Assembly: GCA_000708835.1 (NCBI GenBank)
Contig: DF237005.1
Coordinates: forward strand, 202,228 to 266,227
Length of the DNA stretch: 64,000 bases
Source: Klebsormidium nitens
Lineage: Eukaryota > Plantae > Klebsormidiophyceae
Reading direction: 5' to 3'
Part shown: in pieces, positions 1 through 64,000 of the stretch
Position numbering within the stretch: the stretch's first letter is position 1
Layout: every line of letters begins with the position of its first letter
The notes under the pieces: generated by a model
What the model was told of the DNA's origin: nothing
Databases searched by the model: none
What the model saw: only the letters and a program-made list of their open reading frames with translations
Made by a program: the position numbers and the translations under genes

Positions 1-285
1 CCGGGGGTGCTCTGGTTTCGTGTGTCTTTACCAACAATGCTTGTTGTGATTGGCCTGAGAACGAATGGTTGCGCACTGCTTTGCGCTAGTTGACAACCTG
101 AAAGTTTATCCTTACGCAAATTTGGGATACACAAAAGACGACCTCTATCATACAGAGCAGTACAGAGGTTCATAGGTGCACAATTGGGACAAGCTAAGTC
201 GCTATGCAGATTGGGCATTGCCTTAAAGTAGTAAAGGAAAAAACCGGATAAGAGCGCCACTAATCAGTTCTCAGGGGCCACTTGC

Positions 286-1810
286 CTCGTACTTGAAGTC
301 AGCTCCAGCTTTCAGGTCGCTCTCAACTGCACAGCGTGAAGGCAGCTTATGTTCTGGTTCTGTTCCATCTATGCTGACGTCAATTCTCACAGAAACAGCA
401 CATTTCCGGCTCCGAAGATGGAATCAAGTTTCTCTTTCACTCGGGCTTAAACTCACAGATTGCTCATCAAGACTGGAGCTTCCAAGAAATCCCGGAATGT
501 GAAGCAACGTCGATAGGGCCAGGACTGTAAGCTAGGTCGAATCTCTTTCCGTGAACAAAGCCACAATATCTGCCAAATTAGCCAAAGAAGAGAGTGAACA
601 AACAGAGGGACTTTGGCTGACTGCATGACACGGCACCAACATCGAACATCTGCTTGTCCAGCGAGAAGACCACCAGGGAAGCATCCATGATTTCGTCAGG
701 GGCGCCCAAATCGCCAGAGTTACACATTCAAAAACTATGGGGTGAGAGGCCTCGATAATTAGGTTAGGAGCTAAACTAACATCTGATGACACGCTTCCGG
801 CGTCTTGCCCAAGACCTCGCAGGGCTCAAAGTCGACGGCAAACCAAACCAAGGCAAACTAGGAAGTGAGTTTAGACAGGTTGACTTAGGTGGGTTAGACT
901 TACAGTTTCCTGGATCAATGTAAGCGATGGCCACCAAAAAGCCCGGCCCCAGGTACGCTAGCAGTTTCCGGAACCCCCGTTTCTGCAAGACAAAGAGGCA
1001 AGCCGAGTAGGATCAACCTGCGACATTTCCTGTGTACCAAGGGGCCAAAAAGGAATCAAAAAGGAGGGCAAAGGAGGGAGGAGGGTGCAGACTGGAGGAC
1101 AACGGGGCTTCCAAACCTGAACTAGAATGTGGAAATCATATAATTTGTAACTTTCAACATACAGATAAGGGTGACGCCAATAGTACGTAATCAAGATGGG
1201 CCGATTTAAACGAGTTAAACTCTCAGTCTTTGCGGCAGGGCGAGCACCTGGCGCACGCAATTTCTGATTGTATGTTTCCCACCACTCCAATCATTACTGA
1301 GGACTCCATCCTACGGTGACCCTGAATGATTTAATCATGTACATAAACAGTTGCCCTGAACCTTGCAACCTACCCTGGGAACTCCCCGTTCCCCCAGGTT
1401 AGAGACAGCTGCGATTGACGTCCAAAAAGGTGGTAGTCACAGACAGATGATAGCCACATTGGTTCCTGTTTGTTACAACAAATATGTCCAACTCTCTCAG
1501 TTCAAAGGGTGGTGGTCATGATGTGAGCTTGAGTGAAAAGTGAATAATATCGAGCAGATTACAGCCACGTTGTCATAACAAGTATAACCACTTTCCCCAC
1601 AGCAAACGCTCTGCTTGCACTCACATCCGGCACGTGGATCTGCTTCTGAGCTGGCCCTTCCTCCTCCTCCGCCCCGCGCCTCGCCGATTGTGACGTCATC
1701 GCCAGCACGTCCGCTGTAAGCGCGTCAGAGCTGGACCAACTGCCATTGTCTGAGTCTGAACCGTCCAACAACCTCTTCTTTCCTTGAACGTCTTGCACCT
1801 TGGGAGCCAT
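286..1810 (-). CDS. NRAMP: NRAMP-family metal transporter, 5' part; the gene continues off the left edge
   Basis: Exons 1810-1625, 982-904 and 326-286 join in phase to give MAPK...IHVPD|[26 protein letters not shown]|[14 protein letters not shown], which contains the NRAMP TM1 DPGN signature. The last visible donor is GC (gcaagt). Confidence 0.92.
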
Positions 1811-2757
1811 TCTTAGGTTAGGACAACGAGCAGGCAAATGCCAGCATTGAGCTCAAGAGACCTTATCCCCAAAGTCTGTTGATCATTGAATTTGACACAA
1901 GAGTTCTGGGCTGGCTTTGTGCGGAAGTTCAGTATGCTTCTTGAACCACGCCAACAAGCTAGAACTTTCCAGATCACAAAGATCGCGAGCAATTTGACGG
2001 AGGTGGTACACTCCTCTCGGCCCTGTAAACCTCAATCGAGCGCCTGGCCTTCGCAAACAAAAAATACTCGATGCCTGCCTCCTGCTCGAGTATCCTTGCA
2101 AGCGTTTATGAAGATACTATAACTTAGTCTATAACCGCCACCATCTCCTCCCCAAACTCATGCCAATGGTTGATGTCTGATCTTGAGCTGGCCCTTCCAA
2201 GTTCAGATCACTGTTGATCAGTTTTCAAAGAGTACGGTAGATACCACAGCATATTGCGGCAGACTGTTGATAAATGTGGATAGAAAACTGCGCAGCATAT
2301 CCTTACCCGAGGTGGAACATTAAATCCTTTAATAATACAGGACGCATTTCTCCTGCGAAGCAGAAATCGCGGAATTCGTAATGGCCACAATACTTTGTCT
2401 GTATACGAGGGATAAAATTGCTACATATTACCTTCCGATCACGAGAGCAATACCTCGGTATTGAATTCAGTTTGCTAGCTAGGTAGGTGCTTGCCTTTGC
2501 CATTGGCATTGGCTTCAATGCAGATAGACAGGTCCAGGTCCTCCATTCCCCTACCGCCACACCTAGTCACACTTTCTTTCACTCTCAGAAGAAACATGCT
2601 GAGCAGCTGAGAGCTGGATTCCTGGAGGCTCTCAAGTAAAAGCTTCATTGCACCTTGTTGTATGTCAAGTGTGCGGTGACTTATCACCTACACCAGCGGT
2701 CAAAAAGAAAATCCAAAAAGGCATCTTCAGAAGGGCTAATACGCAAAGGGCACGTCC

Positions 2758-5494
2758 ATGGCCCTGGAGGTACAAAGGCCTGTGCCCCACCCCATCTATC
2801 TAAATGTGTATGATCTGACTCCGGCGAATGGGTACTTCTACTGGCTGGGCCTGGGCATCTATCACAGCGGTCTGGAAGGTGAGTAGGTTTCACAGCTGAG
2901 CTTACTTCTTATCAACTTCTTTGTCTCAATAAGCATTCGTGAGGACCTTTGAACCAAATTCGTTCCATGAAAGCCCATATTCAAGAGAAGTTGACCCGCT
3001 GGTTTGTGCTCTGCTTCAAAGAACCCTATTTTTTGTTTAGGGATGTCTGAAACAATTTAGAGTTCCTTGGGGGAGAGAGCGGAGGGTGTGGCTGAGGGGA
3101 GTCGTTTTGCAGACTATGATTGCTAAGAATAAAACCGTCTGCCTTCAAACCACATCCCAAGTGTGCAGGTTAAACTCTACAGATGATCAGGCGGCCAAGT
3201 GCTTTGTTTTCAACAAGGCCCAATCAGCGCAAGAGTAGATTACTTGATACTTCAGAAAAGCTTTGCTTCTTGAGTTTAATTGAGCTTCAGGATGACTTTA
3301 CGGGGTTCGTTTTTCTTTCTATGAACTGGGGGAGTGGCGTGTATTTCACTTCACTGCCTCTATCAAGAATCAACAAGGCCTGGTTTGCAGTAAAGCAATC
3401 ACAGATTGAAACTGCCCCCCAGCTTAGGTTCACGGGACAGACCACACGTGTGGCGTCGGAACTTAGCCGTGCCCAATTTATTTTCAAAGTATCAATTTTC
3501 AATGGTCGAAGCCAACTGTGTTGACCCTAAAAGCTGAGGTCCAAAAGCAGGTTTTTACTCCCCCCTGTGAAGCATCTTCCCCTTGTGTAGTGGCCAACTT
3601 AAAAGGGGGCGTCACTGTGTGTGGTGATGTTATCAGTTTGTAACCAGGTTTTGCACTTTCTGGATCGATCCTCCTCGTTCCTAGGATTGGTTTCATTCTT
3701 TACTTACCCATTTGACATCCGCCCGCAGCCCACTACGTTGATAGGGGTGCGTAAAACTCCCAACTGAACAGCTTGTTTCCCCATTCAAGTCAAATACGCT
3801 ACCAGGGTTAAGAAGCGGGTTATCCTAACCTAGATTATTCCTTGCACAGCACATGGGACAGAGTACGCATACGGGGCGCACGACTACCCCACAAGCGGCG
3901 TGTTTGAGGTTGAGCCCAAAAATACCCCCGGGTTTGTATTTCGGGAAAGTATTGAGATGGGCACAACGAGCATGACACCCCGTGAGTTTCGGGGGTTCAT
4001 CGAGGCGGCGGCGGACGAGTACACGGGGGATAGCTACCACTTGATAGTAAAGAACTGTAACCATTTCACAGATGACATGTGTTACCGGATGACGGGGAGG
4101 CGGATACCTGGGTGGATCAATCGGTTGGCGCATATAGGTGAGGGTCTCAAGTAACTGAACTCGGTGAGCGGCAATATGCTCTGGAGTCGTCTTGATGCAT
4201 TGACTGGAAAGGAGGTTCCTTTCACTTCAATTTGGGTAGGCTTTACTGGTCCCAGAAGAATTTCTTGGACCGTTCAGAAGTACCTTCGAGAATTGACTAG
4301 TGCGCACAACTGTCCTAAGAACTCAAATCCATTTACTCGGTAAACAATCAACGAACTTGCTCTGATAGGCCATAGTACTTTGTCGTCTTCCTTCGAAGGA
4401 CGATGGCTGTGAGATTGTTCCACGTTGTCAAAGGAAGACAGCACCACAGCTTTGACGTTTTTCTGGAACCGTTTGCGCCTGCGATTCTTGTTATGAAAGT
4501 ATTTACCTGGTCCCGAGCAGGTGACAAGCGCCCGCATTCTTGCGGGGCGAGTTCGGTCTTTCCCTTGCATGAAACAAACCCTTCGGTCTTGGTCTTAATT
4601 TGGCTCTACGAATCACGCCCTTTGACTCGCAGACAAAAGGATGATCGGACCCTCCAGGTGGGTCTTCCTGGACCAAACTTCCAAGCGTTTGTTCCCCCCT
4701 TTTTCCAGGCTGGATCTTCAACTGCCTGCTCCCCGAGAGCCTCCAGGTCACCGCCGCGCAGCAAGAGTACCGCCCCGTCCAACAAAACACGTACACCAAA
4801 CTCCCAAAACCCCAGGCGCAACGACCGCGGCCGCCCCCCGAAACGGCCCCTGCCTGGGCCGTCCCGAGCGCCCGGGAGGGATCCCCCGGCGATGACGTCA
4901 GCGGCGCAACGTCAGCGGCGCCCATGTCGGTTCCCGGCCTGAGGCGGGCGCAGGCGGGGTTGTTGGACCCGAGCCTACCGCAGCTGCCGTCTTTGTTGAG
5001 CTACCGGTGGAAAATGGACGCAGGTGCGGTTTCGTAGCCTTGGCGTGTTCTTGATTATTTTTTGTTGTGCTTTTACCCCTCTTTTCTGAACGGGGACGTT
5101 CGATCTGATTTCGTCACGATGTTCCCTCCAGCCGTCCTTACGACTGGAATACCTGTGGAATATGGGCGCAAGCGGCTGCCATGCATCTTATCTTTTCTTT
5201 TCCTCGTACCTCCGTGTCTTGTTTTCATTGCTCGTTATCCTTTTCGTCGTCTTTCGCCCTGTCCTTGTTTTGATAATTTTGACCTTGTTGTCCGCATTAC
5301 TTGGGCTCTACTGTTCCTATCTCCAACGCTCATACGTAATGTAGGACTGACGATCTCCCTTTACTGCAGACGGTCTTCGGCCTCAGTCAGTCAACCGTCC
5401 GAGTGACAGCGAACGGTTACTTCCTACAGATGCGAGTGTGCCACAGAAGGACAGAATACTTGACACAAGGCGGTTACGAGACGGTGGAACTTGA
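2758..5494 (+). CDS. PPPDE/DeSI-family deSUMOylating/deubiquitinating isopeptidase
   Basis: Exons 2758-2878, 3850-4137, 4709-5023 and 5370-5494 are phase-consistent with GT-AG introns. Motifs: IYLNVYDLTPANGY, IYHSGLE (catalytic His), AHDYPTSGVFEVEPK, YHLIVKNCNHF (catalytic Cys), IPGWINRLA. Confidence 0.9.
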
Positions 5495-6450
5495 CCCCAG
5501 CTTGTGTGCTCGACTGAGTTTGTGATTGTGTTGTATTTGGTCAATGCATGGCTAGATATGCAACTGTAATGAAGTGCACTGACTATCAACGTTCCCGTTA
5601 ATAGTACAGGCTTCGGATTGTGCATAAGTCAAAGCTTGCGGTGATGATCGAAGTTGCAGTGCGTGTATATCATCATGTTGAGTGCACTGATCGATGTTAT
5701 ATGCAGCAACTCGATGTTGCCTTCCAATCTACCAACGCCCTAGGCGTCATTAATAGCCATGTTGAGCACGGCCGCCAATCGTTGTCAATGCAGTTTGTTC
5801 AATCATGGCTGATTCACCCTTCTTTATTGCATGGTCGCATGCTTTGTACGTTAAGAGATAAGGATATATCCCTGCTCGGCGCGCGCTAGAATATAGCTTG
5901 CGCGGCGTGTGTGTATATGGCTGAGGATCTGTGCACCCCCATCAAAATTCATGCACAGCGTACTGTAGGGGGATCGAGTAAATTGCAAAAGGACGATAGT
6001 CACTTCCTTTCCTGCTTTGTACCAATGCATGTCAGGCAGCTAGGCGATGAGATCTTGAACTTGCCATCATAAGAACGCGATACAAGTTCGAACTCAATAC
6101 ACACGAGGGAAAACGATATGGTGCATGGACCCATACCAACACAAATCTCTGGCTCTGCGCCACAAAAAAAGCACGATTCGCAGGTCAGGTTAGAAATACA
6201 TGTGGATTATTCTAGTCCTTCGACTCAGCACTCGAGTTGCTGATCCCGATCCGAACCACAAACTACCAACAACATGCACACCCCTTCGTTATTAGAACAG
6301 TCTTCATAATGAGCTGTCACAGCATCCCGATCCGCCAAAACTAGTACCTACCCTGCAGACTGCAATCACCAGCATACGATGGTACCTTCCACTACCTCAT
6401 TCCTCATGCAGCACACCCAGCGACAGTCCCCTCCCAGTCGCCAGCAACAC

Positions 6451-10513
<4,063 letters not shown>

Positions 10514-11155
10514 GGCTGCGAATCTGCTCGATCTACAAAGGGAGAATGCGCCTCAGGAGAGGCGGAAGAAAGATGGTGAAGGGAGAAAAGACAAGAAATG
10601 TGAGCTTTCCCTGGAACTTTGAGCACCCTTTGTATAATGCTCCCTAGCTGTGATCCGCTAAGTTGGCGGGCCCAAGCTACTGATGTCAGTGACGTCGCTG
10701 CAAAAGTGACGCTGCATTGCTCTGGATATTTTCCACTTTCCGTTTGACCGAATTACGATCCAACTTTCTTCGACGATAATTGTTTCGCCGGAGTTTGTAT
10801 ACCCATCGAATTGCCCCGGGTCGAAACTGAATCTTTTCGGCATCGAGCTTTGGTGGGCGCTTCTGCGAGAGATCTGCGAGGGGCGGTGTAGAGGAAGCCA
10901 GCATTGCGCATGGGGCGATAACGAGGGCGTTGCAATCACTCTACCTCTGAGTCTACCGTCAATTAACGGGCAAGGCGCCCTGCATAGCTTATGGGGAATG
11001 GTGATCCCTTGAGCTTTGTTTGAGCTCCTCATCCAAAACTCGAAGCTTGTCTTCTCGACATTCAATGGTGCCAGTCATCAGCAATGCGGACCATTGCCAT
11101 ATTAAATTCCTTGTAGACGTAATGGAGTGTGTTTGAGGATCATAGTTTTGCCGTT
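10514..11155. promoter_or_regulatory. Candidate bidirectional promoter region between SAHH and the methyltransferase gene
   Basis: About 640 bp separate the two divergent ATGs. The region contains a pyrimidine-rich 5' leader on the SAHH strand, a TATA-like element near 10631-10638, GGGCCCA (site II-like) near 10668 and GTGACGTC near 10690. Function is inferred from geometry only. Confidence 0.4.
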
Positions 11156-14100
11156 ATGCTCATTAAGCCTTGTACCTCTTCCGTCTGCCGCTTTCGTTGC
11201 AGCCCTTTTGTCTTCTCTGCGCTGCGCACATACGTCACCAACTCTTGCAATGCAGAAATTCTGAGAATTAGGGTTCAGACCGAGGATAGTGCCCCCCCTG
11301 AAGCCCCACAGCTGTCAAAGAGGCAAGCGAAGAAGCGCCGCCAGCTGTTGCTCAGAATGCAGATCTATCCACCCTCAGGGGACACCGTCTCGGAGTTCAT
11401 GCGGCAGAAGTATGAGCGTGAAGCACGTCGATACTGGGATCTCTTCTACAAACGCAACGAGGGCCGCTTCTTCAAGGACCGCCACTACCTGCACAAGGAG
11501 TGGGGGCACCTTCTGGGCGCTACCACCGCCGCTGATGTCAGCGCTGATATCACTGCTGATGTCAGTAATGCTGACAGCGCTGAGGCAGCATTGAGGGGTG
11601 GTGGTGCGGCGGAGAGTGGCGCCCTTTTGACTGCTCCGAAAGAGGACGTTCACAACCACGGGAAAGTAGATTCTGGCAATGGGGAAAAAACTAGAATGGA
11701 GAGCAGAGGGGGCTCGCATTCCTCAGTTGCGGTTTTGGCGGACGATAAGAGGGTGGTGCTGGAGGTTGGGTGCGGGGCAGGAAACACGGTGTACCCCTTG
11801 CTGCAAGAGAACCCGGCAGCCTTCATATATGCGTGCGATTTCTCAGCGCGGGCGGTGGAGCTAGTGAAGGTAAGCTGGTTGGTCGGCAGACTAAGTTAGG
11901 GTTCCAAACCCTAAATGTGAAATAGATCGCTTCTGATCGTGCCTGTTTGTTACTTGAGCGGTCAGTATTGCAATGTAATGTGGGCCATACTTTAGGTCAC
12001 TATGATGCAAAAGTGTTCGAAATTGGGGCCCTCCTCGAAGATATGCACATCTCTCATTTCCCTGGGTGTAGTGTGACCTTTTCAGAACTAGTTACCTAAC
12101 TACTGGTAGTCCTGAGGCCTTTGATGGACTTCAATCACTTTTCTTATCTGTGTGCAACCCCCAAAAGGAACCTCGAAAACGCATTTGATTTATGGATCCC
12201 GTAATGCACGCCTGACTGTTCTCACATTGATCACGTGCCAAGCTCTTGCAATCTGGATTAAGTAGCTCGACCGGACCCTGCAGGCGCACCCGTCATATGA
12301 TGCGCAGCGGGTGCACGCCTTCGTCTGCGACATCACGGAGGATGACCTCAGCAAGGAGGTCCCCGCGCAAAGCGCTGACATTGTCTCAATGGTGAGACCA
12401 CTTCCTGGCAGCATCAAGCAAACGCATTCTGTTGTATGCTCAGTATCGTCAAAACATAGTCCCTCGCGTGCGGCCACAATAGTTGCGAGTCTTAAACGAG
12501 TTTTAGCCCTTCCAGGTTCCTCAAAAGAGTCGAGTTTCTTGGTTGCAGCTAGATACACGGTTTTCTTCCTGTCCCCAGATCTTTGTCCTCTCTGCAATAT
12601 CCCCCGAGAAAATGCCGGCGGCGCTGCTCAACGTCGCCCATGTTCTGAAGCCTGGGGGACACGTTCTCCTTCGGGACTATGCAGAAGGGGATTTGGCACA
12701 GGTGGGTCTACTGTTTGTCTTTCGGACTTCTCAGCGATGCATGGCTGATTGCAGTGGAGTTGATGTACAGATTGCTGCGTTTGATTGTTCTGACCCGGGC
12801 CTCTCAAAAGTTAGTTTGTGAACCGTTATTAACCCAACCGCTTGCCAACGAGCATACACTATCGATACCCTCATTATTGAGTATCTGTTGGGTGTTGGTA
12901 ACCAATCCTCCTGCTTAAGTTTGCAAGCAAGGAGACTAATTTACGTGGGGGTTTCTTCACAGTTTGGTGCATTGTGTTGGCTTGATGTGTCGACATTAGC
13001 TGCACAGTGCGTGATGAACACTCTGCTGGAAAGAAGCATATTCATGGCACGTACTTTCTCCACTCTCCGCAGGAGCGGTTGACTGGAAAAGTCCAAAAGC
13101 TGGCGGACAACTTTTACGTTCGGGGGGATGGCACGGTAAGCTTGGTTACCCCCCCAACTTTGGGTGTCTGGTTCTGCAACAGAGTTTTTGTCCCTCTGTG
13201 TCGCTTAGACGCTTCAGGATAGGCAGCGGCTCTAATTTATCCACTCTAGATGACTTTTTGGGTCAGCAAATCCAAGTTGTTGGGTCGAGCTTGAGTATCT
13301 CGGTGTTGGTTGACAATTATCACCCGATTGCGATGACGAATCTGATGTTTTGTTGTGCATACCAACCTGTTCAACTGTTACACGATCTGGATATGTAGCC
13401 CAAAGGAAACTTGTAGAAAAGGAGGGTAAGGCCGCTCAAGAGACTCTGCTTGCAGACTATGACCTGAAACACGGATCTCACTCGCTCATTTGCATTCCGG
13501 CGCACTCATCTTTCTCACAATCTCCATTCTGAGTTGTTTTCTTTCTCTGCTGTAGAGGGCTTATTACTTCAGCGAGGAGGCCCTGTTGACACTGTTTCGA
13601 GGCGCGGGCCTAGAGTGCACGGATATAAGGGTGCACGAACGGGAGCTCGAGAACAGGGCCCGCAAAGTTGTCATGAACAGGTGCGCACGAAGCTTCGTTC
13701 TTCTTGTAGCAAGAGGCCTTCATTCTTGCACTTGTTGCAGACGATAGAGGGAGCAGAGCAGCGGCAGAGGTTGTGATAAGACGCGAGGGGACTTGCACAT
13801 CAGAGATGCTAGCAACGTCCCTTGAAAAATAACCAGTGAAATTTAGAAGGTACAAACGAGGACTGGGCTCGTGGTACGCATGGCAGCTGAGAAAGGTGTT
13901 TGGCCATTGGACAGCTGATGCTTGCTATGACATCAAAGATCATGAACCACGAGAGGATTGAACCAGGAAGAAGGCGATAAGCGACGTAGTGGGGCTGGTG
14001 CTCCTCGCATGAACCAGCGGTGTCGCCATCTTTGAACCAGTGGATTGCTGACAAGATTCTCAGAACCTTGTTTTGTCCAAGCTTGGTGATGTCCACGCCT

Positions 14101-16904
14101 GGGCCCAACATACCCCAGAATGACTAATTTGGTGCATCTTTCCTGCAGGCGATGGATCCAGGGAACGTTTCAAAAGGCGGGCGGTAACATCCCCTCCACA
14201 GCGTTACCGCTCGACCCGCGAGATGGCGTGTCTCGGCAGCTAGAAACGTGTACTATCGACTCCGAAAAACCGCTACCCGCCAATCGTCCAAACACGACTC
14301 TGCCACACAGCACCGCGCTCGCTTTTATCGACTTAGAAGGGTCCTCCAGAAAGCAACCGCTAGCCACGAACGGAGTACCGGGCAACCAAGCGAGCAGTGC
14401 CGTAGGAGACGGAACAGAACGGAACGGAATTGTGCACCTTGAGTCAGACGGGGAGTTTGCGCACGCGCAGTCGACTTCGTCTCTGACCTTGACCGGGCTC
14501 AGTTCAGGCGGAGACAACGGTGAAACGGAGCGGAAGGGGGAAGCACTGTCGGAAACGGAAGCCGGAACCGGACTTCGCTCGGAGGGGGAGTCGCGTGCAA
14601 CTGAAGACGACGGGGGGCCCTCGCTGGGTGAGCTGTTCAGCACCCCCCTGGAGTACGAGGTGATTGGCCGTGCCTTTGTTGAAGTTCGAGTCAATTGGTT
14701 TGAACGGAAGAAGGTTTGTTTTGTGCTTGTCCATGCGCTAAGGGGCCCCGTTTGGTAGTTCCTGGTGCTGAAGGACCCCCATCTACCTGTTCTTGTAAAT
14801 CGTGCATACAAGAGGCGTTCCGTGCTTTTTCGTGTGCTAAGGGGCCCCGCTCGACAAGTCCTGGTTTTGCGGGATTGCCCTCCTTACTTCGGAGCTGAAA
14901 TCGAGGGGCGCTTTGCTCTGAAAAGTTTATGCTGGATTCGCATCCTTTTTTCAATCTTTTTCAAACCGAGCCCAACCCGGCCCCAAACGGGGCCTGGTTC
15001 GCTGCGCCGCTGTTTTCAGAACATTCTCTCTCCACCCCCGATTTTCCTTGGCACCTTGATCCCGCCCTTCTTCCAATGCTCACGGCGCTTAAAGTTTTTG
15101 AAGGCCCCGTTTCTGAACCCCACGCCCCGCCTTGCAGTTGCGTGAGCTGGCGGTGGCGGGCAGGACCTTCCGGTACAGGGCCCTTTCGAACGAGCACCAG
15201 CACACGCAGCCCAGCACGGGGCTACTTCTGTGGGATTCTGCGCGGGTTCTGGCCGAGTTTCTTGCAGCCCATCCTCAGATAATCGCTGGAAGGTGAGGTA
15301 TTTTGAGTGCGGGAGACGTGTCCAAAAGACTTCCCTGTGAATTTCCTTCAGAATTCCACGTGGGTTCTGGCCGAAGTTCTTGGAGCGCAGCCTGAGATTG
15401 TAACTCGGAGGTGAGGGCAGCCATTCGAGCACGAGTGCGGGACACGTGTTCACTTGAGTGACCTACGCCAGTCGCAGTGAGACAAAAGCGAGGAGAGTCA
15501 GACAACTGCGCTGGACCCTGAACTCGGGCCCGAAAATCAGACCCTCAGACCGATGGGGTGGTTTTGAGGAGACCTAATGTATTACTGATGTTCTTTGGGA
15601 CTCTCAAACGCAACAGCAGACAAAACCTCAGAAGCAAGTTGTGTGATGCCATGCTAATGTGATGCTCTTGAAGAGGACCTGTGCGATGCCATGCTAATAC
15701 GCAACTGCTCATGGCCGGCAGAGAAAGGGAAAGTGAGGAGCACGTAGTGACTCAATTGACAGATCATTAAGGTTTTTGTAACTGGTAAGAAACGGTAACA
15801 CACTTAGACACAAACTTCTCAGAAGGCGCCCGTGTTTCTGCAGGCACGTTCTGGAAGTGGGGTGCGGCGGGATCGCGCTCCCTTCTACCCTCTCAGCCGA
15901 GCGGACCGGCGGAGTCGTGGCCACGGACGGCGACGCTGCGGCAATGGAGCTGTTGGACGCCAACATAACGCTGAATGCGGACGCCTTTGAGCTCTCCAAA
16001 CTCAGAGCCGAGCGCCTGAGGTAGGTCTATTTTGTGGCCTTTGCTCGTCCTCTCCTCTTTCGCCCGAAACCCCGAGGCCAAAAGTCAAATGGATTGAAGG
16101 AAGTCTAGAAGCATAAAGTGGGCGCTTCTACAACTGGCCTGTTTGGGCGGCTGTCCTTTTTCGGACATCCACTATATGAAGACTTTGAACTCTTGACAAA
16201 CATTGGTCGATTCATTGTCGTCTCGGGTTTTCTAATTGACGAAGCATTTCCATCTATCACTGCCGGAGGGTCCTATACTCTTGAGGCCGGTCCGGTGGTA
16301 ACTGGACCTTTCTACCGTTCGGATGCATGTTATTGAGCCTTTCGTATTACGCTTGTCTTTGCTGCGCTCCAAAAAGCCTTGCTGCCATTAAGGGGAAAAG
16401 GAGTGACAATTTTGTTCGCAATTTTACGGCAAGCAGAGCTACCTGCTTGTCCTATGATGCGCGCTGATGTCGCTGAAGAAGCCGAGCGTCTGGAACATGA
16501 AGCAAGAAAGTCATGTGAATCCTCGCAGGTGGGGTCATTCTGAAGACATTGCTCGAGTCCGCGGTCTCGCTGGGCCCCACGGGTATGACGTCATCATCGG
16601 GGCTGACGTCGTGTACGTCAAGGAAGCGGTGCCGCTCCTCTTCCAAACCGCAGCCGCGCTCCTGGCGAGGGATCCCTCACAGGAAACGGCCCCGGATGCG
16701 GACGTCATGCTGACGCCGCCACTGCTGCTGCTGTGCCACGTGATCCGGCGGGTGGCAGAGGGGGACATTTTGGAGGCTGCAAGACAAGCCGGGTTTGAAC
16801 ACCACAGGTTTGTTGAGTCTCCAGAAGGACGGGGTGCCCCTGGAGCGATCAGATTGCTCGCTTTACGAAGGACTCCTTGTGTCACTCAGTCGATCGCGAC
16901 CTGA
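11156..16904 (+). CDS. Two-domain SAM methyltransferase: METTL2/6 (Trm140)-like tRNA m3C methyltransferase plus a C-terminal family-16 (protein-lysine MTase-like) domain
   Basis: Nine phase-consistent exons: 11156 (or 11357)-11869, 12284-12391, 12579-12701, 13073-13135, 13556-13680, 14149-14659, 15138-15292, 15844-16020, 16529-16904. Domain 1: KYEREARRYWDLFYKRNEGRFFKDRHYL, VLEVGCGAGNTVYP, IFVLSAISPEKM, LLRDYAEGDLAQ. Domain 2: STGLLLWDSARVLA, VLEVGCGG, VVATDGD, GYDVIIGADVVY. Confidence 0.92.
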
Positions 16905-18481
16905 CCTCAATCCTTGACGCACAGGTTAGTGCATAACAGGGTCTGAGGATACGGACTTAGCTCAGCGAGGTGCAGATCATTGATTTTGAATGATGTGATG
17001 ATTAAAAGATGAAGCGAGAATCTTCAATTATCTGGACGTCGTGCCCGAGAACAGGACGGTCCAACATTGATGAAGTGCTGTAATGCATCCAGCTGCAATT
17101 TAATTGGACAGTGGCCTGCCGTGGAAGGCCTGTTCATATTCGACAAGTTCCTTTGAAGGATCTGGCCGCCTGAGTCCTTGGATTATGCTGATTCGATTGA
17201 GACGTTAGGTTGCGCGTCGACCGAAAACCTCCGAGGTCATCCCAGGTTTTTCAGCCAATCAGAGGCCTGCTTTCCATAAATCTGGGTTTGTAAGAGGTTT
17301 GCAACACTGAAGTGATTGTGTCGTCTACATTTATCATATTCGCATCTTTTCTGCTCAAAGAAGCCTTGTCGGCAATTGCTACTTCACATGGCCATTGCCC
17401 ACTTGCTTTGGCTTGAGCATTTTGGTGCAGAATTGGGTGAAATAGGGCGCACAGATGTGAAGGGTTTGCTGCAAACCTCTGCCGAAACAAAGGTTTTCTG
17501 AACCACGTGGTCTGACAACAGAAGAGGGGGGGGTGGTAGGTTTTCGGTCGACGCGCAACCTTAGCTGGTGCAATGGTGAGGCTGAGGGGCTTGTTTGTAC
17601 TATATGCGTGCATGTAGGTTTCGTCACGGTAGTCCGATTATTGCTGCAATATATAAACCCTCAGTGAGGGGCGCATGCTAAATCGTGTGATATAGTAAGC
17701 TTGGCGCATTATACATGCACATGTTGAATTAATTTATGGTGCACAGCAGATGCATGCAGCGTATTCAGCGCATGGCGGCCCCGGCCCGCGGTTTCTTGCA
17801 TGCTTGGTAAACGTCCTAGCTAGGTTCATATACGTCCGGCTAGTTGCAGCCTCCCTTGCATGCCAGCTACGGTACGTAGCTGAATAGCACTGACCGTCTG
17901 TCGTAAATCTCTTCTTGGTGGAAGGAGTGTCCTTTCACACAACCATTCGTATTGTTGCATTCCGTCGAACCAGCCATACGCAATTTTTGAGATGGTGGAA
18001 CATCTCATGTGCAATAACTGTTGCTTCAAACCTCATGCGCGTGCCTTCTGATCAATCTTGCGACGTTAGGTTGAGCAAGCTAGAGAAGAACCGTACAGGG
18101 ACGACTTAACTTACGCTAAGTTGTCCTAGTCAGCTACCTCACCTTCTCGTCAACGTTCTTATCAAGCGTCCTATCAAACTCCAGGAACGAGCAGAAGTAC
18201 GGCTACTTACAACTTACATCCTGTTCGATCGAGCATTCCAACGGCGTACTTGAGATTCTTCTCCCCCTGATGTCTCACTCCCAGTCATAATCACCACACA
18301 GGCTGTACTCTTACAGTGGCTAACGATATGGATCCCTGCTAAGTTAGCTCCTCACTCTCCTCCACTCCATGATCCGTATTCCACTTCCAAAAGCCACAGG
18401 TTTCGATCACTCCTCCATCTCTGCAATGCTTCCAATGATTTTCATAATTACGATAAGCTCCAGATTCTATCTTCGCAATTG

Positions 18482-21400
18482 CTATAAGACAGGAACATCG
18501 TCTCCTTCAATCGAGTGCCGGAAGTGGCACCTGTGTCCGTACGGACATTTGTATCCGTTGGCGACCAGTCGACAGATCTCCGTCTTGAACTTGGGGTGTC
18601 GCAGTACAGGGCGCAGCTCCTCGATGCCGTGGGCAAACTGGGTCAAAGATATAGAACGCTGAGAAATTTTCAAAGGGAGGTTAAGGAAAGAAGAGGTGAT
18701 GGAATCTAGAGAGATATAGCGGTGTAAATAGAAGGCCTACACATTTGTAAACCTTCCAACTCTTTGGGCATTCGTGGAGGGGACCTAATTCGTGGAGGGT
18801 GTCCGACTGGGAGTATGAAATATATTCCCTTAGGAATCGGGTTTGCATCCAGGGCTTGTAAGAAACCAAGCCCGAGAGGCATCTGTAAGCAGATTGAATA
18901 CAACCTGGAAGGATTTCGTCACGGATCGTTGGAAACAGCAAGGAAAGTTGCGGTGCGTGACAGGTTTTGAAGAAGCAAGTAACTTTCGAAATATCAACAG
19001 AAAAGAAGAAGTGCTCAAAAGCAAAGGCTTGAAAACTTCCTGATTCATCTTTCGGACACAGTCGAAACGGAGAAAAAGCTTGAAAATCTGCTAGCAGGAA
19101 GGCCAGTTATAATTTTCACGCACAAGTCAGCCAACCACGATGCACGACTTCAGGTGTCTTGGAGCACCGGCTAAAGTGTTCTAAACTGATTGCGCGACGG
19201 ATGGTAACGTTCGCTAAAAATACGAACGGAACGAGAACTCAGGGGCGGTGTATTGCAAAAGTGCCGATTCCAAACGCTCGAAGAAAGGGTTTTTTTCTTA
19301 CCTGGCACTTCGGTCCATACGGGCACTGCCCTTGCTCTTCCCATTTGTTGCACAGCTCCGTCTTGTAGTAGCCCTGCGCACAAGCATGACGTCACACCGG
19401 CGGCGTCTCTGTCGTCATCAAACGTGGTAAAGATGCACGAAGCAGCTTTGCATCCTTTTGAGCTCTGTTCAAAACCAAAGCCTTTCTTCTGAGATCTCCA
19501 ACCTGTGCGTCAGGCCTAAAAGATCGATCGCGTGATTCCTCAGTATCTAGGTTGTGCGCTTCTCGAAAGCTTCAAAGCAGAGCGTAAAAAGAAAATTGCG
19601 AGGCAGCACCTGAGGTACGATGACCATGTCCTCCAGTTCGATGACGTCATTTCTCCTACCGGGCGGCGTCCCTGGAGGCTGCACACAGTGCTGGTCCATC
19701 AGAATTTGTGTTCCTCATTACTGAACTTCGGCTATACTTTCCGTGGTTTGTGAAATTCCTTGCAGTCGCGCAGGCACAGGGAGGAGGCAGTCTGATTGTC
19801 CAAGGTGATAAAAAGTTGAAGAAGCAGTTTTTTGAAGGCACTAACATTCTGCGCCTTCGTTCGTGGCAACTCTCTTTTGAGCACATCATGGAACAGTCTT
19901 CGCAACTCCCGTGCCTCCGCTTGACACGACCGCCTGTCCAAACACCTGCTGTAAAAGCAAACCCGCGACGAAAATGCGAAAATGTAAGAGGTCGTACCGG
20001 GTGGCTGGCGGCCTTTTTGCGCGCTTCGCCAGCGTCGTGGTCGTCCTCCTCGCGCGCGCGCTTCACCCCGCGCTCCTGCTCCTCTTTGACCGCGCGCAGG
20101 GTAGACTCGCGGACGTTGATGCTCTTGGGAAGAAGGGCGGGCACGTGCGCTGCCAAAGAAATGCCACCTGCCGTCGGCAAGCTGTCCAGATTTCGGAGGC
20201 CCAAGCCGAAATAAGGAAGATTGCCCATGGATTCTGAGAGCGTGGGCATGATCAAAAGACAACGTGGCACGTGATACTGAGGAAAAGAGCGCGCAAGCGT
20301 CGTTCAAGAGGACCACAGATAAAACTCGAACGCCGAAGCTCGGAAGCCCTCTCAGGGTTTTAGGCTAGCGTTGACATTCTAAGGCTCAGCGATATTGGAA
20401 GGGGTGCTTGGAAGAAGATTCAGATAAGGAAAATCTGGTTGGCATCCAGGGTTCTAGGAAAGGGTTTCTTCCAATGATTCGCTCTTGGCTTTCAACGATA
20501 TTTAATTGTAACAGACTTATTGAGGCGAAGACTTCGGTTCTACATTCCGAAGAGCACAAAGAGAGGAGAATAGAGGTCAGTATTCTGTCGGCAGATTTTA
20601 TGCACCTAAGGCCTCAAGAGATTGGCAACACAGACAGAGCACTTGCCGGAATGATCTGTCTCGCGCCTTTCGTCGGGCCCTCTCCGGCTGTCCGTGACAT
20701 GGATGCGCCGTCCGTCCCCGTTCTGTGGGCTGACGCGCCCCGCTCTTTCCTCCCTATCTCTCCTCCCCTCACCGTCAAACGGCCGTTCGCCCTGGATCCT
20801 TCTCTCTTCGCCGCTGCCCAGACCGCGGACCGCCCGGACGTCCGTCAGCCTGTCCTTGACACTCGCCCTCTCCCGACCGCCGTCCTTGCCCTGCGGATCA
20901 CCTTCGTGAGCGGCGACACCTTCTCCGTTGGTGTCAATTGGGCGCTTGACGAGACCCTCCGCCTTTCCCCCGGCGAGGCCCCCTGGCAACGGGGCAGCGC
21001 CCGCGCTCGCTTTCCCGGGTCCGCGGGCGGGCCCCGTTTTGCCGCCTGGCGCTCCGTTCTCCGTGCCGCGGCCAGCCGCCGCGCTTGATGGCGGGGCCTC
21101 GCCCGTTCTCAGGTACTTGATCGCTTCCAGCCGCCGCCGCGCCTTCAGGATCCAGCCGTCTAGCTCCACCTTCTGAGCGGCGAGCTCCGAGGTCTTGGTT
21201 GCGATCTCCTGGTCTTTGCGCGCACACTGGGAGGACAGGTCGGCGTGCGCGGACTCCAAGTTGACAAGCAATCTGCAATTGACATCAGGAGAGTGTTCAG
21301 ACCTTTTTAGAGGCTTCTTGTTGTAATCTTGTCCTGTATGTAAATCTGTGTGTACCTACGTTTGATGATTTTAATTGATAACGTCATATTACGAGAGGAT

Positions 21401-23093
21401 CAGAGACAATGGAGATTCTGATCGAAAGATGGAACCTAGCTTTTGATAAGAGGTATCAGCGTCCATCTGGTTGAAAAAAGGGGAAAAAGCTGCGCAGCAA
21501 CTGCTGTTCGAGAGAGTTGTACACCAATCTGGAAAAGTTCTCTCAATAAAACGAACAGTCCAAAGCGACAATGTGTGGAATGTGTGTTTTCAGAATCAGT
21601 CACCTCGATAGAGACACTAAGAAAACTCTTTGGGTATCAGATTGTACACACGTGATGCCTAACAACACCCATTTTTGACACTTAATTTTGATCGAGAACA
21701 TCCAATATTTTTTTCTGAGACCATAGATGCTCACAACAAGTCTTCGACAGGTAAGCTCACTTCTTCAACGTGAAAGCCTCCTCTCGACTCTCCTCCAACT
21801 TGTTCGTGGCTTGGTTGTACTTCTCCGCAAGCTGCCTGAACTGCTCCCCCAGCACAGCTAGCGAGCTTTCCAAAAGCTCGACGCGCTTGGGAACGGCGCC
21901 ACTCGACGGTCCGTGCTGAGGCGGAGGCGTGCGACGAGCTTGAGGGCACTTCAAAGGGGAAGCATGGTTAGAAGTTTGTTTTCAAAACCAGGGGTGTCAG
22001 ATTGATTGTGTCATCAGCAAGACTGTTGATATACAGCCTTTTTGTTAGCCTGAGATAGGTCACGTTCCGGTGAACCCGTTGAAAAGGCTACGAGTCTCCA
22101 GAAATGCGCTACTCGACAAGTATCAGGCAGACTCATGCGCATCCTCTTCGACTGCTCCAACTATCAGGACAAGGGATGAATTGCAAGGTCTTACTGAATG
22201 TTTTGGAAAGTTTAAAAACACGTTGCTCAAAATCTTTACGAACTAGGGTTGCTGATTTAAGCTTCTTTTACTGTCCCCAGAGAGTTTTATTCCTAAACCT
22301 TGAATCTATGGACCCCCTAACCTGAATTTACTTGCAAAGAGAAGACATGACTACGCACCATTTTCCAGTATTCTGCAGATTTGAGCGCTTACCTGATGGA
22401 GATGCTCCTGCAGTCTCACTTCTGTCTGAAGCTTTAAATTCATGCAGCGAACTAACTCTGCCTGCATGGCAGAAACCTGCAACTCTTTCTCGCCCAGCCT
22501 TGCCAGCAGTTCTGCTGTTGACAGCTTCCCTTCAGTTGCTCTCAAGCTAAGATGAGCATCCTTGTTACTATCCTTCAGTCCACGAATACGAAATTGAGTT
22601 TCTTCATGAACCCCACAACCCGTTGGGGTCCTGTTCTCCTTTGCAGGATCGTGTTGCGGAGTCTGCAACCCGACTATGTCATCGCGAAAGATGCCAGGGC
22701 TGATAGAGAGGAAGTTTTCTGTTGTCAATCGGTGAAAGTCAGACAATCTCCTGTCTTCTACAAAATGCCTAGAACCTTGCTCTTCACAACCCCTGCCCCA
22801 GCTGCCTTCCTTTCGTAGAATATTAGGGCTCTTCTGGAGGACCGATGAAGGGGGCGTTCTGAAGAGTTTTGGAGAATCATCCACAAGCTGAGGAGAAGGA
22901 TGGCCCGAAACGATTGTTATTCCAGCCGCCATGATACCTGCAGGACTTGCTGCTTCTGAAAAGTTCAAAGGACTGAGCCTCGCTCTAGGTCCTATTGTTT
23001 CATTGTCTGTCTTGGCAAGCTGCTGGTATGCTCGTAGAGAACTGATTTCTCAACGCTGCTACCTAGCTTTGCAGTCCGATATTCCTGCGCCAT
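18482..23093 (-). CDS. Tandem CCCH zinc-finger (TTP/TIS11-like) RNA-binding protein with a long coiled-coil/low-complexity N-terminus; 5' end uncertain
   Basis: Exons 23093(?)-23063, 22955-22393, 21948-21761, 21272-20647, 20233-19998, 19678-19610, 19373-19302 and 18637-18482 chain in phase. The C-terminus reads [24 protein letters not shown]|[41 protein letters not shown], i.e. two C-x8-C-x5-C-x3-H fingers. Confidence 0.82.
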
Positions 23094-24339
23094 GCAAATT
23101 GAAGGCTTTTTAGTTTCTTCGAAGGACCCAAACTTGTACCCGTGCGCTGGAAAAAAATGCCTCGAGTACTTTCCAGTCCATGCACCTTTAGGCACAGGTA
23201 TAGCAATGGCGACCTTCTCCGCAGTCAACCTCCTGGTCCATGCAGCTTCAATCTCTACTTCCTCAAACGAAGGCTGTCTGCGGTCTGCTCGGATAGAAAC
23301 CGGATTCCTAATCTGCAAAATCCACGGCCTTTTGATGTAAGACTTGAAGCATAAGGTCACCAGAGCGCTCAACCCAGAAAACCCATGGGCGGCGCCATCT
23401 TCATATTCCTGGGACGAAGACGTGATTGGAAGGGACAGATTACTGGAACCAACCAGAAACTCCTGTTGACCTTTCCTGATTTCAATCCAGAAGTGCGTCG
23501 ACAGACGTGCAGGAAACCCATCTTTCCACCTGACGGGACACTGCTGAGTCACAGCTTTGGTGATGAAGTTCTTTGAGATTCAAATCGCCAGTCCCGCAGC
23601 TCTGACGATGCGCTTTTCCAATCTTATGTCAAGCTTGACGATCACCGCGCCATTCATGGACGATGCGAGCAGACTGAGACAGACTGGGAGGCTTACGTTG
23701 GAATAAGGCACGAAGCCCCGAGTCACGTACGGCAGCAACCCCAAAGCAGGTTTGCGCAATCCAGTGTTCCTCGCTTTGTGATCGGGCACATATGTACAAT
23801 TATCAAAAGCTGCATGCCAGCAATCAGACCTGCGAAATTTGAAAACCATTCGTTTAATCGGCTTTCTGTGTTCAATTATGGCATGCTGTACTAGTCACAC
23901 TTCCACTGCTTCCAAAGCTGGAAGGCACATTCTTGCAAGGAAGCTACTCAGTCGATTCTGGAATAGAATGGGTGGTTTTAGTGACTGTCAAAGCCTTGAC
24001 AACGTTGTACGTAGAATTTACATTTGGCTCATGTTACACATGCTGTAGTGAACATATCAAATTGTCTCGAAAGACCTGACAGATTGCAGCTCTTTGCTTG
24101 TCGTACTAAAGCCGCGCGGGCAAGCAGATATAGAAGACATGGTGCAGTAGCACTATCGTACTGACGTACTCTTGGGGACAACGAATTCCGGCCTTCTGAA
24201 GGCTCAAAGCTATCCTTCGACCGCGCTCGAACGGCCATCAAAGTCATCAACAAGCTTTCATGTTTAAAGCCTTTCCTTCTCGGATTCTCAGACTACGTTA
24301 TCTGAATGAGACGCATACAATTAGACGCTATCTTCGCCA

Positions 24340-26669
24340 CTACGGATCCCAAGCATCGTCCTCGCTCCGTGATCCTACGCCGATATCAAGAGACCAATAG
24401 GCCGGACCCTTCGCGCTGATCTGCGTAACTCTCTTCCTGGCAGCTATGCACTGTCCGAGAAACCTGAAGATGTTACTCGAGATGGTGCCGACTGCATAGT
24501 CCGCCATCGAAGCGGCCGTGTACAGCTCGGCAACGAAGTGGTCCTGGAGGTCCTTTTTGACTTCGACCGAGGGTATCGAAGCGTGGCCGTACGTTTCAAT
24601 GGCACTCCTGTTGACTCCCGGATCGTACAGGATGGGCAGATCTTCTCGGAGGCCGTTCCCCATTCTGTCTTTCAGCAGCTGATCGATAGCTCGCTGAGTG
24701 TCGCTCAGGACGAACACGCCTCCGAACTTCAAATCGACCTCGTTCTCGATCTCCGTCACAGCGCTTCCGTAGTCTGCTAGCTCTCGGTAATTGTGGCCGT
24801 GAGACAGCCAGTAAGGGTCCTGGACGAGACCCGTGAAAGCGTTTAATCAAGGGCCTCACATTTTTTGCCGCCTTAACTATGTCCAGAATCATCATTTTCG
24901 ATTATCATCAAGGATGAACATCGTAAATCTACTGTAAAGAGAACGATCTTCTGTGCAATTTAGAACTCCTAGAATATCTTCAAGTTTTTCTTCGACAAGT
25001 ACGAGGTCGGCATGACGGGGCTACGTTTTGTCTCACCTCTGTCATCTTGTCTGTTCTTCGGACTTGAAGCACGGCAATAGGGGTTTTCCATAATGGCAAG
25101 CTTTCCAGGATCGCTAATGTAGGCTCCTCTCTCGAAGGCCTCAACAGCCATTTGCTCACGATCGCAAAGAGCAAAAATATCTTGTGCTTTCCCTCCGCGT
25201 CGCTTGGATTGCCGCCTGCAGCAATGCTTAGATTGCCGCTGGAGGCGAAAAGGTCGAAAAGTCCTTCTGGGTAGACGTCGTCTGGATCATCTGCGTTCAC
25301 CAAGTTGGATGTTACAGGAATCTCTTCACGATGCTTTCACGAACCTTTTGGGCCAACTTGAGATCCAATTTCAGAAGAAGATATTGTATCAACAACAATG
25401 ACTGGAAGCTTTGAAACATTTCTAGCACGCTGAATCAAGTAAAGAAAGCAGTTTTTATTCTGGACGCATTAGGCACTGTTCACAAAGTGCAGGTCGCAAG
25501 CAGCATGTTTGAGCGGCTCACTTGCGACTCTTTGCATCTCACCTGTGTAACCTGAAAGGGGCTCAATGAACATGATGTCCTCCTCTTTCAGCGGTTCGAT
25601 CTGAGACGTTAGCCGATCTTCAAAAGAAAGGCTGTAGTTCCAAGCAACCTTCTGGAAGGACCCGAGTTCTTGATATTTCGCGGGGAGTTGATCAAAAGAG
25701 CAGCTGGTGACGTTGAGAAAGCAGGATATTGACTTCCGCTTCTCGGGACAGCCAAGCCACGTAGACGTCTTCCATTTCTCTGTTGCTGATTCAGGTCTTG
25801 GGACTGGTATCACCGTTCGATTTAGTTTGAGACCCAGCAAAAGTGCCCTCGTAAAAGCTTGGAAGTTCCAGCAGAGTCCTGCAAAAATACATGCACAGAG
25901 AAACAGTCAACACAAGTGAGCGGATTAGGAGCATGTAACAGGATGTGATGGGACACTGGGGTCATATGAAGCAAGAAGCTACTGGTCCCTAAGTTGGCTT
26001 CAGTAGCAAGAAGATTGATATTGTGCTTTATTGATTTGCAGTGTCGTGCTTTGTGATTACATGCAATTAATTCACAATGTAATCAAAAAGCATCTATCTG
26101 AAATATGTATGAACACATCATCCTTCTTTTGCTGAGCTTTAAGGCAGCAATGCAGAAACTTTGAGAAATAACTCGAAGTTGCTTTAGCCAGAAAGCTTGC
26201 CTGACACATCCATCTCCACAAACAGTTTTTGTGTCGCAGCGCAGGATTTGGGGTACTGAAGTTCTGTTAACATGCTGAGGACTGTCCTTTCAAGTCCTTC
26301 GGTCCATTTGAGAGACCCGTTTGTGATCAAGAGGGAGTCTAAGGGTGTTTCAAAGTGTTCTGCTCTCTGCGAGAAGAGTCTTAGCTTATCAGTTTCGCTT
26401 TGCTCTGGTCCTGATCCTTTCGAAGATTCGTCCTGAACAGAGAATTCATCCTCCAAACTCATGCTGTAGTCCGGCTCAGAAGCATTAGATCCATAAGTTC
26501 TATGCTCTTCTGTTCGTCTGTTCAAGACCTGTAGCAGCGTAGCATTGTTAGCTTTGCTCGCAATCACTTTGTTTCCTTGTCGTAGGTCGTGCTGAAAGAC
26601 CGCCATGGCCAACAGGACACAAAGAGCCAGAACCATGGCCGTCCACGAAGGCTTTCCAGGAACTGCCAT
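24340..26669 (-). CDS. GT23 / alpha-1,6-fucosyltransferase (FUT8)-like type II membrane glycosyltransferase
   Basis: Exons 26669-26201, 25878-25543, (optional 25401-25345), 25290-25037 and 24819-24340. N-terminal TM anchor WTAMVLALCVLLAMAVF; LQYPKSCAATQKL (FUT8 LQNPKDC-like); QVRRTDK (FUT8 HVRRTDK GDP-fucose motif); VFVLSD; AELYTAASMADYAVGTISSNIFR. Confidence 0.83.
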
Positions 26670-28038
26670 GAGTGCAACTTCAGTTATGAAGGCACCACAA
26701 TCGTTTCAAAAGTTACAGCACAAGCTCGCGAGAAGTGCGACCTTCTTGCAGATCAGCGGATCTTAAGCTGCTATTGTTTGCGAGCAAGCGAACGGCGCTA
26801 GCAGCTGCGCATGCATTCTGGTGGTAGCAGCATCAATGGCCAAGGAAAATCTGCCGGAAAACCAACAGTTGCATTAGTCTCTCACACCTTAGAGCTCGGG
26901 TAGGAAGGTGGCGCAAAGCTTTGGCTGCAGTTCCTCTCAGCTTAAACTGCCGCTCGCAGCTCACAGGTTACAGGAAGAACTTGCTTGCGCTATTGATCGA
27001 CCCCAAGCTAAGCCTCGTCTTGACGAGGAAAGAAACCTGCCGGGAATCAGCATGCCACCCGGGGCATCATGACCGGGCCTCGATGGCTTCTTGGTGCAGA
27101 CAGTGCTCGGTTATAGCATACCCTGCCACCAGGGTTAGCATGCATGTAACCCGGTCAACCGGGGCTCGTTTGGAGTGGCGTGGGGAGTTTTGCCGGTTTA
27201 TCCACGTTTCAACTCACGTGCGGAATTTCAAGCAGCAGACTGACTCGCGAGGAATCATATTTGGCTGGCAGTGGAACTGGCATCACCGGGTGGAGAGCTG
27301 GATGTTACTCTCATGATTGCACTTTGACTGCAGTCGTAAAGCTGATGGCATGTCGACTCCACGATAACCTAGCAGATGTGAAGGGACGCTGCTCTGACCA
27401 ATCCCTGCATAGATTGTAGATCAGAAGTAATGGAACGGCGGCAATACCACGCGCAAGCTCACGGCTGAGTCAACTTCAAACAACTATGTGACTGTGCACC
27501 GGGAAAAGTGGCAGGCGGACTCAGTTCGCCACCAAGGCCCGTGCAGCTTTTGGAACGTGCACGAGGGATTGGCTTTACAATTCCTGATATTTCAATCCCC
27601 GTACTTTAAGTATGCAAATGGCATCTATTATTTGATCCAATGATGCATTCCGCTTGCGCGCCTGTGCGAATGTACTTGCGCTAGAACGGTGTGGTATGCT
27701 TTCAAATTATCAGACGAGCTCAAGGAAAACGAATTTGCGTTATCGTTGAACGGGAACATCAAATGTGGCCCCGTTCAGCTTGCTGGGGAAAGATGTCGAA
27801 AGATCAGCTTGGGGTTGGAGCCATGACCGGGTTGAGCCACAAGCAAAGTGCACTTCAATGTCCATCAAGAGATCCAGTTCATCGTAGCCGTCAAAACACT
27901 GGCTGCTCATTTTGGCATTCACGGCTTGTCGTACTTCGTCACATACACGTGCAACCCACGTCTAAACGCCTCAATGTTAAATAGCGAGCCTATTAAGAGA
28001 GCCTACGCATCACCGATACGGTGCCCGAACATATCTGG

Positions 28039-31000
28039 TCAGTACAGTTCTTCCTTGTTGTAAGCGCCATTCAACGCTCCTTTGTCGCGCCTTTTCAGGT
28101 TCACCTGAGAAGGACAAAATCCAACGTGGTGAGGGATTCCTGCATACCAAAATAATTTAGAAGAGGGTCTTTTTGGTCGAGCGTGTTTGTTTCTGAACCA
28201 AAACGTGATCAGCAAAAGAAAAGAAGACCCAGCTGTAGTCCCTAGAAAAGATCCATATGGCCTTTGCAACGATGACCCAAGTCGAATGAGAAGAGCGCCG
28301 GGAAAACAGACCTCATCCTGCATTGATCGTCGCACCCTTCTGGGGGGCCATCTATTGCTGGCAACATGTCCCATCCTCGAGCCTCATACTGACCACTAGG
28401 AAAACGAAGAGACTTCAATGTGCAGATTCACCTGGGCAATTGTCCAAGAGACCCTGTTGCCACGGGCTAATCTGTTCCTAACCCATGATTGGTTGTACTT
28501 TACCAGATTCCGAAAACGAGTGCCTGGTAAACTGCACCTATCAAGCACTAAACATGATTGGTTAATGGAGGATTTTCTCCGTAAGGGGAACAAAGTCACC
28601 TGCAGCAGAGTGTGCTCCGCCACGCCAATGCGCACCTCCATTTGCTTCAGCTCACTCTGCAAAAAAGGACATCGAACGTGAGACACTTACGACCGTAGCC
28701 CCTTACTATAGTAGCCGGGTAGTGGATCCTTGCAGAACGCTGGGGCTTGAATCGACGCCAAGCGACGTAATCCTGGTGTGAAAGTTGAGAAAGATGGCAA
28801 AAAATATACCAAGAAATAATCTGGCTAGCCAGTGCGTCTAGGCAGGGAGGCAGTGCACCGAAAACGACCGCGGCTGAGCCATGGTTGCATTGTGCGACAT
28901 CAGGATCCGTTCTCAAAGCTCCTGTCCGCAGTGCTAACGAAATGAGAATTTGAACGCAAGTACGTGTCAAAGAAAGAATGTCTGCTGCTCGTATGTGATT
29001 GGAGATCGATGCAGGCTCGAGGTTTACAGATCGGTCTCAAAGGGTCGTCCTGCCTGGCCTTTTTCCTTTACGAGGAACACAAACCACGGCATATGGGCGG
29101 AGGCGGTCTGATTGAAAGAACCTTATCTCGATCAGGCGCACCTGCCGGCCGTAGAATGCCAGCGGCTGAAAGATAACAAACCCCGGCTTTTACGATGTCA
29201 GAACGAGGCATCCAACAGTTGGGGCCGGCTTTGTCCAACTTACTTTCAAGGCTTCAATGGCTTTCTTGATCTTGACCAGCGGCGAGCTGTCCGAGATGTC
29301 GTTTCCTCGCTCGTCCATCGTTTGCTGCACGTGGAAAGTCAAGGTTTAGCGGCAAGGACACGTGGCAAGACTTGCGAGCGGATTCGACTACAATGCTGCT
29401 CGGCATCTCGCGCACAAACTCTCGCCCCTAAGAGGCAACGGGCGTTTTAGATACCAGTTTCAGAACCTTTGAACCAATCTGCTCGCAACTCTCACAAGGC
29501 CTAGCCACCTGCTCTCCAGGCGCTCTCAAAGGTCCGCGACCTTGGCGATGCTGTCTCTTTCTTGAAGCACTTTAAAAACCCTGGCGCACACCCAAGAACC
29601 ACACAACGACAAACCCCTCGACACTTTGTTATATTTGACCCGTCGTTTCTGGCCCGCCAGAATGCATGGGTCACCTTGAAGCTCTCAAGGCGCTTTAAGA
29701 TGTGCGCGAGCTCGCCCTTGATTTCTGTCTCGTTGAAGGCAGGGCACTTGGCGCAAACCTAAAAGCCCGCACTCTTTCACTGCCGGCCTGCCAGACTCAT
29801 GTCAGTCTCTTAACTTGATGCTTCCGAGGCGCTCCGAGATGTGCGCGAGCTCCTCCGTGATCTTGGCGATGCCGTATCACTCGAAGCGGAATACCTGGCG
29901 CAAACCCTAGAACCGGAAAGCCGAAAACCCCTCAGAACCTTGCCATTTGCACCCCGCCAAAATCCAAAGCTTACCTTGATGCTCTCTAGGCGCTCCGAGA
30001 TGTGCGCGAGCTCGTCCGTGAGCTTGGCGATGCTGTCCATGCTCTTGTTGTACGCCTCCTGCTTCTCGGACAGCACGTCGCGCTTCGTCCGGTAGTCCTG
30101 CGTCTGTAAGCGCGACACGTGTCCGCATTCAGCACTATATTTGTCAGCTTCTCGTGTTATCAGAGCGCATAAGCTTGGTTGGACTCAACGAAACGGCAAA
30201 GGCTTTCTGCGCTGGATTTATTGAGCCAGTGCCGAAGATAAGCGGACGGACAAAAACCCTCTTGTTTTTTTACTGTTCTCCAACGATTTCGCATCGCGCG
30301 CGCAGAAGGTTTCAACCACGCATAGGACAGGCGTTCGGGATCTGCAAAGAGTTTTTCAGAGTACGGCAGGCTTACAGAATCGAACAAAATTTTGGTGGGC
30401 ATCAGACTGGCAGAGAACTTTTAGGGGGATCCCTCGCTCACCAGCTCGACAAACTGGCTGTTGATGTACTTTTCTCGCGTGCTCAGCTTCTCGAGCGCGG
30501 CCGCGACCTCCGACTCAACCCTGCCGGAGGGTTAAGCAGATCAAACAAGGACACGTGATAGTCGGGAAAGAGTTCGCAAAGATAATCCTTTTGACATAGT
30601 CTCTCAGTTCACTGAGGTGCTGTTCGATATTCGCCTAAGAAGGGGCGTGCGCTGACGCATGTGTTATGGGCAGAAATGCGATGACGTGATCACAAGGCTT
30701 GAAGAGCCTCTTCTGCTGGCACTTAAACGTCCAAAAGCGACATCAGCAGAAAGGGCCGTGCAAATTCGCGGCGACGGGAAGTCCGCATTGCCTCTCGCAT
30801 TGTCGCCCTCTGCGGCTCTGTCCGGCCATGCTCTGCATAACCGAGCTTCCCTTGCTTTCATGCATAACTCAAGCGCTGTCGTTTTCCTGTGAGTGCAGGG
30901 TTCTCACTTGTCTAGTTGTCCTTTACCCTCCGGCAGTGACTTGGCAATCTCGCCGTGCTGCTGGGACGCCTGCTCGAGATGCGTCCGCCAGTCCTTCACG

Positions 31001-34000
31001 TCCGCGACCTGAGCGCCCGCAAAAAGAGGTTAAGCGTTGTTATGCATGATGAGGTGGAGGTCGATTGATACATCGTCAAGAAATCTTCGAAGTCGTGCTC
31101 TTTATGCTACGGTACCAATGTCCCTCCAAATCAAGGTAAAAGTATCCAACTCTAACGGGAGCACTTCGGGACGGGACAGCGGGCCTTTTCATCAATAGCA
31201 GGTGAACAGTTGACCGTCAAAGTATACGTAATAATCCGTTTCTGGTAGTGCTGGATACCCTCAGGCAGCGAATTTCCTGATAATCGTAAGATGTGACAAG
31301 CTTGCATCTTGAAAACCCCGTCTCTTCTTTACGTGAAGTCCCGAATTTGTCCGGGGACGCTGAGATCAGTCAGCCGTAACCTGAGCTTCTACTTTCTGTC
31401 ACTATAACCCTGACAAACCCGAAGGCCTCCGAAGGCTCAAACCCTGAAATGCAGAAACACTGAAGTGGTTCTCGAACCCTCACCACAGTCAGCCGGAGCT
31501 GTGGCCCGACGCGTTCGAGCTCCAGCTTCCATTCCGCGGGATCGACTTTCGATTCGAGGGGCGCTTGCCTGCGGGAGGCAGGAACAATCAGTCGTCGATT
31601 GCGCCTGTAGTCTGGACAGACCCAGCTCAAAAGCCGACGCTCGAGCATTTGGGAAGGTCAGAGTATTTAGAAGCCCGAAACGAGCTCTGTCTGATGTTGG
31701 TTCGTGCAACGACAGATGTCCAATCCCGAGATCAATAAGCGAAACTGGGGTTAAAGGAGCTTCGTCTGGAAGCTGGTAGAACGAGAAACTCCCTCTCCAT
31801 CTTCATCAGCAGAAGGTTGGCTGGCCGAGAAAAGAAAAGCTCCCTCGAAATGTGATGAGATCAACAACCACAAGGTGCCAAAATCTCGGGGCTGTTGATG
31901 ATTTCCTTGCTGCTGAGAGAGGACGATGGAGTGCGAATCGCCAGTGGGAACCTGACAGCTTTTCCGAAACACTCACAGTGCAATGCTGGGGCCCGCCCCC
32001 GTGTCACGTGACGTCACTCCGACGAGTGCGTCATCATCGTCGTCCAGATCCGGCATCATTGCCTGAACAGGGGAGTGGATCCTTATTATGAGAACTGCTT
32101 TCAAAGGGATTGCTCTTTATCAAAGGAGCGTTGAGAGTGGCTGTCTAAGATTGGGCTGGTAATGAGAGGTCAAAAGTAGTATAGGTATATCCGTTCGACC
32201 GAGACAGAGACATTAGCTTAGGTGTGGCGGCTCAGCGATACAAGCATTGACTATCGCTTGATGCATGACAAGCTTGCGTGGTGCTTGCAGCGAGCTTCGC
32301 CTTTTGACGAGCCCAGTTCTATCGACAGGGCCACGTGGCGGGATCCAGTTGGTTTACCTCGTCTAAGATGTCGTCCTCGTCCCCCTCCTCGTCGGCTTCT
32401 GCTTCTTCCGGATAACTGAACCAAACGATGCAGTAAACTTCTGGTATCTACTCTCCACATGTCTCGACGAGTCTTGACAATTGAAAAAGATTATGAAAGG
32501 TAAATTGGTGATCTTTCCACGCTGGAAAAGCGGCTTCCAGAGGGTACACTCAGTCGCTGAAATATCAGATCCTCACAACCTGCAAAAGGTTTTGGATGAT
32601 GCAATTCTGCGATACACTTGAACCTCGCATTCCTAACGTGGGTTTTTGGACCCCGTAATGAGTTCTTCATAAAAGGCCCCAAAACGGCAAGTACGGTTCT
32701 GTGGTAAGATTCAAAAACATTGCAGTCTGATCAGCTAATTTGTCATTGCAGATAAATCGGCTGCGAAAGATATGTATGGAAACGATGTTGAAACTCCGAC
32801 TTGAGTCGGCATGTTGCCTGAGGGACCGTTTCACCGTTCTTCAGCAATACATCACTTCACCAACCTGATAGCAGATACAACACCGTTGTACGAGAAACCG
32901 TAGCAAAGTCAAAAAGGCCGATGTCCATTATCGAAGAAAAAACAAGCAGTGACACGCACTCCTCGTCAGCAACACAATTGCAAGAAAAGGAACCGGACAG
33001 AAACCAGAAAAATCCGGCGGAAGAAGTTCCTTTTTTACACAGCCCACCTTTCGGACTTGTAGACGGGCGCTCGGAAAACGAACTTCTGCTTCTCGAGCGC
33101 CAGGCTGGCGAGTCCGTCCAACACGCCACACACCGCGTCGCCGTAGCCCTGCGCCCCGCAAAGTTTGCAGATCATTAATCCTGGCGGGTTTGGACATCTT
33201 TTCAAATCTGGATTGCAAAGTCCTACTTGAAACGAGCTCCAGACCTACAGTATCTCAGAGGCCTATCTCTGGAAGCCGCATGTGCCGGCCCAAAGGCGTT
33301 ACTTATGCTGTAAAAGGTCATGCACGGAACGGCCCAGAGTTGCGCGCAGAGAGTTACGATAGGGTTAGGATGAGGGGTGCGCCGCCAAAAAGCGCGGTGA
33401 GATGGTCAGCAGAGGTCAAACTGAGAAGGGCGCCGATGGATAGTCAAGCCTTGGCTGCGGCTTGGTCTCTGGTCTGATTCGGCCCAGTGTCCAGATCTTT
33501 TCGCAGGCGCATCATCTGCTTGCTCCGTGGTTCGGCCAGGAGGGCGACGGCTTGAAGATGGAACCTTTCAGAACGGCGGTCCCACCGATTTTGAACTTCA
33601 TCATGAGGCTCAGAGTCTATAAACTAAGAAGCTGATTGCAGCAGCAACCTATGAAAGTGGAGGCTGTGGGTCCCAGAGGAGTTCTCAACTCACCTGCTTG
33701 AGCTTTGCGGGTGGAAAGCTGGGAGGGGCGAAGCCCAGGTTTTGGAGCTCCATCACTGTACAAATGGTCAAGGAGTGTACCAACAAATAAAGCGCCATTC
33801 TAGTTACTCTCTGGCAGCGAGCATAATCTCCCAACAGCCAGAAGTGGCTAGATGATATTACGGTTTGGGGCATCGGCTCTATCTTGAACAGGGAGCAAAC
33901 CGAAGCCTTTTAAAAGCAAGACTGGGTTTACGGAAGTATGCATCAGAAAGGTTTCAGACGCGGACTATATGGACCCGGTTCTAACGGCCGGGTTGGACGT

Positions 34001-35759
34001 CCGCACAAGTCTCAAGACACATTCTGAGCGTCGCGAACGGAAGCCAAGGCTGATATCACGTATCAGCTTCCGATCACAACAAAAGCAACATTCGTTGTCA
34101 AGCGTTCGATCGTGGCTTTCATGGACAAAAAACATGGGAAATGGTAATAAGATCCCTTTTTGAGCAGGCGCAGCATCAGGGTTTCATTGGCGGCCAATGG
34201 GGATACGGATATTGGTACACGTGGCGTTTGGGTCGTCGAACTGGCCGGGCTCCTTGAAGCGCCTTCCCGAGAGCGAGAGGAGAAACGTCACCTGCGGGAC
34301 AAGCCTACCAAAAGCTGACGTCATAATGGACGATCCACTCGAAATTTGACTCTGTGGTGGCTGAACGATATACGGTACGACATGTGATTACCTATCGACT
34401 GGTTTTGACCTCAACGGACATCACGAGATAACAAATCTGTTCATGTGATCAGATTTCGACCTGCAACAGATGTCGCAAGACGAAAATTCTCTTGACGTAA
34501 ACAGGATTCTGCGGCAGAAGCTTTACAACGGTCGGGTGCCATTTCCAAGCACGGGAGGGGCGATCTGCGCACTGATCGGGGAGCTCGGAGCACTTGCACG
34601 AAAACATGGATCTTACCAGGCTTGTGAAGTAGAAGAGCTGTTCGTTTGCGTTGTTGGACGGGTATGCAAAGTACGTTCGCGCGAGGGGCGGCCATGGAGG
34701 TCGCCTGTAGAATTAAAATAAGCGATCAGTGCCGAGCTTTGTCCAACAAAGTTTCGGGTTATCGAACAACTCACAAGTTTGCCAACTGGTCTGACTTGGT
34801 CAACAGATTGAATGTTCTGCAGCACATTCGCAGCCTTAGATGAGGCCAGTGATCGAAGCAGTGGGACTTTCAAAGCAGAAGGCGTTTGCAGCATCCGTTG
34901 CTCAAAGCAGAAACTAAACGACAGAAATCTCACGCTGAAACTTTTGGCCTTCGAGGAGAATCTTATCATATGACGAGCAACATGCAAACGGATCAAGAAG
35001 GTGTGCGATGTCTGGCACGTGCTGCGGGAACCTTTCTTTACTGTGAGTTGCTCGCTCTTGGATCCTATTCCCTATCAGTTCCACGAGTTGCGCGCGCATT
35101 GCATCACTTTGTGGGGACAGCCTTATCCTTTGACCATCCAACAGTGCAGGAGTTAGGGATCCGCTTTCTTCCAGCATTGACAACCACCCGTTTCAAGCAG
35201 ACGCGCCTCACCTCCGTTTGCAGAACTCCTTCTCATAGTTGAGCAGCTTCAGCTTTTCGACAATGAACTCCACCAAAACGTCCGCAGGCGCCTCCGGCTG
35301 CAGTTGCATTTCGCAGGGCTCAGAAGAGAAACATTTGAAGTCTCTTCTTGTTCCAATATGCACTTGCGAATTGCTGTACAACTAGCCGCGTCCAAGCTTC
35401 AGAGAAGGGCTTTGAGGTCTGACTCTGCACGGGGTATTGAATCGCAGCACTTTGCATCCACATTGATCAATTTTCAGCCAGACCGCATGATTCCAATCAC
35501 GAACATGCATTTAACGAACTGCCAACGACCCTGCTAGTAATTTGCAGTGTACGGAAGGCATTTCTAACCTGTTACTTCAAAGCAGAAGCATGATATGCAC
35601 CAAGCTGTATACCAAATTGCTCGCAAGCTCCATCTAAATAGCTTACAATGGTCTTCTTATTACCCCCATGGACAGAAAAGTAAAAGAAATGCAGACTCTC
35701 ACCTCAACAGACCTGCCGGAGGGGGCAGCCCGACCCGGCGCCCCTGTCTCGGGGCCCAT
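28039..35759 (-). CDS. IFT57: Intraflagellar transport protein 57 (IFT57/HIPPI)
   Basis: Fifteen phase-consistent exons: 35759-35703, 35297-35212, 34704-34617, 34291-34207, 33755-33694, 33148-33057, 32415-32358, 32062-31977, 31568-31484, 31008-30908, 30520-30442, 30103-29975, 29324-29244, 28656-28600, 28104-28039. Motifs: VEKLKLLNYEKEFC, NEQLFYFTSL, QFDDPNATCTNIL, KLKQGYGDAVCGVLD, VDPAEWKLELERVGPQL, KDWRTHLEQ, SDSSPLVKIKKAI, LKQMEVRIGVAEHTLL. Confidence 0.95.
29503..30050. repeat. Degenerate tandem repeat of about 140-170 bp, four units; one unit is the 3' end of IFT57 exon 12
   Basis: Units start near 29503, 29671, 29811 and 29971 and share variants of accttgatgctct..aggcgct..gagatgtgcgcgagctc..cttggcgatgc. 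The spacers share ctggcgcaaaccct. Confidence 0.8.
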
Positions 35760-37581
35760 TGTTGCGTCCCCATCCAGATCGCCCCCTGAGTCACTATACT
35801 GCCGGCTCCGACTCTGCACAAATAACGAACGCTGGTCAGGAAACTGAGTCCACTGTTGCTTTGGACTCGATAACCTTTTCATGGTCTAGGGCTTCCCGAC
35901 AGACTTTTGCTTTGCTGAAATGATTGTTGCCCAATCTGTCCAGACGGCTTCATGAAAAACCTGACTGTATCAGCAGAACGAAGAACCTGCAATCATCGTT
36001 TTCGGAGATGCAGCATCTGTAGGGCTGTAGGTTGGCCTCCGACAGGTAGCTCCACCCACATGTTGCTTGCATCGATCTACTCAGACGCTTGCCGATCCAT
36101 CAATCCAATCTGGCTGGGACCAAAAGGTTATAGCAATCACTTCAAAAAGATGCTGTGCAATTGAATGCTCCACACCACCTCAGCAATTGACAGCTGAGCG
36201 AGTCTTGAGGTAGCTCCCATCTACATATTGCATTAAGTAACTGGAAGCCTTGGCAATCCATCAATCCACTCTGGCAGGGGTCAAGAGATTACCACCAATC
36301 ACTCAAGAAGATGCCGGCATTTTGAGAATGTTTAAAGCTACTTCAGCAATCAAAAGCTGAATTTGTATTGAATATGCTACTACTGATTAGTGATTCGAGC
36401 CTGATTGCAGTGCCTAATGCCCATCTTGACAACTGGTGACTTGGAGCAGCCCTGGCAGTCTTTGAGAAGAGATCAAGCGGTCAGAGAGATCAGTAAAAGC
36501 ACAATGAAGGCTGTGCAGTGAGATTGAAAGCTCTGCATTTGAACACGCAGAGTGTACAGCAATCTGTGCCCACGTCTTGTACCAATCAAGTGGTAAAAAG
36601 TCTGTTAATAGAAACGGGCCCCAAAGATTCTGCACTGAGTTGCTGAATGTCAGGCTCTCTGTGCTCGCTATCCCGCAATGTTCAATGGTTTTCTTGCAGC
36701 TGGGAACCGTTTCAACAACTCTTTTCAGCCCTACTCATCATCACAAGGGTGCGTTTACCTGGCTTACTTTCCCTGTCTAAGCTCAATTTCCAGGAAGGAA
36801 CCACATTAATGATTGTCTCCAGCTCCTAAAGAAAAGCTTGACCTGAGAAATCTCCAAGAACGATTTTTTTCTTACCATAGACCTGCGCGCATGGGAAGCC
36901 ATTCGGTCGTGCTTGGGGGCAGAATTATCCCTTGGGCCCCAACTAATATAATCAAGCAACCTTGCTTCTTCCACTTTTCTAGCACCTGAAATGTGCAGAT
37001 TTGGCTGGCGAGCCCCTTAGTTCTCCAGCCTCCATGGACTTTGAAAGCTCAGACTTCAGCTCCTTCGCTTTGCCCGTTGTCACTGACAATGTCAGTTGAG
37101 CAGGCTGACCCTGTCACTCGAGTAAGCACAAAGCAAAGCAGGGCATCGGACACTTCATTCACACCGGCCCCTTCCATCGGACGGTTTTAAGCAATCAAAG
37201 TAATCACGCGCGCGCATAATTTCGATCATCCCGCGAGGCTCAGGCTCATCAAGGCCAGAGTACCCCTGTCTAGTGAAGTGTACCCCTTTCTAGTGACGTG
37301 ATCAGCACCTTTTGAAACCTTGACTAGAGACGATTGCAGGGGAAAACTTTGCGCAGAGTCCTCGTCCCTGCAGGTCACAGATACACGCCTCAGGTGACCT
37401 CAGATAGGCCTCAGCTTGAGCTCCTTTGCTGAAGTACTAAGGGCGCTATATCGAAGACAGTCTGCATTTGCTGCAGTGTCTTTTTTGTATTCACTGTGGT
37501 GGGATTACAAAGCTTCAGTCCTCTCTTGCATCTGTACACCCTAGATTATTATTGGGCCGGGCATTGGCGCCCGCATCAGCC

Positions 37582-40500
37582 ATGGGGCTGTCCTCCTTTG
37601 CTGTGCTGGAGAAGGCGCGCGAGCAGCTCCAGTTGCAAGGGGCGAGGGGGATCGAGGTACGCAGAACCGACGTGTTCTTCTGGATCTTACAAGCTCGTCT
37701 GACTGCTTGATTCTTGGAATGCTGCCGTGAACATTTCACGAGGTGCCTGGAAAGAGGAGTCAACAAATATACAAGGATGAGCTATTTCCACTTGCTGACA
37801 TCGGATGTAAGAAGGCCTCCATGTCGAAACGCTGGGCTTGAGAAGCGGCTCAACCTTTTCTGTCTCTGACAAGATGCGCGCCCGCAAATATGCTACTAGA
37901 CAGCATAATGGCTTTGGGTGCTTGCAATTGAAGATCCAAAACTACCCAATGTCTGTTGGTCATATGAGTTAACACGAATGAAAGCAAGGGGCAGCTTGAG
38001 AGCCTCTTCCTTTGGGCGGTCCTACTTGTCGGGCGGATTTCAATTGTCCACTTCAACGAGCTTGCATGAAGGAAAGCCAGGTGTTTGACTTCTGTAAAAT
38101 GTCGGGTTGGTTGAGCTTCAAGAAGTCCACTCCCTCTGCGGCATGAGAGACGCCATCTTATCTACCACAAGTAACAGAGGACTTTTATGTAAGAGCTGTT
38201 GATTGACGAGCTTTTGGCAGGTTGATTTCAACCGAAGCGTCGCAACTTTCTGAGTCAAGAAGGGGATGATAGTTGCGCTCCCTGCTTTCACAAATCTTCT
38301 CCGTGCTTATAAGCTGTACAGCTTTGAAAGTCGAAAAGTGGCTGAAGCCCAGCAATGAAGCATTCTGAGAGTGCAAGCAACCCGCTCATCCATTATCGAA
38401 TTTAGACGCGAGCTCTCCTGCGTCATTAGAAGGCATTTCGACCGCTTCTTTTACCCCCATGATTGTTTTGTGCGCAGGGCATATCCCGTGCCTACCGGCT
38501 GTGTGATGGGTCGGGTTACATAGCCTATGATGCATTCCAGGATGCCGCCCGTTTTATGGGCCTTGACCTACAAAACGAGGTGAGCATGGTCAAGACTGCA
38601 TCTATTTGAATCATGTCCATGCAGATTGACTTTCTGTAGGATGACAATCTCACTTCTTTTTCCCTGCAAACTATCCGCAATGACGTCACGAAAGGCTGGG
38701 CATTACCAGACCACCTATATGCCAGGTCAAAATTTAGAGCTGAGATCCAGAGAAGCTGTGAAGAGGCAGACCTGATCTGCTCTGCAACACATGGGCACCT
38801 AGTCCTGCAGGCGCCTCCTCGTAGCAAACAGCTTACCGATCTCTCCGAACGACGATTTTAATGCTCGCCGCCACACTTACGTCTATATTCGTTACCTGCT
38901 CGGAGCTCGTTTGAGGACCATGCAGCCATTCATGGGCGTCGTCATCCAACTTATACCACTTCTGAAATCAGCTTAACGCTAAATCTTACCGACAGCTGCT
39001 AGCTTTGCAATGGCCGTTTTCGTCCTTCCTAGTAGAAGACCCTACCCTACGGACTAACGACACCAGAACCGTTCAATCGACTCCCTCCCATGGGCTAAGA
39101 TATCCGCTTCTTTCTGTACAGGAGATCAATTCTCTGTGGGAGAAGTACGGCAGTGACCAGGGCATGAACTTCGTGGCGTTCCTCGAGGGCATCAGAGGAA
39201 AGGTTGGCACAATTTCTGCCAAGATACCAGTTTGGTCTTAACTTTACAGGAAGAGTAGCTTCGAGATACATGGAGATTTGACTAAGAGGTACCCAAATGG
39301 ACATTCGAACGACTCATATAGATCATTACATTTGGCGGTTCTTGTTTTTCAACTTCGTCTTGACTTCCTTTTGGTAAGCCCACTCGGATCAGTGGGGCTT
39401 CAATTGGAGGAGATTCACTTGCTTCGAGTAGCAAAACGCCCTCTTCACGGTAGAACAGGACTCGCGCGATTTTACGTCCTCGTTGTTTCCTTACGTCCCC
39501 GCTTTCTCTTTGTCCGCTCCTTTCTGTTGCCAAACTCCAATTGGATTCCTTGTCTGCAGCTGAGCGATAAAAGGATGGAACTGGTGGAGGCCGCCTTCAA
39601 CACGCTCGACGCCGTAAGCTCCACAAGCTATCCTCCTCGGGTTGCTCCTCCTTTTCAATTTTTTCCAATCACGTTCTCGAGTCCCCTATGTGTCATACAT
39701 CACTCTGAAAAGTCGACTGCTTTCCACCGCAAGCACCTCCGTGACTAGCGGGTACCACGCAGACCGGGTAGGTCTGGTTTGGCCGTATAGAGATGAAGGA
39801 GTGACCCCAATTCCAGCTTCTGTGCTAGCTGGCCTACTAGATCTCCCCCTTGTCGGAAAACCTGATGTGGTGTGTAGGTCTCCAGTTCTCTTAGGGTTCA
39901 CGAACGTGGTTGCCAGAACGTGGCTGACAGTCACGGCATATACTGGTTTATTGTGATCCCAGCTGCTGACCAATCAGATTGTGCCACGTGGCGTGCAGGA
40001 TCGGCAGGGGTACCTCAGCGTGGACGCCATCAAAGCTGCTTACGACTCCAGGTGTCACCCTGCGGTCATGGAGAAGAAGCTGACGGAGGATGAGGTGGGG
40101 CACACGTCAGCGTTGCGTCGCGATTGCTCCGCGCCAGACTTGCGTAGTGGAAACTCGACCTGATAGCACGAGCTTTGAAAAAAGCGCCAAAACAACGGCA
40201 ACATGTTCCGAGCGCTCGCCCCAGCTTCACTCTGTTTTAGAAAAGCACCGCCATTTGTGTCACCCGTAAGTCGATTTTCGGATTGCCTCCCTTCCAAAAG
40301 ATATTTCCAGTCGTCGGGTTTCTTCTCACACGTACTAAACGTCAGAACATTCTCGCGGGCTCTTGTCGGCTTCTGGCCTCGTCCTTCTCTTCCGTCAGCC
40401 AACGGGGGTGGATCCGAACGCCACTCGTGGAGACTCCAGAGCTCCTTCACGACTTAGCCACGGAAGCATCAGCTGCACTAAAATTTAGAAAGTCAATCAA

Positions 40501-43006
40501 CAGCCCACCTCTGTTGCAGGCTCTCGTCGGCTTCTTGGCGACGTCATTTGCGTCGTTGGACAGCGTCAGCTTGTTGGACTTCATCGAGTACTACTCGCTG
40601 CTCAGCTTCGGCATCAAGAGCGACGACTACTTCGAGCTGCTCATCATGAAGGCCTGGAACGTCAGCCCCGACGGCTTTGACGTCAGCAGCGTCGAGATCA
40701 AGGTGCGGCGGTTCTCGGGCTACCAGCGACGATTCGACTCGAAAGCAGGCCCCGGCACACTGAAAGTCTCGCGTGAAAATTTGTCTTTTCGTTTCGGTTG
40801 CGTCTCTATTGGATGTGCGAAGTGGCCTCTTGTTCGATGTTTGGATTTGTCCATTGTGGGGCGCTGCATATTCTTCTCCCTTTCCGGTGGAAAAGATGCT
40901 GTGGGGCGCTGCATTCATTCATTTCTTTCTTTTCGGTCTAGAAGTCTCTAGGTAAGACAATTCTCAAACTTTCGCCCCGCGGACCCCGCAGGTTAAGCTG
41001 GTGGTGTACAAGAACCGCATCCGGCTGCGCGAAAGTGATGTGGACCAACGACAACGAAGTTCGGGATCCTTTTCCTCAAGTTTGCGTTTACCATTGTTGG
41101 GGCGGTGGAAGAGCTCCACGTCTCTGTTCTCTGGGAAATCACGCAGGTTCAAGCAGTCTTCGAACTTTTGGACCTCAAACCCTACAGGTCAAGCTGGTGG
41201 TGTACAAGAACCGCATCCGGCTGCGCGAGTTCTTCGTGGACTACGACAAGCTGCGCACGGGGTACGTCACCGAGGGCCAGTTCATGAGCGGCCTCACGAG
41301 CGCCGGGCTCAAGCTGAGTGCCCGGGAGATGAAGGCGCTCGCGGACAAGTACAAGGACCCGGAAAACCCGCAGCAGAAGGTGCACTACAGGTGGGGGGGG
41401 CCTCGGGAAAATGCCTGGAATTCTAGGAGAGGGATTCGGAAGACTGGTCGGGGCATGCGTTTCAAAACTTGAACTCTCTTTGACCTATCATTTTTCATGT
41501 GCTGAAGCCCTTGAACTGCTCGGACTAGAGAATCCAGGGACTGACGGAAATAGTGGATTCATCTCGGTTTCGGAAAGTAGTCTTTGCCAGCTGGGTGAGA
41601 GCGCTGCCGTTGAGCGGAGATTTGAGGTAAGTTTTAGACTGACGTCACAACTGGCGCCGACTGCGGTGACTGCAAAATGGTAGTGCTGACGTCAGCGATG
41701 CTTCTGCAGGGCGTTCTGCGACGAGATGGACCGGGTGTTCACCGAGAAGGAGCTCGAAAAGACCCCCCTCAAAGAGGTCCCGGCCACTCCGGGGATCCCC
41801 GGGCTGCTGCCGGATAGGTGAGCGAGTCACCTTCGTGATCCTGAGAACTAATTTCCGAGCGCCGGAGATCGGCATCGCTTGTCTAGCCATAACATCCGGC
41901 CTTTTCTGCGTAGTGAGGCACTGCTCATTCCTAGGCCGGACCACTGCCGCCGCGGTTGTGGTTTCAAGCAATGCAAGTTATTTCGTGCAACTTTCCTGTA
42001 GCCCATCAGAGAACCCGATTGATGCCCGGCTCCAACATTTCCGTCTTTCCAATATTCTCTGTGTTCAGAGGAAACTTGCTTCCTTCGGAATCCCTACGTG
42101 CTTTTCGCTTCGATGTTGGGTTGCCAAATAAGAGGACTCGGCATTGTTTGAACAGAGTGGTAAAAGCTAGCCCAGTCTGGGTGGCAAGCAACGCACTGAT
42201 TTCATTTGAAACGGTAATCGCCACCAGCGCTCCCTTTCTTACTTGGACCCCAATGCATTCCCACCTTGCTCGCCCCAGATACTCGCACGGCGTCCGATAC
42301 CTGGGCATCGAGAAGGAGCAGCGGCTGGAGCAGCTGATGCGGAAGCTGCGGCAAATGTGCGAGAACAAGCGCATCCTCGTCAAGCCGTTCTTCGACGACG
42401 CCGGTGAGCGCGCGTGCCCCGCCACTGACATTCCATTCGGAATCCCCGGCGCCAACTTCTCTAATTGTGCAGTTGCCTTGTACAAAGAGCAACGCAAGGA
42501 GGTGAACAAAACATCGTGTATCGAAGAGGGTCTGTAAGCTTACTGGATCCGGGCCTGATCTCCGTTTCTACTTTATACGGTTTGAAATTTACAACCGAGG
42601 CAACATTCTACGACAACTCAACCAGATTACCGTGTTTTTGACCTCACGACTCCGTTAAGTGCAATCAACATTCCCCGTACTTCTGCTCGTGCGTATGAAA
42701 GGACAACTTGGAAGTCACGGTGATCAACAGGATCTTCCAAGCAAATCCATTAACCAACGCTCGACTTTTCACCCGTCTATCCCCGCCCCCCTCCGTGCAG
42801 CCCGCAATCGCAACAGCACAAAGCGCGTGGGCCACGTGACGGGCAACCAGTTCAAGCAGGCGCTCAACAGCAAGATCAACCTGCGGCTGCGCGAGGATGA
42901 GCTGGACCTGCTGCTGGAGAAGTACGATGATAACATGGACGGCATGGTTAACTACGTCGCGTTCGCTGCGGAAGTGGACCCCCCTGCGGGCGGCGCCACA
43001 AACTAG
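37582..43006 (+). CDS. Calcyphosin-like multi-EF-hand calcium-binding protein, about 410 aa
   Basis: Ten phase-consistent exons: 37582-37656, 38478-38579, 39122-39202, 39560-39613, 39999-40094, 40520-40702, 41188-41390, 41710-41817, 42279-42403, 42801-43006. Calcyphosin-type GARGIEGISRAYRL, AYDSRCHPAV and DFIEYYSLLSFGIKSDDYFELLIMKAWN, followed by EF-hand repeats DYDKLRTGYVTEGQF and YDDNMDGMVNYVAF. Confidence 0.88.
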
Positions 43007-44063
43007 ACAGGCGAGTCGCCGGGCGGAGTCGTGGTTCCCGAAGATGGGGGGGTGGTAGAAACGGTGTTTGAGGGGGGGTGTCCGCGGGGGGAGCTTTTAG
43101 GGCGTCTCTGCTTTCAGCGAAGGGATAGGTTGCAGAAACGTAATCTAAAAGGGGGGTAATTCGAGGGGAAAGACCTGTTTAGAAAGGGGAGTTGGTGGGA
43201 GGAGGGATCCGAGCGGTGTGCTGACGTCGCGATTCTATCTAAAGAGCAGATGGTGTCTTTGGATGTGCGGCGAAGCCTAGGTTCCGCGCCGAAAGGCGCG
43301 GATTGCGGAAGCCCTAGCTGCCGTGGAAAGCGGTACACGGCACGCGCATATGGTCAAAACTAGGTTTGGAAAAGATGGTGGGTACAGCGGGTTTTGGTTC
43401 CTTGCAAAATGCAGGCGGTAGATCTAGAAGCAGACGGCATAATACATATACCAGGGAAAGCTTGAAGCGACTTGCTTTTGGGCACCTCTGGAGCCCAACA
43501 AAACGTTCCTGACGCGTACGATACGTCGGGTCTGCGAAGACCCGACAACTTGGAGCTCGGCGCTTAACTTCATGCGGTACAGACTAGACTGATACTAGTT
43601 TCTTTCAGCATAGTCTGAATGATCATGAAAGTCATGAAAAGCCTAGCCCTGCTCAGTAGCCGCGAGCATGATAGACACATATCGGACATTGACTTGATTT
43701 TGGAAGCGTGTCCCATCGACCTGCCCCATGGATCGTTCAAGCTTGCGTGATGCAGAGACGTTGACCTGCTTTATCTGTGAAAAGTACTGCAGCAATCAAG
43801 GCTCCTCCAGCGGAACGTAGGCACGTAGAACCACCCTAACACGGACGGAGCCAGCTGCAAGCGAATAAGAACTACACTATACACCCCACCTATATCGTGA
43901 CCCGGGTCGGTCAGCATTAATGAAATATTTCTTTGACAGCCTTCTCAATCTTGCGTCGAGAGTCTAAACTCAACATCAGAGTCCATTCTTATTGAGAATG
44001 AGGCCATTGGGTTCGAAAAAGCTGCTACAGGGAAGGAAGGAAGAGCCTGTATGAGACGGTAGC

Positions 44064-44106
44064 GTGGACTCAAACCATTCTGTCTTGTGGACTCAAACCA
44101 TTCTGT
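44064..44106. repeat. Exact 20-bp direct repeat, two copies
   Basis: gtggactcaaaccattctgt at 44064-44083 and 44087-44106. Confidence 0.8.
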
Positions 44107-44639
44107 ATTCAAACGATAGATGGTAAATGTTCGAAGACGTATCCTGTTTTCACGGCAATGTCCTTCAAAACATCACATGCTCTCAGGCTGTACTTCAAAA
44201 AGTTTCAACAGAGCACATATTATTGCTATATCAAGTGGATACCAGAGTGCACGCGTTACCGCCCGCATATTCAGGAGCTGGCACGCCCATCACACTGGCT
44301 TGCTTGGATTCCAGCGAAAGCAATACGGTACTGTGGACTTTCTGCCGCTTTTACGGGCAGCCCGGCCCGGTTGGTGGCTCTGGGTACGCGGCCGGCCGCG
44401 CCGCCTACGTTGCGGCGCAGCACTCGCGGCCGCTTGTTCTGGCAGGGGTTTGGAAAGGGTTTAGGTCAAACACGGTTTCTAATAACGGAAACCAGTTCTC
44501 ATTTGCAGGTCCGCTTTTACTATTAGCAGCATTGCCAGCAATGCACAGCTACTGCATGTGGGGCGCTAGAACTCAAAAGCTGCACATAGGAGCTCACAAC
44601 AAGAAGGCAGCTCGCTAGATAAGTATCAGAGGGGTCACG

Positions 44640-47600
44640 ATGCCGGCAGCTAGACAGCTGATGAGAGAGCCTTCCTCCAGCGCTTTGTCCTGTACTGTCC
44701 AGGGACTAGCACCTTTTCAACAAGCAGCAAATGATGGAGTGTGCAGAGGGATCCGGATGTCTTGTGAGAGTTTGCAGTTCATAAGATTAATTGAACAGCA
44801 GGCAGTACAGCTAACATTTTCTCATAACATTACTTTTTCCCAAGTTCCTCTGCTATCTCAATCAAAGAAGCAACGTAAAAACCGATGCAACCGCAAGGTA
44901 TCTTGCGCGATGCCGCCAACAGGCCATCAAAAAGGTATCAACGATGATTGCTGGCAGGGCAGGGCTGAAAGATCCTGTAGCAACCAGGGTGGTAAAGCGC
45001 GAAAGCGCATGATAAGCGCTCCAGTCTTAGGGCGACTACAGGAAAATGCAGAGTTCAGCCGGCTTGCAAATGGGGCGAAGGAAAAGAAGGAAAGCAAGCC
45101 GAGAGAGACAGGAGTCGAGATTGATCTGGATGAGTTGATGGGACAAGGTGGGTTGAGATGCTGGCAATTACTTTCTATACCACCACTATCATCGCAGAAA
45201 TGAGTCGCTTTCGTAGAAGTTTCTCTAGTTAAAACACTCGGCAACAGGTTTCCTGAGCCTAAGTTTCTTGCTTGTGTGTCCTGGTGTATCTGCACTGACC
45301 GTCTAACGTCAGGGTATATATAATCTAAAAGGCTTGTGTATGAAGTCGGAGAGCAGGCTCGCAATAGACTGTGATCTCTTGCACGACAGCTCTGCACATC
45401 TGAGACTGTTTTCTGATTCTCAACTAGAGTTAGCAAATGATGCAGATTACATGACCAGATCTTTCGTAGAATAAGTCGTTTTCGGAACAGCTCTTTCTGC
45501 TGGTCCATATGCCACTTACACATATGGCCTTCTCAAGGGGGCGAGGTATGGACGTATGGGCGCACGGAGTCCCCAGTCGGACAAGAATCTTTTTATCACA
45601 CCAATGGTTTTACACATAGCTCCAGTGTCCGTTGTTTCCTGTCAACCTTACTGAGATACTCATGAAACGCACATTTCTGGACAACAGTAATTAACGTTAT
45701 CTAGTTTTGTTGTTTCAGATCTCGATCGGGGCACAATCGGGTCTGGTTGGCTCCCTCCCCCTCCAGAGATAGCCCGACCACGTGCGCAGTTCAACGCAGG
45801 GACAATGGCTTACCTGGGTGATGGGGTTTACCAGGTGGGTCCGGTTCCCTTTGGATTCTAATCATTCGTCTGATGAGCTTTCTATACGCTGGGCAACGAG
45901 CAGAGACTCGCATCCTCACTACCCCCTCAGGATTCCTGAGAAAGTAGTTCACCCCTCAGGATTCCTCAGAAACTGGCTCACAACATTGTGGGAGCTGGCC
46001 CAACACAGAGTTCACTGCCTTCTGCACACTCCATGCTGAGTGTCACTTATCGCCAAGCCCCAAGGACAAGAAAGATGGTTCACGCTTTCTGCGCCTACCA
46101 CAGAAGTGTTAGAGAAGTGGCCCATCCACTGAAAGCCCCGTTCTTTATTGGTGACTTCTTTCCCCCTCCCGAAACGGTGGTTAACGATCTTCACCCGAGC
46201 AACAGAAAAAGCTCACGAAAATCACGTCCTCCCCTCCCCCTTGCAGATGTATGCCAAGCGGCACTTCTTGCTCCCCCCCAAGACGGTCAACGCGTTGAAC
46301 GAGCGCGTCCTGGGGCTGGTCCGCTGCGAGACGCAAGCGGCCATGCTGCGCAAGCTGTGCAACGGCGCGTTTCTGACAGAGGAGGAGCGGTGAGAGCTCT
46401 CCCTTCTTTCAATCTCTACTTCTTTCCAACATTGTGTTGGACTTGTGGCCCTACTTCTGGTTGCGCATCCCAATATCTGCTCGATTTTGATGTCAGAAGC
46501 TCTTCTGTGTAATTTCGTGTCATGAACCTCCTACTCTTCGGAGTGCAAACTTGGTAGGTTTTCTCGAACATTGGTTCGAAAAGACGACTGGGTCGGCTCG
46601 GAAATTCCAGAGCTCACAGACCTAAGTGGCATGTATACACTACACCGAGAAGGGGGCACAGGGTCGGAGTTCTGTCTATCTATTCTGCTCTGTGCTGGCT
46701 CAGTGGCTCACAGACGTCAGACGTGCGCGCTGATACGACTTGCTGCTTCAACCCTTTCCTTGAAATGCTTCTCGTAGCCCTCAATCTCTTACTTCCTCTG
46801 CGCTCTTCAACCAGTGACTGGCTCAAATCGGCAGGAGGATCTCGAGTCCTGGTGACGGCCCCCGATCTTGTCACCGAATCGTCGTACATTCGGCGCAGAC
46901 CGATTTTCGAGTCATAAGACTGGGCATACCTCTCATCATTCTAATCGTAAACGATCAGATCTATGAACACTTTTCTCGCTGCAGGGCAATTGTACGATGG
47001 GGCAAAAATGCCGCTCAGGACTCGAGCAGAAAGGCGATACGCAGGGCTGGGGGGAAGGCCTACGGAGAAGCGACGGCTCTTGAAACCCTGGTAGGTCAAC
47101 TTGTTGGATACTCAGGGTTACGCATCTTTTTCTCTTGAAAAGGAAGCATATAGTAAAGCAAGCCAAATCGGGGAACTAAGCCTTTTCTCTCCCTTTTAAC
47201 CTCAAGTAGCTGAAGGCGCATATGATGACATGATTGTCAAATTGTTTCTTAGGTAACTTTGTTAGCGTGAGCCCTTTTCTAGCTGCAAAAGAAGCTGCGG
47301 CATTGTCTACTCAGATGTCCCTCCTCCAATTGTAACTTTCAGCACGGAATGAACTGACGACTTGGCAGTCGAGCCCCACCGCTGACCAGTCGCCCTTGCT
47401 CTCCTCCCCAGATTGGGTTCCTGTACCTAACAGACCCGTCCCGCCTAGACGCCTTGATGACGCACATTGGGTTCAGCTTCAACAGCTCCACGATTGCGAA
47501 AGAGGAACTGGAGGGGATCCCCACAGACGTGCCCAACGAAAACAGCCCAGGGGAACGTTTGGAGGCGGTTGGAGAGTCCAGGGAAGCGCCCGGACTAGAC

Positions 47601-50106
47601 GATTCGGACCGACTTAACGGGGTGAACGACGTTAAAGTTAAAGACGGGGTTGAAGATGGGGTTAAAGCGGTCTCGCTCCTTTTAGAAGCAATGCAAAACA
47701 TGGACAATGAGCTCGGTGCTTCTCACCGAGGGACCTCCTATGGGGAGGCGGGCCACCGCGAGGCGCCCGGGTCAGCTCCTCGGGGAAGCTCTCAAACTGC
47801 GGAGGGTTTTGCGAAAATGGAGAGCGCTTCCTTCGCTGACGCCATCGACAGACTCCCTTCAGCAGCCGCTGTCGGGAAGACAGCGAACACAACCGAAGTG
47901 AACGGGACTGTGCTTCGTAGGGGTTTAGCAGTCCCGGAAAGGGAACCGGGGGAAGAACGGGGATCGTGGGAAGGACTGCGGACCCACGTGTCAGAATGTG
48001 AGATTCGCGGAAGCAGCCCCAGTCTCGGAAAAGCAGAGAGCTCCGGAAGGAGACCCGGTGGATCCAGTGGTGGGTCGTTGTCTGGCGACGTGGCACTTTC
48101 ACAAGCGAACATGGTGCCTCCTGAACCGGAGGGATCAGCCGGGGCGTTAACCGGGGCGTCAACCGGGGCGTCAACCGGGCGGTCGGGCAGTCTGGAGCAG
48201 TCCGAGACCGGCGCCCGGGCATTGCCGCCGGAGTGCCCCCCGGAAGTGAAGGAGGTCTGGGAGAAGACGAAGCGGCTCCTTTGGCAAAAGTGAGGGGAAA
48301 CTTTCCGGCTCCGAGGGTCTAAAGTCGGCTCAAACCCACATTTCTTTCTTGTGTAGCTCTCTTTTTGCGCCTTTGACAAGGCGCTCTTAAGGGCTAAGCC
48401 GCTCTGAATGATTAATCGGAATTTCCGCGATAGCTCAACGATTACAATACTGCGCCTACGCGATTGCTCGCGATGGTCTATCTGAAACTCGCCCGACTCA
48501 GAAGTTTGTTAGAGCGGCCTGTAAAATAACTGGGTCGTTTGCTAGACCTCTACAGAGGGAGTAAAGCTCAGGACAGTCGATCCGACGTCGTCTTCCCGTT
48601 TGTAATGCCTTGAATGCCCTTGGATGCAGAACCCCACGAGGCAAAGCGAGTCCTTGAATTTCAAAGCACCAAACCTTCGGATTCCAAAAGTACTTGAGTG
48701 CCATCAGAAGCGAATCTTGCCGCTCTAGGCATGACGGAAAGGCGCACCGTTGGCACTGGTACCACTTAAGGCCGCCTCTTTAGCAGCTATTAAGAAGGGC
48801 TTTCGCAGGTCTCTGCTTCGAGAACGTCACTAGGGCGCTTAGCTCTGGCCGCATTCCCTTCATAATGCCTATATTCTAAGGACGTCTTTCGAATCAGGAC
48901 CCTAGCTTCAAATATGCCACAGCTCTCTGCCGTTAAGGTTATGTCTCTTCAATTTAGCAATAGTAAGCTCTAGCAATAGTAAGCCCTACACTAACACTAA
49001 AAACCTAACTCACAAAATCACCCGCTCCGCACCCGAACCCACCCTAACCCCTAAACTAACCCTACCCGCCCCAGGCTGGTGACTCGTGAGCTTACTATTG
49101 CTGAAGCTTACTATTGCAAAATTGAAGATTCTTTTTATGGTTTGTCGTTGAGCGGATCCCGACAGTAACTTCAGCGAATCACGGCAGATCAATAGACTCC
49201 CGCGAGTACGTCTGCGAGTACGTCAGGAAGTTCGAGCGACAGCCAGCTTTACTAGCTCGCCCCGAAGGTGCGTCCGCCAGACCTTTGAGCTACCAACGGC
49301 GACAACCAGACTGGGGTTGCTCCGAGCGCGCCCTGACCGCAGCCCGTATTTCTAAGCTAGATTCTTAAAACCCTCAAACGCTAAAGCCTTGAAAACCAAT
49401 CTCCAGGTACCAATTGCGACAGAAGCTGTCGCCGGAGGATCGGGACTTCGTCATGCAGGAGATCCTGACGTATCACCCGAACGCGACAGCGAAGATCGGG
49501 TGCGGCGTCGAGGCCATCACGGTAAGCGCTGAATCGTCAAGTATTCTTTGATCCATGAATGGATCATTCTCCGAGGTTAGTGAAGCAGGCTTGAAGATTT
49601 GAAGATTGTTTCTAGCTCAGGGTTCATTAGGATCAACTTCTCCACAGCCCCAAGGAGGCTGCTGACCCGGAAACCAAATTCTTTGCCGAGACATCCGTTC
49701 CACTCGTGACTTTCCGAAAGCATGGCTTGCCTATTCCTGGCTGATCGACTCTGATTCTACTGCCTTTCCGCCCTAAACCACCCACTTCTATGATACTTCA
49801 TATCCAACTGGCCTTCCAGATTCACTTGACGCGTTAGCCTTCTCGCGCCGATTGACGCAGGCTCAAATCTTCATGCTCTTGTTGACGCACCCCTTTGACG
49901 ACTTCTGTGTGAACCGACTTAAGCTATAAATTCACCAGATTCCCTTAAACCAAATTGCCCCGAATCACCCCTGTACCGTTTGTTCCCAGGTGGACTTTTC
50001 CATGCAGTCCCGCGCCAACCGGTGCTTCCACGTCATCCGCAACGACGGTTCCCAGGAGGACTTTTCGTACCTCAAGTGCCTACGGGTGCGCCGAGGGATC
50101 CTGTAG
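44640..50106 (+). CDS. Mini-ribonuclease III (RNC3/RNC4-like) fused via a ~250-aa disordered linker to a C-terminal DCL/DUF3223 domain; start uncertain, confident from 45042
   Basis: Exons 45042-45147, 45719-45834, 46247-46389, 46985-47090, 47412-48289, 49407-49521 and 49990-50106 are all in phase. Mini-III: RAQFNAGTMAYLGDGVYQMYAKRHFLLPP, VRCETQA, IVRWGKNA, YGEATALETLIGFLYLTD. DCL: KRLLWQKYQLRQKLSPED, LTYHPNATAKIGCGVEAITV, RCFHVIRNDGSQEDFSYLKC. Confidence 0.9.
48946..49128. mobile_element. MITE/foldback-like element: 39-bp terminal inverted repeats around a C/A-rich telomere-like spacer
   Basis: The left arm 48946-48984 (tcttcaatttagcaatagtaagctctagcaatagtaagc) matches the reverse complement of 49090-49128 at 36/39 positions. 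The spacer is rich in cctaac/ccctaa. No clear TSD was seen. Confidence 0.55.
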
Positions 50107-52197
50107 GACGCGCCGGAAGCCGCGCTGGCTTCGTTTTTGCGGAAGCGGGGAAATTGCAGGCACGCTAAGTTACATTTTGATAGGGTCCAGCAGGATGCGG
50201 TTTGAATTGACACTACTTGATAGCCGCGTGCCCAGGTCAAAATTGTCAAGGACCAACAGGTGTCTACAGAGTTGGGCGTATCTTGCAAACGGGAATTGCA
50301 AGCAGATCATGATGAAAGATTTCTTAACATAAACGTGGAGACAGAAGAGTCATAGCAGGCTTCCAAACTTCCGGGCCTTTATATGTCGGAGCTCATGCAG
50401 ACGTGGGTGCGTATCTGAGTCTACTAATTAGCTTCAGAGCTTTCCGGAGTACCGAAGTCAAGAGTCCAGGAACTTGAAAGCGAATGAACACTTTTCTGAG
50501 TCCGTGCGGGACGCGCACGGGCCTAAGCCACTAGCAGCCTCCGTTGCCAGCTTACTTGACCATGAATAACCTAACCTGGCCCGTTAGACCCATCAAATAT
50601 AACGTGCTTGACGTGTTCGCGTCGGGCGCGGCCAGTCAGTCATATCTTGGGCATATGCATCATCCCGAGTACGAGGCGCACGCGATCGTGGCATGACCAA
50701 GCAGTGTGTCTTTTGCAAACTTCACTGAATGCTCGGCGGCAGCGCCGCACAAGTGCGATCCTTGGCTTGCAAACCCAACGCTGTTTGAGCTGACCAGCAT
50801 CATTGGCTGCATATGCACTATTCCAAACAAACTCAAGACTACATGCTGGGTTTCGGCATGAGCTGCTGCACAATCCCATGCACATGATCACTGTACCTTA
50901 CCTGGCGGCATATGGCCTGGCCGTCAATCCATCATAAGCAATCGATTCTGCAGTGCAAACCCGAAGAGATTCGAATTTGGTATTATCGTTCACAGTCAAT
51001 AAGTCAATCATGCAAGATGAGGCATGGCAATCATAAAGCTCAAACATTGAGATCTGAGCCTAGATATCTGCTCACAACCAAACTACAGGTTTTAATCAAT
51101 CAAGCAAACTGATTACACCTGTCTAAGTGTTGTCACACTGGAACGTGAATTTCGCAAAACGAGTGCAGCCGCTCTCGTCCGTTCTTGTTGGCGCCACTGT
51201 TTGCTAGGTGCCGCTTGTTGGCTGCGTCACACAGCTTGCGAAAGAGGGAGAAGTCCTCTTTTCCTTTCGGTGTGATTGAAGCTGTCTGTTACTGGGAAGT
51301 TGCCAAGTGCAAATCTGAGCTTTGGGTAACGTTCTCCTCACTCCGGCTGCTGAAGGAACCTATTGTCAGTCTATTTCAGTCGTTGAGTGACTACAAAGAA
51401 GCTTCAAAGTGGACTTAGAACGTTCTTACTGTTACAATATTGTAGGCGAAGACCATCTCATTGGGCGGAAGTAATCCAGATGCTATAGCCTATCCGAGCA
51501 AGATTACAAGAGTTAGCAGGACTATACCAAGAGTTGAAGTGAATTGAACGGTTCATGACCGTCCGACGAATTCTGATTAAGCAGTACCGTCAGTCCGTGC
51601 GGACATCTATGTTCCCTTTTTGTTCCGGCTTGGTCTTCGGATGAAGAAAGAGCGGAAGATTCCGTCTCTGTAGATCGGACGTCAACCTAAAGTTTGCAGC
51701 AAGATCACCGGCACGGTCTCAGGCAGCCGCACGGAATTTAGTATTGGTGGCAATATCGGGTTGAAGGTGGGACCTGCCCCAGGCTTATCAAGAGAAGATT
51801 CCCTAACAAGTAACCAGGTGCGACTCAAGTTTCGAAGATACCCTCCTCGAATCCCGCCATGTGGCGCGCCAGCACGCAGACGCCAAATCTGTGCCCGCAT
51901 ATCGCTGCTCAAAAGGCGCGTGATCATTAACTAAAGCTGATATATTGTCACGCGTCAAGACAAGCTTGGGCTTCGAGAAGACCTAGCATGACAGGAGTGG
52001 TCTCTCTGGGCAGTGAACCTGTCTGCTCGGCAGGCTGTCAAGCATATAGTAGGGCTCCCAGCACTGCTTTTGTGCGTCAGTCGCAAACGCCTCCGACGCA
52101 AGAAATAATCTCCACTCGTCCAAGCTTAGCTGCATTCGCTTCGCGCTCTGGCGGCACCCGCGCATCAGCACGGCTGAGTTGACCCACTGTTCCGATC

Positions 52198-55100
52198 ATG
52201 GTGTCACTTTCCACGGCTCTGTGCGCGATCCTGCTTCTTTTGGGTTTGGGTTTGCTGGCAGTCCATGCTGCTGCGCATTGCCCCGCATTCTTCAATCCCT
52301 GCTACGACGCAGCTGGCACCCGCGAGTTTTGCTGCAAGAGCGCCCAGAACGGCCTGGCTGCGCAGACCTACGAGTGCTGCCAGTCTCAATGCGTGCCTGT
52401 CGGCGCTTGCGTCTGTGATGCCTCCGGCAGGCGAGCGGGTTTGACAAGAGATTCTGAAGTATCTTTTGTCAATCTGTTCGATCTTGCAAAGTTGGCTTTG
52501 TTCAGAATGCAAGAGCTTCTCGAGCTTTTGGTTGAGCATCTGGATCTGTGTTTGTGACTCTCTGTTTTTTCTGCTTCGAACCAGCAGAGTTGGCTTTGTT
52601 CAGATTGTGGGCTCTCTTTGAAACTTGCAAAGGGGTGGTGGTTGTCTCAGACGCTTGAGATATACTTCAACTTACTAACATGTAGAAGCTTGGGAGGATT
52701 CCTTGTCTTGGTGTTGGATGCTTTTTCGTGATTCAAGTTTCGAATCTGATCGTCTCATTACTGCTGAAGCCGAGGGGGGTTGACAGCTGTCATCTGAGAA
52801 TCCGATCCATGTAGACTGCTGGCCGGAAGCTGTTTTTTGGAAAAAAGTAGAAAGCACAAGACGTTTTGGCTTGATGCAAATCCTCTAATAGGGAGAGTGG
52901 TTTCCTCCTCTCATTTTGCGGTTAAGAATTAGTGTCCACTTATGGTCTTACAAGTCTGAATGAGCTTTCAATTCATGGCTTCTTTGCAAGCACTTTTGGT
53001 GAACCCGTCGGACCCATGGTTTCCATTTGAATTGAATCTCCCCTTGTCGTGTCTTCTTTCAGTTCACTTCCTATATTCTCCACCTGCAAATCTTGAATCC
53101 CAGCCGCAGTACAATCTCATCGTTATGAACAACAGCCACCCCGCTAGTGCTCCAAGTCGACCAGAGTCTGGGCCAAACTCCATCACCAGCCATGCTCAAT
53201 CATTTTGTATCGTAAAACTTTCATTACTATCATACCATACAAGTCATATCTCTGCTGTTCACCCCCCCTCGTTTACCGCTGCAGCTGCTCGAGTTCGTGC
53301 CCCCAAGCGTACGTGGCTGGCCGGTACTTCGACCGCATTTTCACCATCATCTTCGAGAACACCGACTACGCGGCCGCGATCGCGGACCCCTACTTCGTCA
53401 GCCTCACGCGGCGCGGCGACGGGCGCCTCCTGACCAACTACCACGGCTGCACGCACCCCTCCCTCGTGAGTCGCCCAGAAGAACACGTGTCGAAGTCCCG
53501 AGATTTTTGACTTCAATCTTTCGCCAAAGTCGAGATCGTTCCCGAACGTCAGCAGAATGTCAAACTAGCACTGGAATTTTGCAGTGCGCTACAGAAAGGT
53601 GTTCAGTCGACTGACTCAAACCCAAGGCGATGCACTCCTTCTGAGAGGACGAATTCACTGATTGGATCCCACTTCGTTCCGACCTTGATTCTTACCATCC
53701 TTTTCTTTCCGTCAACCGCTCCTCTCACTCGAGCCTCTTCACATTTTCAGAACATCAAAGTCCACAATGTGCCTTCGTTCTGACACCCCGGACGCCTTGT
53801 CTTTCTGGCAGCCCAACTACTTGTGCCAGTCCTCGGGAACCTTCTACGGCCACACCAGCGATGCAGTGCTCGCAATTAACGGAACGAGCGTCGTTGACCT
53901 GCTGGAACCCGCCGGCATCTCCTGGAAGGCCTACATGGAGTGAGTATCAGTTTCTTGTTATGTCTTTCCTTTATGCCAAGTTGTAAACAGACAGAGATCG
54001 ACAAACTGCCTGAGATTAATGGTGGGGCACGGGTGCGGAGCAACTCCTTCCCCTCCTCATTTTGAATACCGTAAGCTTTCCCCCCGGATAGTCAGTTCCT
54101 TTAAGTTTCCCCCAAAATGGTAACTAAGCTTTTGAACCGTTCCCTTAAAACTGCTGATTCCGTGCACTTCTTTCCTCTTTCAGGGCCTTCAACGGCAATT
54201 GCGACCTTACTCCGTTTACGCCGGCCGACGGGAATGGTTACGCCAGGTGGGTTACGCCATGTCCCACTTTAGTCATCGTTTTTAAACCCTACGGATCCGT
54301 CAGCGGCTTCTTTTTCCTGATCGCTCTCACAAATCGTGCGTTTCTCCTCAATTTTCCCATCTCTCATCGCACTTTCGTCGACGTTCGTATGGATGTTTCC
54401 GCTCTTCACTTTCGTCTTCTTCTGTCACCTCCTTGGGAGTTCCGGTCCTCGCGACAATGTTAACAGATCGTTCTGCCCTTCTCCAACAGTCGTGCCATTT
54501 ACGAATACTCAAGTTCGCTTAATGCTTGCGTTCGCAATCGACGTCGCGCGTCCTGACCGTTCAGTTTCCGCCGTTCCGCCTGACCGTTCCGTTTCCGCCG
54601 TTCCGCCCGCCAGGAAGCACGACCCCTTCCTCAATATCGCCAACATCATCAACAACCCCGCGCGCTGCGCCAAGGTCGTTCCGGCGGCGCAACTGGACGC
54701 GGATATTTCCGCCGGAACCGTCCCCCAGTACGCCTACTACGTGCCTACTCAGGTCAGATTCCGCCCGTTTCAAGATTAGCGTCTCGGGGCTCAAGTACCT
54801 TTGGGTTTCACTCTTCCGTGCTTCTTCCGTTGGTCTGCTACCAGTGATGATGGAGCCCCCCGCGTCTTTGCAGCGGAAATTGGAACGCGGGTGTCGCTTG
54901 TTCCGCAACGTCATCGCGGTTGTGTGCTTCTGAAGGTACAAAAGGGCCCCGAATTCAGGCGATTAGTTCCGGACGGAAAGAACAGTTCTACTTGATTCCC
55001 AGTCACGAACCAACCCAATCAGTCTCAGACTCTAGAAGTTGTGGTTGAGTTCTTGGCGGATTTCCACTTTCTTTCGGAGCCTGTTTGAGTTTGACTCAAC

Positions 55101-56320
55101 CTCGCCGGGAGACAAGATTTCCGTGCTGAATCCGAATCTGTTCTCTCCGCTTTCCAGATAAACGACGCCAACAACATCCCGCAGAGAAGCACGGATCGAC
55201 GAAATCTCGCGCTGTTTTTCATTCTCCGTCTCTGCACTTGCCAGATTCATAATCTTCTTTTCTTTCGAAATCAACGACGCCCACAACAGCAACACGAGTT
55301 TCGCGGCGGGCTACCTGAAGGGGTTTCTGGAGCCGAAGCTGGCCGACCTCAACTTCTACGACGCGCGGACGCTCGTCGTCATCACCTTCGACGAGAACGA
55401 CTTCGTCGAGCCCACCAACAGGGTGAGCGCGCGCAATGTTCTTCGACGATAAAGTCGTAAGATACTTCGACCGGAATGTACCAATTTGAGGAGTCGCTTA
55501 AGTCGCACGCCTTTCGGACTCTGCCTTCTTTGGACTTCGAGGAGTCTCACGGTTTCGCTGTTGATGACGTCGCCTGTTCTGCTTTGCTTGCGCATCTTCC
55601 TTGGACTCGCTCACCGAGTAATCTGTCACACATCCAGATCAGCGGACACGGGAGTGCAAAACCGCGCTGTTCGAAATCGACCTTACGAGAATGTTCTTTC
55701 GAAATCGCTCTGCCAAACGCCTGTTTTGCTGTTGCAAAACTTCTGCCATGGCAAGCCGCGCGCGCTTTGACTCCATTCCTCGCGCCCGTCGATCTGTTCT
55801 GACATTTTCTCGTCCGACGAAGGCGCCCTCCAATCTAGGGCAATGAGCTGTTTAAAAGCTGCATCAACGGCCATAAACATATCGTAGGTTGATATATGGA
55901 CTCTATCTGCAGGTGTACACGGTTCCTTGAACGAAAAACCCCACGAAAGCCGGGTCAATCCACCGGGCAAAGACAAGTAAACCTAACCCACTCATTGACC
56001 CGCTCCGCACTCATACCAATCCTAACCCTTAGGCTCATCCCACCCGTCCCCCGGGCTTGACCTGATAGCTTATTTCAATAAAGAATCAAAACTATTGTCC
56101 ATTGCAGGTGTACACGGTTCTGCTGGGCAAGTTTCTGAACGCCGACGGGCAGGCGAGCAACGACAGCAGCTGCTACAACCACGCCGCAGAGCTCAAGACG
56201 GTTGAGGAGAACTGGGGGCTCGGAAACTTGGGGACTGCTGACGTGGCGGCTAAGTCGTTCTTTTCGGGCGTCAACCAGAACAACGCCTGGCCCACCGTTG
56301 TCTGTGCAAAGGCTTTGTGA
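52198..56320 (+). CDS. Secreted phosphoesterase-family (PF04185, fungal acid phosphatase-like) protein with an N-terminal Cys-rich module
   Basis: Exons 52198-52430 (GC donor), 53285-53465, 53812-53939, 54184-54246, 54614-54752 (or 54727), 55270 (or 55245)-55422 and 56108-56320. Signal peptide MVSLSTALCAILLLLGLGLLAVHA; motifs FDRIFTIIFENTDY, THPSLPNYL, SWKAYME, RKHDPF, INDAHN, VVITFDE, YNHAAELKTVEENWGLGNLG. Confidence 0.88.
54552..54605. repeat. 27-bp tandem repeat, two copies, in the branch/polypyrimidine region before a phosphoesterase exon
   Basis: cctgaccgttc(a/c)gtttccgccgttccg occurs twice immediately upstream of the acceptor at 54613. Confidence 0.8.
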
Positions 56321-57721
56321 AGATATTGTCTAAAGAGCTCAGTGAAAGAGCCGAATGAGTCAAAAGAGCGTGAAAATGCTTGCACCTTTTGAGGTCCCCG
56401 TAAGCTGAGCGATAGAGGGTTGAGTCACAGTCCAAGGTCAAATGCTGTCGTCGTCCGCGTTTACTCGTCAATCAGTCGTGATGATACTGAATTGTTTGTT
56501 TTTAGAGGCGTCACAAAGTGTTAACGTGTCCAAGTCGACGAAGCTCTTACGAAGCACACTATCAAAAGGGCCTGTTCTCTATGCTTGTAAGAGAATCGTA
56601 GAATCATCGCCAAGATCCCAAGACGCCCTTGGATGGATATATATCTAGGTCCAGATTTTCGCAAGAATCTGAGAGCAAGCACGTCAAACAAGTGACTGAG
56701 AGCATGAAGCTCGTTCAGACAGCAAACAAGTCCGTGCAGTGTTCGATTTTCGCCGTTACGTACACTATCCAAGACTTGCGCAGGACCGTTTCGTACTGAC
56801 GTAGCGTCCTGAGCCTGAAGAATGACTCGGGCTTCTGCCTAGACTGTTAATCCAAACCCCCGGCCCCTGGATGATTCTTCATGACAGCATAGTGTTCACT
56901 GCCTAAAGTGGCTCGATGAGCATAAAGTTGCTTCAGGTCGATCCTATATGCATGTGCGCTCGACTAGGTCATGCAGCAATTGAAAACCATCCAGTGCAAT
57001 CGGAAGGCATGCCCAGCCCACAAAATTGCCAAGGTTTTCCTGCCCCTCATGCATCTGGCGGGGTTGCGCTTGCCACAGAATATTCGTGTCAAGTGGCATG
57101 ATGTGGAATGCCTAGAGTTCTGCCAGCTGCAGTGGACTGATGCGGACGCAGAAGTTTTACATATCGTCAGGTACAAGATTGCAATCGAAACAAGATTTGG
57201 TGCAAGACTCGATCTGCGAGTGAATCCCTTTATCGAACGAGCTATGATTTGCAAGAGCAGAACCTTCAGAGAGTACGTTCTACAGATTCATAATTGTATT
57301 GTAACCATGGCATTCTTAATTAAGCAGTCAAGAACAGATTTTTATCAGCAAGGATATGCAGTCAGTTTGAGTCCGGCTAATCTTTGTACCTGGGCAGTCC
57401 TTCTACTCTACCTCAACCAATATTCTCAATCTAATCCTCAAGAGCTGGCATGGAACGAATCTTGTCTTTTGTGCAGTCAGTTATCCTACAATACAATCAA
57501 GCAATAAGGCAGTCCTAGCAGTTGCAGTAGCAGTCTCTTCCAACAGTCGTCAACAGTACGCACAGCCTAGCAAGCAATATCCAACTCAACGATCAAAATC
57601 GTGCTGATTATGCTACCCGGTTTTCGTGTCTCTTGTTCCGCACCCAGCTCACACCTTCCCCTCGAATTTCAAACGCCGGTCTGTTTCATGGGGGTAACTC
57701 AACCCCTGTTCGGGGCCCCCC

Positions 57722-59224
57722 TCACGACTTCGCCTGGAACGGCCCAACCTGGACCGTCAGGGACACCAAGACTGTCCCGTCGGTGCCCGTAATGGTTGCC
57801 GTGAGCGTGTCAGTCGAGCCCACAAACGGACTCCCGGGAATCGTCTGCTTGCACGAGCCAGCGCCTTGAGGGAACGTGGCGTCGCCAATGGTGCAGCCGG
57901 GTGTCGTGAAGGTGAACCCATCGCTGCCGTCGATCCGGATCTGGACGGACTGCCCGGGGGATCCCCCCAGGAGGAAGACTGTGGCGGAGTAGGCCTGTTG
58001 GGCTGTCGGGGTGGTGGGGTTGATTGCGACGTTGACGATCTCCAGGGCGGGGGGTGTAACTGCTGGAAGGAAAAGCGAGAGGGGATGAGTCAATCTGGAA
58101 GTTGTGATGGGAATGTGTCATGCAGACTTCCAGGCGGGCTCAAAAAGGTGTTCATGGAATGCGTTGTCAAAAGAAGGGCAGGAATGTGGTGAATCTAGGT
58201 TGGATCCAAAGCTCTTTCTTCAGCTCTGCAGTACGACAACTCCAACCTCTGTTTCAGCTCATGTGTGAAAGCTGGGCATCAGAAAAGATATCGACCCTAT
58301 GCAACTTCGAATGCGTGTTTGCAAAGTGGTCCTTTCCTGCTTCCGCCTTGCGAGATATCATCAACCAGCAACTTTCCTTGGAAACAGAGAAAATGCTGCT
58401 CCCGAAGGTAAGTTGCATGCATAGAATCTGAAGACCAGCAACCGATCTAACTAGAGATACTCAGCTTCAACAGAGAAGGATGCTTGTTTTCAGGGAGACT
58501 TCTCACCTGCAAACCCAGCATCGTACGGGTCTTGTTGCAGCAGGACCAACCCCCTCCGGCCAAGGTGCACTTCCGTTACGTCTTCTTCTAGCACCATGAC
58601 TTGATGTTGCTGCTGAGACTTAGCTGTAAGAGGGCCTTGGCTGTGGTCCAGGAACAGCTTTCTCCGGGCGTCGACTGCAGGCAAAAGGTCAAAAAGAGAT
58701 TGTTATGTACGTTATTGATATTCTGTGATGGGGCTCAAATGACTTGGTCAACAGAGAGCCAAGCAGAGGATTAGTGGGGGGAAGCTGAGTAAAGCAAGCT
58801 GTGAATGCAGTGACTTGAAGTGGGCTTGAACGCATCACTGAGACAAGTCGTTCTGGGGGCTGAAGTGTATGTACTAGTTCTCCCCAAGACAACAGAGTGG
58901 TTCAGCCATGAGTGGAGCTACTGCCAGACAAGATGCCTTGGTGCATGTGTTAAGAAGAGAATGCGACTGAGGGCGATGGATTCCCAACAAGATGGCTGGA
59001 CTTGATGTAGTTGCCATACTGAAGGATGTGGTCATTGCACGCAAGCTAAAGACGACCTCAGACTCCACAGGAAGGATGCAAATATCTATGGATGCAGCTC
59101 GAACTCATCGCTCAACCTGTATGGATTTCTTCACTAGGTGTAGCTCAGTGGTATGCTCACCTGATTTGGCTGATAAACAGATGATCACAGCTAAGCAGAC
59201 CGCCAGAAGCCCAGAGTGCGCCAT
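57722..59224 (-). CDS. Small secreted protein of unknown function, 134 aa, probably a beta-sandwich
   Basis: Exon 59224-59161 (MAHSGLLAVCLAVIICLSAKS, G|gtgagc donor) joins in phase 1 to exon 58062-57722 (ccttccag acceptor). The second exon has GC3-rich, codon-like composition and alternating beta-strand patterns. Confidence 0.7.
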
Positions 59225-60127
59225 CGTCCGGTTGCTGCACTCCCTTCTCCTAGACGGTGGTGCAGTCTGTATCGTCTTTAGTGAACTCAGCAGGTGGCGC
59301 TTTGCTGCAAGCTGTACTTGACTTTGGATTGGAAGGACCACTGTCTTCTACCTCTAGATACAATGAAAACCTTTCCCAACAAGAATTGCTCTAGACAAAA
59401 AAAGAATGAGCTGACTTTATGCGGCGGTGGTACCACAATTGTTCAACTATGCTCTAAGCCTGTCAGTAACTAGCTCGCGGGGTCTCGTCTCCTCTTCCGT
59501 GCGCGCCGATGGGGGTTGTTGTGGAAAGTGCTGCTAAAGGGCTGGTGGCTCTTGGTCGTAGTGAGGTTAGTGTGATGTTGGGTGTGTTGGCTCAGCGTGG
59601 GATCAAGTTGTGTTGCTGAATGCAGATGATCAGAGACAAAGTCCTGGTTTATGAAGGGCGGCGATCATGTCCTGAGCTGCAGTCTGCCAAAGAGCACAAG
59701 TCTAGGTAAGCGCTACCTACCTACTTGTCAAGGCTGTGTATCTGATATTGACGGCCTCGGCAGCCAGCTACATCGCTGCCAGCAAGGATGCCACGAGCAG
59801 GAAGGAAGACAGGGCACTGCGCGAAAGGGGAACGTGCAGGCTTCAACGTCACTCTAGCGTGTGCACGTTCAAATTGGTCAAACTAGCCGTTGGCCGCGAC
59901 GCCTGGTCAAACTTGCAAACGTGTCAGACTCGGCAGACGATCCGCGCGCTCCGTCGGTCTTCGAAACAGGGGTGTAAGACCAAGTCTCTACCGGCCCGTT
60001 GCTGCCGCCCCCCGGCATCTACTAGGTAGCAGGAATGCAGGCGGGCTCCGCGCGCGCTTGCAATTATAATTCCCTGAATACAAACATACAACGTATATAA
60101 AATATACAGCGCCTATCGTTTCATCCG

Positions 60128-60222
60128 GCCGGGGTAGCTCAGTTGGTAGAGCGCAAGGCTCTTAGTGGCCTCGTGTCCTAAAGCACACCTTGTGGTCGAG
60201 GGTTCGAGCCCCTCCTCCGGCG
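60128..60222 (+). tRNA. tRNA-Lys(CTT): tRNA-Lys(CUU) with a 22-nt intron (60165-60186)
   Basis: Acceptor stem GCCGGGG/CTCCGGC, D-arm GCTCAGTTGGTAGAGC, anticodon stem CAAGG/CCTTG with CTT at 60161-60163, intron after A37, T-arm GAGGG-TTCGAGC-CCCTC. An AT-rich TATA-like stretch lies near 60095-60105. Confidence 0.93.
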
Positions 60223-60232
60223 AAAATTGCCC

Positions 60233-60237
60233 TTTTT
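60233..60237 (+). terminator. RNA polymerase III terminator (T5) of the tRNA-Lys gene
   Basis: TTTTT begins 11 nt downstream of the tRNA 3' end. Confidence 0.7.
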
Positions 60238-60393
60238 GCACCACTGGACGAGGGGCGGATTTTATGCTTTTTGCGGCGGGTTGGATGCGCCGTGCATCCA
60301 AGCCCATGTTTCAACGTACTGTTTAATTTGGCGCGGCCTGAATGCAAGAACGTACCTATAACTGAGATACCTGCCTACTACAACAGTATACTT

Positions 60394-63300
60394 TAGGCCG
60401 TATTAAACAGTAAATATGTTGACTTTGTAATCATAGTTACCCAATACGTCAATTTCCGAATAATCATACGCGTATTCTGCCGTATTGGCCTCAAAATTAA
60501 TGATACGGCTGAAATACGCCGAAAATGCGTCAAAATTGGAAAAACGCTGTAAAATGCCTAAAACTGCCACGTGGCGCCCCGGTGGCGGCCGCGGCTGCTG
60601 CGAGCGCCTGGCAGCCGCGATCAGTTGCAGTAAGGTCAGGGTTTAGGCAAGTTTTTGAATGCCGTATCTGATCAAGTGCACAAAACTTTCCGCTTCCTAT
60701 TGGCTAGAAATGAATTGGAGCAAGCTGGCCATACAATGCTTCGCTTGCTGCATTCTCATTGGCTGCAGACTCCGATATTTTGACCTTCTCTTATCGTAGG
60801 GCTGAACGAAGCTACTGTCAAGCACAGCTGGATTGCATTGACGGCTGGAAGCCGCTCACTTTATTAAAAATTGGCGCCAAAGTTGAGGCACAATCATCAG
60901 CATCTGGCCAGGTGCAACGTGAGTGCACCTCAAAAGCGATATACCTGTACATGGATCAGTCTTCAGAGTCCAAGGTTTCAGCTCCGGTGCTCTCTGAGTC
61001 TTGACAAAGACAGGCTGTCTGCACAAGAGCTTCAGGTGCTTTCTCCATGGTATCATTTCAGCTCAACCTCTTTTCAGCTCCTCACTTCAACTTTTTACCA
61101 AATCCCTCTTCTCGGAAGTTCTTCCTCCTGCCACTGGTTTTTTTCGATTCTTTGAGCTACCAAGCTGCCACTATGGTCAATCAATCAAGGAAGGGCAACG
61201 AGTGGGCTCAGGTAGTCATCGTGAGCCAGCCTGAGAATGGCAAAGGAGACCCTCAAGTAGAGTGCTGCACTGCGATCATCAGTTCAGGGGTGGAGCCACT
61301 CGCATCAGGGCCCATCTGCTTGGCGTGAAGGGCTTGGGAGTGGAGGCCTGTGAGCATCCTCCATGCGATGTCGTGGCGCAGCTCCGGAAGGAGGACAAGA
61401 GGAGGGCAGCTGAGAAGGCGGCCAATGCCAAGAAGAGAAAGCTTGACGAGATTGGGAGGGAGCCCGCTGGGCCTGCTATGCAGCAGACCAACATTGTCCA
61501 GGCCTTCACAAAGCAGGACAATGAGCGGGTTCATTCTGCTGTGGCTCAGTTCTTCTATGCTAATGAGATTGCCTTCAATGTTGCAAGGAGTCCTTACTTC
61601 AAGAAGATAATCTCTGCTGTCAACACAGCTGCGGGCCGGTATCAGCCGCCATGTTTCAACACTCTGAGGGGCCGTCTGCTAGAGCAGGAAGTTGAGAGAG
61701 TGCAAGAGCGGTTGCGGCCCATTGTTGATTCAATCGAGGTGACCGGGTCCACGCTGACAAGTGACGGGTGGTCCAGTGCTCAGAACAGGCCTTTGCTAAA
61801 TTTTCTCCTGGTCACTCCCAAGGGGAATGTCTTCTTGAAGGCTGAGGACACCTCAGGCAAGGCCAAGACGGCAGCGTACATTGCGGATACTTGGCTGGAG
61901 TGTATGGAGGAGGTGAGCAAAAATGACCTACATCTCGTGCAGGCCGAGCTTTTGCTGGTTTGATTTTGATGCAGGTTCCAGTTCTCGACGGTCTCTGTTG
62001 AATGTAGATTGAACCTTGCAATGTCTGGAGTTTATCTTGCTTTCAAAGGTCTTGTCCTTTTGCTTATAACAGTGGACAGTGGTGGAATCCGTGACTATTT
62101 GAAGATCATATACAAGATGGCTTTGACATCATGATCTAGCTTTCATACCTCACATCGTAGGATTGCAGCTATTGTATAGTTTTAGTTTTTGTTCAAAAAC
62201 CTGAGTTTGCTTTGGCCGCTTCTCTTCACAGGCGGGGGCGGAGAGAGTTCAGCAGGTCGTCAGCGACAGCGCCGCCAACTGTAAGGCAGCCGGAGCAATC
62301 ATCGAGTCCCGCGTTCCCCACGTCACCTGGACTCCCTGCACTGGCCACTGCTTGGACCTTGCGCTGGAGGACATCGGCGACCTGGATTGGGCTAAAGACG
62401 TCGTGCGACAGGGCAAGGAGGTGGTGCACTTCATCACCAACCACCACAAGTCCCAGCATATCTACCGAGTCCATGCTGTGGCTGCTGTCGGCTCGCCGGG
62501 GCTGCAGCTCCTGAAGCCCGGGGAAACACGGTTTGGGACCAACTTCATCATGTTGGAAAGGATGTTGAAGGTGAGTACACAGGCTGCTCCTTAATTGTGC
62601 AGTGCTGAACAGTATGCATGATGATGTTATGTTGTCAAACTCCACGCCCACTCTACTACTCTTCTGACAAACCTCAGAGACTCTTCTGCTTTACTTAGCA
62701 CCATCGTCATTGACAAACAAATTCAGTTCTGCGCTTGCAAAGCCTCCTTGGTTCCCGTTGATTGTAAGAGTCTGATGGCTTCGTTCCTTAAGGATACAAT
62801 CAGCGGCATGGCTTCACTTGACTTGCATTGTCCATAAGTACCAGAGGTAATCGAAGCTGCATCATTCGATCTTTTCAAATCCAGAGTTGACTGCTGTGTT
62901 GTGTGTCTCTTTGCAGGTGCGGGACGCCCTCGAGGAAGTCGTCGTGGACCGGGACTGGAAGGCTTGGATGGACGGTGGCTCCGCTGCCTTGAGGAATGCT
63001 GGAGCTGAAATTCAAAGCACGGTGAGGACCAATTACAAACAGCCCATGTGTTGGACGCTAAACTGCTGCCCACAGTGCTCTTTCAATGCGCTTGTCCAAC
63101 TTCAAGAGCTGACGTTTGTCTCCCGTTGTCGTTACAGTATGGAGTCAAGCAAAGAATAACAATGTTCTGATATGCTCCGTATAGGCTTTGCCGTTCTGAG
63201 CTACGTTTTTGGCGCGAATCATTGACCTCTCTTTGATTTTGCAGGTCGTCTCCACTTCCTTCTGGAGGAAGGTCCAGGAGTTGGTGGACATCTGCTGGCG

Positions 63301-64000
63301 CATCGTGGCGCTCATGAAGCAGGTGGGTGTTGATTGCCACAATTTGCAATTCCCAGGACTTTTTCCTTTGAGGTTTTGAAAGTCGATCCACTGTTTGGAA
63401 CACCAATGTTTCACTTCGCTGAGGAAGTTCTGCCTCACCTACTTGTGTTTTTAAGGTGCTTGCAATTCAGCCATCTAATTGTCTGCCTCTGATGAGGTTA
63501 CGGGTGAGCGCTGACGTCATCGTAACGGAGAGTGTGGTTCGCAACGAATTGCCTTGTCATGGAACTCCATGAAAACGAGTCGCACCATTGAGCATTTACA
63601 GATTCTATTCCCATCATGTTTGAGTACGTTTGAGAGTCTGACCGATCACAATGCTGTCCGATCGAACCAAGGGAGCAAACCGTTGTTACTGAAGGTCACT
63701 TGTGAGAACGTCAGGCTGAGTCGCTTTCGCTTTCCTTGTTTAGGTGGACGCCGGGACGCCCATGGTGGGCAAGGTCTACTGGAGAATGCACGAGATACTC
63801 CTGAAGCTGGACGACATCGACGCACCGGCATCCCACTGCAACCGGGCAAAGCACATCGTGCGCGAGCGCTGGGACATGCTGCACTTGCGCATGCATGCGG
63901 CTGGCTTCGTCCTCGACCCCGAGTTCTAGACATACGACCAGCACGCAAACGAGGAGGTCATGGAGGGCTTCTGGGACGTTGTCAGCAGACTTGTAACGAA
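60394..64000 (+). mobile_element. hAT-superfamily DNA transposon: left end plus transposase; continues off the right edge
   Basis: The putative left terminus TAGGCCGTATT at 60394 is followed by repeated CGTAT/ATACG subterminal motifs (about 60399, 60444, 60466, 60480, 60503, 60514, 60662) and then a hAT transposase. The right TIR and TSD cannot be checked, so the left boundary is approximate. Confidence 0.82.
61173..63992 (+). pseudogene. Disrupted hAT transposase (BED finger, DUF659, DDE catalytic core)
   Basis: Exons 61173-61912, 62232-62570, 62917-63021, 63245-63322 and 63744-~63992. BED finger W..V..C.HC..F.GGATRIRAHL..C; LTSDGWS; VVSDSAANC; CTGHCLDL; TRFGTNF; HAAGFVLDPEF. There is a 1-nt frameshift near 61265 and an in-frame TAG at 63927-63929. 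Confidence 0.88.

Follow-up and report, generated by a model that had tools for sequence, protein, structure and literature searches.

RESULTS

Gene structure and transcripts

The 64,000-nucleotide stretch of Klebsormidium nitens DNA analyzed here (the window) carries, on its plus strand at 44640-50106, the gene KFL_000560370, whose seven exons, all with GT-AG borders, form one open frame for a protein of 660 aa (Table 1). From N- to C-terminus this protein comprises a presequence, a Mini-RNase III domain, an acidic linker of ~220 aa and a DeCL/DUF3223 domain. KFL_000560370 is a single nuclear gene giving one mRNA and one protein. An in-frame stop lies just 5' of the start codon at 44640, and the frame closes at codon 661 (TAG, 50104-50106); the start at 45042 given in the first-pass annotation was wrong, as it falls within exon 1. 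RNA joints set the exon 2 acceptor at 45719 and rule out a shorter exon 2 of 45800-45834, a difference of 27 codons that brings the protein to 660 aa. Public entries for the fused protein already exist (GAQ80548.1; UniProt A0A1Y1HXG0), under no other names than "hypothetical" or "RNase III domain-containing". The GAQ80548.1 record is N-terminally short, beginning at M124 (45009), and is identical to our gene model from M124 on. Rfam gave no match in 44000-51000.

Table 1. Features of the KFL_000560370 locus, in positions of the window
Feature	Coordinates	Strand	Content and evidence
5' leader	44535..44639 (start approximate)	+	RNA contigs reach 52-65 nt upstream of 44600
Short upstream ORF in 5' leader	ATG 44541, stop 44616-44618	+	ATG listing
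Exon 1	44640..45147	+	Start codon, N-terminal presequence (aa 1-169)
Exon 2	45719..45834	+	WLPPPP..RPRA motif, first Mini-III helix, catalytic Asp204 (GAT 45820-45822); joint 45147->45719 in all four runs
Exon 3	46247..46389	+	Central Mini-III helices; Pfam Ribonuclease_3 on exon piece, E 1e-3; RNA joints
Exon 4	46985..47090	+	VRWGKNA loop, catalytic Glu289 (GAA 47082-47084); RNA joints
Exon 5	47412..48289 (878 nt)	+	Last Mini-III helix (to ~aa 312), linker (~aa 321-540), pre-DeCL segment and putative first DeCL helix (aa 541-584)
Intron 5	48290..49406 (1117 nt)	+	GTGAG donor; spliced out in all four runs
MITE-like insert in intron 5	48946..49128	.	39-nt terminal inverted repeats, 92% complementary, around a degenerate CCCTAA-like core
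Exon 6	49407..49521	+	DeCL/DUF3223, YHP..KIGCG part; Pfam DUF3223 E 3.9e-9, profile positions 7-44; RNA joints
Exon 7	49990..50106	+	DeCL/DUF3223, RCF..DG..DFSY.KC part; Pfam DUF3223 E 2.2e-9, profile positions 52-75; joint 49521->49990
3' untranslated region	50107..50576 (end approximate)	+	RNA contigs go ~350-380 nt past 50200

The joint that connects exon 5 to the DeCL exons (48289->49407) and every other joint were found in spliced RNA contigs from runs X1, X9, X13 and X15, which represent four studies, and in X9, X13 and X15 single contigs of 2521-2563 nt span all seven exons. Exon 5 ends in WQK, and codon 584 (AAG) is divided by the joint between AA and G, which, with the contigs of the four studies, bears out the phase-2 splice proposed in the first-pass annotation. 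Its further claim, that this is one gene with one mRNA and not two neighbors merged by mistake, is upheld by the full-length contigs, which carry the same joint. Retention of intron 5 leads to an immediate in-frame stop after WQK (a TGA inside the GTGAG donor) and a Mini-III-only product. A low-depth contig over 48262-48800 occurs in run X1 only, and X1 is the run with the largest share of the window's words, intron sequence included. The DCL exons lack a usable ATG, and the frame leading into exon 6 is closed 17 nt upstream of it by a stop at 49390; together these exclude a separate DCL reading frame.

Intron 5 also holds a MITE-like insert, whose CCCTAA-like motif occurs 4 times against 0 expected. 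A peak of RNA depth with unrelated loose ends lies over this insert in all runs, so copies of it are expressed elsewhere. A known small RNA was considered for the peak and rejected, as Rfam had no match and the MITE-like repeat was found instead.

Mini-RNase III domain

Pfam places two domains in GAQ80548.1 above their curated cut-offs, the pair that the first-pass annotation had expected. One of these is PF00636 (Ribonuclease_3), which scores 70.1 bits (cut-off 27, E 2.9e-19) over profile positions 3-101 of 102; PF11523 (DUF3223) is the other, and with E up to 1 no dsRNA-binding domain (dsrm) was found beside them. The catalytic Asp (D204, in AYLGD) and Glu (E289, in ALETL), reported as intact from the first reading, align with the positions mutated in the inactive Bacillus subtilis Mini-III structures 6TNN (D to N) and 4OUN (E to Q), which are D23 and E106 of that enzyme. 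All significant solved matches of RNase III type were Mini-III or Mini-III-like (1U61, 4OUN, 6TNN and 2GSL; E 1e-13 to 1e-14 for the solved Mini-III proteins), and no canonical RNase III was among the solved structures matched at E up to 0.01. By its sequence, then, the domain belongs to the Mini-III type, which has the RNase III catalytic domain but no dsRBD, and is predicted to be active. NCBIfam gave no match. Searches of single short exons against the PDB with phmmer returned spurious repeat-protein matches only (TAL effectors, Sel1) and were discarded.

Linker and DeCL domain

The linker (~aa 321-540) is variable, acidic and rich in Gly, Ser, Ala and Glu; the acidic Gly/Ser character first noted for it is thus confirmed, at a length of about 220 aa. 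The identity profile shows that its final ~45 residues before the DeCL domain are conserved.

The C-terminal domain matches nearly the whole of PF11523, scoring 85.7 bits (cut-off 21, E 3.2e-24) over profile positions 4-75 of 75, and has the family motifs YHP..KIG.G and RCF..DG..DFSY.KC. Its matches among solved structures were the DeCL domain of NRPE1 (E 2.5e-15) and the bacterial DUF3223 protein 2K0M (E 1e-9); NRPE1 as top match is biased by the lack of a solved plastid DCL structure. An Atlas model of residues 440-536 of GAQ80548.1 matches the plant DCL cluster at a TM of 0.89. From this evidence the domain is assigned to the DeCL/DUF3223 family, and not, within it, to plastid DCL as against DOMINO1 or the NRPE1 tail. 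Single-sequence AlphaFold models were of low confidence (pLDDT 43 for the whole protein and 51 for the DeCL part), and a Foldseek search of the PDB with the DeCL model was uninformative; we draw no conclusion from any of these.

Exon 5 had been described as beginning with the last Mini-III helix and ending with the first DCL helix. Its size, the helix at its start and its end at the joint stand, whereas the helix at its end does not come from Pfam, whose model begins 3 residues before the exon end, and instead rests on the NRPE1 alignment, which extends into this helix, and on the Atlas model comparison. Only the last ~20 residues of the exon would belong to the DeCL fold.

Presequence, ortholog and selection

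A syntenic ortholog in a second species (L001) has the same seven exons with an intron 5 of only 289 nt, which leaves no room for a promoter and first exon; the fusion is thus conserved in frame in that species. Against L001, dN/dS is 0.02 for the Mini-III domain, 0.17 for DeCL and 0.74 for the linker, at a dS of ~0.5, and exon 3 has 98% amino acid identity. The linker is nearly neutral yet has no stops, the 292 codons of exon 5 lie in one open frame, and the four linker indels relative to L001 are all multiples of 3. Maintenance of the frame over ~250 weakly constrained codons at this divergence, with in-frame indels only, shows selection for translation through to DeCL.

The alignment to L001 starts exactly at the ATG at 44640, upstream DNA being unalignable, and the frame of exon 1 is open in both species without indels. 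Residues 1-100 are fast-evolving and basic (13 K+R against 4 D+E), with 15 Ser/Thr, a composition consistent with a transit peptide, while residues 101-169 are conserved. Conserved basic clusters occur in residues 70-165, and those in residues 101-169 could equally be nuclear signals. An Atlas search with the N-terminal 169 aa gave no match.

Occurrence of the fusion

A whole-protein word search was swamped by the low-complexity linker. Domain-restricted searches returned this protein and one stand-alone Mini-III (P0004), from another high-GC organism, whose transcript has no DeCL; among all sequences returned, this protein alone combines PF00636 with PF11523. The Atlas clusters of plant Mini-III and of DCL are all single-domain, and those nearest to the Mini-III part contain RNase III family proteins from plants and green algae, similar in size to RNC3/4. 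No relatives appeared in two metagenome scans and one scan of bacterial and archaeal genomes, and no literature was found that names Mini-III together with DUF3223. The first-pass suggestion that the fusion is undescribed is supported as to its rarity and needs qualifying in that the fused protein is already public, if uncharacterized. As the fusion has been found in two close species only, it may be a lineage accident.

DISCUSSION

The nuclease part of this protein resembles B. subtilis MrnC (4OUN/6TNN) and Arabidopsis chloroplast RNC3/RNC4 in its single catalytic domain without a dsRBD, its Asp and Glu and its helix order, and it shares the plant-type WLPPPP..RPRA lead-in with the stand-alone P0004. 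Known Mini-III proteins, however, are single-domain proteins of ~130-340 aa, whereas the Klebsormidium protein has a 170-aa N-terminal extension and ~350 extra C-terminal residues of linker and DeCL. There is also a likeness to class 1 bacterial RNase III: if DeCL binds RNA, which a preprint reports for the DUF3223 domain of DOMINO1 (10.64898/2026.01.19.700320), then here too the nuclease would have an RNA-binding module on its C-terminal side. In class 1 enzymes, however, the dsRBD is a few residues away, while here DeCL follows a Mini-III-type catalytic domain after ~220 aa of linker.

The C-terminal part shares a full DUF3223 domain and the motifs with DCL and the wider family (DOMINO1, the NRPD1/NRPE1 tails, alveolate La and bacterial 2K0M), and its predicted fold in the Atlas model is like that of the plant DCL cluster. 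The closest parallel in layout is NRPE1, the largest subunit of Pol V, in which an enzyme core is followed by an evolutionarily labile disordered region and a terminal DeCL (PMC11194755). NRPE1 differs in having an RNA polymerase core instead of a nuclease, a nuclear location, AGO hooks in its linker and an RNase that is recruited, not fused. The DeCL domain of NRPE1 binds the exonuclease RRP6L1 (10.1101/111831) and so provides a precedent for coupling of DeCL to an RNase.

In land plants, Mini-RNase III (RNC3/4, PMC8708148) and DCL are two separate chloroplast proteins. RNC3/4 mature the 5' end of 23S and the 3' end of 4.5S in chloroplasts, and B. subtilis Mini-III requires a ribosomal context (L3, 50S) (PMC8708148). 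Since the work cited as Bellaoui et al. 2003, DCL has been known to be essential both to embryo development and to the processing of ribosomal RNA in chloroplasts. Separation of 23S from 4.5S fails in dcl mutants, and a direct role of DCL in this processing has been called unclear (PMC2532728); the literature found states no molecular mechanism for DCL. In streptophytes other than embryophytes, annotation makes the 4.5S region an integral part of the 23S gene (PMC4007539), and in Klebsormidium it lies at the 3' end of rrl (PMC4877394); the step that separates 23S from 4.5S, and by which the dcl phenotype is defined, may therefore be absent from this alga. A unique loss of rrn4.5 and rrn5 has been reported for the Klebsormidium plastid genome (PMC4007539). 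We rejected a link of the fusion to this loss, since Lemieux et al. 2016 found a divergent 5S gene and a 4.5S-like region at the 3' end of rrl (PMC4877394).

The reading that we favor, by no wide measure of confidence, is that one gene encodes one protein with a presequence, an active Mini-III, a disordered linker and a DeCL domain, which works as a plastid pre-23S enzyme with a tethered docking module. The protein would be imported into the plastid, dimerize through its RNase III domain and, like Mini-III of B. subtilis and RNC3/4 of Arabidopsis, cut the dsRNA stem of the 5' and 3' flanks of pre-23S on nascent 50S particles. What Mini-III lacks would come from the tethered DeCL, either as a module that binds RNA or the pre-ribosome or as a platform linking the cut to further trimming, and through this tether the nuclease would stay at its substrate. 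The land-plant counterpart of this partnership, RNC3/4 with DCL, would be non-covalent. Plastid rRNA maturation with DeCL as an RNA- or ribosome-docking module is plausible by analogy; the functional link between the two domains is suggested by a Rosetta-stone argument, and cleavage of the long linker in the imported protein could leave two free proteins.

It is also possible, with a lower but still appreciable likelihood, that the fusion is real and has little mechanistic meaning: a lineage-specific merger of neighboring genes by which one targeting peptide imports both halves, the disordered linker being cut or the halves acting independently. An almost neutral, Gly/Ser/Ala/Glu-rich linker, the restriction to two related species, a stand-alone Mini-III without DeCL and the single-domain Atlas clusters of plant Mini-III and DCL would all fit such a merger. 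However, the frame maintained through the weakly constrained codons indicates selection for reading through to DeCL, and the last part of the linker before DeCL is conserved; even after a simple merger, moreover, co-import would imply a shared compartment and co-expression. That the two halves belong to separate genes, and that the joined form is an artefact of assembly or annotation or a rare read-through chimera, is highly improbable. The Mini-III-only product of a kept intron 5 and the low-depth contig over it would fit, but that contig is confined to the run richest in the window's words, whereas the GT..AG joint occurs in all four runs and on full-length contigs, the DCL exons by themselves lack a start codon and an N-terminus and the short L001 intron is too small for a promoter and first exon.

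Action outside the plastid, in the nucleus or nucleolus or in the mitochondrion, by a DeCL-bearing RNA-processing enzyme whose logic is related to that of DOMINO1 or of the NRPE1 tail, seems unlikely to us. The Pol V subunit is the top solved match of DeCL and mirrors the layout of the fusion, the presequence has conserved basic clusters, and roles in the processing of rRNA in the nucleus, chloroplast and mitochondrion have been proposed for DUF3223 proteins (PMC7928011). However, the NRPE1 match carries the bias described above, eukaryotic Mini-III has so far been described only from chloroplasts (RNC3/4, PMC8708148), the nearest Atlas clusters consist of RNC3/4-sized RNase III family proteins from plants and green algae and the first 100 residues, fast-evolving, basic and acid-poor, are like targeting peptides.

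A broader and more tentative proposal, which we would not yet back, is that DeCL is the working partner of plastid Mini-III throughout streptophytes, with free DCL binding RNC3/4 or their pre-50S substrate and positioning the nuclease. Such a partnership would account for the failure of dcl mutants in 23S/4.5S maturation. In wider terms, DeCL would serve as the module by which RNA-holding machines are coupled to ribonucleases, as in NRPE1 with RRP6L1 and Mini-III with DeCL.

In summary, DeCL here ends a predicted endoribonuclease, whereas in the proteins described so far it accompanies RNA polymerase IV/V or a La motif or stands without a partner; a nuclease is thus a fourth context for this domain. 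That land plants make both parts separately while Klebsormidium fuses them is a testable clue to joint work. An expressed and selectively maintained Mini-III-DeCL fusion turns a vague link into concrete questions: whether DeCL binds the pre-23S stem or the 50S particle, whether it stimulates Mini-III and whether RNC3/4 and DCL of Arabidopsis interact.

Results

Three-frame translation of 44600-50400 on the + strand gave Mini-III-like and DCL-like pieces, which were joined at GT-AG sites into one open frame of 1983 nt encoding 660 aa. The 878-nt exon proposed in the first-pass annotation is exon 5 of this final model, with exactly the same borders, and the 48289/49407 joint that follows it splits codon 584 (Lys) as AA/G.

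Features of the fusion gene and regions of its protein, the latter from an identity profile against the ortholog in 20-residue steps
Feature	Position	Strand	Basis or remark
Exon 1	44640-45147	+	translation and RNA contigs
Exon 2	45719-45834	+	start at 45719 set by RNA
Exon 3	46247-46389	+	translation and RNA contigs
Exon 4	46985-47090	+	translation and RNA contigs
Exon 5	47412-48289	+	translation and RNA contigs
Exon 6	49407-49521	+	translation and RNA contigs
Exon 7	49990-50106	+	translation and RNA contigs
Stop codon TAG	50104-50106	+	end of exon 7
Variable presequence	residues 1-100		identity profile
Conserved extension	residues 101-180		identity profile
Almost invariant nuclease	residues 181-320		identity profile
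Variable linker	residues 321-540		identity profile
Conserved block	residues 541-660		identity profile; begins ~25 residues ahead of first DeCL helix

The window is partly present in 20 public runs from 7 studies, and in 11 of these its share (0.34-0.41) is consistent with the window's exon fraction. Contigs of four runs from four studies (X1, X9, X13 and X15) were compared with 44600-50200. Their sample type is recorded only as 'RNA?', but the presence of spliced RNA follows from their contig totals of ~30-40 Mb and from the precise loss of all six introns. All six joints, including the predicted 48289 to 49407, were present with GT..AG ends in each of the four runs, and in X9, X13 and X15 all seven exons, a ~60-nt leader and a ~370-nt trailer were assembled into one contig per run (2521-2563 nt). 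Low-depth contigs on parts of introns (e.g., 48262-48800) were confined to X1, the run richest in intron sequence, which fits unspliced precursor or traces of DNA. A minor DCL-only transcript is improbable: although assembled contigs carry no information on transcript start sites, an in-frame stop lies at 49390, 17 nt 5' of exon 6, with no ATG there ahead of the DeCL domain.

The donor of intron 5, AAG/TGAGG (48288-48293; L001, the orthologous locus described below, 6832-6837), places an in-frame TGA in both species, so that retention of this intron would yield Mini-III and linker without DeCL; the start of the intron was covered by a low-depth contig in X1 only. The 5' leader includes a 25-codon upstream ORF (44541-44618), close to the point at which the RNA contigs begin; the position of this ORF is not conserved in L001, as far as compared.

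A phmmer search of proteins with exon 5 gave three matches: the deposited fusion protein P0001 (537 aa, 100% identical to the query), P0002 (278 aa, 52% identical) and, weakly, a 1051-aa protein that is unrelated and rich in repeats. P0001 (GAQ80548.1, KFL_000560370, UniProt A0A1Y1HXG0) is a Klebsormidium nitens entry named 'hypothetical protein' or 'RNase III domain-containing protein', and is identical to our model from Met124 to the C-terminal end. As the first-pass annotation had expected, Pfam placed both Ribonuclease_3 (residues 76-176, E 2.9e-19) and DUF3223 (residues 458-530, E 3.2e-24) on P0001, each far over its curated cut-off; it found no dsRBD.

Among solved structures the nuclease part matched only Mini-III proteins, namely 1U61 (E 2.8e-14), Bacillus subtilis Mini-III 4OUN (E 1.2e-13) and 6TNN (E 1.8e-13). 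Where the 6TNN chain carries Asn and the 4OUN chain Gln at a mutated catalytic position, the algal protein retains Asp (D204, in AYLGD) and Glu (E289, in ALETL); the catalytic pair is intact, as suspected from the sequence. The C-terminal part matched the DeCL domain of the Pol V subunit NRPE1 (8HIM, E 2.5e-15), Pol IV NRPD1 (E 4.8e-10) and the bacterial DUF3223 structure 2K0M (E 1.1e-9). The Pfam DUF3223 profile extends just 3 residues into exon 5. Since the NRPE1 alignment starts within exon 5, at VKEVWEKTKRLLWQK, and an Atlas model of P0001 residues 440-536 resembled a plant 'DCL protein' cluster (TM 0.89), this exon probably carries the last part of the Mini-III domain together with the first part of DeCL. 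An Atlas structure search with residues 442-537 also returned three phage (Uroviricota) clusters of 209-246 aa without Pfam families and with a DeCL-like fold (TM 0.62-0.72 by query), a hint that the fold may also occur in viruses.

P0002 was called as an ORF on L001, a genomic contig of 19 kb from run SRR23617307, where a DUF3223 ORF follows ~780 nt 3' on the same strand. By tblastn and manual joining, the ortholog there was resolved into seven exons that match those of K. nitens and have GT-AG borders at equivalent positions; its intron 5 is only 289 nt long. L001 is the orthologous locus, because the flanking genes are collinear with the window, and it comes from a different species, because dS is ~0.5 and the introns are unalignable. 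Between the two species, dN/dS (Nei-Gojobori) was 0.02 for Mini-III (98% amino acid identity), 0.17 for DeCL (82%), 0.30 for the N-terminal 170 aa (54%) and 0.74 for the linker (48%). The linker differs by four indels (18, 9, 9 and 36 nt), each a multiple of three, and contains no stop codon in either species. That ~250 nearly neutral codons stay in frame argues that reading on into DeCL is what selection keeps.

The deposited record GAQ80548.1 starts at Met124 (45009). Alignment with L001 at the nucleotide level starts precisely at ATG 44640, the preceding 200 nt being unalignable; an in-frame stop lies directly 5' of that position in both species, and exon 1, 169 codons long, aligns gap-free. 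These features indicate that ATG 44640 is the real start. GAQ80548.1 probably lacks 123 N-terminal residues (44640-45008), including the likely targeting peptide. Third-position bias is absent for residues 1-100 and present for residues 121-160; the former may be a fast-evolving targeting peptide. At the other end, the stop codon TAG is GAG in the ortholog, whose frame is 27 codons longer (L001 7760-7843), and K. nitens sequence past the TAG still resembles this extension (APEAA), suggesting either that one species recently gained a stop or that the other lost one.

A 183-nt MITE-like element (48946-49128) occupies part of intron 5; its terminal inverted repeats are 39 nt long and enclose a degenerate CCCTAA-like core. 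There is no room for this element in the 289 nt of the L001 intron. Copies are transcribed elsewhere, because RNA contigs with unrelated flanks accumulate on the element in all four runs. The collinear flanks are ~7.2 kb apart in K. nitens (50140-57310) versus 1.1 kb in L001 (7796-8892); the window therefore has ~6 kb of extra DNA 3' of the gene, which may be an insertion or, alternatively, an additional gene.

P0001 was the only protein with both Pfam families that word-indexed searches recovered from among 5.8 billion proteins, the queries being the complete sequence, its nuclease part and its DeCL part. They also returned P0004, a stand-alone Mini-III (337 aa, 55% identical) whose 1.8-kb transcript is complete and resembles DeCL in none of its frames. 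The nearest Atlas clusters were single-domain, being either RNase III proteins of plants or green algae (176-260 aa) or DCL proteins, and in large Atlas clusters DUF3223 was partnered only with RNA polymerase and La. Scans of metagenomes and prokaryote genomes for relatives gave no matches. Fusions in poorly sampled algae would escape length windows, exact-word seeds and clusters of at least 50 members, and a fair statement is that the fusion is rare, thus far present in two Klebsormidium-type species, rather than unique. Literature searches found neither Mini-III together with DUF3223 nor 'defective chloroplasts and leaves' together with RNase III; the ten best-ranked of 24 papers with two of the three terms mini-ribonuclease III, intron recycling and DCL did not mention DCL, and Klebsormidium and DUF3223 occurred together only in the context of Pol IV/V.

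Discussion

Our results show one gene with one mRNA, encoding a nuclease and a DeCL domain that are both intact and that selection keeps in one frame. The architecture is new, its component families are both known, and it has stood unremarked in public databases; as far as seen, it is confined to one algal lineage. The fusion itself was correctly recognized in the first-pass annotation and is well supported; its reading as a plastid rRNA maturation enzyme is reasonable but unproven.

In chloroplasts, the Mini-III enzymes RNC3/4 carry out the maturation of 23S at its 5' end and of 4.5S at its 3' end; in B. subtilis, L3 stimulates Mini-III, which works on the assembled 50S (PMC8708148). The 4.5S rRNA represents a 3' end of 23S that has become detached (PMC4086613), and 23S/4.5S separation is defective in DCL, DAL and RNR1 mutants, the direct role of these genes being unclear (PMC2532728). 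DUF3223 is found in DCL proteins, Pol IV/V, alveolate La and bacteria (PMC7928011), and RNA binding has been reported for that of DOMINO1 (2026 preprint 10.64898/2026.01.19.700320). We envisage that the fusion protein would be imported into the plastid, dimerize via its RNase III domain and cut the pre-23S terminal stem. DeCL, on its long flexible acidic tether, might be the RNA- or pre-ribosome-binding module that Mini-III otherwise lacks or, alternatively, a coupling platform absent from Mini-III alone.

The main rival explanations are that the fusion is a merger that says little about function, its product possibly being cut after import, and that the protein is located outside the plastid. 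A tie to the rrn4.5/rrn5 loss reported for the Klebsormidium plastid genome (PMC4007539) was dropped, because the absence of these genes later proved to be an error of annotation (PMC4877394). The 4.5S region is annotated within the 23S gene in non-embryophyte streptophytes (PMC4007539, PMC4877394); therefore, the step affected in dcl mutants may not exist in the alga, which weakens a literal transfer of the land-plant phenotype.

The layout of the fusion, an enzyme followed by a labile disordered region and DeCL, repeats that of NRPE1 (PMC11194755), whose own DeCL recruits an RNase, the 3'-5' exonuclease RRP6L1 being bound by this subdomain (10.1101/111831). By this analogy, a general role of DeCL as an RNase-coupling module is attractive. 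The fusion offers plastid RNA biologists a direct hypothesis on how DCL works.
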